Below, piece by piece: positions 1-44,450 of a DNA stretch of 44,450 nucleotides. Within the stretch, counting starts at the first letter, position 1; each line of letters begins with the position of its first letter. Below the pieces are notes generated by a model. The model made no database searches, was not told the DNA's origin, and was given only the letters and a program-made list of their open reading frames with translations. The stretch is from a virus, in IMG/VR virus record IMGVR_UViG_3300011005_000524, positions 1 to 44,450 of that record. One strand, given 5' to 3'. Position numbers and translations under genes: made by a program.

Positions 1-94
1 TGTTCCAGTCCCCGGTGTTCCAGTCCCCGGTGTTCCAGTCCCCGGTGTTCCAGTCCCCGGTGTTCCAGTCCCCGGTGTTCCAGTCCCCGGTGTT
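1..94. repeat. Terminal direct repeat of the contig: 1..94 is identical to 44357..44450 (circular closure or assembly overlap)
   Basis: Both ends read (TGTTCCAGTCCCCGG)x6 + TGTT. Removing one copy joins the two halves of a single minus-strand ORF in frame (421+447-94 = 774 nt = 258 codons). Confidence 0.85.
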
Positions 95-105
95 GCAGCG
101 ACCCG
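1..105. repeat. Tandem 15-bp repeat TGTTCCAGTCCCCGG, 6 perfect units (1-90) plus one degenerate unit (91-105)
   Basis: Read directly. The units are identical at every nucleotide. The unit length equals 5 codons of the minus-strand ORF (AAC ACC GGG GAC TGG = NTGDW). Confidence 0.95.
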
Positions 106-421
106 TGCAATCTTTTCCTTCATTCACGATCCGCAGCACTTCATCCCACGGAATTTCACGGACTATCCTGATCTTGTTGGTGCAAGATTTCTTTCCGTCT
201 GAATCTACTGCACCAAGGGCTTCAATCTCCGCAACCTTATTTGCAGAATCAAACTTGTAATATTCAAAACAATCTGAAGCCTTTTCACAAAAATGAAATC
301 CACGATTGCACACATCAGGTTCACAATCCATTTCATATGTTTGACCCACCTCATATTGAAAGTTTCTACAAGTCCAATCAGGATTGAACACCTTGAAACC
401 TTTTATGATTTCATTTTCCAT
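1..421 (-). CDS. Early repeat protein, 5' part: Cys-rich N-terminal domain followed by NTGDW pentapeptide repeats. The ORF is open to position 1 and resumes in frame at 44450..44004 once the 94-nt terminal overlap is removed
   Basis: Minus-strand ATG at 421..419. Translation MENEIIKGFKVFNPDWTCRNFQYEVGQTYEMDCEPDVCNRGFHFCEKASDCFEYYKF...GRCNTGDW(NTGDW)n. No stop before the window edge, so it is absent from the ORF track. Confidence 0.75.
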   Translation of the reverse strand, partial: MENEIIKGFKVFNPDWTCRNFQYEVGQTYEMDCEPDVCNRGFHFCEKASDCFEYYKFDSANKVAEIEALGAVDSDGKKSCTNKIRIVREIPWDEVLRIVNEGKDCTGRCNTGDWNTGDWNTGDWNTGDWNTGDWNTGDWN

Positions 422-435
422 ATTCACACCGCCCT

Positions 436-840
436 TCAAACCTTGCAGAAAACCGCTTCATTGATGATATAGACAAACTTGTCACCCGTTCCCTTGCATC
501 CGTACAGACCGGGAATGTCACGGTTCACTGCAATTTTTGATGCGGTGTCCTTGTCAACACCAAGCAGCTTTGTCAGATCATTCAATGTGATCCTGTGAAT
601 GCCCGTCTTATCAGAAGGGGTGACAACCGCCTTTGTCACATCGGGATCATCCTGATCAAAGAAATCCGAGGCAAGTCCAAGTGATACCGCAATACCACGC
701 TTTTTCTGTTCGCCGGGTTCGCACTTATCATTCAGGTACATACTGATTGCCCCCTTGCTGCATCCTGTCAGGGTGACAACCTGTGTCTGTGTAATGTTCA
801 TCTGCTGCATAGCCTTTTTTAACTGATCTGAAAATTTCAT
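436..840 (-). CDS. XRE-family helix-turn-helix DNA-binding protein (early operon)
   Basis: ORF 436..861. HTH-like SDQLKKAMQQMNITQTQVVTLTGCSKGAISMYLNDK. The third in-frame ATG (840) has GGTGA 5 nt upstream, while the ORF-track ATG at 861 has no SD. Confidence 0.7.
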   Translation of the reverse strand: MKFSDQLKKAMQQMNITQTQVVTLTGCSKGAISMYLNDKCEPGEQKKRGIAVSLGLASDFFDQDDPDVTKAVVTPSDKTGIHRITLNDLTKLLGVDKDTASKIAVNRDIPGLYGCKGTGDKFVYIINEAVFCKV

Positions 841-866
841 TGATTTCACCATTCCTTTCATAAAAT

Positions 867-882
867 GTTAAGACATCTTAAC
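867..882. promoter_or_regulatory. Perfect 16-bp palindrome GTTAAGACATCTTAAC (operator-like or RNA hairpin element)
   Basis: Read directly. It sits in the 6-nt gap/stop codon between the two HTH genes. Same half-sites as 2176-2191. Confidence 0.6.
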
Positions 883-1092
883 TTCTTCGGTAAAAAAATA
901 AACGGGGATAAACTCAACCGGGATTGATAGCAGTTCACACGCCTTGTTCATTTCAGGTGCGGTGAACGGAACACGATTGTTCAACTTGGCTGACAGGGAC
1001 ACATGGGACAAACCCATTGCTTCAGCAAATTTCTGTTCACTTCCGAATACTTCCCTGATTTTGCCCCTTAACTTTGAATAATTGAATGCCAC
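868..1092 (-). CDS. Small HTH protein resembling the phage DUF739 family (Cro/regulator candidate)
   Basis: MAFNYSKLRGKIREVFGSEQKFAEAMGLSHVSLSAKLNNRVPFTAPEM matches the pattern I recall for DUF739 phage regulators. Confidence 0.65.
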   Translation of the reverse strand: MAFNYSKLRGKIREVFGSEQKFAEAMGLSHVSLSAKLNNRVPFTAPEMNKACELLSIPVEFIPVYFFTEEVKMS

Positions 1093-1096
1093 TGTT

Positions 1097-1306
1097 TTAT
1101 ACCTTCCTTTCTGCTTCCCCGTCCGGGAATGCGTTATTGTTATACTGCTTTCTGATCCTGACCCGGATTCCGTCTGTTGAACTGTATTCTTCTATAACTC
1201 TATACATCCCCGGCTTTTGGTTCAGATCTGCAATATATTCCTGATAATCTCCCATTGTAGGGAATACAAGGATTTGTTCAATCCATGCACACACGATTTT
1301 CTTCAT
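1097..1306 (-). CDS. Hypothetical early protein (69 aa)
   Basis: ORF co-oriented and tightly packed in the early operon; 4-nt overlap with the upstream gene. Confidence 0.5.
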   Translation of the reverse strand: MKKIVCAWIEQILVFPTMGDYQEYIADLNQKPGMYRVIEEYSSTDGIRVRIRKQYNNNAFPDGEAERKV

Positions 1307-1509
1307 ACACCTAATCCTTTCATTACATCCCGGATCATGGCAACCCCTGAATCACAAGCAACATTGATGATGCGTTTTCCACCATTTACAAATGTCGCAG
1401 TAACTTCTTCAGTCTTTTCATCATAGATCAGGGAAGCCAAATCATCCGCACCCCTTGTTGCCTGACAGGTAAAAAGCAACCTGTTCAATATTTCCTGTTT
1501 GTTTTCCAT
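1303..1509 (-). CDS. Hypothetical early protein (68 aa)
   Basis: ORF co-oriented in the early operon; no recognisable motif. Confidence 0.5.
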   Translation of the reverse strand: MENKQEILNRLLFTCQATRGADDLASLIYDEKTEEVTATFVNGGKRIINVACDSGVAMIRDVMKGLGV

Positions 1510-1524
1510 TCCTTCACCGTTCCT

Positions 1525-1857
1525 TCAAAGATTGCTATGCAGCTTTTTCCATAGCCGTTCAAGCCTTTTGCGGTCAAGTCTGTTGGCATATACGATTTCC
1601 TGAAGTTCATTCATGGTATCAACCAACATATTTCTATAACCGTCTGATATTGCTTCATAGTCATCCCCGATCTTGTCAATCCCGTATTCATCCATGATCT
1701 GATCCCGTTCTTCTTCGATGACTTCATCAAACAACCTTGCTGCTTCCATTCCGCAATATTCATCAATGATTTCCCGAAGTTCTTCTTTAGGTTCAAGGAT
1801 CGTTCTGATCTGTTTCTTGCGCTTTATGATCCGGGGAATTTCAATCACGCTTCCCAA
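1525..1857 (-). CDS. Hypothetical acidic helical early protein (110 aa)
   Basis: ORF co-oriented in the early operon; Glu/Asp-rich; no motif recognised. Confidence 0.5.
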   Translation of the reverse strand: MGSVIEIPRIIKRKKQIRTILEPKEELREIIDEYCGMEAARLFDEVIEEERDQIMDEYGIDKIGDDYEAISDGYRNMLVDTMNELQEIVYANRLDRKRLERLWKKLHSNL

Positions 1858-1872
1858 GTCATCACATCCTTT

Positions 1873-2088
1873 CTATACAACAACGCATCCAAGGGTGTTT
1901 GCATCCAGTCCTGAAGGAATGTCATCATCCATCAGCGTTTGAAACCAATCTTCCAAATCCATTCTTTGCAGCCTGTCATAACAGTCCGGGCAAATAAAGG
2001 GATTCATGGAAAACTGTTCATGATCCGCTTTCATTTCGCTGACTTCTTCACCACTGAACTTGTCACCGCATTTTGTGCAAATCTTCAT
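1873..2088 (-). CDS. Small zinc-ribbon protein, first gene of the early operon
   Basis: CTKCG...CPDC pairs (MKICTKCGDKF...FICPDCYDRL). SD GGAAAGGATGGAAG lies upstream of the ATG. Confidence 0.55.
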   Translation of the reverse strand: MKICTKCGDKFSGEEVSEMKADHEQFSMNPFICPDCYDRLQRMDLEDWFQTLMDDDIPSGLDANTLGCVVV

Positions 2089-2109
2089 CTTCCATCCTTT
2101 CCGGCATAA

Positions 2110-2135
2110 ATAGCCAAATCATCATTCCTTGTGGT
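2110..2135. repeat. Left copy of a perfect 26-bp inverted repeat (ATAGCCAAATCATCATTCCTTGTGGT)
   Basis: Its reverse complement, ACCACAAGGAATGATGATTTGGCTAT, is found exactly at 3515-3540. It lies in the 5' leader of the early operon, between the promoter/operator and the first ATG. Confidence 0.9.
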
Positions 2136-2175
2136 TTCTTTTTTTGTAGCTCACCGCTGCAACGGTGTTTGTGTA

Positions 2176-2191
2176 GTTAAGAACTCTTAAC
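2176..2191. promoter_or_regulatory. Perfect 16-bp palindrome GTTAAGAACTCTTAAC (candidate primary operator, just downstream of the early -10)
   Basis: Read directly. GTTAAGA and TCTTAAC are reverse complements. Confidence 0.65.
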
Positions 2192-2199
2192 TTGAAACA

Positions 2200-2228
2200 A
2201 GAATACACCTTCATAAAATCTTTGTCAA
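2200..2228 (-). promoter_or_regulatory. Candidate early (lytic) promoter: TTGACA-17 nt-TATTCT on the minus strand
   Basis: -35 at 2228..2223 and -10 at 2205..2200, read on the reverse complement. Points into the early operon. Confidence 0.45.
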
Positions 2229-2236
2229 TAACTTTT

Positions 2237-2252
2237 TATAAGTTTTCTTAAC
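2237..2252. promoter_or_regulatory. Degenerate copy of the 16-bp palindrome (TATAAGTTTTCTTAAC, 11/14 specified positions)
   Basis: Right half-site TCTTAAC is perfect; it lies between the divergent promoters. Confidence 0.4.
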
Positions 2253-2268
2253 TTTTTTTCAAGAAAGA

Positions 2269-2297
2269 TTGAAAAAGTCTTAACTTTATCGTATAAT
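2269..2297 (+). promoter_or_regulatory. Candidate repressor-maintenance promoter TTGAAA-17 nt-TATAAT; its -35 overlaps a degenerate palindrome copy (2269-2284 TTGAAAAAGTCTTAAC)
   Basis: -35 at 2269-2274, -10 at 2292-2297, 17-nt spacer; 37 nt upstream of the repressor ATG. Confidence 0.55.
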
Positions 2298-2333
2298 CAA
2301 GGGTGCAAAACTATATGAAAGTAGGTGAAGCAG

Positions 2334-2768
2334 ATGACAAAGAAAGTTGCCACTTTTCAGCAGCGTTTTATTCAGGCTATGGATATTCGGGGAATGCGTC
2401 AGATTGACATTGCAAATAGATCAGGACTTGACAAGGCACAAATCAGCCAATACAAGACCGGGAAATATGAACCAATGCAAGATGCGCTTCACAAAATAGC
2501 TGAAGCACTGAATGTCAATGTGTCTTGGCTCATGGGCTATGATGTACCAATGGAAATAGACCGTGCAAGACTTGAACAGGAAGTTGAAGCCTGTGAACTG
2601 ATTGAACGCTGCTATGGAACAGGGGCAAGGGAACTTGTCAGGTACTTTGTCAAATTGAATGAACTTGGAAGAAACAAGATCATGAATGAGATTCAAGACA
2701 TGGTTCAGTTATCAAAATATACTGAATCTGAAAAAAGGGAAGAATCATCAGGAAAGAAGGCAATCTGA
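2334..2768 (+). CDS. CI-like XRE-family repressor (HTH only, no S24 peptidase motif seen)
   Basis: ORF 2325..2768. FQQRFIQAMDIRGMRQIDIANRSGLDKAQISQYKTGKYEP HTH. AGGTGA lies 5 nt before the ATG at 2334. Divergent from the early operon. Confidence 0.75.
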   Translation: MTKKVATFQQRFIQAMDIRGMRQIDIANRSGLDKAQISQYKTGKYEPMQDALHKIAEALNVNVSWLMGYDVPMEIDRARLEQEVEACELIERCYGTGARELVRYFVKLNELGRNKIMNEIQDMVQLSKYTESEKREESSGKKAI

Positions 2769-2798
2769 TCTATGTTGATTTCAATGCGCCCCGGAACT

Positions 2799-2991
2799 GG
2801 TAACGGTTGGTAACGGGGTAGCGGTTGATTCTATACTACTATTTTTTTATATTTTTTTCTTTCACGGGTAAAGATAACCTTTAGAAATATAAAGAAATGA
2901 CAATCAACAGTTACCAACAGTTACCGCTTTATTTTTTCAGATGTTCCAACCGCTACCTTGAACAGTTACCAACAGTTACCCAACAGATACC
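2799..2991. repeat. Element A: GGTAAC/GGTAGC direct repeats (2799, 2809, 2817), an ~85-bp AT-rich core, then 6 inverted GTTACC/GCTACC/GATACC repeats (2910-2991) at ~10-bp spacing
   Basis: Read directly. About 75-80% identical by eye, in the same orientation, to 30762-30952 (element B). Confidence 0.85.
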
Positions 2992-3013
2992 AAAGAAAGG
3001 AAGGTCAAAAAGT

Positions 3014-3460
3014 ATGTTCGGAATCGGAAAAAAGAAAGAAATCAGAAAAGAAGTTGTCGGATCATACATTTCAGGGCTTGACTTCCCTGAAAATGTTGTT
3101 GTCCTTGTCACCCTGACCGGGGAAAAGGTCATGATCAATGCGCCCAGTCTGAAAAAGGAATATTCAATCAACCTTGAACGAGTATTGAACATTTCAGAAT
3201 ACAATGAAACAGAAATTGAAACCGTGATGAAGTCATCTCTTGCAAAAGGTCTGATCGGCGCATCTGCTTTTGGTCTTGTCGGTGCTATCGTAGGAAGTCA
3301 ACCAACTGCAAAGCAGAAGAAAAAAGTGCATTCTTTCTTGTTGATCGAATATGCAGACGGTCAGATTACAATAGCATCTGAAGCACCTTGGACGATCACC
3401 GCACTTGTCAAACAGTTTCGGGAATTAAAGCCGGATGTTCAGCAGCGCATTGAACTTTAA
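3014..3460 (+). CDS. Lysogeny-cassette cargo protein (148 aa) with one glycine-zipper hydrophobic segment; function unknown
   Basis: ORF 2897..3460. The upstream part is translation of the element A repeats. The ATG at 3014 follows AAGGAAGG. Hydrophobic segment GLIGASAFGLVGAIVG. Confidence 0.6.
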   Translation: MFGIGKKKEIRKEVVGSYISGLDFPENVVVLVTLTGEKVMINAPSLKKEYSINLERVLNISEYNETEIETVMKSSLAKGLIGASAFGLVGAIVGSQPTAKQKKKVHSFLLIEYADGQITIASEAPWTITALVKQFRELKPDVQQRIEL

Positions 3461-3514
3461 TCAAATGCAAAAGACCCCTGAAGGTTGCAGCCTTCAAGGG
3501 TCAGAACCAAAAAC

Positions 3515-3540
3515 ACCACAAGGAATGATGATTTGGCTAT
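3515..3540. repeat. Right copy of the 26-bp inverted repeat (ACCACAAGGAATGATGATTTGGCTAT)
   Basis: Exact reverse complement of 2110-2135; 58 nt upstream of the integrase start codon. Confidence 0.9.
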
Positions 3541-3575
3541 GCAGAATCAATTTTATCATCATCCTTGTGGTTTTT
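3516..3575 (+). terminator. Long hairpin plus T-run upstream of int (terminator of the repressor-cargo transcript or an int leader element)
   Basis: 5' arm CCACAAGGAATGATGAT (3516-3532) pairs with ATCATCATCCTTGTGG (3555-3570): 16 bp with a 1-nt bulge and a 22-nt loop, followed by TTTTT (3571-3575). Confidence 0.65.
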
Positions 3576-3598
3576 CAAGAAAGGAATGGTGATTTTCT

Positions 3599-4615
3599 AT
3601 GGGAAAACGAAACCCCAACGGCTATGGTTGTGTGACCAAATTGAAAGGGAACAGATCAAGACCTTGGATGATCAAGGTGACGGTTTATGATGAAAACGGG
3701 GGATCAAAACAAGTCCCGGTTGGATATGCAGACACACATGAAAACGCCTTGATCTTGCTTGCCAAATACAACAATAATCCATGGGAAGTTGACCGGGAAA
3801 CCGTCACCCTTGCGGTGCTTTATCAGCGTTGGTCAGTGATGAAAATGCCTAAACTGTCAAAGGGAAGCCAAAATTCCCTGAAGTCAGCGTTCAAGCATTG
3901 TTCAAAATACTATGGCACGAAATACCGGGCATTGCGTTCATATCAAATGCAAGACTGCATTGACGGGTGCGGATGTGGTTATTCAACACAAGCTGCAATC
4001 AAGAACCTGTTCGGGCATCTTGACCGCTTTGCCTTTGAATGTGACATCATTGAAAAGATGTATTCACAACTAACGACTGCTGCCCCGATCCCGGACACAA
4101 GTAGAACACCCTTCACCGCTGAACAGATTGAAGCCTTGTGGAAAATCAAAAATGATCCTTGGTGTGATTCAGTCCTGATCTTTCTTTATACTGGATTCCG
4201 ATTGACTGAACTTCTGACCATGAAGATTGAACAAGTGAACTTGAAGGAAAAGACATTCACCGGGGGAATAAAAACAAGAAACGGCAAAGATCGAATTGTC
4301 CCAATTCATCCAAGGATTGAACCTTTGGTAAAGGCACGGGTCAAACAGGCTGATGAATACCTGTTCACATATCAGGGCAAGAAAATCACACAATCCAAGT
4401 ATTACGAATTTTGGAATGCTCTGATGCAGAAGATTGATGCAGAAAAGACCCCACATGAAGCCCGTCACACATTTGAAACACTGCTTGATAATGCCGGGGG
4501 CAATCGCAAGTGCATTGATCTTCTTATGGGTCACAAGTCAAAGGATGTGGGAAACCGTGTCTATAATCACAAAACCTTGGATCAGTTACGGGAAACGATT
4601 GAACTTTTGAAATGA
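3599..4615 (+). CDS. int: Tyrosine recombinase / phage integrase with an N-terminal arm-type DNA-binding domain
   Basis: C-terminal HEARHTFETLL...LMGHKSKDVGNRVYNH (R..HxxR..Y catalytic pattern). N-terminus GYGCVTKLKGNRSRPWMIKV resembles AP2-like integrase arm-binding domains. Confidence 0.9.
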   Translation: MGKRNPNGYGCVTKLKGNRSRPWMIKVTVYDENGGSKQVPVGYADTHENALILLAKYNNNPWEVDRETVTLAVLYQRWSVMKMPKLSKGSQNSLKSAFKHCSKYYGTKYRALRSYQMQDCIDGCGCGYSTQAAIKNLFGHLDRFAFECDIIEKMYSQLTTAAPIPDTSRTPFTAEQIEALWKIKNDPWCDSVLIFLYTGFRLTELLTMKIEQVNLKEKTFTGGIKTRNGKDRIVPIHPRIEPLVKARVKQADEYLFTYQGKKITQSKYYEFWNALMQKIDAEKTPHEARHTFETLLDNAGGNRKCIDLLMGHKSKDVGNRVYNHKTLDQLRETIELLK

Positions 4616-4636
4616 TAATTATTTTTACATTGAACA

Positions 4637-4654
4637 AGTAACAAATTAGTAACA
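4637..4654 (+). repeat. 18-mer AGTAACAAATTAGTAACA (two GTAAC cores 11 bp apart), copy 1 of 3
   Basis: Exact copies at 4800-4817 (same orientation) and 28116-28133 (inverted). Confidence 0.9.
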
Positions 4655-4656
4655 AA

Positions 4657-4698
4657 AAAGCCGTGAAACCCTATAAAATAAAGGTTTCACGGCTTTTC
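4657..4698. terminator. Bidirectional intrinsic terminator between int (+) and endolysin (-)
   Basis: AAGCCGTGAAACC (4658-4670) / GGTTTCACGGCTT (4683-4695), 12-nt loop. TTTC follows on plus and TTTTTTG on minus. Confidence 0.75.
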
Positions 4699-4741
4699 AA
4701 AACTCATTATACCATAAAAAACCACTCTTTACCATATCACA

Positions 4742-4775
4742 AACACCGCAAAAGTTCAATATTTTATGCGGTGTT
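4742..4775. other. Hairpin AACACCGCA-16 nt-TGCGGTGTT followed by the direct repeat AAACGGTGCT x2 (4776-4795)
   Basis: Read directly; no T-run on either strand; lies in the int-lysin intergenic region (candidate attP region). Confidence 0.6.
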
Positions 4776-4799
4776 AAACGGTGCTAAACGGTGCTATTT

Positions 4800-4817
4800 A
4801 GTAACAAATTAGTAACA
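4800..4817 (+). repeat. 18-mer AGTAACAAATTAGTAACA, copy 2 of 3
   Basis: Exact match to 4637-4654; 5 nt from the endolysin stop codon. Confidence 0.9.
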
Positions 4818-4822
4818 CGGAA

Positions 4823-6364
4823 TCACTGTTTGATGAAGGCATCCGGGAAGCCCGATTCCTGAACCTTTTTCAAAAGTGCTTCAGCGTTTTCTTTCTTGCT
4901 GAATGCTCCAACCTGAACATAATACATCACATCAGATTTCTGTTCCTGATGAAACTGATCAAAGAATTTCTGACCAAATGCAGCCCTTTTTGCCTGAACC
5001 GCACCGCCCTGATCCTTTGGCTTTTCATAAGTCATTAGAACGGCATTCGATGCTTCAAGGACTGAAGATGCAGATTTCAGTATTGCAAGCATTGAAGAAT
5101 AGTTTTCACTGATTTCTTTCTTCAGGAAGTCAAGCTGCATATCAAGGTTTCCAATGGATGATTTTTTGCTTTCAGCAAACGCAAGAAACGCCTGTTTCCT
5201 TGTCCAGTATGTCCACTGTGCAAGACCATATCCGGCTGAATCCTTCACAAAGTTTGTATATGATCCGTCATCAACTTTTGCAGTGTACTGTGCATCGGTC
5301 AAACCAAGGGACTTTTCAAAACTGTTCTGAAGGTTGTTTGCAACAAGGGCTGATTCCGCATACAGATTTCCCATAAGTCCTGCAACACCATAATCATTCC
5401 CGATCCATGCAGAAAGATACTTCCATATCTTTTCAGGATCAGCGGTGTCAGTTGCCTGTGTTTCAACTGTCTTTTCGGGTGTCTGTGTTGGTTCGGATGA
5501 AATCGAAGCACCGATTGTTACATATGACGGATTCTGAAGATAAATCCATCCGATACCGCTTTTCAGTTTGCCCCAACCGTCTTTGACTTCCGTGATCGTA
5601 AAGATTCCTTTTCCTGTGTGCTTCCCGGTCAGATTGTTCCCCATGCTTGCGGATGATCTGATGTTCAGATCGTCAATCAGAACCTTGACAGAAAAAGGAA
5701 CTGAAGGGAATGCGCTGACAGATGGTTCAGTCTGTTCAACAGTACCACCAAGCCTTGCAGTCACCTTTTCAGCAAGATCACCCATTCTTGCATACATCCA
5801 ATCACCGGGACAAGACTTATTCGCAAACCATCTGTGAACAGAAAGAACCATTTCATCAGCCTTGGGTTCATAAGCAACAGACTTCTTTGCATCTTCAATC
5901 CAAAGAAGTTTAGTTTTTCCGTATCTTTGGCAAATATCCACACAAAGATCAATCAGACGATTATACACCACTTCTTTGAATGCATAGGGTGAAGCTGCAT
6001 CTGATGCGCATTCAATGGTGATTGCCCTTTGATCATTCATTGCGCCGGAAACACCGTTCACATATATAGGCTTTCCCGTCTTGGGGTCTTTTCCACCGCT
6101 GCACCAAGACCTATTTTTTTCTTCAACATACATTGCAACCCTTCCATCAACACCGATTCCATAGTTGGATGAAGCCTGTCTTGATGTGGGTGCAAAGATG
6201 TTTCCCAAGGTTTCAACCGAACACTGACCCACCACACAATGCGGTGTGATGCGGTCAATATCATGATTCCTCTGACCTGAATTGTTGGGTGACAGTTTGG
6301 TATATACAACCAATGGACTATTCGTGAACTTCTGCGTTGTCATCTTCGTCATCCCCTTTCCCAT
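4823..6364 (-). CDS. Four-domain endolysin: N-acetylmuramoyl-L-alanine amidase (Amidase_2-like), SH3b, tail-lysozyme-like domain and a C-terminal SPOR domain
   Basis: Amidase: IDRITPHCVVG...AITIECASD...CPGDW. SH3-like: VKVLIDDLNIRSSAS...GWGKL. Lysozyme-like: AGLMGNLYAES...GYGLAQWTYWTRK. SPOR-like: YYVQVGAFSKKENAEALLKKV. The start may be the ATG at 6352. Confidence 0.85.
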   Translation of the reverse strand: MGKGMTKMTTQKFTNSPLVVYTKLSPNNSGQRNHDIDRITPHCVVGQCSVETLGNIFAPTSRQASSNYGIGVDGRVAMYVEEKNRSWCSGGKDPKTGKPIYVNGVSGAMNDQRAITIECASDAASPYAFKEVVYNRLIDLCVDICQRYGKTKLLWIEDAKKSVAYEPKADEMVLSVHRWFANKSCPGDWMYARMGDLAEKVTARLGGTVEQTEPSVSAFPSVPFSVKVLIDDLNIRSSASMGNNLTGKHTGKGIFTITEVKDGWGKLKSGIGWIYLQNPSYVTIGASISSEPTQTPEKTVETQATDTADPEKIWKYLSAWIGNDYGVAGLMGNLYAESALVANNLQNSFEKSLGLTDAQYTAKVDDGSYTNFVKDSAGYGLAQWTYWTRKQAFLAFAESKKSSIGNLDMQLDFLKKEISENYSSMLAILKSASSVLEASNAVLMTYEKPKDQGGAVQAKRAAFGQKFFDQFHQEQKSDVMYYVQVGAFSKKENAEALLKKVQESGFPDAFIKQ

Positions 6365-6423
6365 TTGTCAGTTCATCCAATGCTTCAGCAGTGAACTGTG
6401 ATTCATCTGTGATAATCTTTTCA

Positions 6424-6867
6424 TCATCCTTCATCTTTCTTTTCCTCACTTTCTGACTTTTTCTTTAATACTTCGATTGCCTTAACCAGTACCGCCGGAA
6501 CAGGTATTCCCATAAGTCCGGCATTCTCAATGATGCTGATTGTTTCGTTGGTTATAAAGCCGATAACCACTGAATCCCGTATAAAATTTGACTGAATGAC
6601 CAAATCAAGACGGCAAGCCACCAAGACGATCAGAAGGGCAACACCCTTTCTGCATAATCCCTTGAATCCGGCTCTGCTTTCCAACGCACCGCCTTCAGTT
6701 TTCTGTGACTTGTGAAAAACCCCGGCAACAATCAGCCCGGTCACATAGTCAATGCCCATAAAAATTAGTAATGTAGTCAACGCTGCATCCCACCCCCCAA
6801 ACAATGCAGCGATACTACCGCCGATCACACCTAAAACAGAACAAATACCTGTTTTCATAATTTTCAC
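6424..6867 (-). CDS. Holin (phage holin / toxin-secretion family, multi-TM)
   Basis: Hydrophobic segments GVIGGSIAALFGGW, TLLIFMGIDYVTGLIVAGVF and GVALLIVLVACRL; directly upstream of the endolysin. Confidence 0.8.
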   Translation of the reverse strand: MKIMKTGICSVLGVIGGSIAALFGGWDAALTTLLIFMGIDYVTGLIVAGVFHKSQKTEGGALESRAGFKGLCRKGVALLIVLVACRLDLVIQSNFIRDSVVIGFITNETISIIENAGLMGIPVPAVLVKAIEVLKKKSESEEKKDEG

Positions 6868-6891
6868 CGTTCCTTTCTGTTCACTGCATCA

Positions 6892-6938
6892 GAAACACCG
6901 CCCACGGCTTTTATATAAGCTCATATAGGCGGTGTTTC
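6892..6938 (-). promoter_or_regulatory. 11-bp-stem hairpin (GAAACACCGCC / GGCGGTGTTTC, 25-nt loop) immediately upstream of the holin RBS, with no T-run
   Basis: Read directly; it sits between the 40-aa gene stop (6976) and the holin ATG (6867). Confidence 0.5.
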
Positions 6939-6975
6939 ATGGTTGCTTGATAATTTTATCGTGTTCGATTGTTCT

Positions 6976-7098
6976 TCAGCCCTCTGTGTCTATTCCAAGG
7001 ATTGCGTCAATCTCTTCTTTGAACTGCGGATATTTAGCAATCACTTCATCATAGTCCAGTTTTCCGGCTTTGATTCTCATTGCAAGGTATTTTGCCAT
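6976..7098 (-). CDS. Small 40-aa protein (XkdX-like position between tail fibre and holin)
   Basis: Not in the ORF track (<60 aa). AAAGGGGTGA SD, then ATG; MAKYLAMRIKAGKLDYDEVIAKYPQFKEEIDAILGIDTEG, then TGA. Confidence 0.55.
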   Translation of the reverse strand: MAKYLAMRIKAGKLDYDEVIAKYPQFKEEIDAILGIDTEG

Positions 7099-7117
7099 TT
7101 TGGATCACCCCTTTCCT

Positions 7118-7369
7118 TTACTGATTCATCAACAGGAAATCAACCGCTTCCTGTGTGGACGCAAGACTGTCATTCATCAGGTTGATATATTCATCCTTGT
7201 CATACTGAACAAGATCATATTCCCACCCGGTAACAGGTTCAGATTCACCTTCGATGTCACCGCTTGGCATTTCGACCTCATGAATGTTGGATGCCACCCA
7301 AACGCTGAAATCATCAATTTCATACTGTTCAGGCTGCTTCGATGCTTTGACTGTTCCCCAATCTTTCAT
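7118..7369 (-). CDS. Hypothetical 83-aa acidic protein downstream of the RT (typical post-tail-fibre small gene)
   Basis: AAGGTGA SD 6 nt before the ATG at 7369; overlaps the RT 3' end by 41 nt. Confidence 0.55.
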   Translation of the reverse strand: MKDWGTVKASKQPEQYEIDDFSVWVASNIHEVEMPSGDIEGESEPVTGWEYDLVQYDKDEYINLMNDSLASTQEAVDFLLMNQ

Positions 7370-8534
7370 CTTGTATCACCTTACCTTTCTTTTTTGATTT
7401 AATGTTCTTGGTGTAATATTCATCAGCATAGGGCTGAAGGGGTACAATGTATTTCTGTGTCAATCTGAAACTGTCGCAATGCTTCAACCAACCTTTATAT
7501 GAGTTGATTGAACACCATTCTGAATAGTTCATCTGCATACCATCCTGAACTTTGTTCAGAAGTTTGGTCATTTTCTTTTCCATCTGCAAACAGGTTGATT
7601 TCCTTAAAAGCGTGAAATCTTTGAAAATCCTATAACCTACAAAGTCAACACCACGCACAAATGAAGGGAATATCTGATAATTGTCTTTCAATCGCAAGTT
7701 CAAGTTTTCCTTCAGGTATTCTTCCACATCAGCCAAGACCTGATGCAGCTCTTCTTTGGTTTTTCCAAAAATACAGATGTCATCCATGTATCTGTAATAG
7801 AATTTGATGTGTTTGACCTCTTTCATCCAATGATCAAATTCAGACAAATAATAGTTTCCATCATACTGTGAAAAGTAATTGCCAATGGGAATGCCAACGC
7901 CCTTGATGTATTCATTGCCATCAGAATTTGTGACAATTTCAACATTTTTGCCTTGTGACAGGTAGAAGGCAATGTTTTCATCAGTTGCCGGACAAGTGCT
8001 GATGCTTTCAATGATTTCATCAATCAGTTCAAGAAGTTCAGCATCTTTGTACTTCCGTCTGTATTTTGCCTTCAGAATGTCATGGTCAATGGAAGGATAA
8101 AACTTTCTGCAATCAATCTTGCAGCAGAAAAGCATTTCATCCGGGTGTTCATCGGCTGCCTTTCTTAATTTCTTGAAAGCTGCGTGAATGCCTTTGTTTG
8201 GTATTGCTGAATAGGTGTCATCTGTAAAGAATGCCAACAGTTGCGGTTCAATCACCTGAAGCACCGCCCATTGAACAATCCTATCAGGATAAAACGGCAA
8301 CTTGTATATTTCCCTTTCCTTGTTGCCGTCTTTCTTGGTAAAGGTTGTATATTCTGAAGTGTGAAATTGATGATTCACAAGCATTTCATGAAGTTCATCA
8401 ATGTAATGATCAAGGTTTGCTTCAATCATCTTGACTTCAGCATACCAACCTTTGCCCTTCTTTGCGTGTTTATATGCAAGTTTCAGATTTTCTTTGGAAC
8501 AAATCTTTGCATAAAGATTTCCATGTCGCTTCAC
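7329..8534 (-). CDS. Diversity-generating retroelement reverse transcriptase
   Basis: RT motifs PDRIVQWAV, GIPIGNYFSQYDGNYYL (DGR-type motif 4) and YRYMDDICIF (YMDD). Probable GTG start at 8534 (VKRHGNLYAKI, GGAAG SD). ORF-track start is 8618. The cognate TR is 217 nt upstream. Confidence 0.9.
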   Translation of the reverse strand: MKRHGNLYAKICSKENLKLAYKHAKKGKGWYAEVKMIEANLDHYIDELHEMLVNHQFHTSEYTTFTKKDGNKEREIYKLPFYPDRIVQWAVLQVIEPQLLAFFTDDTYSAIPNKGIHAAFKKLRKAADEHPDEMLFCCKIDCRKFYPSIDHDILKAKYRRKYKDAELLELIDEIIESISTCPATDENIAFYLSQGKNVEIVTNSDGNEYIKGVGIPIGNYFSQYDGNYYLSEFDHWMKEVKHIKFYYRYMDDICIFGKTKEELHQVLADVEEYLKENLNLRLKDNYQIFPSFVRGVDFVGYRIFKDFTLLRKSTCLQMEKKMTKLLNKVQDGMQMNYSEWCSINSYKGWLKHCDSFRLTQKYIVPLQPYADEYYTKNIKSKKKGKVIQDERLGNSQSIEAA

Positions 8535-8590
8535 ATTGTTCTTCCGTACCTCACTGATTATTTTTGTATGCACTAAACTGAACCTTCGAT

Positions 8591-8735
8591 TTGTCACGAA
8601 TGGGTGACAACCTACCAATACAGTTTATGATGTAATTGCCTGAACACTGTTCAGGGCTTATGTGTTTTGCCAAGTGGCATGGTTGCCGGGTTTCAGTATG
8701 ATAAACCCCACCATCTAATGATGACAGTGGGGTTT
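8591..8735 (-). ncRNA. Structured TR-RT spacer (part of the presumed DGR RNA) with three hairpins
   Basis: AAACCCCAC/GTGGGGTTT (8703-8711/8727-8735, 16 nt 3' of TR on the coding strand); CCTGAAC/GTTCAGG (8639-8655); TTGTCAC/GTGACAA (8591-8610). Confidence 0.45.
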
Positions 8736-8751
8736 GGGGTTTATAGGTGCA

Positions 8752-8866
8752 TTTACTGCCTGACTGCTGATATTCCGATTACGATTAGAAGAAACATTAT
8801 TCAGATTCCAATAGAAAGCACTGGCATTCGAAGCATTATTCCAATTCGCTCCAAGTTTAGTGACTT
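8752..8866 (-). repeat. DGR template repeat (TR), 115 bp
   Basis: Aligns without gaps to 9010-9124 (offset 258). All differences fall at TR adenines on the minus strand. Confidence 0.9.
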
Positions 8867-8990
8867 GGTTTTTTACTGCTTTTTGGTTTCTTTGCTTACT
8901 ATGAACCGCTTTCAGTTGTGCAATCGTCATCTGTATAAGCATACCGACAACCTATATTCAAATGTTGGTGTAGTTTCTTTCTATGCTACA

Positions 8991-10724
8991 TTATGCTGCC
9001 GCTTTACGGTACACCGCCCGACCGCCGATACTCCGATAACGATAAGAAGAAACATCATCCAGATACCAATAGAAAGCACCGGCACTCGAAGCATTAGTCC
9101 AATCCGCCCCAAGCCTAGCGACCGTCCAAGCCTGTGCGACATTCTGCCAAAAGTAATCTGAAACAGGAAGGGCATCTGAACCAAGCACTTCACCGGGAAC
9201 AAACAACCAATCAAATTCTTCCACATAGACAAATGCGGAAACATAGCCGTTTGCATTGATGCAAGTGATGCCTGTGTCGGTATATCCTGAAGCCGTATCA
9301 TCAGCAAAATCATGATCCTTGATGTAGATTTTGCCATAATTGATGTTGATACCATCAAACCAAGTCCATATGTTGCCCCAAAAGTTTTCTTCACCACGAT
9401 ACGAAACAAGTTCAACATTTGAAGGCTTGCGGATTGCACCTGACTTGTTACCAAGGGGTGAAGTTGCCCCGGTGTTCTCACTCATGTTGGTTGAACCGTC
9501 ATCAGTCTTGTCAACATTGCCCCTTCCAATAGCTGCTTGCATATTGAAGGATGCATATTCAACAAGCATAAGCATCTGCGACATTGTAACGGTCTGAACA
9601 AGCGACTGTGACCATCCTGTTCCACGCTTTGCAGCAATAGCCCTGAATCCGGCTCTTGTTGCTCCGGTTTGTGACAGTCCTGACATTGGCTTTGCATTGG
9701 CAATGGATGCAATCTTGTCATTAGCAAAGTCAACTGTTTGTGCATCATTGGTGATATATGCAGAAGCCGAAACATCATAACTTGTTGCTTCATAGGCTGA
9801 AACATATACCTTTTCAAGTTCAGCACCGTTCATCTTGAATGCCGGATGAAGTTTGAAGCCTGTCTTTGCCGTATCAGATACATAATATCTTGCCTTGCGA
9901 AGAAGAACACGGCTTCCAACAGTTTCAGTTTCAAGGGGAACAACCTTGTAATAGAACTTTGGCTGCTCAACCATGACCTGACCATTTGAGCCATCTTCAG
10001 TATAGCCCTGATCACCTTCATAAGCATTGACTGTTCCATCATCAGCAAGATTGCATCTTCTTCTGCCACCAAAAGCATTGATGCCGTCAAAATCCGTTCC
10101 CGGCTGCTTGTTTACTGCACCACCAAGCCTTGTGAACTTCTTGTTTCTGAAATCGACTTCAACACCATAGATGTCATAGTCATCATTGTAGTTCACAAAA
10201 GCCTTCAGGTTTGCAATGTCTGCTTCAGTTGTATCAACCCTGTCAGCAAGTGCATCAAACATTGTGACAGTGACAAGTGCAGCCGGATCAACAACAAGTG
10301 TGACATCCTCACTGTTGGAAACATAGGTTGTCATGTTGATAATAGCACCTGAAACAGTTGTACCGCTGAACGGGGGCATATAGCAGTTGCCTGTGGTTTC
10401 AATGCAAGCTGCATATAAGATTTCACCTTCATCCGGGTCAGTTGCATACAAACCAAGGGTTCGCATATAGTAGCCTTCAGCAAGATCAGCATTGCTGAAG
10501 GCGGTGCTTACCTTCACACCAACCTGATTTATGATCTCTTTTTCTGCAATGTCACTTGACTGTTTTTCAGTCAGGGATGTCAGGCTTTCAAGGTCTGTGA
10601 TTTCATGTTCATCATCTGAAGCCACAATCCTTGTGAAGTCATACTCGGTTGCAGTTCCGGCAATGATCTTTGCAATCAATGCCTGTCCTTTTGCAGTAGT
10701 AATAAGTTTTGAATACTCTGCCAT
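8991..10724 (-). CDS. Tail fibre / receptor-binding protein, the DGR target (VR in the last ~40 codons)
   Basis: N-terminus MAEYSKLITTAKGQALIAKIIAGT...RTLGLYATDP resembles the tail-collar fibre N-domain. C-terminus ...ARLGADWTNASSAGAFYWYLDDVSSYRYRSIGGRAVYRKAAA carries the VR. Confidence 0.85.
   Translation of the reverse strand: MAEYSKLITTAKGQALIAKIIAGTATEYDFTRIVASDDEHEITDLESLTSLTEKQSSDIAEKEIINQVGVKVSTAFSNADLAEGYYMRTLGLYATDPDEGEILYAACIETTGNCYMPPFSGTTVSGAIINMTTYVSNSEDVTLVVDPAALVTVTMFDALADRVDTTEADIANLKAFVNYNDDYDIYGVEVDFRNKKFTRLGGAVNKQPGTDFDGINAFGGRRRCNLADDGTVNAYEGDQGYTEDGSNGQVMVEQPKFYYKVVPLETETVGSRVLLRKARYYVSDTAKTGFKLHPAFKMNGAELEKVYVSAYEATSYDVSASAYITNDAQTVDFANDKIASIANAKPMSGLSQTGATRAGFRAIAAKRGTGWSQSLVQTVTMSQMLMLVEYASFNMQAAIGRGNVDKTDDGSTNMSENTGATSPLGNKSGAIRKPSNVELVSYRGEENFWGNIWTWFDGININYGKIYIKDHDFADDTASGYTDTGITCINANGYVSAFVYVEEFDWLFVPGEVLGSDALPVSDYFWQNVAQAWTVARLGADWTNASSAGAFYWYLDDVSSYRYRSIGGRAVYRKAAA
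9010..9124 (-). repeat. DGR variable repeat (VR), 115 bp, inside the 3' end of the tail-fibre gene
   Basis: About 20 substitutions relative to TR. Each is at a plus-strand T in TR (an A on the coding strand). Confidence 0.9.
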
Positions 10725-10727
10725 TTT

Positions 10728-11438
10728 TTATACCTCGCTTTCTGTTTTAGTTATCTCTGTAACGGTCATCACGACCGAAACATTTGAACTTCCTTTGATT
10801 TCGTTGCTTTCTCTAAAATCAGGTGTTACCTGAAGCGTTTGAACATCTGAAATCAAATTTGCAATATTAGCATCACCCCTGATATTGTTGTTTTCCTTAA
10901 AGTCAGGACTAATGTTGTCAAGATCAACACAACTGATTGCATTACCGACATAATAACCACCTTCTACATCCACCTTGAAAATATTTCGTGCGTCCAAAAC
11001 AATGTTGCAAGGTGTCATTGTGTTGATAATCCGTTCAAGTTCTTCCACCTGACCATACAATTCAAGGTCTGTCAGAAGGGTCAGGGTGTACCCTTCTGAA
11101 AAGTTGTCTGTCAGTGTGAAATCCGTGTCACACAAAACTTCTAACTTCTGCAAAAGCACCTTCAGGGTGTATGGTATTTTGTTGAACCACCTTGAACGCA
11201 CCCTTGAACGCCTTGATTCAAGTGTATCTTCCACACTTGGATAAATACCAAGCATTTGTTCATATCTTGATATGCCGTATTCATCAGCCGTTTCAATGAA
11301 CCTGTTCTTTAACACCTGATTAGCTGCTATCCAAACAAGTTCAAATTCAGGGTTTTCTGCTTCCAGTGCTGCAACGGGTTCTTTATATTCCTTCATGAAC
11401 TGTGGCAAGTATGAAACAAGGTCAACTTCTCTGATCAT
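10728..11438 (-). CDS. Baseplate/tail-fibre-attachment protein (XkdU / DUF2313-like)
   Basis: LPQFMKEYKEPVAALEAENPEFELVW...SRRSRVRSRWFNKIPYT pattern; positioned after the baseplate J gene. Confidence 0.65.
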   Translation of the reverse strand: MIREVDLVSYLPQFMKEYKEPVAALEAENPEFELVWIAANQVLKNRFIETADEYGISRYEQMLGIYPSVEDTLESRRSRVRSRWFNKIPYTLKVLLQKLEVLCDTDFTLTDNFSEGYTLTLLTDLELYGQVEELERIINTMTPCNIVLDARNIFKVDVEGGYYVGNAISCVDLDNISPDFKENNNIRGDANIANLISDVQTLQVTPDFRESNEIKGSSNVSVVMTVTEITKTESEV

Positions 11439-12631
11439 GGTGAAACACCCCCAATCACGGGAATCTGATATGCGGTCAATGTCAGGTTGTTTGAAGAATC
11501 ATTGATTTTGGTATTTGCTATATCTGCAACACCTTTGATTGCCAAAATCCTTGATTCAATCTGACTGATCCTGACCACAAGGAAGCTGCTTTCAGCCCAT
11601 TCTTCACGAAGTTCTTTGAGATAGTCAGCAACCGCCTGTGTGATTGCCGTTCCCAAGTTTTGCCATGAATACCCATCTTCAAAGGTTAAGGTTGTTTTTA
11701 CCTGAACCGTGACCGGGGATGCAGATTGAACATTCACCACATGACCAATCGGGGCAAGTCCCAAGCCTTCCCCGGCTGAATCGTTCGGATCAAGTGTTTC
11801 CTGAACCGTATCAACAAGAGTGTTGGATGCTTCACCATAATCATCAGAATCAACGATTGTGACAAGAACCGTTCCCCCAACAGTCAACTTTTTATTTTTG
11901 GCTGCTGCATATACGGCATCAATCCACGCTTTGACTTCACCCGTGACGGATAAACCGTCATACCAAGTTGTCACTGCTGCACTTGGTATCATATCAGCCG
12001 GGTGGATGTCGCCGTTCCAAACACGGGTGATCTTTACATCACCAACACCGTTGATTGCTCTGACCTTTTCAAGATAATCAGCAGCGTTGCCCCCGAAGGT
12101 CTGTTCATTAAAACTGTCAAAATAGCGTTCACGCAAATGTTCTGTTTCTTCTTCATCCTCACCGGGAATCAACACTTCTGTCAGTGTTGCGGTTTCAAGT
12201 CCTTGTATATAATCCATGGGGATCATGTCACCAAGATACTGATTGCCGATCACCCCGGCTTCTTCACACTGGACTTTGTATTGTCCGGCTGCAATCTGTT
12301 CTGTTACAACATAATTGACTTCACCAATATTGAACCTTTGACCTGTCACATCAATGTTCGTTGGTGTGAACTCACCCTTCAGAACAGCATTTGTTGCTGA
12401 TTCGGGTGTAATTCCACGGTCAGAACAAAGCATGATCAGAAATTCCCTTGCAGCAGTGTCACCGTATGAATTTTTGATCAAGGTATCAAGTTCAATGTAT
12501 AAAATCTGAAGTTCAATAGCCGTTGAACTGTGTGTGTCCCAAATTAGGGAACTTTCACGCTTGTCAAGTTCGTTTGAAACCCTGTCAAGCATTCGCTGAA
12601 GTATCACTTCATATGTTGTATCTTCAAACAT
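11435..12631 (-). CDS. Baseplate J-like protein (XkdT-like)
   Basis: MFEDTTYEVILQRMLDRV...ESSLIWDTHSSTAIELQILYIELD is typical of the Baseplate_J family; consistent size and position. Confidence 0.8.
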   Translation of the reverse strand: MFEDTTYEVILQRMLDRVSNELDKRESSLIWDTHSSTAIELQILYIELDTLIKNSYGDTAAREFLIMLCSDRGITPESATNAVLKGEFTPTNIDVTGQRFNIGEVNYVVTEQIAAGQYKVQCEEAGVIGNQYLGDMIPMDYIQGLETATLTEVLIPGEDEEETEHLRERYFDSFNEQTFGGNAADYLEKVRAINGVGDVKITRVWNGDIHPADMIPSAAVTTWYDGLSVTGEVKAWIDAVYAAAKNKKLTVGGTVLVTIVDSDDYGEASNTLVDTVQETLDPNDSAGEGLGLAPIGHVVNVQSASPVTVQVKTTLTFEDGYSWQNLGTAITQAVADYLKELREEWAESSFLVVRISQIESRILAIKGVADIANTKINDSSNNLTLTAYQIPVIGGVSP

Positions 12632-13035
12632 TAAATGTTCACCGTCCTTTCTGCTTCCGTTGTTCCGAAAATCGTATCAACCTTGAATGTGGTATGAACT
12701 GATCCCCTTTGGTTCAAATCGTGTTCAAAATCATAAACCCTGATGATCCTTTCATCTATCATCAGGGCTTCAGTGATGCGCCGTTCTAATTCCGGGCAAA
12801 CATAAGTGACGGGCATTCCGTAAAGATCAACGGTTTCAATTCCATAGTTCCACGAATATATGATGTTTTCATAGCGTTCTGTTTGCAGAATCCTGAAGAT
12901 CGTTTGCTTCATTGCATCCAGTTCATCACAGAAACCTTTGACGGAATCACCATTCAGGTTCATTTTGTAATTTTTGGACGGCTGACTTGTGATTTCAAAA
13001 TCCTGATCAAGAAATCCAACTGTTGAAGGTATCAT
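12631..13035 (-). CDS. Baseplate wedge protein (XkdS / DUF2634-like, gp25/W-type)
   Basis: SQPSKNYKMNLNGDSVKGFCDELDAMKQTIFRILQTERYENIIYSWNYG; synteny with Xkd-type tails. Confidence 0.7.
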   Translation of the reverse strand: MIPSTVGFLDQDFEITSQPSKNYKMNLNGDSVKGFCDELDAMKQTIFRILQTERYENIIYSWNYGIETVDLYGMPVTYVCPELERRITEALMIDERIIRVYDFEHDLNQRGSVHTTFKVDTIFGTTEAERTVNI

Positions 13036-13449
13036 CTACATCACCCCGATTCTATCAATAACTATATATTTTTGACCGCCCTGTTGCCGGATCAGGATGA
13101 CTTCATCACCGACTTTCAAAGCATTGTGAACGGTGATGTTCACTTTGCCGATAGCGTGAACATGATCAGGGCTAACAGGTGCAGTTCCACCTTCAGGGGG
13201 ATTTGCCCCGGTGTAATAATAGTTTTTCACATTGCCACCCGTGATTGATGTTTTATAATCTGTCACGCTTCTTGAAAGAACAAGTTGCGCTTTTCCAAGG
13301 ATCATCTTTTGTTCAACATCAATCTGCAATGGACTTGTTGAAAGCACTTTCCCAAAGAACACATTCACGGGCTTTGATGCTTCCATGGCATCAAGTGCAG
13401 CCTTCTTCATAGCGGTCAAAAGTTCAGTTGCATCAGCCAACAAAATCAC
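13036..13449 (-). CDS. Baseplate spike/plug protein (XkdR / DUF2577-like)
   Basis: FGKVLSTSPLQIDVEQKMILGKAQLVL pattern and position. Confidence 0.6.
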   Translation of the reverse strand: MILLADATELLTAMKKAALDAMEASKPVNVFFGKVLSTSPLQIDVEQKMILGKAQLVLSRSVTDYKTSITGGNVKNYYYTGANPPEGGTAPVSPDHVHAIGKVNITVHNALKVGDEVILIRQQGGQKYIVIDRIGVM

Positions 13450-14413
13450 CCCCTCGCAAGGTCAGGTTCATCCAGTGTTCTTCATTCTTGTATGTATGAG
13501 TGCATTCTTCCACAAGCATGAAATTCCGAACCTTCATATCACCCAAATCAAGATTGATCACAACCATAGACCCGGCACGAACACGATTGTCACCAAGGGC
13601 ATTTGTGATCTTCAGTTTTCGTGTCTTTTTATTGTAAAGGGATAAAAGGGCATCAGCCTTTGCCTGTCCGTTTTCACCTTCCTGAAGTGTGTCAAAGTAC
13701 TGCAAGATACCCCATTGATTGATGTGGGATGAATCCTGTGCAATATAGACTTCCCTTTTTCCCGTCTTGTCATTGTCATAGGTCAATTTGATCTTGTCAT
13801 AGGTTGCTTCATCAATGGATGAAGTATATTCAAAGTTTTGACCTGTTTCTTCATCAATCATCAGATATGCGCCGGGAACACCAACATACATCTGATCAAG
13901 TGGCTTCAAGGTCAGTTTTCCGAAGTCATCATACAAAACAAACATTTCCCCGGTGTTGGTCAATGTCAGATCAAGGGCATTTTCAACCATTTCAAATAGT
14001 GATGTGTTTTCTTCAACCCTTGATGCTATGGTGTACCCAGTATCAGCAAGTGAACCAACATTCAAACCATAGTCAGATGCAATCATCTGAATGAACTGTG
14101 AAGCCTTTTTGCCTTCATAGACTTTGGTGTCTTTGTTGTTCAAATATCGCAACTGGTCATATGCGGTGACGGTGATGATCTGATCTTTGTTCCGGCTCTG
14201 TTTGAACACGAAACCAAAAAAGACCTTTTCACCGTCAACCTTAAATCTGACCGGGCATCCTTCCGTGAAATTGATAATGTCATCCTTGATGACCTTGAAA
14301 GTCAGCCTTCCGGGGGTGCTTCTTCTTTTTGTCACCCATTCAATGCCTTCTTCAATTACTGGCTGATAGACTTTTTTGCCGTCACTGCTGCCGATTAGCA
14401 GTTCAACATTCAT
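13433..14413 (-). CDS. Baseplate hub / late control D-like protein (XkdQ-like)
   Basis: ORF 13433..14422. GGGGGGTG SD, then ATG at 14413 (MNVELLIGSSDGKKVYQPVIEEGIEWVTKRR); synteny. Confidence 0.7.
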   Translation of the reverse strand: MNVELLIGSSDGKKVYQPVIEEGIEWVTKRRSTPGRLTFKVIKDDIINFTEGCPVRFKVDGEKVFFGFVFKQSRNKDQIITVTAYDQLRYLNNKDTKVYEGKKASQFIQMIASDYGLNVGSLADTGYTIASRVEENTSLFEMVENALDLTLTNTGEMFVLYDDFGKLTLKPLDQMYVGVPGAYLMIDEETGQNFEYTSSIDEATYDKIKLTYDNDKTGKREVYIAQDSSHINQWGILQYFDTLQEGENGQAKADALLSLYNKKTRKLKITNALGDNRVRAGSMVVINLDLGDMKVRNFMLVEECTHTYKNEEHWMNLTLRGGDFVG

Positions 14414-14433
14414 TGAACACACCCCCCTTTCTT

Positions 14434-15123
14434 TTATGCTGCCGGGATCGTCAAAACCTGTCCCGGATAGATCAAGTTTGGATTGCCACCAATGACACCT
14501 TTGTTTGCATTGTAGATCACGGTGTATTTTGAACCGTTACCATAAAACTTCTTTGCAATATTCCAAAGGCAATCACCTTTGACAACCGTATATGTCTGAT
14601 TTGCAGTCGGTGTTGGTGCATTGTTGGTTTCCCTTTTCGGTTCAGGGCTTGCCGTTGGTTTCTTTGCCTGAATCTGAATGCTGACCGTCTTTGTTCCATA
14701 ATCCCGATACTGCTTTAATTTGATTTTGACCCGAAGGTCAAACCCTTCCTTTGCATCCTCTGTGATTTTGTAATCTTCCAAGGATACCTTCATGTTTGTG
14801 TTGAAGAACTTTTTGCCGTTCGGGGCTTTTCTGCAAACAATGAACTGGAAGGGTTTTTGACTGGTTTTCAATTCCTGAAACAGTTCTAAAAAGTAGCTTG
14901 CACCCTTGAACCCTGACGGATAGACCGCATACGGTTGTTTGATCTGTGGTATGTCACATTCAAATTCAATATCCGTCAATTTTGCGGTCTTTAACAAATT
15001 GATTTCCCCGTCATTGATCAGGATCACGGTTTTGTTTCCGTTGCTGATCTTGGTTGTCAACTTGTCAGGGGTGACAGGTAACAAACATTTATCCATATAA
15101 AAATCATATCCGGCTTTTGCCAT
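14434..15123 (-). CDS. LysM-domain tail protein (XkdP-like)
   Basis: C-terminal LysM: YTVVKGDCLWNIAKKFYGNGSKYTVIYNANKGVIGGNPNLIYPGQVLTIP. Confidence 0.8.
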   Translation of the reverse strand: MAKAGYDFYMDKCLLPVTPDKLTTKISNGNKTVILINDGEINLLKTAKLTDIEFECDIPQIKQPYAVYPSGFKGASYFLELFQELKTSQKPFQFIVCRKAPNGKKFFNTNMKVSLEDYKITEDAKEGFDLRVKIKLKQYRDYGTKTVSIQIQAKKPTASPEPKRETNNAPTPTANQTYTVVKGDCLWNIAKKFYGNGSKYTVIYNANKGVIGGNPNLIYPGQVLTIPAA

Positions 15124-17873
15124 TACTCATGCACCCCTTCCGTCATAATATCAACCGCTTCATTCACTGCATCGGTAAGACCTGAAACAACACCGTCCAA
15201 ATCCATGCCGTTGCTGATCTGATTCGTGTTGTTTTGTTCAATGCTGATTTCAGCGGTGGTGAATCTGTTGATTGCATCCTGTTCAGCAATGTCACGCAAA
15301 TACTTCAAATCTTCGGATGTGATGTCAAGGGAATCTGAAATGTTCCCGGTATCCCCGGCAATATCAGATAAATTGTCACCCATACCTGAATTTGCTATTG
15401 CGTTGCTGAAGCCGTCCGTATAATCCCCAGTGCCTGGAATGTCAACCGCAAGACCATCCATGAATCCGCTTAATGCATCGGAAAGACCGTCTGCAACACC
15501 ATCACCCCATGCAGCACCCGAAGCAAACGCATCTGAAGCCCAACCATCTTGGAAAGTGTCAAATGTGCTGAAGCCTTCATTGAAAGCATCACCGATTGAC
15601 GCATAATCTTCCTTGTTTCCGGCTGCTTCTGCTGCTTTGGCTGCATAATCATCTGCTGCTGCCGTGATCCCGGAATAGTCAAATTCCACGAATGGCAACT
15701 TGTTCAAGGCTTCGCATATACCTTCAACAACTGATAATGCAGTTGCCAACAGGTCATACCACCATGATTGAACACTGCAAATTGCATTGTGAAATGCCGT
15801 CATGATGTTTGAACCAAGGGCTGCGATTGCGTTACCAATTCCAAGGGCAATGTTCGCAATCGACAACCCTAAATTCTTGAAGAAAGCACCCACAACGGAA
15901 ATACCGCCACAAATCACGCCAAAGCCTGAATTTGCAACGCCCGTTAGTTTTGCAATAGCGGTTGCCACTGCAAAAATGATTGCAATGACCGCAATGATCA
16001 GGGCGATGATCCAAACAATAGGGCAAGCATACATTGCAGCATTCAACCCCATTTGTGCGGTTGTCTGCGCCCATGTTGCACCTGTTGCAATCATCGTTGC
16101 TGCTGCAACAAGACCTTTTCCCACTGCCATGATTCCGGCTGCTGCTGCCGATGCAAGTTCAATTCCTTTTACAATGCCAAGGTAAGTTGCATAAACTGCA
16201 AGTGCTGCAATGACACCATAAATGATTGGACTGATCCATGACCAGTTATCAGCAATCACCTGACCGACCTGACCGACCATATCAAAGATGTCTAAAAGCA
16301 CCCCGGCAAGAATCGCCATTGCTTCAATCGCACCATTGACAAAGGTTTGAAATGCTTCACTGTTTGCTATATCGTTCAAACGCTGAAGAACAGGTCTGAA
16401 TGCGACAAGTGCGGTGTTCTGCATTCCTTGCCAAATCTGCCCCCATGTTTGGGGCATTTCATTAAACTTTGCATTGATGTCATCCGCTGATGCAAAGATT
16501 GCAGCTTTTACAATATCGGCGGTCAATTCACCTTCAGAAGCCATTTCCCTGATCGCACCGATAGGAACATCAAGGTAGTCTGTAATGCTCTGAATCAAAT
16601 TCGGTGCTTGTTCAAAGATTGAATTTAATTCATCACCACGCAATACACCTGAACCAAGTGCTTGTGATAACTGAAGCATTGCATTTGACGCTTCTGTTGT
16701 CCCGGCTCCGGCAATGGTCATCTGCTTCTGTACCAAATCAGCAAATGCAACCACTTCTTCACTTGAACTGAATGCATCCTTTGCGTTGTTACCAAAACGG
16801 GCAACCACATCAGCCATATCACCGAAAGAACCCCTTGCGTCTTGTGCTGCTGCATAGACCATGTTTGTCAGTTCTTCCGTTGACTGCAAGCCATCATTCA
16901 TCATGTCAAGTCTTGCGGTTGTGGTTGTCAGTTCATCCGATATATTAAGGGCTTTTCCGATTGTTGCAATAGAAAGATATGCACCAACCGCCCCTTTTAT
17001 TGTCCGTGTTAACTGGTCAGCCATTGCGTTTCCTTCTTCAATCGCACTGTTGAACTGACCTTGTTCATTCACATTGTCCCTGATATAGCGTTCGGTGTTT
17101 CCAACCGTCCGGGACAAGTTCAGATATGCAGCGTTTGCCCTTTCAACATCCATGTTCTGAACGGCTCTGTTCAGATCGTCTTGCGCTGAAAGTGCATCTG
17201 CTAATTGTGATCTTAATTCTTCCAGTCCGGCATTCGCTTCATCCGTCCCAACATTCATGGGGTTGGATGTGATCTGATTGATGCGGTCACGGATCATGTC
17301 AATCCTGACTGCTAAACTGTTCAAATCTTGCGCTGCTTGCGGTGGAAAGATGTTTGTGTTCCATGCTTGTTTTGCAACGGCATCCTGTGTTGCGTTCAAC
17401 TGCTGAAGCATAGATTCAGCACTTGAAACTTCCTGACGGAATCTGTCAATCCCCGTCCCGGTAAACACATCAGCCATATTGTCAACATTCCATGTGACAG
17501 GAAGGTCAACGGGATCAGGCGGTGCATTCGGTAGAACTTCAACGGGTATCGGATCAGGATTTTCCACCAATGGATCAGGAATAATCGGTTCAACTTCAAC
17601 ATTGATGACTTCCTGACCACCGGGGGCAACTTGCGGTGCTAATGCATCGGGTGCATTCTGTCCTGCCATTGCAGCATTGAACTGATCCATTGCAACAGTC
17701 GCTTCATTCAGGGATTCCCGGACACCTTCAATCCCGGATGTATCAACATCCGCATTCATGGTGTTCTGCATGGATTCCATACTGCTGACCGCAATGTTGA
17801 CCGCACTGATGATCCCATAGATCACACTTGAAAACTGGTCATTCAATTCAATTCCTGTTTGGATTCCGCTCAC
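15123..17873 (-). CDS. Tail tape measure protein (916 aa)
   Basis: Size, position after the frameshifted chaperone, Ala/Gly-rich helical sequence with central hydrophobic segments. GTG start preceded by AGGGAG. Confidence 0.85.
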   Translation of the reverse strand: MSGIQTGIELNDQFSSVIYGIISAVNIAVSSMESMQNTMNADVDTSGIEGVRESLNEATVAMDQFNAAMAGQNAPDALAPQVAPGGQEVINVEVEPIIPDPLVENPDPIPVEVLPNAPPDPVDLPVTWNVDNMADVFTGTGIDRFRQEVSSAESMLQQLNATQDAVAKQAWNTNIFPPQAAQDLNSLAVRIDMIRDRINQITSNPMNVGTDEANAGLEELRSQLADALSAQDDLNRAVQNMDVERANAAYLNLSRTVGNTERYIRDNVNEQGQFNSAIEEGNAMADQLTRTIKGAVGAYLSIATIGKALNISDELTTTTARLDMMNDGLQSTEELTNMVYAAAQDARGSFGDMADVVARFGNNAKDAFSSSEEVVAFADLVQKQMTIAGAGTTEASNAMLQLSQALGSGVLRGDELNSIFEQAPNLIQSITDYLDVPIGAIREMASEGELTADIVKAAIFASADDINAKFNEMPQTWGQIWQGMQNTALVAFRPVLQRLNDIANSEAFQTFVNGAIEAMAILAGVLLDIFDMVGQVGQVIADNWSWISPIIYGVIAALAVYATYLGIVKGIELASAAAAGIMAVGKGLVAAATMIATGATWAQTTAQMGLNAAMYACPIVWIIALIIAVIAIIFAVATAIAKLTGVANSGFGVICGGISVVGAFFKNLGLSIANIALGIGNAIAALGSNIMTAFHNAICSVQSWWYDLLATALSVVEGICEALNKLPFVEFDYSGITAAADDYAAKAAEAAGNKEDYASIGDAFNEGFSTFDTFQDGWASDAFASGAAWGDGVADGLSDALSGFMDGLAVDIPGTGDYTDGFSNAIANSGMGDNLSDIAGDTGNISDSLDITSEDLKYLRDIAEQDAINRFTTAEISIEQNNTNQISNGMDLDGVVSGLTDAVNEAVDIMTEGVHE

Positions 17874-17890
17874 CGCTTTTCACTCCCTTT

Positions 17891-18085
17891 CTAATGTTTT
17901 TTGCCTTTTCTTTCTGCTTCTTTCTTGGCTTTCTTATCTGCTTCAATCTTCAGTTTAATTGATGCAATGACAAAAGCCTTTTCCTGTTCATCCATAGACG
18001 CAAATTGTGAAGGTAAGATGTGGAATTTCAGCAGTGCATAATAGGCATAATTGCTTTCCGCATCCCCTTCATCAATTAGTTTTTT
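17891..18085 (-). CDS. -1 frameshift extension of the tail assembly chaperone (gpT-like part)
   Basis: Open -1 frame from the slippery site to TAG at 17893..17891: LIDEGDAESNYAYYALLKFHILPSQFASMDEQEKAFVIASIKLKIEADKKAKKEAERKGKKH. No own start codon or SD. Confidence 0.7.
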   Translation of the reverse strand, partial: KKLIDEGDAESNYAYYALLKFHILPSQFASMDEQEKAFVIASIKLKIEADKKAKKEAERKGKKH

Positions 18086-18507
18086 GCTTCTTCAACCTTA
18101 TCTTCAAGGCTTTTTGTAAAACCCTGAAAACGCTGCATCCAAAGTGTAAATTCCTGATATTCTCCGGCATCATCCACCATTGCATATAGCAAATCTTCAG
18201 GTGTTTTCACGCCGTATGAATCCTGAAGTTCGGAATCATAAAGATCAGGAAAGACCGTTGCAGCAACAATCATCTTTGCAATGTATTTTGCCGTGTCAGT
18301 TTTAGGTCTGAACAGGTTAGGCTTGCCCGTCACCTGAACTTCAACGGTGCAAGAATCACGCAACTGTTCATTTTCCTTGGATGTGATGTGTCTGAACTCC
18401 CACAAAAGGGATTCACCCTTTTCATTCTTTAGGGTTGTGGTAGGTGCATACTTTGCATTTTCCTTCTGCACCTTGTTCTGTTTCATAAATGCAGTAAATT
18501 TTGACAT
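18076..18507 (-). CDS. Tail assembly chaperone (XkdN-like, gpG-like zero-frame product)
   Basis: MSKFTAFMKQNKVQKENAKYAPTTTLKNEKGESLLWEFRHITSKENEQLRD pattern; lies between tube and tape measure. Confidence 0.75.
   Translation of the reverse strand: MSKFTAFMKQNKVQKENAKYAPTTTLKNEKGESLLWEFRHITSKENEQLRDSCTVEVQVTGKPNLFRPKTDTAKYIAKMIVAATVFPDLYDSELQDSYGVKTPEDLLYAMVDDAGEYQEFTLWMQRFQGFTKSLEDKVEEAKN
18079..18085 (-). promoter_or_regulatory. Slippery heptamer A_AAA_AAC for programmed -1 ribosomal frameshifting
   Basis: Minus strand reads GCA AAA AAC TAA. The heptamer is immediately 5' of the zero-frame stop codon. Confidence 0.7.
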
Positions 18508-18543
18508 AGCCTTTTATTCCTTTCTGTTGTTCGTTGTTATAGA

Positions 18544-18590
18544 AAAAGCCCCTCATATGACCGCATATGACAGTCACACAAGGGGCTTTT
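18544..18590 (-). terminator. Intrinsic terminator after the tail tube gene
   Basis: AAAAGCCCCT (18544-18553) / AGGGGCTTTT (18581-18590). On the minus strand the stem is followed by TTTTTCT. Confidence 0.6.
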
Positions 18591-18601
18591 TACCATTTGC
18601 A

Positions 18602-19087
18602 TCAGTTGGTAAGAAACCCGGTCAGATTGCTGAAGGATTCAGGCATTGAAAAGTCCTCAAAAGTGCCTTCGATCTCTTCATCAAGATATTCGCCGTCAGC
18701 ATCGAACTTTGACAGAATACCGCCGTCAGTATTGCAGTCATAAAAAATCAATGTCTGCCTTCCGGCATCCGAAGTCGGATCATCGTTCGTGATCTGCATT
18801 TCAAAATACACATCAGCCCCGGTGTTCTTGTAGTCAAGTAACGCCTGACGCATAACCGACTGATTATAGTGCGCCGTTCCGCTGAAAGTTCCTTCCATAC
18901 CGCATGACTTATGACCAACCATGATTGCACCCAAACGGGGAACGCTTGCCTTGGTCTTTTCAACCTTGACTTCCATGTCGATCATCTGCATGAAATTGTA
19001 TCTGCGTGTGCCAATCGTGATATAGCATTCAGCAAGTTTTGCTGCAATGGTATCACGGGCTTTCATCATAACATTTGACATCTTCAT
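18602..19087 (-). CDS. Tail tube protein (XkdM-like)
   Basis: Follows the sheath gene; ARDTIAAKLAECYITIGTRRYNFMQMIDMEVKVEK...GTFSGTAHYNQSV pattern. Confidence 0.8.
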   Translation of the reverse strand: MKMSNVMMKARDTIAAKLAECYITIGTRRYNFMQMIDMEVKVEKTKASVPRLGAIMVGHKSCGMEGTFSGTAHYNQSVMRQALLDYKNTGADVYFEMQITNDDPTSDAGRQTLIFYDCNTDGGILSKFDADGEYLDEEIEGTFEDFSMPESFSNLTGFLTN

Positions 19088-19100
19088 TCACCCCTTTCCT

Positions 19101-20414
19101 TTACTGAACAACAACGGTCATATACAACTTCGACATTGCATTGACAACCGTGATGACAGAATTGACAAGAACCGCCTTTTTCGTGTCACCCTGTTCAATG
19201 GTCACATCGGAATCTGCGAAGTTCTCAATCGCTCCCAAATCCTGAAGCTGCTGACGAAGTTTCACAAGGTCAGACCAAAGGGATGTGCGCCCGGATGCAT
19301 TGTTCGGTACAACTCCAAGATACTTGGTGTTAAACAGAACCGCATCATCGTTTCCGATCTGATCAATCACACGGATTGTCTGATTGTCCTTGAAAACATC
19401 CCCACAATCATCAGAAGTTGTGACCATTGTGTTGATGTCCTCTAAAACACGAACATCCGCATTAACCTGATGAAGCATAAACTTCCCGGCTTTGATTGCA
19501 GCTTTCAACTGTGTCTGTGTGTAGTTCACATCAACAGTATATTCGCCGTTATACTTTTTGTTCTGAACCGACTTGTTGACTTCACATCCGGCTTCCTGAC
19601 CAGTTACCCAGTAAACAAGTTCAGCACCCATTGCACCTGTGTCTGTGACCGCATTTTCAACGGAAATCACACCCATGTAGTCAGGGGTTGTGTACTTGTA
19701 AAGTACCAACTGGAACTTGATACCCATATCATCACGAAGCCTTCTGACAAATGCTGCATAAAGTGCCTTGATCGTTGCTTCCGTAGTTACAACGCCCATG
19801 GTGTTGTAGGTATAGGATTCGATCTTGTCAAGATATGCCTGATGATTCGTCCCGGTCACGGTTGCATTTGTTCCACCCGTCAAAGGTGTTGCAGCGGTGA
19901 CGGCAAGTGTTGCATCGGATTTGAAGTCAACAAAATCATTGTTGACAAGTCCGGCTGCATCCACAACGCCCTTCTGTTCGTCAACCGTTACCGTTCCAAG
20001 AATAGTGGTGACATCGAACTTGTCACTGTCATCCACATTTGCAGCAATCTTGATCTTGGTGTCATTACCCCTTGTTCCGGCATATTTTGCAGTCGCAAAA
20101 GTGTTTGCTGCTTTAGCACCACCGCCGTTCAGACGGTAAATGTATGCAGTCTTTGCACCAAGGAACAAATCACGAAGTCCTTTCAGTTTGGGATCATCAT
20201 AGGAATACCCAAGGATCTTCAGACTGTTCTTCTGAAAATCTTCATTTGTCAGTTCAAAGACTTCATCCGTTGCACCCCAGTCAAGCTCAAGGGGCATTGT
20301 CGCAATACCTCTGTCAGAAAGTGCAGCGGATGCACTTGCAGCACTGACAAAATTGATGTATGCACCGGGAAGTTCTTTGTTCTGTACTGACCAACTACCA
20401 CCACCTAATGCCAT
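19101..20414 (-). CDS. Contractile tail sheath protein (XkdK-like)
   Basis: MALGGGSWSVQNKELPGAYINFVSAA N-terminus is typical of phage sheath proteins; 437 aa; precedes the tube gene. Confidence 0.85.
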   Translation of the reverse strand: MALGGGSWSVQNKELPGAYINFVSAASASAALSDRGIATMPLELDWGATDEVFELTNEDFQKNSLKILGYSYDDPKLKGLRDLFLGAKTAYIYRLNGGGAKAANTFATAKYAGTRGNDTKIKIAANVDDSDKFDVTTILGTVTVDEQKGVVDAAGLVNNDFVDFKSDATLAVTAATPLTGGTNATVTGTNHQAYLDKIESYTYNTMGVVTTEATIKALYAAFVRRLRDDMGIKFQLVLYKYTTPDYMGVISVENAVTDTGAMGAELVYWVTGQEAGCEVNKSVQNKKYNGEYTVDVNYTQTQLKAAIKAGKFMLHQVNADVRVLEDINTMVTTSDDCGDVFKDNQTIRVIDQIGNDDAVLFNTKYLGVVPNNASGRTSLWSDLVKLRQQLQDLGAIENFADSDVTIEQGDTKKAVLVNSVITVVNAMSKLYMTVVVQ

Positions 20415-20416
20415 AT

Positions 20417-20635
20417 TTATTCACCTTTCCTTTCTTCACCAGTCATGAAGGACTGGATTATTGTTTCAACTTCTTCCTTGGTGTATTCTTTGGAATCATC
20501 CAAAAGGGCATTCACCAAATCCCTTTTTCCCTGATACATTTCAGATTCAAGGAACTGTTTCTTTGTGAACCTTAATTCCTTGACTTCTTCAGCAACCGCA
20601 TCAGGCTTTTCAACTGAATGTTTCTTTGCAGCCAT
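20417..20635 (-). CDS. Hypothetical 72-aa protein between the neck and sheath genes
   Basis: Co-oriented ORF, tightly spaced; no motif recognised. Confidence 0.5.
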   Translation of the reverse strand: MAAKKHSVEKPDAVAEEVKELRFTKKQFLESEMYQGKRDLVNALLDDSKEYTKEEVETIIQSFMTGEERKGE

Positions 20636-20654
20636 TTTTCACCGTTCCTTTCTG

Positions 20655-21104
20655 TCATTCTGTTGGGATCGTTACGGATTCCATTGTTTCCATTGCATCA
20701 TTGCTTTCTGCTTTGTTCATGAAGCAGTTATAATCAACCATGAAATTCAACACGCCGTTTGCAATTTCAAAGTGCATTTCACCGCCCCTGATAGGTTTTG
20801 ATTCGTCTGCTTCAGCATCCGCATCATAAAGCGTTATATATTCAAGGCAACCATAAAGCCGTTCAGCCACATCATGACATTCCCGGTGATAATCGTGATC
20901 CTTCGGAAAATACTGGATCACAAAATGGTTTTGCCTGAAATAACGCCGATTCAGAAACAGTTCATGCGAAGGGTTCAAGCATTGAACGAAAAAACAGGGT
21001 TCTTCAAGCCCCTGTTCGATAGATTCCATATAACACTTGTAACCTTCACCAAATTCAGCAAATATTGCCGTGCTGATTGCTTCTATGATCTGATTCAACA
21101 TCAC
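20655..21104 (-). CDS. Tail completion/terminator-like protein (assigned by position)
   Basis: Position upstream of the sheath gene; IEQGLEEPCFFVQCLNPSHE motif recalled from Xkd-type neck proteins. Confidence 0.45.
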   Translation of the reverse strand: MMLNQIIEAISTAIFAEFGEGYKCYMESIEQGLEEPCFFVQCLNPSHELFLNRRYFRQNHFVIQYFPKDHDYHRECHDVAERLYGCLEYITLYDADAEADESKPIRGGEMHFEIANGVLNFMVDYNCFMNKAESNDAMETMESVTIPTE

Positions 21105-21571
21105 TTCATCACCCCTTGCAGATATTTCTTGATCTTTCTTTCAAGCACTTGGGGGGCAATGCTCCGAAGTTCGTTTTCTGAAATTGTCATCATGAATTGA
21201 CCTTTGACCCAACCTTTATGGTTCGGGGTTCTATGTCCGTATTCCACATATGCAGCATATTCAACCGGGTTCACAATTTCGATGACATAAGTTCCACCAA
21301 AATGATTCACCTTCAATGATTCTGCATAGTTGGTTGCATCAACTCTTTTCTGACCCGTCCAACCTCTCCGAAGTGTACCGCCCTTTTTGCCTGATCCTGA
21401 CGGATGTTCCCCGACAGGTGTTCTTTTGATGACCTTTGCAAGCAGCCTTGCAGCAAGTTCTTTTGCACACGCTTCCACAAAGGCATCAGGGTCTTGCAAC
21501 TTCTGCAATTCTTCCTGAAACTTTTTCAATTCCCTGATGTTCAGGTTTCCATACTTTCCCATTATGACCAC
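21101..21571 (-). CDS. HK97 gp10-family tail/neck protein
   Basis: AKELAARLLAKVIKRTPVG...GGTLRRGWT...VEYAAYVEYGHRT pattern. Confidence 0.7.
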   Translation of the reverse strand: MVIMGKYGNLNIRELKKFQEELQKLQDPDAFVEACAKELAARLLAKVIKRTPVGEHPSGSGKKGGTLRRGWTGQKRVDATNYAESLKVNHFGGTYVIEIVNPVEYAAYVEYGHRTPNHKGWVKGQFMMTISENELRSIAPQVLERKIKKYLQGVMK

Positions 21572-21954
21572 CGTTCAAACAGTTCAAGAATGATTTCTTG
21601 GTGGGTGTCATAGACTGCCGGAACACCGCTATGTGTATAATCCCCGGTTGTCCCTGATTGAACCACCGTGATCTTTGAACCCGGTTTGATTGTGACATCA
21701 GGTGCAATGAACAATTTTGTGATCTGCGTGATCTCTGCTGCTGATCCGCTTTGATTTGCAGCCGTTATTGTTTCAAAGGACAGGTGACAAGCCTGATCCT
21801 GAAAGACAACCACATCATTATGCGTTGTCAGGTGTGACCTTTCATCCGTTACTTCTTGACGCTCCGTGACGGTGCATAATCCGTCATAATGTGCTGCTTC
21901 AAATGCAGCCCTTGCCCTTGCACGGGCTTTCTGTACGGCATTACTTGTTACCAT
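21562..21954 (-). CDS. Head closure / head-tail adaptor protein
   Basis: Size and position between the connector and the gp10-like gene; overlapping start/stop coupling. Confidence 0.5.
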   Translation of the reverse strand: MVTSNAVQKARARARAAFEAAHYDGLCTVTERQEVTDERSHLTTHNDVVVFQDQACHLSFETITAANQSGSAAEITQITKLFIAPDVTIKPGSKITVVQSGTTGDYTHSGVPAVYDTHQEIILELFERWS

Positions 21955-22355
21955 CTTAAACGCCTAAACGAATTAAATTCGTCCTTTCCGTAGGATAGAA
22001 GATAGTTGATGAAGGCGGTCAACCTTTGTTCAGGGGTCTTTGAACCGTCACCGATTGCAAAAACCGTGTTAGTGTCCCCTGTCTGAATCTGTTTCACTGC
22101 TGCATCAAGGTCAAATCCCGATAGGTCATCGGGTGCAAATGTCATCTTTCCGTTCAAGAACTCACCACAAGCCATGTCAATAGCAATGTGAACAAGTCCT
22201 TCAGGAACTTCAGCCCAGTTAATTTCATTCTTGATCGTGCTTCCGACTTTGCCAACAACAAAGGTCAAGGACGCTTCATCAGCATCCTTGACCGTGTAAC
22301 CAAGTGAAGCAAGACGGGCTTTCACGCTTTCCACATCAAATGTCATTGCATTCAC
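21948..22355 (-). CDS. Head-tail connector (gp6-like), assigned by position
   Basis: Immediately downstream of the major capsid gene; 135 aa. Confidence 0.45.
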   Translation of the reverse strand: MNAMTFDVESVKARLASLGYTVKDADEASLTFVVGKVGSTIKNEINWAEVPEGLVHIAIDMACGEFLNGKMTFAPDDLSGFDLDAAVKQIQTGDTNTVFAIGDGSKTPEQRLTAFINYLLSYGKDEFNSFRRLRW

Positions 22356-22370
22356 CCAACCTTTCCCGGC

Positions 22371-23579
22371 TTAACCTCTTGAAATGATCCTTGCAATAGC
22401 AATTGCCTTGTGATTGATGTAGCTGCGATCAGCAGCATTCTGTTCACCAGTATGCACAAGAACCCAGTTAGCACCGTTTTCAAGTTCCGCATCAGTAGGT
22501 GAATTTGTTGCCTGACTAACTTTTTCATAAGAAATGCCAAAAGGTGCGAACACTTTACGCTGACGAACATACAGTGTATCTTCACCGCCGTTGTGCTTTG
22601 CATCCCTTGCCATTTCATAAGGAACTTTTGCGCCAATGTCCTCAAAACTGATCACGCCCGTACCAAGTACATATGTGATGTAGTTGGTATCAAAGGATGT
22701 TCCTTCGTAGTATGTACCAATGTCAGAAACATCCGGCTCTGCAACGGGGGTGTAAACATAGTTAGGAGAAGAACCGCTTCTTGTGTAGTAGGTCTTTCCG
22801 GCAACAAGTGCAACATCAGAAGTCTTTGCGTATGCGTTGGGGGTTTCAAAAGTCGGCATTTCGTCATCAATGACAACCAACTTTCCGTTCCATGTTCCAA
22901 GGTCAAGATCACGCTGAACACCGTCTTTGTCGGTGTACTTCAGATGTTCAAGAAGGTTCAAGTTTTCAAGCCCGGTGGAAACATCGGAATGCATGAAAAC
23001 AAGGGTGAACTTCTTCTTGTTTGCACCACACGCCTTGTTGGTTGCGGTGTTCAGGGTAGTTGCACCAACTGTCTTGGTGGTTTCCCCGGTAATGTCAAGG
23101 GTGTGCTTCTGTACGAACTCAACGGACTTTGTATCACCGCTCATGCTGAAGATACCCTTCAGAACTGCAAGGATTGTGTCCTGATCAAGACCGTCCTTGT
23201 ATTCAGCAACCTGATCAGCGATATTCTGCATGAAGTCAACGCCACCTGTGATGTCATAGCTGAAATCACGCTCAACAAAACCCTTTGCACGACCAACCAC
23301 AACAACACCCTGTTCAAAGGTCTTTGTGCTGCTTGCGGTGATGTCGGTCTGACCGTCATAGTTGACTGCATCACCTTCAAGAAGTCCACGCATAGCAATT
23401 CTTGCGTAACCCGTGCCGTTCTGTGAAGAAAATGCATCACGGATGTCAGGGTTTCCGGCAAGTGCCTTTGACTTCTTGATCTCGTTCATCTTCAGGTTGG
23501 GAACACGCCCCACCATGTACTTGAATGCTTCCGCATTGAAACTTTTTGAATCAAACTTTGTATTCGGCATTATTTTCAC
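22371..23579 (-). CDS. Major capsid protein
   Basis: 402 aa directly after the scaffold gene; strong SD. The long antisense ORF 22593..23426 is judged spurious. Confidence 0.8.
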   Translation of the reverse strand: MKIMPNTKFDSKSFNAEAFKYMVGRVPNLKMNEIKKSKALAGNPDIRDAFSSQNGTGYARIAMRGLLEGDAVNYDGQTDITASSTKTFEQGVVVVGRAKGFVERDFSYDITGGVDFMQNIADQVAEYKDGLDQDTILAVLKGIFSMSGDTKSVEFVQKHTLDITGETTKTVGATTLNTATNKACGANKKKFTLVFMHSDVSTGLENLNLLEHLKYTDKDGVQRDLDLGTWNGKLVVIDDEMPTFETPNAYAKTSDVALVAGKTYYTRSGSSPNYVYTPVAEPDVSDIGTYYEGTSFDTNYITYVLGTGVISFEDIGAKVPYEMARDAKHNGGEDTLYVRQRKVFAPFGISYEKVSQATNSPTDAELENGANWVLVHTGEQNAADRSYINHKAIAIARIISRG

Positions 23580-23598
23580 CTATCCTTTCTTTTGTGAA

Positions 23599-24246
23599 CT
23601 ATTCAAGTGTGGCGTTGGGGTTCTGTTCCAAATACGCACACAATTCATCATAGTTCATTTTGCTTGTGTCAATTTCCGCTCCGGGCTTCTGTTCAGAAGA
23701 TGCACCGGGCTGAAATCCTTTGAAGGTCTGTTTCTGCTGACCGCCCTGTTCCTGAACCTCAAACAAGAACTTTGTGCCTTCATCCGCAACCAACTTGTCA
23801 ATCTGTTCTTTCAGACCCTTGATTGAACCGTCTTTGTCAATCTTGGCATCCGTCAGATCAAGCAATGCACGGACTGCTTTGATGTTCTTTGCTCCGGCTT
23901 CAGTCAGTGCCTTTTCAACTGCACTGTCAACCTTCATCTGTGTGATCTCTGCTGCATGGGCTTCATCCTTGGCTTTGTTTTCAGCCTGAAGGGTTTCAAT
24001 CTGCTTCTGCAAATCCTCATTATCCCCGGCTGACTTCTTCAGTCCTTCGATCTGTTTATCACGGTCTTTGACCTGACCCTTCAGGGCTTCAATTTCAGTC
24101 TGAAGGGATGCAGTTTCAGCGGATGCAACTGACTTTGCATTCTCAATGTCTGCACCATTGATCTTGATGACTGAATCAACCTGTTCCTTGGTAAGTCCTA
24201 ACGCTTCAAGTTCACTTCTTTTCATATCTTTTATCCTCACTTTCAA
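23599..24246 (-). CDS. Scaffolding protein (GP20-like coiled coil)
   Basis: ELEALGLTKEQVDSVIKINGADIENAKS plus a long heptad-rich E/K/Q region; precedes the capsid gene. Confidence 0.8.
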   Translation of the reverse strand: MKVRIKDMKRSELEALGLTKEQVDSVIKINGADIENAKSVASAETASLQTEIEALKGQVKDRDKQIEGLKKSAGDNEDLQKQIETLQAENKAKDEAHAAEITQMKVDSAVEKALTEAGAKNIKAVRALLDLTDAKIDKDGSIKGLKEQIDKLVADEGTKFLFEVQEQGGQQKQTFKGFQPGASSEQKPGAEIDTSKMNYDELCAYLEQNPNATLE

Positions 24247-24331
24247 TTACATTTTTGTACGGGGTCATTCCCACAATGATTGTTTGGTTGTGTCGGTTTT
24301 ACGCCTTGACACACTCGGCAAATGTCTATGT

Positions 24332-24347
24332 GTTAAGTTGTTTTAAC
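24332..24347. promoter_or_regulatory. Copy of the 16-bp palindrome (GTTAAGTTGTTTTAAC, 12/14)
   Basis: In the 179-nt non-coding gap upstream of the scaffold gene. Confidence 0.4.
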
Positions 24348-24384
24348 AACAAGGACTTCTAATCACTCCAATCACCTTCTTTCT

Positions 24385-24400
24385 GTAAAGAAGTCTTAAC
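24385..24400. promoter_or_regulatory. Copy of the 16-bp palindrome (GTAAAGAAGTCTTAAC, 13/14)
   Basis: 15 nt downstream (minus strand) of the terminator at 24436-24416. Confidence 0.5.
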
Positions 24401-24415
24401 TTCAAGGGCAAAAGA

Positions 24416-24436
24416 AAAGCACCCGTTAGGTGCTTT
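24416..24436 (-). terminator. Intrinsic terminator inside the head-gene block (overlaps the stop codon of the 82-aa gene)
   Basis: Minus strand reads AAAGCACC-TAACG-GGTGCTTT followed by TCTTTTG. Confidence 0.6.
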
Positions 24437-24674
24437 GAGAATGATATTTTTTGCTTCTTTCAGCAACATATTCATTCACTTCATCTTGTTTTTCTTTTGG
24501 CATTCTTTGCCATTGTGATTCACGAAGAAAAGAACATGAAGAAACATCTGTCGGCACAAATGGCTTCTTCATCGGTGGTTCAACCGCATGACACAATTCA
24601 GGGTTCTTGTCTTTGAAATGACATTCCCCACATATTTTCTTCATGTTTGGGTCATCCCATGAAAAATTACTCAT
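24426..24674 (-). CDS. Small Cys-containing protein (82 aa); candidate immunity/partner of the upstream ART toxin domain
   Basis: Overlaps the MuF-ART gene by 8 nt (translational coupling); CGECHF...C...C pattern; no family recognised. Confidence 0.5.
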   Translation of the reverse strand: MSNFSWDDPNMKKICGECHFKDKNPELCHAVEPPMKKPFVPTDVSSCSFLRESQWQRMPKEKQDEVNEYVAERSKKYHSQST

Positions 24675-26511
24675 CTGTAATCACCTCACACCAAACTTTC
24701 AAATCTTGTTCATCGGGGAACAACGGATTGTTTCTGTATTCTGCATCAATTATCCTATATGTGTAGCCCCTTTGCAACAAAAATTCTCTTTCAAGTTCAT
24801 TATGTGCTTCTTGTGCAATATATGCCCCGTGCGTCCCAGTTGGAACTTTAATGAACAATTCACATTGTGTTGCGCCCACACCGCTGAAACCACCTTCCAT
24901 CAACGGTGATGTTGCCGTAAATCCGGCATCTGAAAATTCTTGACCAATTAAAACAGTTGGATCAGATTTCCAATCACCAACCATTTTTTCAAAAATGTGC
25001 TTTGTTCCTGTTCCTCTATGAACTATCATTTCTTCAGTGGTTTGAACTTTGTTCAAAACACTTTCAATATCATGTGCTGCCTTCTTTGAAATGTCATCCA
25101 CATTTATACCATATCTCAAATACCTATTTATGTTTGCAAATGTTTCACCCGTCCAAAGATTCAAAGCACCAAGTTCTTCATCTGTTGCAACATTCAACAA
25201 ATGATCAACCATAGGTTGCATCTTTTCTTCCGTTTGTGACGCAAGAATCGTTTCCCAACCTTTAGCGTCTTTTGATAATTCTTTCAAAATTGCTTTTTCA
25301 TCCAAGTTGGTTATTTTCTGCAATTCCGACCATTTCATCAAATCTTCAGAAGAACCTTTCAACATAATGTTGGTTACATTTCCGTATTGCTTCAATAAAT
25401 CAACCTGTTCATCAAAAGCATTTTGATATTCTTCAGAAACAGAATGTTCAACTTCGTTCAATCCTGACTTATCACCACCGTCAACAAATTTTTCTTTCCA
25501 CTGCTTATAGGTCATATCAGCCGGAACATGATATGTCTTTCCGTCCTCACCCCTTGCAGCTCTTTCACCAACTGAACCAAAGTCATCTTCAAAATATGGA
25601 ACAGTGGTTGTTCTGCAATACACATGAAAAGGCGGTGCGGTGACACCAACTTCCCATTGCGACATAGGAAAATGCTTTCCGTCCATATCCTGACAGATTT
25701 CAGAAGTGTGTGAATCCAAGGTTGCGACAATCTCAAATTCTTCAACATCCAGTTCATTGAAACAGTCTTTTTGTGCAGCACTGGAAAAGAATGCTTCTTC
25801 CGTCATGACAAGCCTTCCGGCATTTGCCTTTGATGTGTTCATCTTTTTGGCAATCGCATCAATGGCTTTCTGTGGGTCTTGACCAAGCACAATATTCTGT
25901 GTCAGGGTTTGGTTCAGTTCATTCACCAACTTCTGACGATTTCCCCATACACGGGAAGAAAAATTTGCACCGTCAGCAGCCCACGGTTTATTGATGACCT
26001 TGCTGATCGTCTTGTCATCCAGTGTGGCAAAATCCCAACCAACACCCACGCCCCTTTGAATTTCATAGGCGGTGCGGTAATACCCGGACTTGTAAACTTC
26101 ACGCATGGTCTGATCCAGTGTGTCAAGCTGATCCCCAAACATCACTTCAAGGGATTGTTGGGTTTGCAGTTTCAGGGCTTCAAGCCGGGATATGTGAAAC
26201 CGGGCTGAAGCATTTTCCAGTTCCTTGATCCACTGACCATTGATTGCATTGTCCTGACCATATCTGATGTATTCCTGAACATCCCATTTCAGTTCTGCAA
26301 GTTCTTTTGCATTCAACATCCGCTTTGCTTCAGCAAGGGTGATCCCATTGTTGGATGCAAAGCGACCATACCAAGCATTGATTTGTGATTCAATGCGTCT
26401 TTGCGCCCGTCTATACTGATCTTCAATTTCAGCATATGCCTGTGCGCCCGTATGATGTTGGGACTGTTCAATCAGTTCAAAACGCTTTTTCCAATATTCC
26501 GAAGATTTCAT
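24667..26511 (-). CDS. Minor head protein (SPP1 gp7 / Mu F family) fused to a C-terminal ADP-ribosyltransferase toxin domain
   Basis: MuF-like: VATLDSHTSEICQDMDGKHF...PPFHVYCRTT. ART R-S-E triad candidates: MIVHRGTG, GFTATSPL, ELEREFLLQRG. Confidence 0.8.
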   Translation of the reverse strand: MKSSEYWKKRFELIEQSQHHTGAQAYAEIEDQYRRAQRRIESQINAWYGRFASNNGITLAEAKRMLNAKELAELKWDVQEYIRYGQDNAINGQWIKELENASARFHISRLEALKLQTQQSLEVMFGDQLDTLDQTMREVYKSGYYRTAYEIQRGVGVGWDFATLDDKTISKVINKPWAADGANFSSRVWGNRQKLVNELNQTLTQNIVLGQDPQKAIDAIAKKMNTSKANAGRLVMTEEAFFSSAAQKDCFNELDVEEFEIVATLDSHTSEICQDMDGKHFPMSQWEVGVTAPPFHVYCRTTTVPYFEDDFGSVGERAARGEDGKTYHVPADMTYKQWKEKFVDGGDKSGLNEVEHSVSEEYQNAFDEQVDLLKQYGNVTNIMLKGSSEDLMKWSELQKITNLDEKAILKELSKDAKGWETILASQTEEKMQPMVDHLLNVATDEELGALNLWTGETFANINRYLRYGINVDDISKKAAHDIESVLNKVQTTEEMIVHRGTGTKHIFEKMVGDWKSDPTVLIGQEFSDAGFTATSPLMEGGFSGVGATQCELFIKVPTGTHGAYIAQEAHNELEREFLLQRGYTYRIIDAEYRNNPLFPDEQDLKVWCEVITDE

Positions 26512-28046
26512 TCATCATCACCACCCTTTTTGTCATCAGGGTTTTCAGGATCATCCTGATTGTCTTTATCCTGATTCTGACCAAAAGGGTTGTATTGCAG
26601 CATTTCTTCTTGCTGCTTCTTTTTCTGTTCTTCCAACCGTTCCATTTCCTTTTGCGGATCGTCCACCCAAGGATGCATCGAGATGATCGTTTCATCAGAA
26701 ATGATCCCAACTGACTTCATGCAGTTGTCGATGACCTCTGTTTCATTGATCAGGATGTCACGGTTGAATATGACTTGAACTTCTTCACCCTCAAAATCAC
26801 CAAAGCCGTTGTTTGCAAGGTGTGCGTTGACGAACCAAAGAATATCATCAAATGCAGCTTGATATTCCGTTTCTGTATCATTCGCATCAATATCAATGTC
26901 GGAATACATTGATTGAATGTTCATCTGATTCGGATTCCCGGCAAGCCTGTCATCCTTGGCATCATAGCCCATTGCATTTTCAATCAGGGCTTTCTTGAAC
27001 AGTTCAAGAATAGCCTTGTAATTGTCAGCATTGATTGTGATTTCAAGCGTTTCAACACCGCCCTTTGCAGAATCATCATTCCTGACTTTGACCGCACCAA
27101 AAGTTGCAAGATTCTTTCTGAACTCTCCAAGGTTTTCACCGTCATAGTTCTTCAGAATCAGGATTGTGTTCCTTGCGTCCTCTTGCATATTGTTTTCAAA
27201 GTCGGACAACATGATGTTGATTCCGTCCTGAAGGGATTTCACTTTCTTCAGCAGCGGTGTTTCTGTTTCATTCACCTTCAACGGAATCAGCGGAATCCTT
27301 GACCAGTTGAACCCCGTCACATTTCCCTGACTGTCAATCATTGTGACATGGGGTGCATCCGGGCTTTCATTGTTCACAATGTCCGGGATCAGTTTGCCCC
27401 GGTCATAGATGAACCGATGAACACCGTCAAGATCATACACTTCAACCTTCTTGATGATTGTTGGCGTTGTGCCTTCATATCCGATTACAATATACATTCT
27501 GATTGCAAAATCAAGTTCAGTATGTTCATTGTCCTTCCAAAAAGGTTTGATTTCATAGGACGGGAAAAGCCTGAAGGAAAATTCCCCCGTTTCCGTGTAA
27601 TACGGATATAACCAAGCAATACCGCCGTTGTATGCGTACTTGCCCGAATTTTTGATCACCTTCATGAACTTTTTGTTGAACACTTGCTTCAGCAGTTCAA
27701 GATATTGATCATTTTCACCGCTGAAGGTTATAGGCTGACCGAACAGATAGTTTGTTTTTTGATTCACCATCTTTGCATACTGGTTATCAATGTTCAGGTT
27801 GTTCGGTAAGTTATCCACGACCTGAAGTTTTCCATCAGCTCCGATCATGGTTCTTTTTCTTCGCAAGATGTCATGCTCATTGTCATAATACAAAAAGCCT
27901 TTGATCTGCATGATGCGCTTCGGGGAACTTTCCCATTTTTGGATTTCCTTTTCAAGAAATTCCCGGTCAGTCATCCTTGAATGAACCCCTTGCAGTATGA
28001 AGTTGCTGACACGCAAGGTCAGCCCGTCTATAAGGTTGCTGAACAC
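26508..28046 (-). CDS. Portal protein (SPP1 gp6-like)
   Basis: ORF 26508..28082. Lies between terL and the MuF gene. Probable GTG start at 28046, 7 nt after AAAGGGGTGA. The ORF-track ATG lies inside the hairpin at 28082-28113. Confidence 0.8.
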   Translation of the reverse strand: MFSNLIDGLTLRVSNFILQGVHSRMTDREFLEKEIQKWESSPKRIMQIKGFLYYDNEHDILRRKRTMIGADGKLQVVDNLPNNLNIDNQYAKMVNQKTNYLFGQPITFSGENDQYLELLKQVFNKKFMKVIKNSGKYAYNGGIAWLYPYYTETGEFSFRLFPSYEIKPFWKDNEHTELDFAIRMYIVIGYEGTTPTIIKKVEVYDLDGVHRFIYDRGKLIPDIVNNESPDAPHVTMIDSQGNVTGFNWSRIPLIPLKVNETETPLLKKVKSLQDGINIMLSDFENNMQEDARNTILILKNYDGENLGEFRKNLATFGAVKVRNDDSAKGGVETLEITINADNYKAILELFKKALIENAMGYDAKDDRLAGNPNQMNIQSMYSDIDIDANDTETEYQAAFDDILWFVNAHLANNGFGDFEGEEVQVIFNRDILINETEVIDNCMKSVGIISDETIISMHPWVDDPQKEMERLEEQKKKQQEEMLQYNPFGQNQDKDNQDDPENPDDKKGGDDE

Positions 28047-28081
28047 TGGTTGTTCACCCCTTTCATTGCATAATATAAACA

Positions 28082-28113
28082 AAACCGCCTTGTTCCTTTT
28101 GGTTCAGGCGGTT
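28082..28113 (-). terminator. Hairpin plus T-rich tract between terL and the portal gene
   Basis: AAACCGCCT (28082-28090) / AGGCGGTTT (28105-28113). On the minus strand it is followed by TGTTTATATT. Confidence 0.5.
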
Positions 28114-28115
28114 TG

Positions 28116-28133
28116 TGTTACTAATTTGTTACT
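28116..28133 (-). repeat. 18-mer AGTAACAAATTAGTAACA, copy 3 of 3 (inverted); overlaps the terL stop codon
   Basis: Plus strand reads TGTTACTAATTTGTTACT, the exact reverse complement of 4637-4654. Confidence 0.9.
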
Positions 28134-29463
28134 ATTCAAAACTGAATGCATCACCACGGCTGAAATCTTCAAGTGCATATCGCATTGCATCCATCAGGTG
28201 ATTGAAGTCATCAACGGGTCTGTTCAATTTCTTCCCGGTCTTTGTATCGGTGTCCCATTGATAATTGCCGATTTCCGTCAGGAAGTTCACACACCTTGGA
28301 TGAACAAAAATGTGATAGTCCTGAATGAAATCAATACCGTTGTTGATGCTATCCTTGCCTTTTCGGGCTTTTCCGATTCCCTTCAAACCAAGTTCACGCA
28401 AGCGGTCAATGCTCTTTGGTTCAGCAGCATCAGCAGTGATCTTTTCTTTCAGATACCCCATGCGTTCAACTTCTTTTGCAATGGCTTCATTGCTCATGCC
28501 GGGCTTATACATTTCATCAAAAACCCAAATAGTTTTGCTTGCCGTGTCAATGAATCCGCAAAACAGGGCTGAAGGATCGTTTGTATATCCAAAGTCCAAA
28601 CCGAACACGGTTTTGACACCCTTGATCTGCTTGACTTCATCCACGCTGAAAAGTTTTTCTTCCCAGTTCTCATATACAAGCCCGTCAACAATACCCCAGT
28701 CACCAAGTCCGGCAACTTTATAACGCCGGGGGTTTCTGATCCGCATTGTTTCAAAAACTTTCCTGTCTGCTGCATCCAACCATTCATTGCATTTGTAGTT
28801 GGTTGTCAAGGCAAGTATTTCATCATCAGGCTTGTCAAAAAACCGCTTTTTCAACCAATGGTGTTCATTCCACGGGTTGAATGTCAGTGTGATCTGCTTG
28901 AACAGTCCTTCCAGGCATTCACCACGGATTGATTCATCAAGCATATTGAAATCATCTTCCGTGCTGATCTCATAGGCTTCTTCAATCCACATCCAACACA
29001 AAACACCGTGTTCAACCGTGATTGAAGTGACTTTCAGGGGATCATCAAGTCCCCGGAAATATATCTTTTGCCCGGTTGGTTTGTATGTCATTTCAAGGGG
29101 ACTTTCTTTGATGTCCCAATGTGCATCAACCCCAAGCCTATGAATAGCCCATTTCAGTTCTGTAAAACAGGAATCCTTCAGGGTTCTGAAGGTCTTTCTG
29201 ATGACAAGGGTATTTGCATCAGGGTATTTCATCATGTTGGTGATGAACCACAAAGCCGTTGTTTTTGACTTCTTTGATGCACGGCTACCCTTTACCGCTC
29301 TATATCTACCTTTGAACCGCCAAAATGAACCGTAGCCTTTCCCGACTACTTCAGGAAGGTTGTATCTTCTAACTGAACGCTTGGCTGAATAATGTTCAGG
29401 ATAATAAAGCCGTTTCTGATAGTCGAATACATATTGACTGCTAATCTTCAAGGCTTTCTTCAC
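28132..29463 (-). CDS. terL: Terminase large subunit (PBSX/Terminase_3-like)
   Basis: Walker A-like KGSRASKKSKT; WIEEAYE (Walker B-like); C-terminal nuclease region VFGLDFGYTNDP...HLMDAMRYAL. Confidence 0.9.
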   Translation of the reverse strand: MKKALKISSQYVFDYQKRLYYPEHYSAKRSVRRYNLPEVVGKGYGSFWRFKGRYRAVKGSRASKKSKTTALWFITNMMKYPDANTLVIRKTFRTLKDSCFTELKWAIHRLGVDAHWDIKESPLEMTYKPTGQKIYFRGLDDPLKVTSITVEHGVLCWMWIEEAYEISTEDDFNMLDESIRGECLEGLFKQITLTFNPWNEHHWLKKRFFDKPDDEILALTTNYKCNEWLDAADRKVFETMRIRNPRRYKVAGLGDWGIVDGLVYENWEEKLFSVDEVKQIKGVKTVFGLDFGYTNDPSALFCGFIDTASKTIWVFDEMYKPGMSNEAIAKEVERMGYLKEKITADAAEPKSIDRLRELGLKGIGKARKGKDSINNGIDFIQDYHIFVHPRCVNFLTEIGNYQWDTDTKTGKKLNRPVDDFNHLMDAMRYALEDFSRGDAFSFE

Positions 29464-29947
29464 CGCTGATCACAACAGGAATGTTGACATTGACTTCAGC
29501 CTTGTCATCCCACATTCCCAAATGTTTTCCAAGCAGTTCAAGGGCTTTCATCTTCGATGCAAATTTGACTTCCCTTTCTTCACTGCTTCCTGTGTCGGTG
29601 TCAGATCGTTTGTATTTCATTCCTTCGATGCAAGCAAGATCATCTGCACTTGCCCCTGAAAGAATGCTTCCATCAGACAGATCAACCACATCTGCAACAT
29701 TGACAAAAGCAATCTTGGCAAGTTCAAGCACAACACGATCCTGACTGATCCCGGTGCGCTTTGATCGTTCAGCCATAGCCTTTCCAACTGCTGCTTGGAT
29801 GTTAGGTTTTGTCAAGTTTTCGCAACCTATCGCACGGGCTGAATCAACGCTATATCCGGCACGAATAGCAGCTTGTGTTTCATTCAGATCAATCAGATAT
29901 TCATCTACGAATTTTTTCTGTTTTGCGGTCAATTTCTTCCCTGACAT
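29441..29947 (-). CDS. terS: Terminase small subunit (Terminase_2-like)
   Basis: MSGKKLTAKQKKFVDEYLIDLNETQAAIRAGYS...NLTKPNIQAAV. The ORF-track GTG start (29980) has no SD and abuts the terminator. Confidence 0.85.
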   Translation of the reverse strand: MSGKKLTAKQKKFVDEYLIDLNETQAAIRAGYSVDSARAIGCENLTKPNIQAAVGKAMAERSKRTGISQDRVVLELAKIAFVNVADVVDLSDGSILSGASADDLACIEGMKYKRSDTDTGSSEEREVKFASKMKALELLGKHLGMWDDKAEVNVNIPVVISGEESLED

Positions 29948-29987
29948 AGCAGTTTTCATCCCCTTTCTTGACAAAATCACACGAAAA

Positions 29988-30018
29988 AAGCCCGGTGAAG
30001 CGTCACTTTCACGGGCTT
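29988..30018 (-). terminator. Strong intrinsic terminator between the late regulator gene and terS
   Basis: Minus strand reads AAGCCCGTGAA-AGTGACGC-TTCACCGGGCTT followed by TTTTTTCG (11 bp with one bulge). Confidence 0.7.
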
Positions 30019-30086
30019 GATGTTTAATATTTCTTGAACTAAAAAATAAAAGTATTTTTATTTTTTACTATATCTATACACAATAT

Positions 30087-30115
30087 ACTTTATCAGACAT
30101 GACTTGTTAAGTCAA
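30087..30115 (-). promoter_or_regulatory. Candidate late promoter TTGACT-17 nt-TAAAGT; the -35 is embedded in the palindrome GACTTGTTAAGTC (30101-30113)
   Basis: Read on the minus strand in the AT-rich gap downstream of the regulator gene. Confidence 0.35.
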
Positions 30116-30121
30116 ATACAC

Positions 30122-30553
30122 TCAACAATACTTTGATAGGTTTTTATATGTTGCATCAAAATTCTTCAGGGCTTTCTTGTGAAGTTCCAGTATGTACGAA
30201 TATGACAAGTCCATTTCTTCAGCACTTTCCTTCAGGGTCTTATACTGAACATACAGTTTGAACAATATCTGAATGTGCTTGATGTTATCAAGTCCCTGAA
30301 TCTGACCGATGATTATTTCCCGGACTTCTGCAAACCTTGCAATTTCCTTGTTCAGTTTTTGTTCAAAGTCAACCCTTCGGATCACCTGTTCTTCAAGTGG
30401 ACTTCCGCAGATAGAATTTTGAACCTTGTCTTTATCATAACGGATTGCACCGCAAGATTCGGCTTGCAACCTCATATTTTCAAGCATTTCCTTCTTCTGT
30501 TCAATCCGTAGTTCTAACACCTGAAGCTGATCTAAATAACCCTTTGCTTTCAT
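30122..30553 (-). CDS. Late-gene transcriptional regulator (sigma-70 region-4-like, DUF1492 / RinA / ArpU superfamily)
   Basis: YLDQLQVLELRIEQKKEMLENMRLQA...DKVQNS...ILFKLYVQYKTLKESAEEMDLSYSYILELHKKALKNF. Immediately upstream of terS, as is usual for this superfamily. Confidence 0.7.
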   Translation of the reverse strand: MKAKGYLDQLQVLELRIEQKKEMLENMRLQAESCGAIRYDKDKVQNSICGSPLEEQVIRRVDFEQKLNKEIARFAEVREIIIGQIQGLDNIKHIQILFKLYVQYKTLKESAEEMDLSYSYILELHKKALKNFDATYKNLSKYC

Positions 30554-30603
30554 TTGTTCGTTCCCGTCCTTTCCTATCGTATCATGTCTGATTTTTTACA
30601 AAA

Positions 30604-30952
30604 GGTAACGGTTCATAAAAACAACCGATACCGTCAGCATTTACAAGACTTTTCACCTGATTTCATATTCCTTTGGTAACGGTTGGTAACTGTTGAACTT
30701 TTGCAACCGCTACCTATCAAACACCGCACAAATATTGACTTTGTTTGTTCAAGTATCTGTTGGTAACGGTTGCGCCCCTATATTTACTATTATTTATATT
30801 TTTTTATTATTTTCTTATGCCTAATATAGTAAATATTTTTTTATTTCTATAAAGAAGTTACATTTAACAGTTACCAACCGTTACTGCCTTGAAAATACTG
30901 CATTTTCAACCGCTACCTTTAACCGCTACCAACCGTTACCTGAACCGTTACC
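30604..30952. repeat. Element B: two GGTAAC...GNTACC inverted modules (30604-30632, 30675-30714), then GGTAAC (30762), an ~90-bp AT-rich core and 6 inverted GTTACC/GCTACC/GTTACT repeats (30870-30952)
   Basis: Read directly. 30762-30952 is homologous to and co-oriented with element A (2799-2991). The last repeats encode the C-terminus (...WSGNGSGNGW) of the gene at 30926..31270. Confidence 0.85.
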
Positions 30953-31270
30953 ACTCCAAAAAACACCCATCTCATAATGCAGCACTTCAATTTTATGTGC
31001 GAAAGCAAACCCACATTCCTGATTTGCTCCCCGTGACTTTTCCCAACCGGGCATGAAGAATATCTTTCCGCAATGTGACAACAGTTCAAAGCAGACTTTC
31101 ATGATTTCTTCATGTTCCCAACTGCTGATTGACTTGCAGATATGAAAAGGATTCACCACTTCATACCCATGACTTGCAAGCATCTTTTCCCATTCTGCAA
31201 ATCTTTCTGCTGCATCGTCCGTCCCGGTCACTGCTCCTGATAAATAAACCCGATCACTTTTCATCTGCAT
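30926..31270 (-). CDS. DUF4406-like protein (nucleoside 2-deoxyribosyltransferase-like fold)
   Basis: VYLSGAVTG...NPF...MKVCFELLSHCGKIFFMPGWEKSRGANQECGFA matches the recalled DUF4406 pattern. Confidence 0.7.
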   Translation of the reverse strand: MQMKSDRVYLSGAVTGTDDAAERFAEWEKMLASHGYEVVNPFHICKSISSWEHEEIMKVCFELLSHCGKIFFMPGWEKSRGANQECGFAFAHKIEVLHYEMGVFWSGNGSGNGW

Positions 31271-31487
31271 TTACCTCTTCCGCATTGCTGACAATAATAT
31301 GAATAGTTGTATAGTTCAGTTCAGACCGTTCAAACCACTTGATCACATCAAGATCACCGTGACGGTCAACACATTCTTCAGCGGTCAGGCGGTCAATCAA
31401 CTGGTCAAAATCATCATAAAGGGAAACATACAGATAATCCCGACAACCATATTTCACATGACCCTTTACTAAATCCCTGATTTTCAT
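31254..31487 (-). CDS. Hypothetical protein (77 aa)
   Basis: Co-oriented ORF overlapping the downstream gene by 17 nt. Confidence 0.5.
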   Translation of the reverse strand: MKIRDLVKGHVKYGCRDYLYVSLYDDFDQLIDRLTAEECVDRHGDLDVIKWFERSELNYTTIHIIVSNAEEVNADEK

Positions 31488-31507
31488 TTCCTGTCACCAT
31501 TTCCTTT

Positions 31508-32833
31508 CTAACATGATCCACCGTCAGCACCGTGAAATGCTCCAATGGGGTATTTCCAATCATTAACCAACACATCATCAACGGAAAAACCACCGTTCAA
31601 TATGCTGTTCAACGCTGCTTTATCTGTCCGATCAAGACAACTGTCAGCACCTTCAATGAACTGGTAAAGGTCTTTTTTGTTGTCAAGGGTGAAACCAAGC
31701 CTGATTTCGTCCTTATGAAGTTCTGCAAATTCATCCGGGAACAACTCATTGAATCCGGCATACAACCTTGGGGTGCTGAATATGCACATTGCACAACTGC
31801 ATCTGTTCCAACCAACCCTATAACATGGATGCGGATTGACTTTATTTCTTTTCAGCACTTCCCACACATCCCTTTCTGAATAATCAATGCAGCATCGCCA
31901 CTGATGAACTGTTCTGTGTGCTTTCGCTTCAGCGTTTGTGCGGTGAATTTCCATTTCATTATATTTGGCTCTTCCGGCTGATTCTCCCCTTCGTTCACCC
32001 GATACAATCAAGATTTTCTTATCCTGTTTTGTTTCCTGAAGATTTGCTGTCACACTATCTTGAACCGCTGCTTTTAAGTTTCCGCTGCACCATCTTCCTT
32101 GGTGCGTTCCACCCTTTGCCGGGAATTTGAATCTTTTACCGCCCAACTGTTCAAGTTCGCCCATTCTATCAAGATTTGAAACAACGGTATCGGCAACACA
32201 AATCTTCAAGTAAGCTGAACACCAACGCCTTGACAGATCGGGTGACTTTGCCGGAAACTTCATTCTATAACCATATTCCTTCAGAAGATCTTCCATTTCT
32301 TCCGTTGTCTGTTCCTTTAATTCCTTGCATTTCAAATAGTTAGATGACAGTCGGCATTGTTTTATTTCCCCGGTATCAGGATCAATCCATTCAATAGGTT
32401 CGGATGCACCAATCCTATATAGTTCACCGAAAAAACCATTGACCCGGTATGACACACGCAATTTTACATTGAAGGCTTCTGCAACAGCTTTCACATAGTT
32501 CTGTGTGCATTTCCAGTCCATTCTTCTTGTTGGATGTCCCCCGTCTATGTCATGATGCCATAATTCGATCTTTTCCTTGGGAACACCAAGTTCAAGCAGC
32601 TTCAGGAAACAAGCCGTTGAATCCTTACCACCTGAAAACAAAACAACAATCAGGTCATAATCTTCCAAGGGCAGCAGTTCAGGAAGATATATTTTTTCAA
32701 AATGCTTTGAATCCTTGCGTCCGTCAATCATTGGCTGCAATCTGATTCCGTTCCCATATATAGGTTTGTCTTTAACACCGAGAACAACGGGTGTATCTTT
32801 TGTGCAATCCTTGTCTTTCAAAAGTTCAATCAT
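31508..32833 (-). CDS. PP-loop ATP-pyrophosphatase / PAPS-reductase-like protein with an internally duplicated segment
   Basis: PP-loop VVLFSGGKDSTA. Duplicated MKFPAKSPDLSRRWCSAYLKICVADTVVSNL / FKFPAKGGTHQGRWCSGNLKAAVQDSVTANL. C-terminal Cys cluster CYRVGWNRCSCAMC. Confidence 0.75.
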   Translation of the reverse strand: MIELLKDKDCTKDTPVVLGVKDKPIYGNGIRLQPMIDGRKDSKHFEKIYLPELLPLEDYDLIVVLFSGGKDSTACFLKLLELGVPKEKIELWHHDIDGGHPTRRMDWKCTQNYVKAVAEAFNVKLRVSYRVNGFFGELYRIGASEPIEWIDPDTGEIKQCRLSSNYLKCKELKEQTTEEMEDLLKEYGYRMKFPAKSPDLSRRWCSAYLKICVADTVVSNLDRMGELEQLGGKRFKFPAKGGTHQGRWCSGNLKAAVQDSVTANLQETKQDKKILIVSGERRGESAGRAKYNEMEIHRTNAEAKAHRTVHQWRCCIDYSERDVWEVLKRNKVNPHPCYRVGWNRCSCAMCIFSTPRLYAGFNELFPDEFAELHKDEIRLGFTLDNKKDLYQFIEGADSCLDRTDKAALNSILNGGFSVDDVLVNDWKYPIGAFHGADGGSC

Positions 32834-32847
32834 TGTTCAAAGTCCTT

Positions 32848-33147
32848 TCATAGTCTGTTCAAAGGGCAATTCTTGCAGACATCTGATTCCGCAAGTTCAC
32901 AACCTTCTACTTCCGCATCCCATTTATACGGATATTTGCAGTATTGGTCACACATGACTTCTTTTATTGCATCATAGTTCCTATCAACCTTTTCATACCT
33001 TCCCTTGTTTCCGTGTTTATCCATAAATTCAAAAGCTGTTGTCTTTGACAAATCCACATCGTTCAGCATTTCTTTCAGTGCTTTTCTTGATTCAACTGTC
33101 AAACGGGCTGTGAATGTGATTTCACTATCATCAAAAATATTGGTCAT
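32848..33147 (-). CDS. Hypothetical protein with a C-terminal Cys cluster (CDQYC...C...CKNC)
   Basis: ORF 32848..33174. The ATG at 33147 follows AGAAAGGA and forms an ATGA overlap with the MTase stop. Confidence 0.5.
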   Translation of the reverse strand: MTNIFDDSEITFTARLTVESRKALKEMLNDVDLSKTTAFEFMDKHGNKGRYEKVDRNYDAIKEVMCDQYCKYPYKWDAEVEGCELAESDVCKNCPLNRL

Positions 33148-34133
33148 GATTGGTTTTCCTTTCTGTATCTCCACCGCCTTTTGTTCATTCGTTCAACAAT
33201 GTTCAGCGGTTCAGTGTGTTCAATTTCTTCGGGCTTCAACAGCATTTCTTCCCTTGCCCGTCTGCAAAACTCTTTGTTGATCTCAAACCCATAGAATGAA
33301 CGCCCTAATTCCTGACAGGCTCTTGCTGTTGTTCCTGATCCGAAACAGGGATCAATGACTACATCCCCCGGATCGGTAAAGGTTTCAATCAGCTTCCTGA
33401 TCACCGCAATCGGTTTCTGTGTCGGGTGAATCTTCGGAATGTTCGTTCCGTCCGTTTCCCAAGGTATATAGTCAGGAATACCGCAATCATCCGCACAAAA
33501 GGCTTCGATTTCTTCAGGCGTATATTCCCACCCGAACCAGTTCTTGACCATGTGACCAGTTCCCCGGATCGCTTTGCCCGTTTCAGGATCATATTGCGCT
33601 GCATTCCTGAACTTGGGTAATTTGTCCCGGTAGAACAGAAGGGCATATTCTGTTGCACCCACTACACGCATATTTGCTTTCAGGGCTTGCGGTGATGATT
33701 TCTTGATAAACACCAACGGGATATAGTGAATAAACCCTTGCCCTTTGGCTGCATCTATCAGCGTCCCCAACTGTTCAAAGGAACAGAATACAATCATGCA
33801 CGGTGAATTGCTGCTTCTTCCCCTGATTGAAGGGTTCTTGTCATCCTTTTTCATCAGCCTTGAACAGAAATGGAAGTATTCATAAAGGTTGAAATTGAAA
33901 TCAGATGCAAATGCAGCTTTCCCGGCAAGATTGCTTTCACCGTTTTTATTATCCCCCCCCTTGTACCAAACGGGATTTGACCCATAAAAGTTTGTTCCCA
34001 CATTGTACGGAACATCAGCAATGATCAGTTGGGCTTTCTGTATGGGGTAACACTTCCACCCTTGCATACTGTCATTGTAAAGTTCACACTTCAGTTTTTT
34101 TTGATATTGCATAGCCGTCATCCTTTCATTCAA
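33144..34133 (-). CDS. DNA methyltransferase (N6-adenine/N4-cytosine, beta-class order)
   Basis: Motif IV-like IIADVPYN near the N-terminus. PTQKP and motif I VIDPCFGSGTTARAC near the C-terminus. Confidence 0.85.
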   Translation of the reverse strand: MNERMTAMQYQKKLKCELYNDSMQGWKCYPIQKAQLIIADVPYNVGTNFYGSNPVWYKGGDNKNGESNLAGKAAFASDFNFNLYEYFHFCSRLMKKDDKNPSIRGRSSNSPCMIVFCSFEQLGTLIDAAKGQGFIHYIPLVFIKKSSPQALKANMRVVGATEYALLFYRDKLPKFRNAAQYDPETGKAIRGTGHMVKNWFGWEYTPEEIEAFCADDCGIPDYIPWETDGTNIPKIHPTQKPIAVIRKLIETFTDPGDVVIDPCFGSGTTARACQELGRSFYGFEINKEFCRRAREEMLLKPEEIEHTEPLNIVERMNKRRWRYRKENQS

Positions 34134-36033
34134 ATGTTATTTCAAGGGGAACAAATATCTTGGTATTTCTCCCGTTGATCTTTGCCTGTTTTACCATAAG
34201 CCCCAAACGCTTGTTGATCTGTTTGCTGAAAACAATGTGTGACATCGGGGTCATGGCATTGTCAGCACAAAAGACCTGATAACGCTTGTAAACATCGGCT
34301 GTTGGTTCATTCCGTATCATGTCAACGCCCTGATCTGCTATGAATGCAATGATCGGGTTGTTTTCTTCCTCATAGTCCTTGATTTCCTGTTCAACCTTTT
34401 CTGACTTGGTGAACCCGTCAGATGCAATCACCCTTTTCAGTCCTTCAATTCCCAACCTGATTAGATATTCCGTTGCATCCTGTGAAATCAGCTTGTATTT
34501 GATTCCACTGTCAAATTCAGGATCATCCTTTGTGAATGTGGCATTGAACGGAATGATGATCAACCTTCGCAGCACCGCACCTGTTTTGTCACGCATTCGG
34601 GGGATGTCATTTGCTGAAAATAACAGTTTAATGAACGGGTTGAACTCAAAAGGATCTTGTCCTTTGCGTTCAGCCTTGATCATGTCCCCGGTGACAATCT
34701 TCTTGAATGTGCTGACCTGTGATCCCTGAAGGAAATCATCACCGATGTCATCACCAATGTTTGCAAGTTTGGCATACATCATTGCAGTGCTGAACCTGTC
34801 CCCCAGTTCCTTCAGATCGAGTGCGGAAATGTTGCGTTCACCAAGCATATTTTTGACCATAGCAAGGAAGGTTGATTTTCCGTTCGATTTGTCACCTGTC
34901 AGGATGAATGCCTTTCCCAGTTCATTTCTTCGATAAAGGCAATACCCGGTGCATTCTTCAAGCAATGCCCTGATCGTTGGATCACCGCAAGATAATTTTT
35001 TCAATGTCTTGTCAGTCAGTTCATCATAGGCATCTTCCCGGAAGTCCCACGGAATTTTGTTTGTGACTATGATGTCAGGATTGAACGGGTTCAAAACACC
35101 TTCAGCAATGTCATATATTCCATTGTTGAATGCAATAAACCGGGCATCTGACATTTCATAATCTTCTGCAATCAGTTCAAGATAATCCAACACTTCACGC
35201 CTTTGTGTTTTCTTCAGATTCGGGATGTGTTCAATCATCACCGCTTCAATGTTTCGATACCCCGACCAATACACACCTTCACGGTATATGTGCAACTGGT
35301 TGTTGATCCTGACGATGTGGTTATTGTTCTTCAGATAGGTTGCGAACTTTTCAAACAAGAAAGTTGAACCCAAGAAGAACACGGGCTTCTGAAATGCTTC
35401 ATCCCGAAGGATTGTTTCAAGTTCATCATCACCCAAAGGCTGCTTCAGAACATATTTATTCAGAATCCTGATTGTTTCCCTTGTTTCATCAACAGAAAAG
35501 TCATTTGCCGTCAGTGTTAGAATATAGTTGAATAATGCCTGATTGCGTCCATCTCCGGCATCCATATCAAGAAAATCAGCCGTTGCCCTGACCGGGAAAA
35601 ACCACTTTGGAACTTCCTGATAGTCAACACCCGGTTCAACATCCCATTCAACAAACCGTTCTTCACCATTGACCTTCAAGACCTCATATGAAAGCCTTGT
35701 CCCGACCTTTATATCAGCAGTCAAACCAACCGCAAGCGGAATGTGCGTTCTGTTCCTTGTGATCAGCTTGTTCTTGAAAAGAAAATGCCTTCCCCGTGAT
35801 GTTTGGATGACCTTGCAATTCAACTGTTGATCTTCAACAATCCGCATCATGATTTCTGACTGCTCTGAATCGTCAATGTCAATCAGGATTGCATCATCTG
35901 CAAGCACACCACCATAGCCGGGACAACCCTGAACTTCTTCAAGGCTTTTCCAGTGTGTCCTTCCCTTTAATTTTTCAATGCTCTGTTTTCCTTTGGTTTC
36001 TACATAACCCTTGTATAGTGACATACGATTCAC
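34126..36033 (-). CDS. Primase-helicase (prim-pol-like N-terminus plus D5/P4-type SF3 helicase)
   Basis: LIDIDD...TSRGRHFLF (prim-pol motifs). Walker A FILTGDKSNGKST; Walker B-like IGDDIGDD. Confidence 0.85.
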   Translation of the reverse strand: MNRMSLYKGYVETKGKQSIEKLKGRTHWKSLEEVQGCPGYGGVLADDAILIDIDDSEQSEIMMRIVEDQQLNCKVIQTSRGRHFLFKNKLITRNRTHIPLAVGLTADIKVGTRLSYEVLKVNGEERFVEWDVEPGVDYQEVPKWFFPVRATADFLDMDAGDGRNQALFNYILTLTANDFSVDETRETIRILNKYVLKQPLGDDELETILRDEAFQKPVFFLGSTFLFEKFATYLKNNNHIVRINNQLHIYREGVYWSGYRNIEAVMIEHIPNLKKTQRREVLDYLELIAEDYEMSDARFIAFNNGIYDIAEGVLNPFNPDIIVTNKIPWDFREDAYDELTDKTLKKLSCGDPTIRALLEECTGYCLYRRNELGKAFILTGDKSNGKSTFLAMVKNMLGERNISALDLKELGDRFSTAMMYAKLANIGDDIGDDFLQGSQVSTFKKIVTGDMIKAERKGQDPFEFNPFIKLLFSANDIPRMRDKTGAVLRRLIIIPFNATFTKDDPEFDSGIKYKLISQDATEYLIRLGIEGLKRVIASDGFTKSEKVEQEIKDYEEENNPIIAFIADQGVDMIRNEPTADVYKRYQVFCADNAMTPMSHIVFSKQINKRLGLMVKQAKINGRNTKIFVPLEITFE

Positions 36034-36506
36034 CGCCTTATGTTTACTGGAAGAATGAACGCCAATAATTCCTGATCATCGTTTGTCACAAACAATGGCA
36101 TCTTTTGGGATGTTGCATAGTAGCGCACATCTGAACCGAAGAACTGTAAATACTTCTGATCTATGCCGATGACTATTTTTTTTTCATGCGTTGCAAATCC
36201 GAACGGTGCTTGTTCTATTTTGCTTTCAAATATGATCACCTTTCTGACATCTTCTGTTGTGATCTGTTCATCAGTCATGTTCACCACTACCGCATCATTG
36301 AATGAAGAAATGTGTGATTTGATGCTGAAATATTTACGATCCTTTTTATCAAGGAACAGGCTTTCATTCGGGATAAAAAAACAAGCATTCCCGTCTGACA
36401 ATCCAGTTTTTCCTTCCAGTCCTTCACAAAAAATGACCTGTTTTTTATTGATCAGGGCTTTCAGGAAGTTCACTTGAATCTTTGTTTCATCCATTCCGTA
36501 TTTCAT
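36030..36506 (-). CDS. Hypothetical protein next to the polymerase; C-terminus reminiscent of a beta-clamp domain
   Basis: ORF 36030..36545. The ATG at 36506 follows GAAAGGAAGGA. IGIDQKYLQFFG...PLFVTNDDQELLAFILPVNIRR resembles the DnaN C-terminal pattern (weak, from memory). Confidence 0.5.
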   Translation of the reverse strand: MKYGMDETKIQVNFLKALINKKQVIFCEGLEGKTGLSDGNACFFIPNESLFLDKKDRKYFSIKSHISSFNDAVVVNMTDEQITTEDVRKVIIFESKIEQAPFGFATHEKKIVIGIDQKYLQFFGSDVRYYATSQKMPLFVTNDDQELLAFILPVNIRR

Positions 36507-36528
36507 TTGATCCTTCCTTTCCCGGTGT

Positions 36529-38442
36529 TCAAACCTGAACACCAAAATCTTTCAGCCGTTTTTTTGCAAAGTCGATATACCATTCACGATCAAGTGAATC
36601 CGGGACTGATACACCTTCAACTGAATCATTGAATATGAAACAGTGTTCCGGGGTATTTCCAAACTTTTCAGGTTTTCCACGCTTTCCACCGTTTTTCAAC
36701 AATCGTCCGTCCCTTATATCCTTTGATGCAAAAACACGATATGATTTATATGTATATCTCACGGTTTCAGGGTATTCATACCAAGTCTTGATGACCCTGA
36801 CACCCTTTGATCTCTGAACCGGGTGATCACTGTGTTCATGCTCAACCCATTTATAATTGTCCGAAAGTTTCACGATCTTCTGAAACTGGATCAATTCATC
36901 ACATTCATTGATTGTCTGTTCAACAGGTGTCTTGTGTACCATGTATTCAACCAGTGCTTTGTTCAGGATCGGAAGGTCATTGTCTATGCGTGAAAGTTCC
37001 TTCACATATGCGCCGATTCTTTCAACACCGCCGTCAAGATCAACCCAAAGATAATTGTTCACATCCTTTTGGTATATTTCCTTCAGACAATCAAGTTCAA
37101 GTTTGATTTCGCAAAGGTCAGTGCTGCATCTTTCTTCCCACTCATAGCAAATATCATCAAGCATATTGAATGCTTCATCAGTGTTCGGAATCCAAACAAT
37201 CAGACCATCCGTGTTAGACTGGATCAATCTAAATCCCGGTATCTGTTCAAGATGTTCAATCAGGTCAAGAAGCATCAACTGACCATTGATGCACATACAG
37301 TTGTTGTTTCTTGGGTCATATGCCGGATTCGTTTTGTCCTTCATTGCCCCGGAAAGGGCATTCAGCATCTTTTTGTATGGCAACTGTGCTTTTTTCCACC
37401 GCTTTGCTTCATCCTTTGTTTCAGCGTGTGTCTGCTTGAATTTCATTTGTTTTCGGGTCATATAAACCTTTGTATAGTTGTCATTCGTTGCAGCTCTTGT
37501 GACTAATCCCCACGCAATCAGCATCGAAGGATAATAGTTGTTTACATCAACATGGAACAATGCGCCGGAAACATGACAAGGTTCAGCATCAGCACCATGC
37601 AAACCGCCGAATCCGAATGTGTGTGGAATCCCGGCAACCGTTGTTTCAAGCGATCTTTTATAGAAAAATGTTGACCACCAAAACGAATCATTCCAGTCAT
37701 ATTTGTACCGTTCAGACGGCTTTGCTTCTGCATATGCTTTCTTCATTTCCCTTGTGCAATCATCAGCAGCACTTGCAAACCAATCCTGAACATATTTATA
37801 TTTTTTCAACCGCAAGCACGGAAGAAAGAAATAGTCAAATTCATCATTGAAATCTGTTCGTTCACATCCAAGCACCTTTGATGTGATCCGGGCTTCGGAA
37901 TCACCCAAACAGGAAAGCGGAAGATTGAACGCCTGAACAATTCCATACATTGCATTGAAGTCATCAATCTTCTGAAGGAAAACTTCAATCGCCTGTTCTA
38001 CATCGTGACGGCAATAAAAGATTGTCTGTTCAATCTCTTTTGCGGTCAGTTTCCGATCTATATCAAAGGGGACTTCTGTTTCTTTAATGTTTGAACCAAG
38101 AAATCCTTCCAGTGTTTTCAATCCAATAGGGGGATTTGGCATCACATCATACAAGTTCATCTGAACCTGACTGAACGCCCTTGAAAATTGCCACCCTTCT
38201 TGTTTTTGCACGATGATCCAATCATTGATTTCCTTTGGGTTCATTTCAAGCAGAATCCCCTTGAAAATGTATTGATCATAGTGCTTTATGTTATAGCCGA
38301 CCCAAATATCTTTGCAGTTGGCTTCATACAGTTGTTTCAGTTTTTCGGGATCATTGACAATGACGGTTTCTTTCTGTCTTGTTACATCAATGAACACCGC
38401 AAGCCAGTCATATTTGAAAACCTCAAAATCAAGAAATATCAT
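36529..38442 (-). CDS. Family B-type DNA polymerase with a 3'-5' exonuclease domain
   Basis: Exo I FLDFEV; Exo II YNIKHYD; Exo III YCRHDV. Pol motif A HVDVNNYYPSM; motif B-like KKMLNALSGAMK; motif C QSNTDGL. Confidence 0.75.
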   Translation of the reverse strand: MIFLDFEVFKYDWLAVFIDVTRQKETVIVNDPEKLKQLYEANCKDIWVGYNIKHYDQYIFKGILLEMNPKEINDWIIVQKQEGWQFSRAFSQVQMNLYDVMPNPPIGLKTLEGFLGSNIKETEVPFDIDRKLTAKEIEQTIFYCRHDVEQAIEVFLQKIDDFNAMYGIVQAFNLPLSCLGDSEARITSKVLGCERTDFNDEFDYFFLPCLRLKKYKYVQDWFASAADDCTREMKKAYAEAKPSERYKYDWNDSFWWSTFFYKRSLETTVAGIPHTFGFGGLHGADAEPCHVSGALFHVDVNNYYPSMLIAWGLVTRAATNDNYTKVYMTRKQMKFKQTHAETKDEAKRWKKAQLPYKKMLNALSGAMKDKTNPAYDPRNNNCMCINGQLMLLDLIEHLEQIPGFRLIQSNTDGLIVWIPNTDEAFNMLDDICYEWEERCSTDLCEIKLELDCLKEIYQKDVNNYLWVDLDGGVERIGAYVKELSRIDNDLPILNKALVEYMVHKTPVEQTINECDELIQFQKIVKLSDNYKWVEHEHSDHPVQRSKGVRVIKTWYEYPETVRYTYKSYRVFASKDIRDGRLLKNGGKRGKPEKFGNTPEHCFIFNDSVEGVSVPDSLDREWYIDFAKKRLKDFGVQV

Positions 38443-38467
38443 TCAATCACACCCCTTTTCAAATGCA

Positions 38468-38494
38468 GCGGTGCGGAATGCTTAACCGCACCGC
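38468..38494 (-). other. Perfect 9-bp-stem hairpin GCGGTGCGG / CCGCACCGC upstream of the polymerase RBS (no clear T-run)
   Basis: Read directly; 9-nt loop. Confidence 0.55.
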
Positions 38495-38499
38495 CGTTT

Positions 38500-38515
38500 G
38501 ATAAGAACTCTTAAC
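38500..38515. promoter_or_regulatory. Copy of the 16-bp palindrome (GATAAGAACTCTTAAC, 13/14)
   Basis: In the gap between the DUF669-like gene and the polymerase; identical to 2176-2191 except for one base. Confidence 0.55.
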
Positions 38516-38531
38516 TTTTTGACCTGAAAAA

Positions 38532-38993
38532 TTAAAGGTCATATACTTCCTTGATCTTGATGGGATCAAAGGCATTTGCATCATATTCAACTTCCAGTTC
38601 AACCTTGCCCTCGATTTCCTGATAGATGTCAAGAACACATTCTTCAAAATCAGGATAGTTGACAAATTCCGGGGTTGTCTGTGTTTCCAACTTTTCAAGC
38701 CAAGTCAGAACACCCTTGATTGCTCTGCCGTCATTCCATGTTTCTGTGTTCTTGTTTCCAAGGATCACACGGTTCATGAAAAGGAATCTTCCCTGATGCT
38801 CACCTTCCTTGACCTTGCACTGAACAGAAAACATCAGCTTGTCCCCGGCTTTGGTTTCCTTTATCTCCATCTTCTCAATGGAAACAATGTATGTCCCTTT
38901 CGGAACATCCGTTGTGGTGGGTGCTTCAGCAACATCCTTCTGAAGTGCTGCAAGATCAACCTTGCCTTCAAACTTACTGTAATCAATAGCCAT
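38532..38993 (-). CDS. DUF669-like protein (SSB-like partner of Sak4-type recombinases)
   Basis: ORF 38532..39002. AAGGTGA lies 6 nt before the ATG at 38993. MAIDYSKFEGKVDLAALQKDV...GTYIVSIEKMEIKETKAGDKLMFSVQCKV pattern. Confidence 0.65.
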   Translation of the reverse strand: MAIDYSKFEGKVDLAALQKDVAEAPTTTDVPKGTYIVSIEKMEIKETKAGDKLMFSVQCKVKEGEHQGRFLFMNRVILGNKNTETWNDGRAIKGVLTWLEKLETQTTPEFVNYPDFEECVLDIYQEIEGKVELEVEYDANAFDPIKIKEVYDL

Positions 38994-39005
38994 GATAATC
39001 ACCTT

Positions 39006-39287
39006 TTACCTTTCTAAAATGAATGTTTCCTTCAGCAGTTCAAACGCCTGAACTTCACTGAATCCGACCTGAACAAATGCGTCATATTGTGCCTTGGCTC
39101 TTTCCGCATTATACTTTGCCAAGAATGCCTTGGCTCTTGCCCTTGCTTCCTCACGCTTTGCTTCTGCTTCAGCCTTGAACTTGTCAAAGTCAGGCTTCTT
39201 TGTGGGGTCAGGCTTTACACCTGAAGCCACACCAACGCCGGACGCAAGTAATGCAGCAACCAGTTCTGCAAACAATCTTTCATCCAT
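39006..39287 (-). CDS. Hypothetical Ala/Lys/Glu-rich protein (93 aa)
   Basis: Co-oriented ORF; low-complexity helical sequence. Confidence 0.5.
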   Translation of the reverse strand: MDERLFAELVAALLASGVGVASGVKPDPTKKPDFDKFKAEAEAKREEARARAKAFLAKYNAERAKAQYDAFVQVGFSEVQAFELLKETFILER

Positions 39288-39288
39288 A

Positions 39289-39456
39289 TCACTTCACCTG
39301 TCCTTTCCTGATGCGTTCAAAGTTTGCAGCCATGTTTGCGCTGACATGGTGATTTCCAAACTGTCTTGCAACCCCGGCACGAATGACCGAACGCATCAAT
39401 TTTCTGTTATAGACGGGAATTGGCTTGTAAACCTTCCCCTGTTTTTCGTTGACCAT
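39289..39456 (-). CDS. Small basic protein (55 aa), not in the ORF track
   Basis: AAAGGGG SD, then ATG at 39456: MVNEKQGKVYKPIPVYNRKLMRSVIRAGVARQFGNHHVSANMAANFERIRKGQVK, then TGA. It fills an otherwise empty 184-nt gap. Confidence 0.45.
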   Translation of the reverse strand: MVNEKQGKVYKPIPVYNRKLMRSVIRAGVARQFGNHHVSANMAANFERIRKGQVK

Positions 39457-39471
39457 AACACTGACCCCTTT

Positions 39472-40605
39472 CTATCTTGATCTTCTGACCCTTCTTGTCC
39501 TTGTTCCCGGTTCGGGTGTTTCCGGGGGATTCATTGCACCCTCAAAATGATCCTTTTCTTCAGGTGACGGGAACACTTCGCCTACGATTGCACCTGTTCC
39601 CTTGTCAACATCAGCAATTTCAGCCTTTGCCTGATCCCTTGCAATGCGTTCCTTGCGTGTGCGTCTTGGTACTTCTTCAAGTTCCGGCTTTGGTACGGTG
39701 TCAGCGACCTTTGCAGCTTCATCAAAAGGAACTTCTTCCTGACCGGGGAATGCTTCAGAAATCGCCTGATCAACATTCGAAAGATAGTCGGTCATCTTTT
39801 CATGATTTTCTGCTTCTACCTGATCATGTGTCTTGCGTTCGGGTTCTGCTTCAGGTGCAGCAGTGACTTCTTCAGCAGCTTTTCTTGCTGACCTTGCCCT
39901 TCTTCCGTTTGCATCGGGCTTTGAAAGATCAGATGCAGCGTTCTTGTCTGCTTCAACCATTTCTGCATCAGACTTTGCCCCGGTCAGCTCATAATAGTTG
40001 CGGATTTTGTCATCCACATACTGAAGATCATTGTCAATGGCATATGCCGGGAACATTCCAAGGGGTGATTTCACGGTGTCCTTTCCGCTATTTTGTGTCA
40101 GGAAGTAATACTTTCCTTCATTGACACTTGTGCGAAGAACGATTGTAAACAGTCCTTCAATGGTGATCTTTTCACGAAGCAGCTTTCCAATCAGCTTGAT
40201 TGTGGTCACACCGTTTTCAAGGGTTTCAGTGTGGGTCAGATAGTACACAATGACATCTTCAGGAAGTTCCTTGCACACTTCGATGATCTCAAAATAATTT
40301 GCACCAAAGTCATTCCACTTGTCCCATCCATTTTCCTTGATGCGGTTCATATAAGGCACGGAAAGAATATACTGGAAGTCATCAACCACAATGACCTTCT
40401 TTCCGGCTGCTGCCTGTTCCTTCATCCATTTGGTGATATTTCGGGATTCGGTCACACTGTTCAATGTTGCAAACTTCTTTGAACCCCTAAACGGTAACGG
40501 TTTACCAACAGGATTGACGATTGCAACCTTTTCAGGGTCAAGATTTCGCATACTGGTTGATTTACCAGTTCCCGATTCACCCATGATCAATACTTTTTCA
40601 GCCAT
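39472..40605 (-). CDS. Sak4-like RecA-fold ATPase (AAA_24-like) with a ~170-aa low-complexity charged C-terminal tail
   Basis: Walker A IMGESGTGKST; Walker B VIVVDDFQY. The tail is rich in E/A/P/K/R and ends RTRRVRRSR. Confidence 0.75.
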   Translation of the reverse strand: MAEKVLIMGESGTGKSTSMRNLDPEKVAIVNPVGKPLPFRGSKKFATLNSVTESRNITKWMKEQAAAGKKVIVVDDFQYILSVPYMNRIKENGWDKWNDFGANYFEIIEVCKELPEDVIVYYLTHTETLENGVTTIKLIGKLLREKITIEGLFTIVLRTSVNEGKYYFLTQNSGKDTVKSPLGMFPAYAIDNDLQYVDDKIRNYYELTGAKSDAEMVEADKNAASDLSKPDANGRRARSARKAAEEVTAAPEAEPERKTHDQVEAENHEKMTDYLSNVDQAISEAFPGQEEVPFDEAAKVADTVPKPELEEVPRRTRKERIARDQAKAEIADVDKGTGAIVGEVFPSPEEKDHFEGAMNPPETPEPGTRTRRVRRSR

Positions 40606-40623
40606 GTTTTTTGTTCTCCTTTC

Positions 40624-41313
40624 TTATTCATCCGCATCTTCAGCGGTGTCATCTTTTTCAATGATGTGTGAAGCCCACATATCAGCCCAGTGCAGAATCA
40701 ATGACAGTTGGGTTTCATTGCCGGGAATGTCATACTTCATGAAGTCATATAACCCGTCATGTGTCAGGATCGCCCATTCTTCCTCTTCTGTCAGATCAAG
40801 AAACAGTGTTGCAAGTTTGACTGATCTGACTGCATGGGGAACATTTGTCAGTTCCTTGTTGCGCTTGTAGGGCTTTGTTGCTGAAGGCTTCCCGGACTTC
40901 AAGATGTTGTCAACATACATCTGCTTGCCAAAATCCCCGACCTTTCCAAGATCATGAAGCAGTGTGACAATCGTGATGCTATGTCTGATTTCATCCGTCA
41001 GGTTCTTTCCACCGATCAGGGCAACGGATAACTTTTCAGCAGCCCACATGACATTGACAGAGTGTTCAGCAAGTCCACCTTCCTTTGCCAAATGATACTG
41101 ACCGCTGCAAGGTGCTTTGAAGAACCCGATCTGATCCATATAGTCAATCAGGTCAACCATTCCTTCACGCCCGGTCTTTAATAGACTGGACTTGATGATC
41201 TCCGGGTAATTGTAATTGACGGAATCATCCTTCACACCTTCCTGATCCTGTGTGGCATCCGCTGCAACGGTTGCCTGTTCAATAACTTCTGCATCTTTTT
41301 TCTTTGTAGCCAT
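40624..41313 (-). CDS. HD-domain phosphohydrolase
   Basis: H...HD pattern: LAEHSVNV...VTLLHDLGKVG. Confidence 0.75.
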   Translation of the reverse strand: MATKKKDAEVIEQATVAADATQDQEGVKDDSVNYNYPEIIKSSLLKTGREGMVDLIDYMDQIGFFKAPCSGQYHLAKEGGLAEHSVNVMWAAEKLSVALIGGKNLTDEIRHSITIVTLLHDLGKVGDFGKQMYVDNILKSGKPSATKPYKRNKELTNVPHAVRSVKLATLFLDLTEEEEWAILTHDGLYDFMKYDIPGNETQLSLILHWADMWASHIIEKDDTAEDADE

Positions 41314-41319
41314 AGCCTT

Positions 41320-41661
41320 TTATTCCTTTCTTTGTGATATTTTTTCCAGTTCGGCAATCCTCAAATCCTTGAAGTGCTGATACTGTTTGGAAACGATTGC
41401 ATCAATGTCTGTGTTCCTGATCAGTTCAATCAGTTCCTTGAACTGTTCAAAGTCCTTTGGATAAAGCAAGATTGCAAATCCCCCGGCTTTTTCTATCTGA
41501 TTCAGGTGATAAAGTTGCAATTCTTCAGGGTGTCCCCTTGGTGCTTTCAACTCAATCCCTAAAAAGCACCCGTTCAAGCAGACAAGCAAATCAGGGATTC
41601 CGCTTTTGGTAAACTTTGCACCACCCCAGTATTTCAAAACCCATGCACCATTGTCTTTCAA
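41320..41661 (-). CDS. VRR-NUC (PD-(D/E)XK) nuclease
   Basis: GIPDLLVCLNGCFLGIELKAPRG...QLYHLNQIEKAGGFA. Confidence 0.8.
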   Translation of the reverse strand: MKDNGAWVLKYWGGAKFTKSGIPDLLVCLNGCFLGIELKAPRGHPEELQLYHLNQIEKAGGFAILLYPKDFEQFKELIELIRNTDIDAIVSKQYQHFKDLRIAELEKISQRKE

Positions 41662-41680
41662 ATGCTTTTTTACCCTGTTT

Positions 41681-42052
41681 TCAAAATTCTTTTCTGCTGC
41701 CGTTGTTCCTCACCGCCTTTCTTTTGATTGTTCTTTTGCGCTTGCAAAGTCCTGTGTCCCATGCGTGTTGGGTGTTTTCCGCAATCGTACACCATTCAAG
41801 TTGTGAAGCCCGACAATCATGTTTCTTGCCTTTCTTGTGGTTCACAACGGGCTTGTTATCAGGATTTGGAACAAAAGCAACCGCAACCAATATGTGCAAT
41901 CTGCAATTATCACGATCCAATTTCACCCGAAGATAACCGTTGCCGTCATCATAAGGCTGAAGCAGTTTCCCGGTCTGAATGTTCCTGACATTTCCCAAGC
42001 TGCTGACCTCATATCTTGGGTGATCTTCAATTACTTTCCACCGTTCTTTCAT
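41681..42052 (-). CDS. HNH homing-type endonuclease (NUMOD4 plus HNH_3-like)
   Basis: WKVIEDHPRYEVSSLGNVRN...GYLRVKL...HILVAVAFV...VNHKKGKKHDCRASQLEW. Confidence 0.8.
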   Translation of the reverse strand: MKERWKVIEDHPRYEVSSLGNVRNIQTGKLLQPYDDGNGYLRVKLDRDNCRLHILVAVAFVPNPDNKPVVNHKKGKKHDCRASQLEWCTIAENTQHAWDTGLCKRKRTIKRKAVRNNGSRKEF

Positions 42053-42740
42053 TCGTCAGCCCCCCCCATACTTCTTCATCCAATCGGGATTGAATCCTGA
42101 ATATCTGTTGTGTGTAATGGATTTCATATATGCCTTGATCCCAAAGCAAAGCAGCACCGTGTTCACCCTTGTTGTATGCCATTAAAACCAAATTCACATC
42201 CTGATACTTTTCAAACAGTTTTCGCAATATGAACATTCCGGCTCTGACATTCTGATATGGGTCAAGAAAGTCCGTCACACCAAGTCTGTTGGATAACCAA
42301 TCATGATTGACAACATTTATTCCCATTAGTCCATAGTCATGTGTTGCACTAATGCAATCTGCTTGATAGCCTGATTCCCATTCAATGATTGCCATGACCA
42401 GTGTGAAATCAATGTCATATTCCTTGCAAAGATAGAATATGAACTGCTGAACATCCGCATCCAGTTCCACGCCTAATGGCTGAAAGTCCTTATCATATTC
42501 CCAATCATCAACCGGGGGTTCACTGTCAATAATCCTGTCATCATATGCCCCATATAAGACCATTTCCGGGGCTTCTGTTGGTATGGGTGTATTTATAGGG
42601 TCAACACCTTTTTGATTCGCCCTTGTGGTCATATGACCTATCAGCACCCCGATCAGACACATCACAACTGCAATGGCAACCCATGATGCGATCACACGCT
42701 TTGCAATCTGTGACCTTCTAATGTTCCGTGAATAATTCAT
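42027..42740 (-). CDS. Membrane-anchored lytic transglycosylase (SLT domain)
   Basis: N-terminal TM segment VIASWVAIAVVMCLIGVLIG. SLT catalytic region LVMAIIEWESGYQ...YGLMGIN. Confidence 0.75.
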   Translation of the reverse strand: MNYSRNIRRSQIAKRVIASWVAIAVVMCLIGVLIGHMTTRANQKGVDPINTPIPTEAPEMVLYGAYDDRIIDSEPPVDDWEYDKDFQPLGVELDADVQQFIFYLCKEYDIDFTLVMAIIEWESGYQADCISATHDYGLMGINVVNHDWLSNRLGVTDFLDPYQNVRAGMFILRKLFEKYQDVNLVLMAYNKGEHGAALLWDQGIYEIHYTQQIFRIQSRLDEEVWGGLTNERTVESN

Positions 42741-44007
42741 CTGTCAAATCCTTTCCCAACCTCAAAGATTCAAGGTTGTCTATCTCTATACTGTTCTTCA
42801 CAAGTAGGTAATAATAGAAACACGGTTTGTCTTGACCTATCCTGTGAATCCTCTTTTTGCTTTGTTCCCAAAGATCACATGATCCTTTTCCAAGCGGAAG
42901 GGTGAAATATATGATCTTGTTTGCCTTTTGAAAGTTTCCACCCATAGCCCCGGCCTGATACTGGATAAATGTGATGCTGTTATCATGCAGTTCATAACTG
43001 TTCAGGTCTTTCGTTGAACCGTTTATAATTGATACTGGTCTTTCAAGGTCAACCGCTATTTTCCAAAGTTTTGACAGTTCAGCGGTGAAGTTATAGAACA
43101 CAATCAGCCGATCTTCCGTTGACTGAACCAAGTCTTTGAACGCATCCAGTTTTTCAGCGTGATACTGACCGCACAACTGTCTTTTATACATGGTCTTTGT
43201 CAACTGGTTGTCACCGACAAGTTCAGTTCCGTCTTTCATCATCAGATACCCGGTGCGGTTAAAATGCCGATAATCCTTTGTCATATTCAGCATGATGTTT
43301 TGTTCAATCTGTTCAGGAAGGTTCAGCACTTCTTCTGTCTTCATGAACACCGCACCGAATTGTGCAAGTTTTTTCTTCAGGTGTTCAACCCTTTTATATC
43401 CAACGATAACTTCACGGTAATGATCGCCGTCTTCAACCCATTTCGTATCAACATAACTGTTCCAAAAACCTTGTTTGTCTATATCCCAACCAAGCAAAGC
43501 AACCTGTGACCATAAGCGTTCATATTTCCCTGATGTTGGTGTTCCTGATAACAGGATCACGCTTTCAGGCTGCATCTTCAGAATGAACTTTGACCGTTGT
43601 GCTTTTTCGTTTTGAATCAGGCTTGATTCGTCAAGCATCAATGTGAAGTCTTTCAGCTTCAGCAGCCACGAACGCCGGAACGCTGTTTCATAGTTCACAA
43701 TGCCGATGATGTCTTTTTGTTCGTACATTCCCAAGGTGTCAGCCTTGTTCCTGAAGGTGATCGCCTGACTTTTCTTTGTCAGGTTCAAAATGTGATAATC
43801 GGGATAGTATTTTTTGAAATGTTCTATCCAGTCATCAATCTTTGACTTCTGACAGATCACAAGGTTCACGGCATTGTTCAAAAGATACATCTTTTCAGCA
43901 CCGACAAAGGTTTTACCAAGTCCCATATCAAGATAGTATGCAACCCGGTTGAAGCCTTGGGTGCGGTTCAGAACATCTTCTTGGTGGGGCATCAGTAAAG
44001 GTGTCAT
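42718..44007 (-). CDS. SNF2-family (SF2) helicase/translocase
   Basis: Motif I LDMGLGKT; motif II MLDESS; LLSGTP; motif VI HRIGQDKP. Confidence 0.85.
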   Translation of the reverse strand: MTPLLMPHQEDVLNRTQGFNRVAYYLDMGLGKTFVGAEKMYLLNNAVNLVICQKSKIDDWIEHFKKYYPDYHILNLTKKSQAITFRNKADTLGMYEQKDIIGIVNYETAFRRSWLLKLKDFTLMLDESSLIQNEKAQRSKFILKMQPESVILLSGTPTSGKYERLWSQVALLGWDIDKQGFWNSYVDTKWVEDGDHYREVIVGYKRVEHLKKKLAQFGAVFMKTEEVLNLPEQIEQNIMLNMTKDYRHFNRTGYLMMKDGTELVGDNQLTKTMYKRQLCGQYHAEKLDAFKDLVQSTEDRLIVFYNFTAELSKLWKIAVDLERPVSIINGSTKDLNSYELHDNSITFIQYQAGAMGGNFQKANKIIYFTLPLGKGSCDLWEQSKKRIHRIGQDKPCFYYYLLVKNSIEIDNLESLRLGKDLTDELFTEH

Positions 44008-44450
44008 TCTATCTTTATCCCCGTTATTTCTTCAAAGATTTCCTTGTCAAAGTTCGGGATTGCTCGGATGATATCTTTCTGATGCTCTGTCAGATCGTCC
44101 CACCAAATTTGACCGCATTCAGATTCAGCCAAAACTTTCAGATAACCGCCCGTTGTTTCGTGTTCAGGATGTTCAGCCTTTTCTTCACCAGTCATACGAT
44201 CTGACCATACCCATTCAAGAACATTCTTCGGAATCTGATTCAGAAGGTATCTTGCATCTGAATTTAACCAATCCCTATATGTCCATTCAGAAGGCTGATT
44301 GAACATCATGATCTTTGGTTCAACAGTATTGAAGCATCCGTTGTTGAAGGAAGATTTGTTCCAGTCCCCGGTGTTCCAGTCCCCGGTGTTCCAGTCCCCG
44401 GTGTTCCAGTCCCCGGTGTTCCAGTCCCCGGTGTTCCAGTCCCCGGTGTT
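44004..44450 (-). CDS. Early repeat protein, 3' part (NTGDW repeats then the C-terminal domain); same gene as 1..421
   Basis: The frame is open from the window end: (NTGDW)nNKSSFNNGCFNTVEPKIMMFNQPSEWTYRDWLNSDARYLL... The ORF track reports only 44004..44309, starting at an internal Met. Confidence 0.75.
   Translation of the reverse strand, partial: NTGDWNTGDWNTGDWNTGDWNTGDWNTGDWNKSSFNNGCFNTVEPKIMMFNQPSEWTYRDWLNSDARYLLNQIPKNVLEWVWSDRMTGEEKAEHPEHETTGGYLKVLAESECGQIWWDDLTEHQKDIIRAIPNFDKEIFEEITGIKIE
44357..44450. repeat. Tandem 15-bp repeat (6 units + TGTT), identical to 1..94
   Basis: Read directly. Confidence 0.95.

Follow-up and report, generated by a model that had tools for sequence, protein, structure and literature searches.

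An apparently accessory-free diversity-generating retroelement of a tail-fibre gene, with a predicted cis-priming spacer RNA, in a temperate phage of Bacillota

The window, the whole 44,450-nt stretch of viral DNA that we analyzed, comes from an unremarkable phage of a gut lineage that is very common; all that sets it apart is that no Avd helper protein was detected and that, in its place, a structured, conserved RNA lies between the template repeat and the reverse transcriptase. Its tail-fibre region carries, all on the minus strand and in the order of transcription, a fibre gene that ends in a variable repeat (VR), a 143-nt gap, a template repeat (TR), a 217-nt structured spacer and a reverse transcriptase (RT) gene. 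The arrangement is that of a diversity-generating retroelement (DGR): 217 nt separate the TR from the start of the RT, and the VR lies at the 3′ end of the target ORF. The features are as follows.

8991..10724 (-), tail-fibre target gene, 577 aa (ORF; PHROG, Pfam, AF2, Foldseek)
9010..9124 (-), VR, about codons 534-572 of the fibre (repeat alignment)
8985..8999 (-), imperfect palindrome GCAGCA-TAA-TGTAGC spanning the fibre stop codon, one stem mismatch
8944..8952 (-), 5′ strand of predicted helix PU, GGTTGTCGG, ~88 nt upstream of the TR (RNAalifold)
8752..8866 (-), TR (programmed alignment, codon count)
8747..8752 (-), 5′ strand of predicted helix P0, AUGCAC (unbiased search, RNAalifold, MFE fold)
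8703..8735 (-), hairpin directly after the TR, then UUUAU (MFE fold; terminator-like scan match)
8681..8689 (-), 3′ strand of predicted helix PU, CCGGCAACC, abutting RT-17 hairpin 1 (UGCC-ACUU-GGCA, 8668-8679)
8564..8684 (-), match to Rfam RT-17 RNA (RF03020) over the full model length, with an inserted 32-nt hairpin (8638-8657)
8561..8573 (-), 3′ strand of predicted helix P0, GUGCAU (8568-8573), then conserved ACAAAAA (8561-8567) (covariation, folds)
7329..8534 (-), DGR reverse transcriptase, 401 aa, GTG start (Pfam RVT_1; PDB search; PHROG 1423)

A sequence-only reading of this DNA had proposed a gap-free TR/VR alignment at a constant offset of 258 nt, and programmed comparison of 8752-8866 with 9010-9124 reproduced both the offset and the absence of gaps. 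An independent repeat finder returned the pair 8755-8864 and 9013-9122, 84% identical. The earlier count of about 20 mismatches was slightly low: the repeats differ at 22 of 115 nt, or at 20 when the final two sites are left out. All 22 differences fall on coding-strand adenines of the TR (plus-strand T), and the VR matches the TR at each of the 78 non-A positions, exactly as that reading had described, so re-alignment yielded no mismatch outside adenines. The chance that 22 random sites would all land on the 37 adenines of the TR is ~4e-14. By class, the changes comprise 16 A>G, 4 A>T and 2 A>C. The TR contains ten AAT codons and 18 variable codons, giving it a coding capacity of ~10^17 protein variants. 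The adenines had been placed in AAY/AGY codons, which is true of most of the 18 changed codons (nine AAT and three AGY) and leaves out six other types, ACT, AAA, GGA, CAG, GCA and GTA. Synonymous changes account for three of the 18. The translations first given for the TR frame and the VR are both correct, and the VR does occupy the last ~40 codons of the 577-aa fibre. No further VR-like copy is present in the window, leaving a single VR.

The RT most likely starts at the GTG at 8534, 217 nt past the TR, as first proposed; gene callers chose the identical 401-aa product here and on ENA contig NODE_119. Its ORF has no frameshift or stop, which speaks against a decayed enzyme, and it contains the IGNYFSQ and YMDD motifs. 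The protein keeps the DGR signature [I/V/L]GxxxSQ together with the residues equivalent to R74 and I181 of the Bordetella phage BPP-1 enzyme (bRT). Among solved structures its best relative is the RT of the Bordetella phage DGR (8ub7, E 4e-28), in which residue numbers fit the published D215/D216, I181 and Q187, whereas group II and retron-type RTs reach only E 1e-11 to 1e-13 in the same PDB search. Among GenBank phage records, the closest RT is that of Psychrobacillus phage Perkons, only 46.8% identical; RTs of crAss-like phages are 36-43% identical.

The target gene follows those for baseplate J and Mu gp48. Its product belongs to PHROG 5302 ('tail protein', E 8e-149), matches Pfam Phage_tail_fib weakly and has a tail-collar fibre domain at the N-terminus. 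The C-terminal ~280 aa are predicted to form a C-type-lectin-like receptor-binding domain, a fold that the sequence-only reading had suggested looking for. The AF2 model has a pLDDT of 84.8, and Foldseek matched the predicted C-terminus best, among PDB structures, to the Thermus aquaticus variable protein TaqVP (5vf4, E 2.7e-8, probability 1.0), followed by BPP-1 Mtd, FGE and TvpA; known DGR variable proteins are thus among its structural neighbours. The sequence itself found no match among PDB chains, nor in the Pfam families FGE-sulfatase and DUF1566.

The spacer matches RT-17 at 36.1 bits (E 3e-5), below the gathering score of 40.4 because of the inserted 32-nt hairpin. This hairpin is conserved and common to four related loci (L004, L006, L010 and L003), and at the same position RT-17 passes the gathering score in 7 of 20 related loci (40.4-64.3 bits). 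On these sequence comparisons, we treat the spacer as a diverged member of RT-17. The stem of the hairpin directly after the TR is G+C-rich, and across relatives its structure is kept while its sequence varies: compensatory changes accompany the pairing of alignment columns 336-344 to 358-366.

Two further predicted helices connect the spacer with the TR and its upstream flank. P0 was recovered in three ways, by an unbiased search, by RNAalifold and by MFE folding. Its 5′ strand begins at the final base common to TR and VR, and the last A-to-N mismatch, at 8753, lies immediately 5′; in 20 of 20 distinct loci the last A mismatch is 0-2 nt from the first P0 nucleotide, and the CAUAC in the 3′ region of P0 is invariant in all 20. 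With the helix anchored by best pairing in loci that have several ATG triplets, P0 pairs in 93% of cases, compared with 9-54% when slid, and double changes occur at 5 of 8 pairs. The helix has only 6 bp in the window; the unbiased search and RNAalifold are independent of the choice of anchor. The prediction of PU came from RNAalifold applied to a plain MAFFT alignment, with compensatory changes at 7 of 9 pairs and 98% of cells paired. An unbiased search found it in most of 29 distinct loci, the distant L014-type group and L003 among them; matches in L020, L023 and L027 were weak (6-7 bp) and inconsistent in position. We also looked for a cPRT-stop-like duplex 3′ of the priming site and found none. 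The geometry of P0 matches BPP-1's template:primer duplex of TR and Sp, and these covariation patterns suggest that the spacer RNA forms such a duplex with the 3′ edge of the TR, with 8561-8573 as the predicted primer strand and priming site.

Comparison between assemblies bears on whether the element works. The related contig L037 is 98.3% identical to the window over 4.2 kb. Its TR is identical at 115 of 115 positions, and its VR has 11 differences, every one at a TR-A site, alongside 62 differences in the remaining ~4,000 nt. In L001/L009, with a background ~88% identical, the TR is again identical throughout and 19 of 21 VR differences are at TR-A sites. Because the TR is identical while the VRs differ at TR-A sites in two related contigs, the sequences indicate that the element has been recently active. 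The 90%-identity cluster of the fibre has three members, which differ mainly in the VR. In 27 distinct TR/VR pairs that share this layout we counted 678 A-to-N and 21 non-A mismatches; one of the relatives is an IMG/VR contig. Four contigs, drawn from at least two sources, carry one and the same VR, and turnover is therefore not so fast that every assembly differs.

Taken together, the A-only mismatches, the invariant TR beside a changing VR, the DGR-type RT and the predicted lectin fold lead us to assign the locus, with a probability of about 0.9, to a functional, accessory-free DGR in a temperate contractile-tailed phage of Bacillota. The adenine-specific mutagenic retrohoming proposed from the letters alone is thereby supported by the mismatch spectrum, the bRT-like enzyme and VR variation among relatives. 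The accompanying description, a DGR as defined for BPP-1, holds for the outcome and not for the parts: neither Avd nor a GC-rich IMH/IMH* pair is detectable, and the spacer RNA is wired differently.

We weighed this assignment against two readings that deny the locus a working DGR. The first, in which the 3′ end of the fibre gene was simply duplicated and diverged, lying by coincidence of position beside a retron, group II or defence RT, would draw on the profile matches of the RT (PADLOC RT 131 bits and RT_UG17 108 bits; NCBIfam group II 105 bits). The mismatch spectrum, repeated in the 27 related pairs, refutes a plain duplication. The profile scores themselves are generic or far under their cut-offs (TIGR04416 group II 105 against 300, retron_St85 45 against 235, Drt3a 49 against 200), the solved structure nearest to the RT is bRT, and the signature is IGxxxSQ, not QGxxxSP. 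Rfam finds no group II intron or retron RNA, and the neighbours are tail and lysis genes, which disposes of a group II intron and of a retron or defence RT (DRT, Abi); the grouping of the RT with such enzymes, named beforehand as grounds for abandoning the DGR reading, did not emerge. We consider this explanation close to excluded. Somewhat less remote, yet still improbable, is that the TR/VR pattern records past activity of an element recently inactivated in this genome. The VR shared by four contigs would fit a dead element, as would the stem mismatch in the palindrome downstream of the VR, absent from relatives, and the RT-17 score lowered by the 32-nt insertion. However, the RT ORF is unbroken and retains every catalytic and signature residue, the TR is 100% conserved across backgrounds 1.7% and 12% diverged, and no P0, PU or RT-17 helix is disrupted in the window; the insertion is itself a hairpin that relatives conserve.

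A third alternative accepts the DGR and disputes its independence: the element could still need Avd, supplied as a highly divergent Avd or other factor by phage or host, with a spacer RNA that acts as in BPP-1. Accessory genes (Avd, or HRDC, MSL, CH1) accompany ~70% of DGRs and are not universal. Several small ORFs of the window have no family assignment, and an acidic 83-aa ORF (7118-7369, phrog_18126) overlaps the RT stop and is kept beside the RT in L004, L006 and L008. Against this, a Pfam scan for Avd (PF05635) gave no match in the 38 ORFs scanned, and no unassigned small ORF is both basic and 110-130 aa long. The 83-aa protein has a pI of 4.1, compared with ~9.5 for Avd, and the sole basic unassigned ORF (2897-3460), 187 aa long, belongs to the lysogeny module. 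The space between VR, TR and RT is too small for a gene, the ORF running through the TR is not conserved, and none of 28 related viral loci has a gene between VR, TR and RT. Moreover, 75 of 372 curated DGRs are without any accessory gene, and no avd turned up by profile search in the rest of their genomes (Wu et al. 2018, PMC5758913). Dependence on a hidden Avd thus appears unlikely, and we retain the accessory-free DGR.

For this accessory-free element we propose the following mechanism. We found no convincing promoter for the DGR RNA, and transcription is for that reason probably within the late tail operon, yielding an RNA from at least 8952 to ~8561. In this RNA, AUGCAC immediately 3′ of the TR would pair with GUGCAU just before the conserved ACAAAA (P0), and the block ~88 nt upstream of the TR would pair with the spacer beside the RT-17 hairpin (PU); the two helices cross and would form a pseudoknot. 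P0 would provide a template:primer duplex within one molecule, as TR117-129:Sp47-56 does in BPP-1, from which the RT would begin cDNA at A8753 and copy the TR in the 5′ direction. Misincorporation opposite adenines, mostly dC inserted opposite A to judge by the A>G excess among variants, would be followed by replacement of the VR through homology-dependent retrohoming, changing up to 18 fibre-tip codons and thereby receptor specificity. Since no Avd was detected, its positioning job is presumably done by the RNA scaffold together with the RT, which is ~70 aa longer than bRT. In its general form, the proposal gives RT-17 RNA the role of self-priming scaffold in a large lineage of Avd-independent DGRs, where the PU/P0 pseudoknot would bring the end of the template to the active site of the RT with no Avd involved; RT plus ~390 nt of RNA would then make a complete two-component adenine mutagenesis engine. 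We put this forward tentatively, at somewhat less than even odds.

As a phage feature the locus is a routine case: tens of thousands of DGRs have been catalogued, many on gut-phage tail fibres, where they explain how gut phages keep pace with changes of the host surface. Roughly one quarter of DGRs are without Avd. How these carry out reverse transcription is a question raised by Wu et al. 2018 (PMC5758913), to which we found no answer in the literature searched. The locus and its relatives supply an explicit, covariation-supported RNA model with a predicted cDNA start, which makes the question testable. Targeted-mutagenesis tools are currently under construction in E. coli, and a system of RT and RNA, if it works alone, would be a simpler chassis for them than the bRT-Avd pair of BPP-1.

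The BPP-1 DGR (mtd-VR, avd, TR, Sp, brt) is the natural point of comparison. Both elements direct adenine-specific TR-to-VR flow into the last ~40 codons of a receptor-binding tail fibre with a C-type-lectin fold, here predicted, and their RTs are homologous and share IGxxxSQ, YMDD and the R74 and I181 positions. Both have a non-coding TR-RT spacer with one strand that pairs immediately 3′ of the first reverse-transcribed nucleotide, and a second duplex that joins sequence upstream of the TR to the spacer. In BPP-1, however, the duplexes are nested and the upstream strand lies within 20 nt of the TR, whereas here the upstream:spacer duplex is 5′ of the primer strand, so that the duplexes cross, and the upstream strand is ~88 nt away. 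The spacer, as a diverged member, belongs with Rfam family RT-17, that of BPP-1 with RT-10. Where BPP-1 has avd, this phage has 143 nt of non-coding DNA between VR and TR. BPP-1 also has a 14-bp GC-rich IMH/IMH*; no such block is common to the TR and VR ends here, and homology stops at the P0 helix, at the predicted cDNA start. The palindrome at the fibre stop codon may be the counterpart of the VR-flanking hairpin of BPP-1; the stem is perfect, GCTGCA-TAA-TG(Y)(R)GC, in L004, L013 and L029, and in L029 it is outside the coding region. The substitutions observed are 68% A>G, whereas bRT in vitro misincorporates dATP most often. TaqVP, Mtd and TvpA, the best structural matches of the fibre, likewise carry the VR at the C-terminal end of a lectin-like domain, but sequence identity to TaqVP and other DGR variable proteins is 10-14% and TM-scores are only 0.35-0.55.

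Neither the accessory-free architecture nor the phage tail-fibre target is new to the catalogues. The DGRs of architecture A1 (target-TR-RT) have the same gene order and no avd, HRDC, MSL or CH1; Avd-independent homing was proposed for accessory-free elements in that survey, which does not describe spacer RNA structure (Wu et al. 2018, PMC5758913). The spacer resembles Rfam RF03020 RT-17 in lying directly upstream of the RT gene, in matching the whole model and in having both hairpins. The published description gives RT-17 no function and ties only RT-10 to DGRs, with a speculative suggestion that other RT motifs are DGR parts (Weinberg et al. 2017, PMC5737381). In target and setting, the element resembles phage-borne DGR clades 1, 4 and 6, from gut-associated phages of Firmicutes and Bacteroidetes with tail-protein targets and a lectin-fold VR, whose ongoing activity has been seen in metagenomes (Roux et al. 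2021, PMC8144416).

The genes around the repeat pair are encoded on the minus strand, as an ORF scan established, and the parts of the diversity-generating retroelement (DGR) are placed as follows.

7329-8534, minus strand: reverse transcriptase (RT) ORF, 401 aa
8752-8866, minus strand: template repeat (TR)
8991-10724, minus strand: tail fibre ORF, 577 aa
9010-9124, minus strand: variable repeat (VR)

A programmed comparison aligned TR and VR without gaps at an offset of 258 nt, as the sequence-only reading had proposed. It counted 22 mismatches instead of the ~20 claimed there, every one of them, as claimed, at a plus-strand T in TR and hence at a coding-strand adenine. The TR to VR changes comprise 16 A>G, 4 A>T and 2 A>C, and 0 of the 78 non-adenine TR positions is altered in VR; the probability that 22 random sites would all fall on adenines (37 in 115 nt) is ~4e-14. 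The same pair was recovered independently by a repeat finder, and no second VR or remote target was detected in the window when both strands were scanned with the TR adenines as wildcards. The translations of TR and VR given earlier were correct, as was the placement of VR within the last ~40 codons of the fibre. The 217-nt distance from TR to the RT also stood, assuming the GTG start at 8534 that gene callers likewise choose for an identical 401-aa protein. Of the 18 variable codons in TR, ten are AAT; ~10^17 proteins are possible, and a stop is reachable from the AAA codon alone.

Activity of the element was judged by comparing assemblies. The 90%-identity cluster of the fibre holds three sequences, which differ mostly in VR. 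Over 4.2 kb, the contig carrying the related locus L037 shares 98.3% identity with the window, with 62 differences in ~4,000 nt outside the repeats, none in TR and 11 in VR, 11/11 of them at TR-adenine positions. In an IMG/VR contig ~88% identical to the window, TR is identical at 115/115 positions and VR differs at 21, with 19 of these at TR-adenine sites. A frozen TR amid drifting DNA, combined with VR change at TR-adenine sites, is on these sequence comparisons the product expected of a working DGR. The window's VR was also found in four contigs (ENA and JGI); therefore, a given variant can persist.

Pfam assigned the RT to the general RVT_1 domain only, and PADLOC reported generic RT homology only. 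Among all PDB sequences its best match, by a wide margin, was 8ub7_A (E 4e-28), followed by group II and 'retron-type' RTs (E 1e-11 to 1e-13). The code 8ub7 is absent from the text of the preprint on bRT, the RT of the Bordetella phage BPP-1 DGR; we identify 8ub7_A as bRT because its residue numbering (I181 and Q187 of IGSLTSQ, D215/D216 of YMDD) agrees with the published protein. The window RT contains both predicted motifs, IGNYFSQ and YMDD, and retains the arginine that aligns with bRT R74; R74 and I181 are the two bRT residues shown to promote adenine mutagenesis. Decay of the RT, raised as an alternative by the sequence-only reading, is contradicted by an ORF without stop or frameshift. 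Membership in the group II or retron families, raised likewise, is opposed by bRT being the closest solved relative and by NCBIfam group II maturase, retron and Drt3a scores far under their cut-offs.

The RT has thousands of metagenome relatives, and an Oscillospiraceae MAG contains a relative. Megablast of window positions 7000-11000 against GenBank phages gave no match, and no GenBank phage carries an RT more than 47% identical to that of the window. When the TR adenines were replaced by N, exact-pattern searches returned just a single IMG/VR contig, which is also a JGI contig, and a single MAG; closer variants came from protein look-ups. The family set compared comprises 28 IMG/VR loci and several Logan/ENA loci, with RT identity of 47-92%. 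Loci with the upstream region on the contig share one layout, fibre-VR, 110-190 nt (143 nt in the window), TR, a spacer of 160-280 nt and RT, with no intervening genes between VR, TR and RT. Across 27 distinct TR/VR pairs, 678 A-to-N mismatches (459 A>G, 124 A>T, 95 A>C) stand against 21 others. The strong bias towards A>G in the window and the 26 related pairs (68% A>G, 18% A>T, 14% A>C) differs from that of bRT with the BPP-1 accessory protein Avd, for which dATP is the most frequent misincorporation in vitro (this would read A>T). Possible causes are selection (AAT to GAT, AGT or GGT) and an error spectrum that differs in this RT lineage. At L003 (MAG Oscillospiraceae JAZAUD010000100.1, ~4850-5230, minus strand), VR is closer to a window-type TR (GCTTCGAGTGCCGGTGCTTTC, GTTTCTTCT) than to its own TR, from which it differs by 10 non-adenine mismatches. 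This suggests, from sequence, that the TR-RT cassette was swapped, or that VR has gone unrewritten since the swap. The L003 fibre runs ~25 codons past VR.

The fibre gene comes after genes for baseplate J and a Mu gp48-like protein, and its product matched PHROG 5302 'tail protein' across its whole length; no relative was found in the PDB at the sequence level. Residues 300-577 were modelled with AlphaFold2 from an alignment of 38 homologues (pLDDT 84.8, pTM 0.85). The top PDB match to the model was the DGR variable protein TaqVP (E 2.7e-8, probability 1.0), followed by five BPP-1 Mtd variants, formylglycine-generating enzymes (FGE) and TvpA. The TaqVP, Mtd, FGE and TvpA matches thus support, for a predicted structure, the C-type-lectin fold anticipated for the fibre C-terminus. 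Among predicted viral structures, the model matched many 'tail collar fiber' proteins of gut phages at TM 0.8-0.93; fibres of crAss-like phages are among them, and the RTs of those crAss-like phages are also relatives. The palindromic sequence GCTGCA-TAA-TG(Y)(R)GC is found 10-30 nt past VR in the window (8985-8999, one stem pair mismatched) and in the related loci L004, L013, L029, L026 and L012. It contains the fibre stop codon in some loci and is non-coding DNA in others, and by analogy it may correspond to the BPP-1 target-recognition hairpin.

An Rfam search placed RT-17 (RF03020) at full length in the TR-RT spacer (8564-8684) with 36.1 bits, under the gathering score of 40.4; in 7/20 related loci the motif scored above threshold at the same location. 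The low window score is due to a 20-nt perfect hairpin, GCCCUGAACAGUGUUCAGGC, inserted within the motif at 8638-8657; this hairpin is common to the window, L004, L006, L010 and L003 and absent from other relatives. Weinberg et al. (PMC5737381) reported RT-10 in the BPP-1 spacer, and the association of other RT motifs with DGRs was speculation. Two predicted long-range helices tie RT-17 to TR and its upstream region.

8752-8747 (AUGCAC) with 8573-8568 (GUGCAU), minus strand: helix P0
8952-8944 (GGUUGUCGG) with 8689-8681 (CCGGCAACC), minus strand: helix PU, 5' strand ~88 nt upstream of TR

The 5' strand of P0 starts at the last base shared with VR; after GUGCAU come an invariant AC and an A-rich run. 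P0 emerged from an unbiased search for helices, from RNAalifold run on a plain alignment, where no pair was broken, and from a single-sequence MFE fold (z = -3.3). In 20 distinct sequences, 93% of cells were paired, compared with 9-54% when the partner was slid, and 5/8 pairs showed double changes; in 20/20 distinct loci, the final A-to-N mismatch is located 0-2 nt 5' to P0. This geometry is that of the BPP-1 template:primer duplex, in which TR117-129 pairs with Sp47-56 and synthesis begins at TR G117. In the inferred mechanism, the 3'-terminal U or A of the P0 primer strand would prime synthesis in cis, cDNA would start at A8753 and replace VR, and Avd would not be needed.

PU, whose 3' strand adjoins RT-17 hairpin 1, shows compensatory changes in 7/9 pairs, with 98% of cells paired. 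Most loci yielded it, the distant L014-type group among them, while L020, L023 and L027 gave weak matches only. Because PU crosses P0, the window RNA is predicted to be pseudoknotted, whereas the BPP-1 counterparts, the avd:Sp and TR:Sp duplexes, are nested. The strands of P0 and PU also explain the conserved unpaired ends of the Rfam RT-17 model. A search for a 'cPRT stop' duplex like that of BPP-1, linking sequence upstream of TR with spacer sequence 3' of the priming site, gave no consistent partner across loci. A 12-bp stretch of complementarity that includes G-U pairs connects 8843-8857 (TR +10 to +21) with ~8470-8481 (RT codons ~20-23); only the closest relatives conserve it, which makes it indistinguishable from shared ancestry. 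We claim no promoter for the TR RNA, since a scan found 7 sites compared with 10.6 in shuffled controls.

BPP-1 has Avd and a GC-rich repeat end (IMH), and neither was detected in the window DGR: 0/38 scanned ORFs match the Avd family, no basic Avd-sized protein occurs among the unassigned small ORFs, and the TR/VR similarity simply ends. A 75-aa basic ORF through TR (8715-8942) was rejected as an Avd substitute, its upstream part and start codon not being conserved. Two small ORFs follow the RT.

7118-7369, minus strand: acidic 83-aa ORF, pI 4.1, phrog_18126 (unknown function), overlapping the RT stop by 41 nt
6976-7098, minus strand: 40-aa ORF, phrog_8908, directly after the 83-aa ORF

The 83-aa product has the wrong size for the CH1 accessory, which is 160-169 aa (Wu et al., PMC5758913). 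Both ORFs are kept after the RT in related loci, ahead of the holin, and are probably ordinary small fibre-to-lysis genes, although a role with the DGR is conceivable.

Outside the DGR, the phage encodes an integrase, repressors, terminase, portal-to-tail genes, holin and endolysin; a homing-type endonuclease gene lies among the replication/early genes.

41681-42052, minus strand: NUMOD4 + HNH_3 homing-type endonuclease gene

A 15-nt tandem repeat, TGTTCCAGTCCCCGG, occurs in ~6.5 copies at both window ends (1-98 and 44357-44450), giving a terminal identity of 94 nt; its minus strand reads PGTGT repeats. The assembly is probably circular or terminally redundant, with the contig broken within a repeat-containing gene, which makes the copy number uncertain.

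The architecture, mismatch spectrum, RT type, constant TR with variable VR and covarying RNA helices are all demonstrated by these data, and the DGR recognized by the sequence-only reading was right and well described. Absence of an accessory gene has precedent in 75/372 DGRs, for which Avd-independent homing was proposed (Wu et al., PMC5758913); a full-text search found no later paper on how such homing works. An RNA model for Avd-less DGRs is of modest added interest. The window element belongs to a catalogued kind, the accessory-free DGRs on gut-phage tail fibres, and is an ordinary example of it (Wu, PMC5758913; Roux, PMC8144416).
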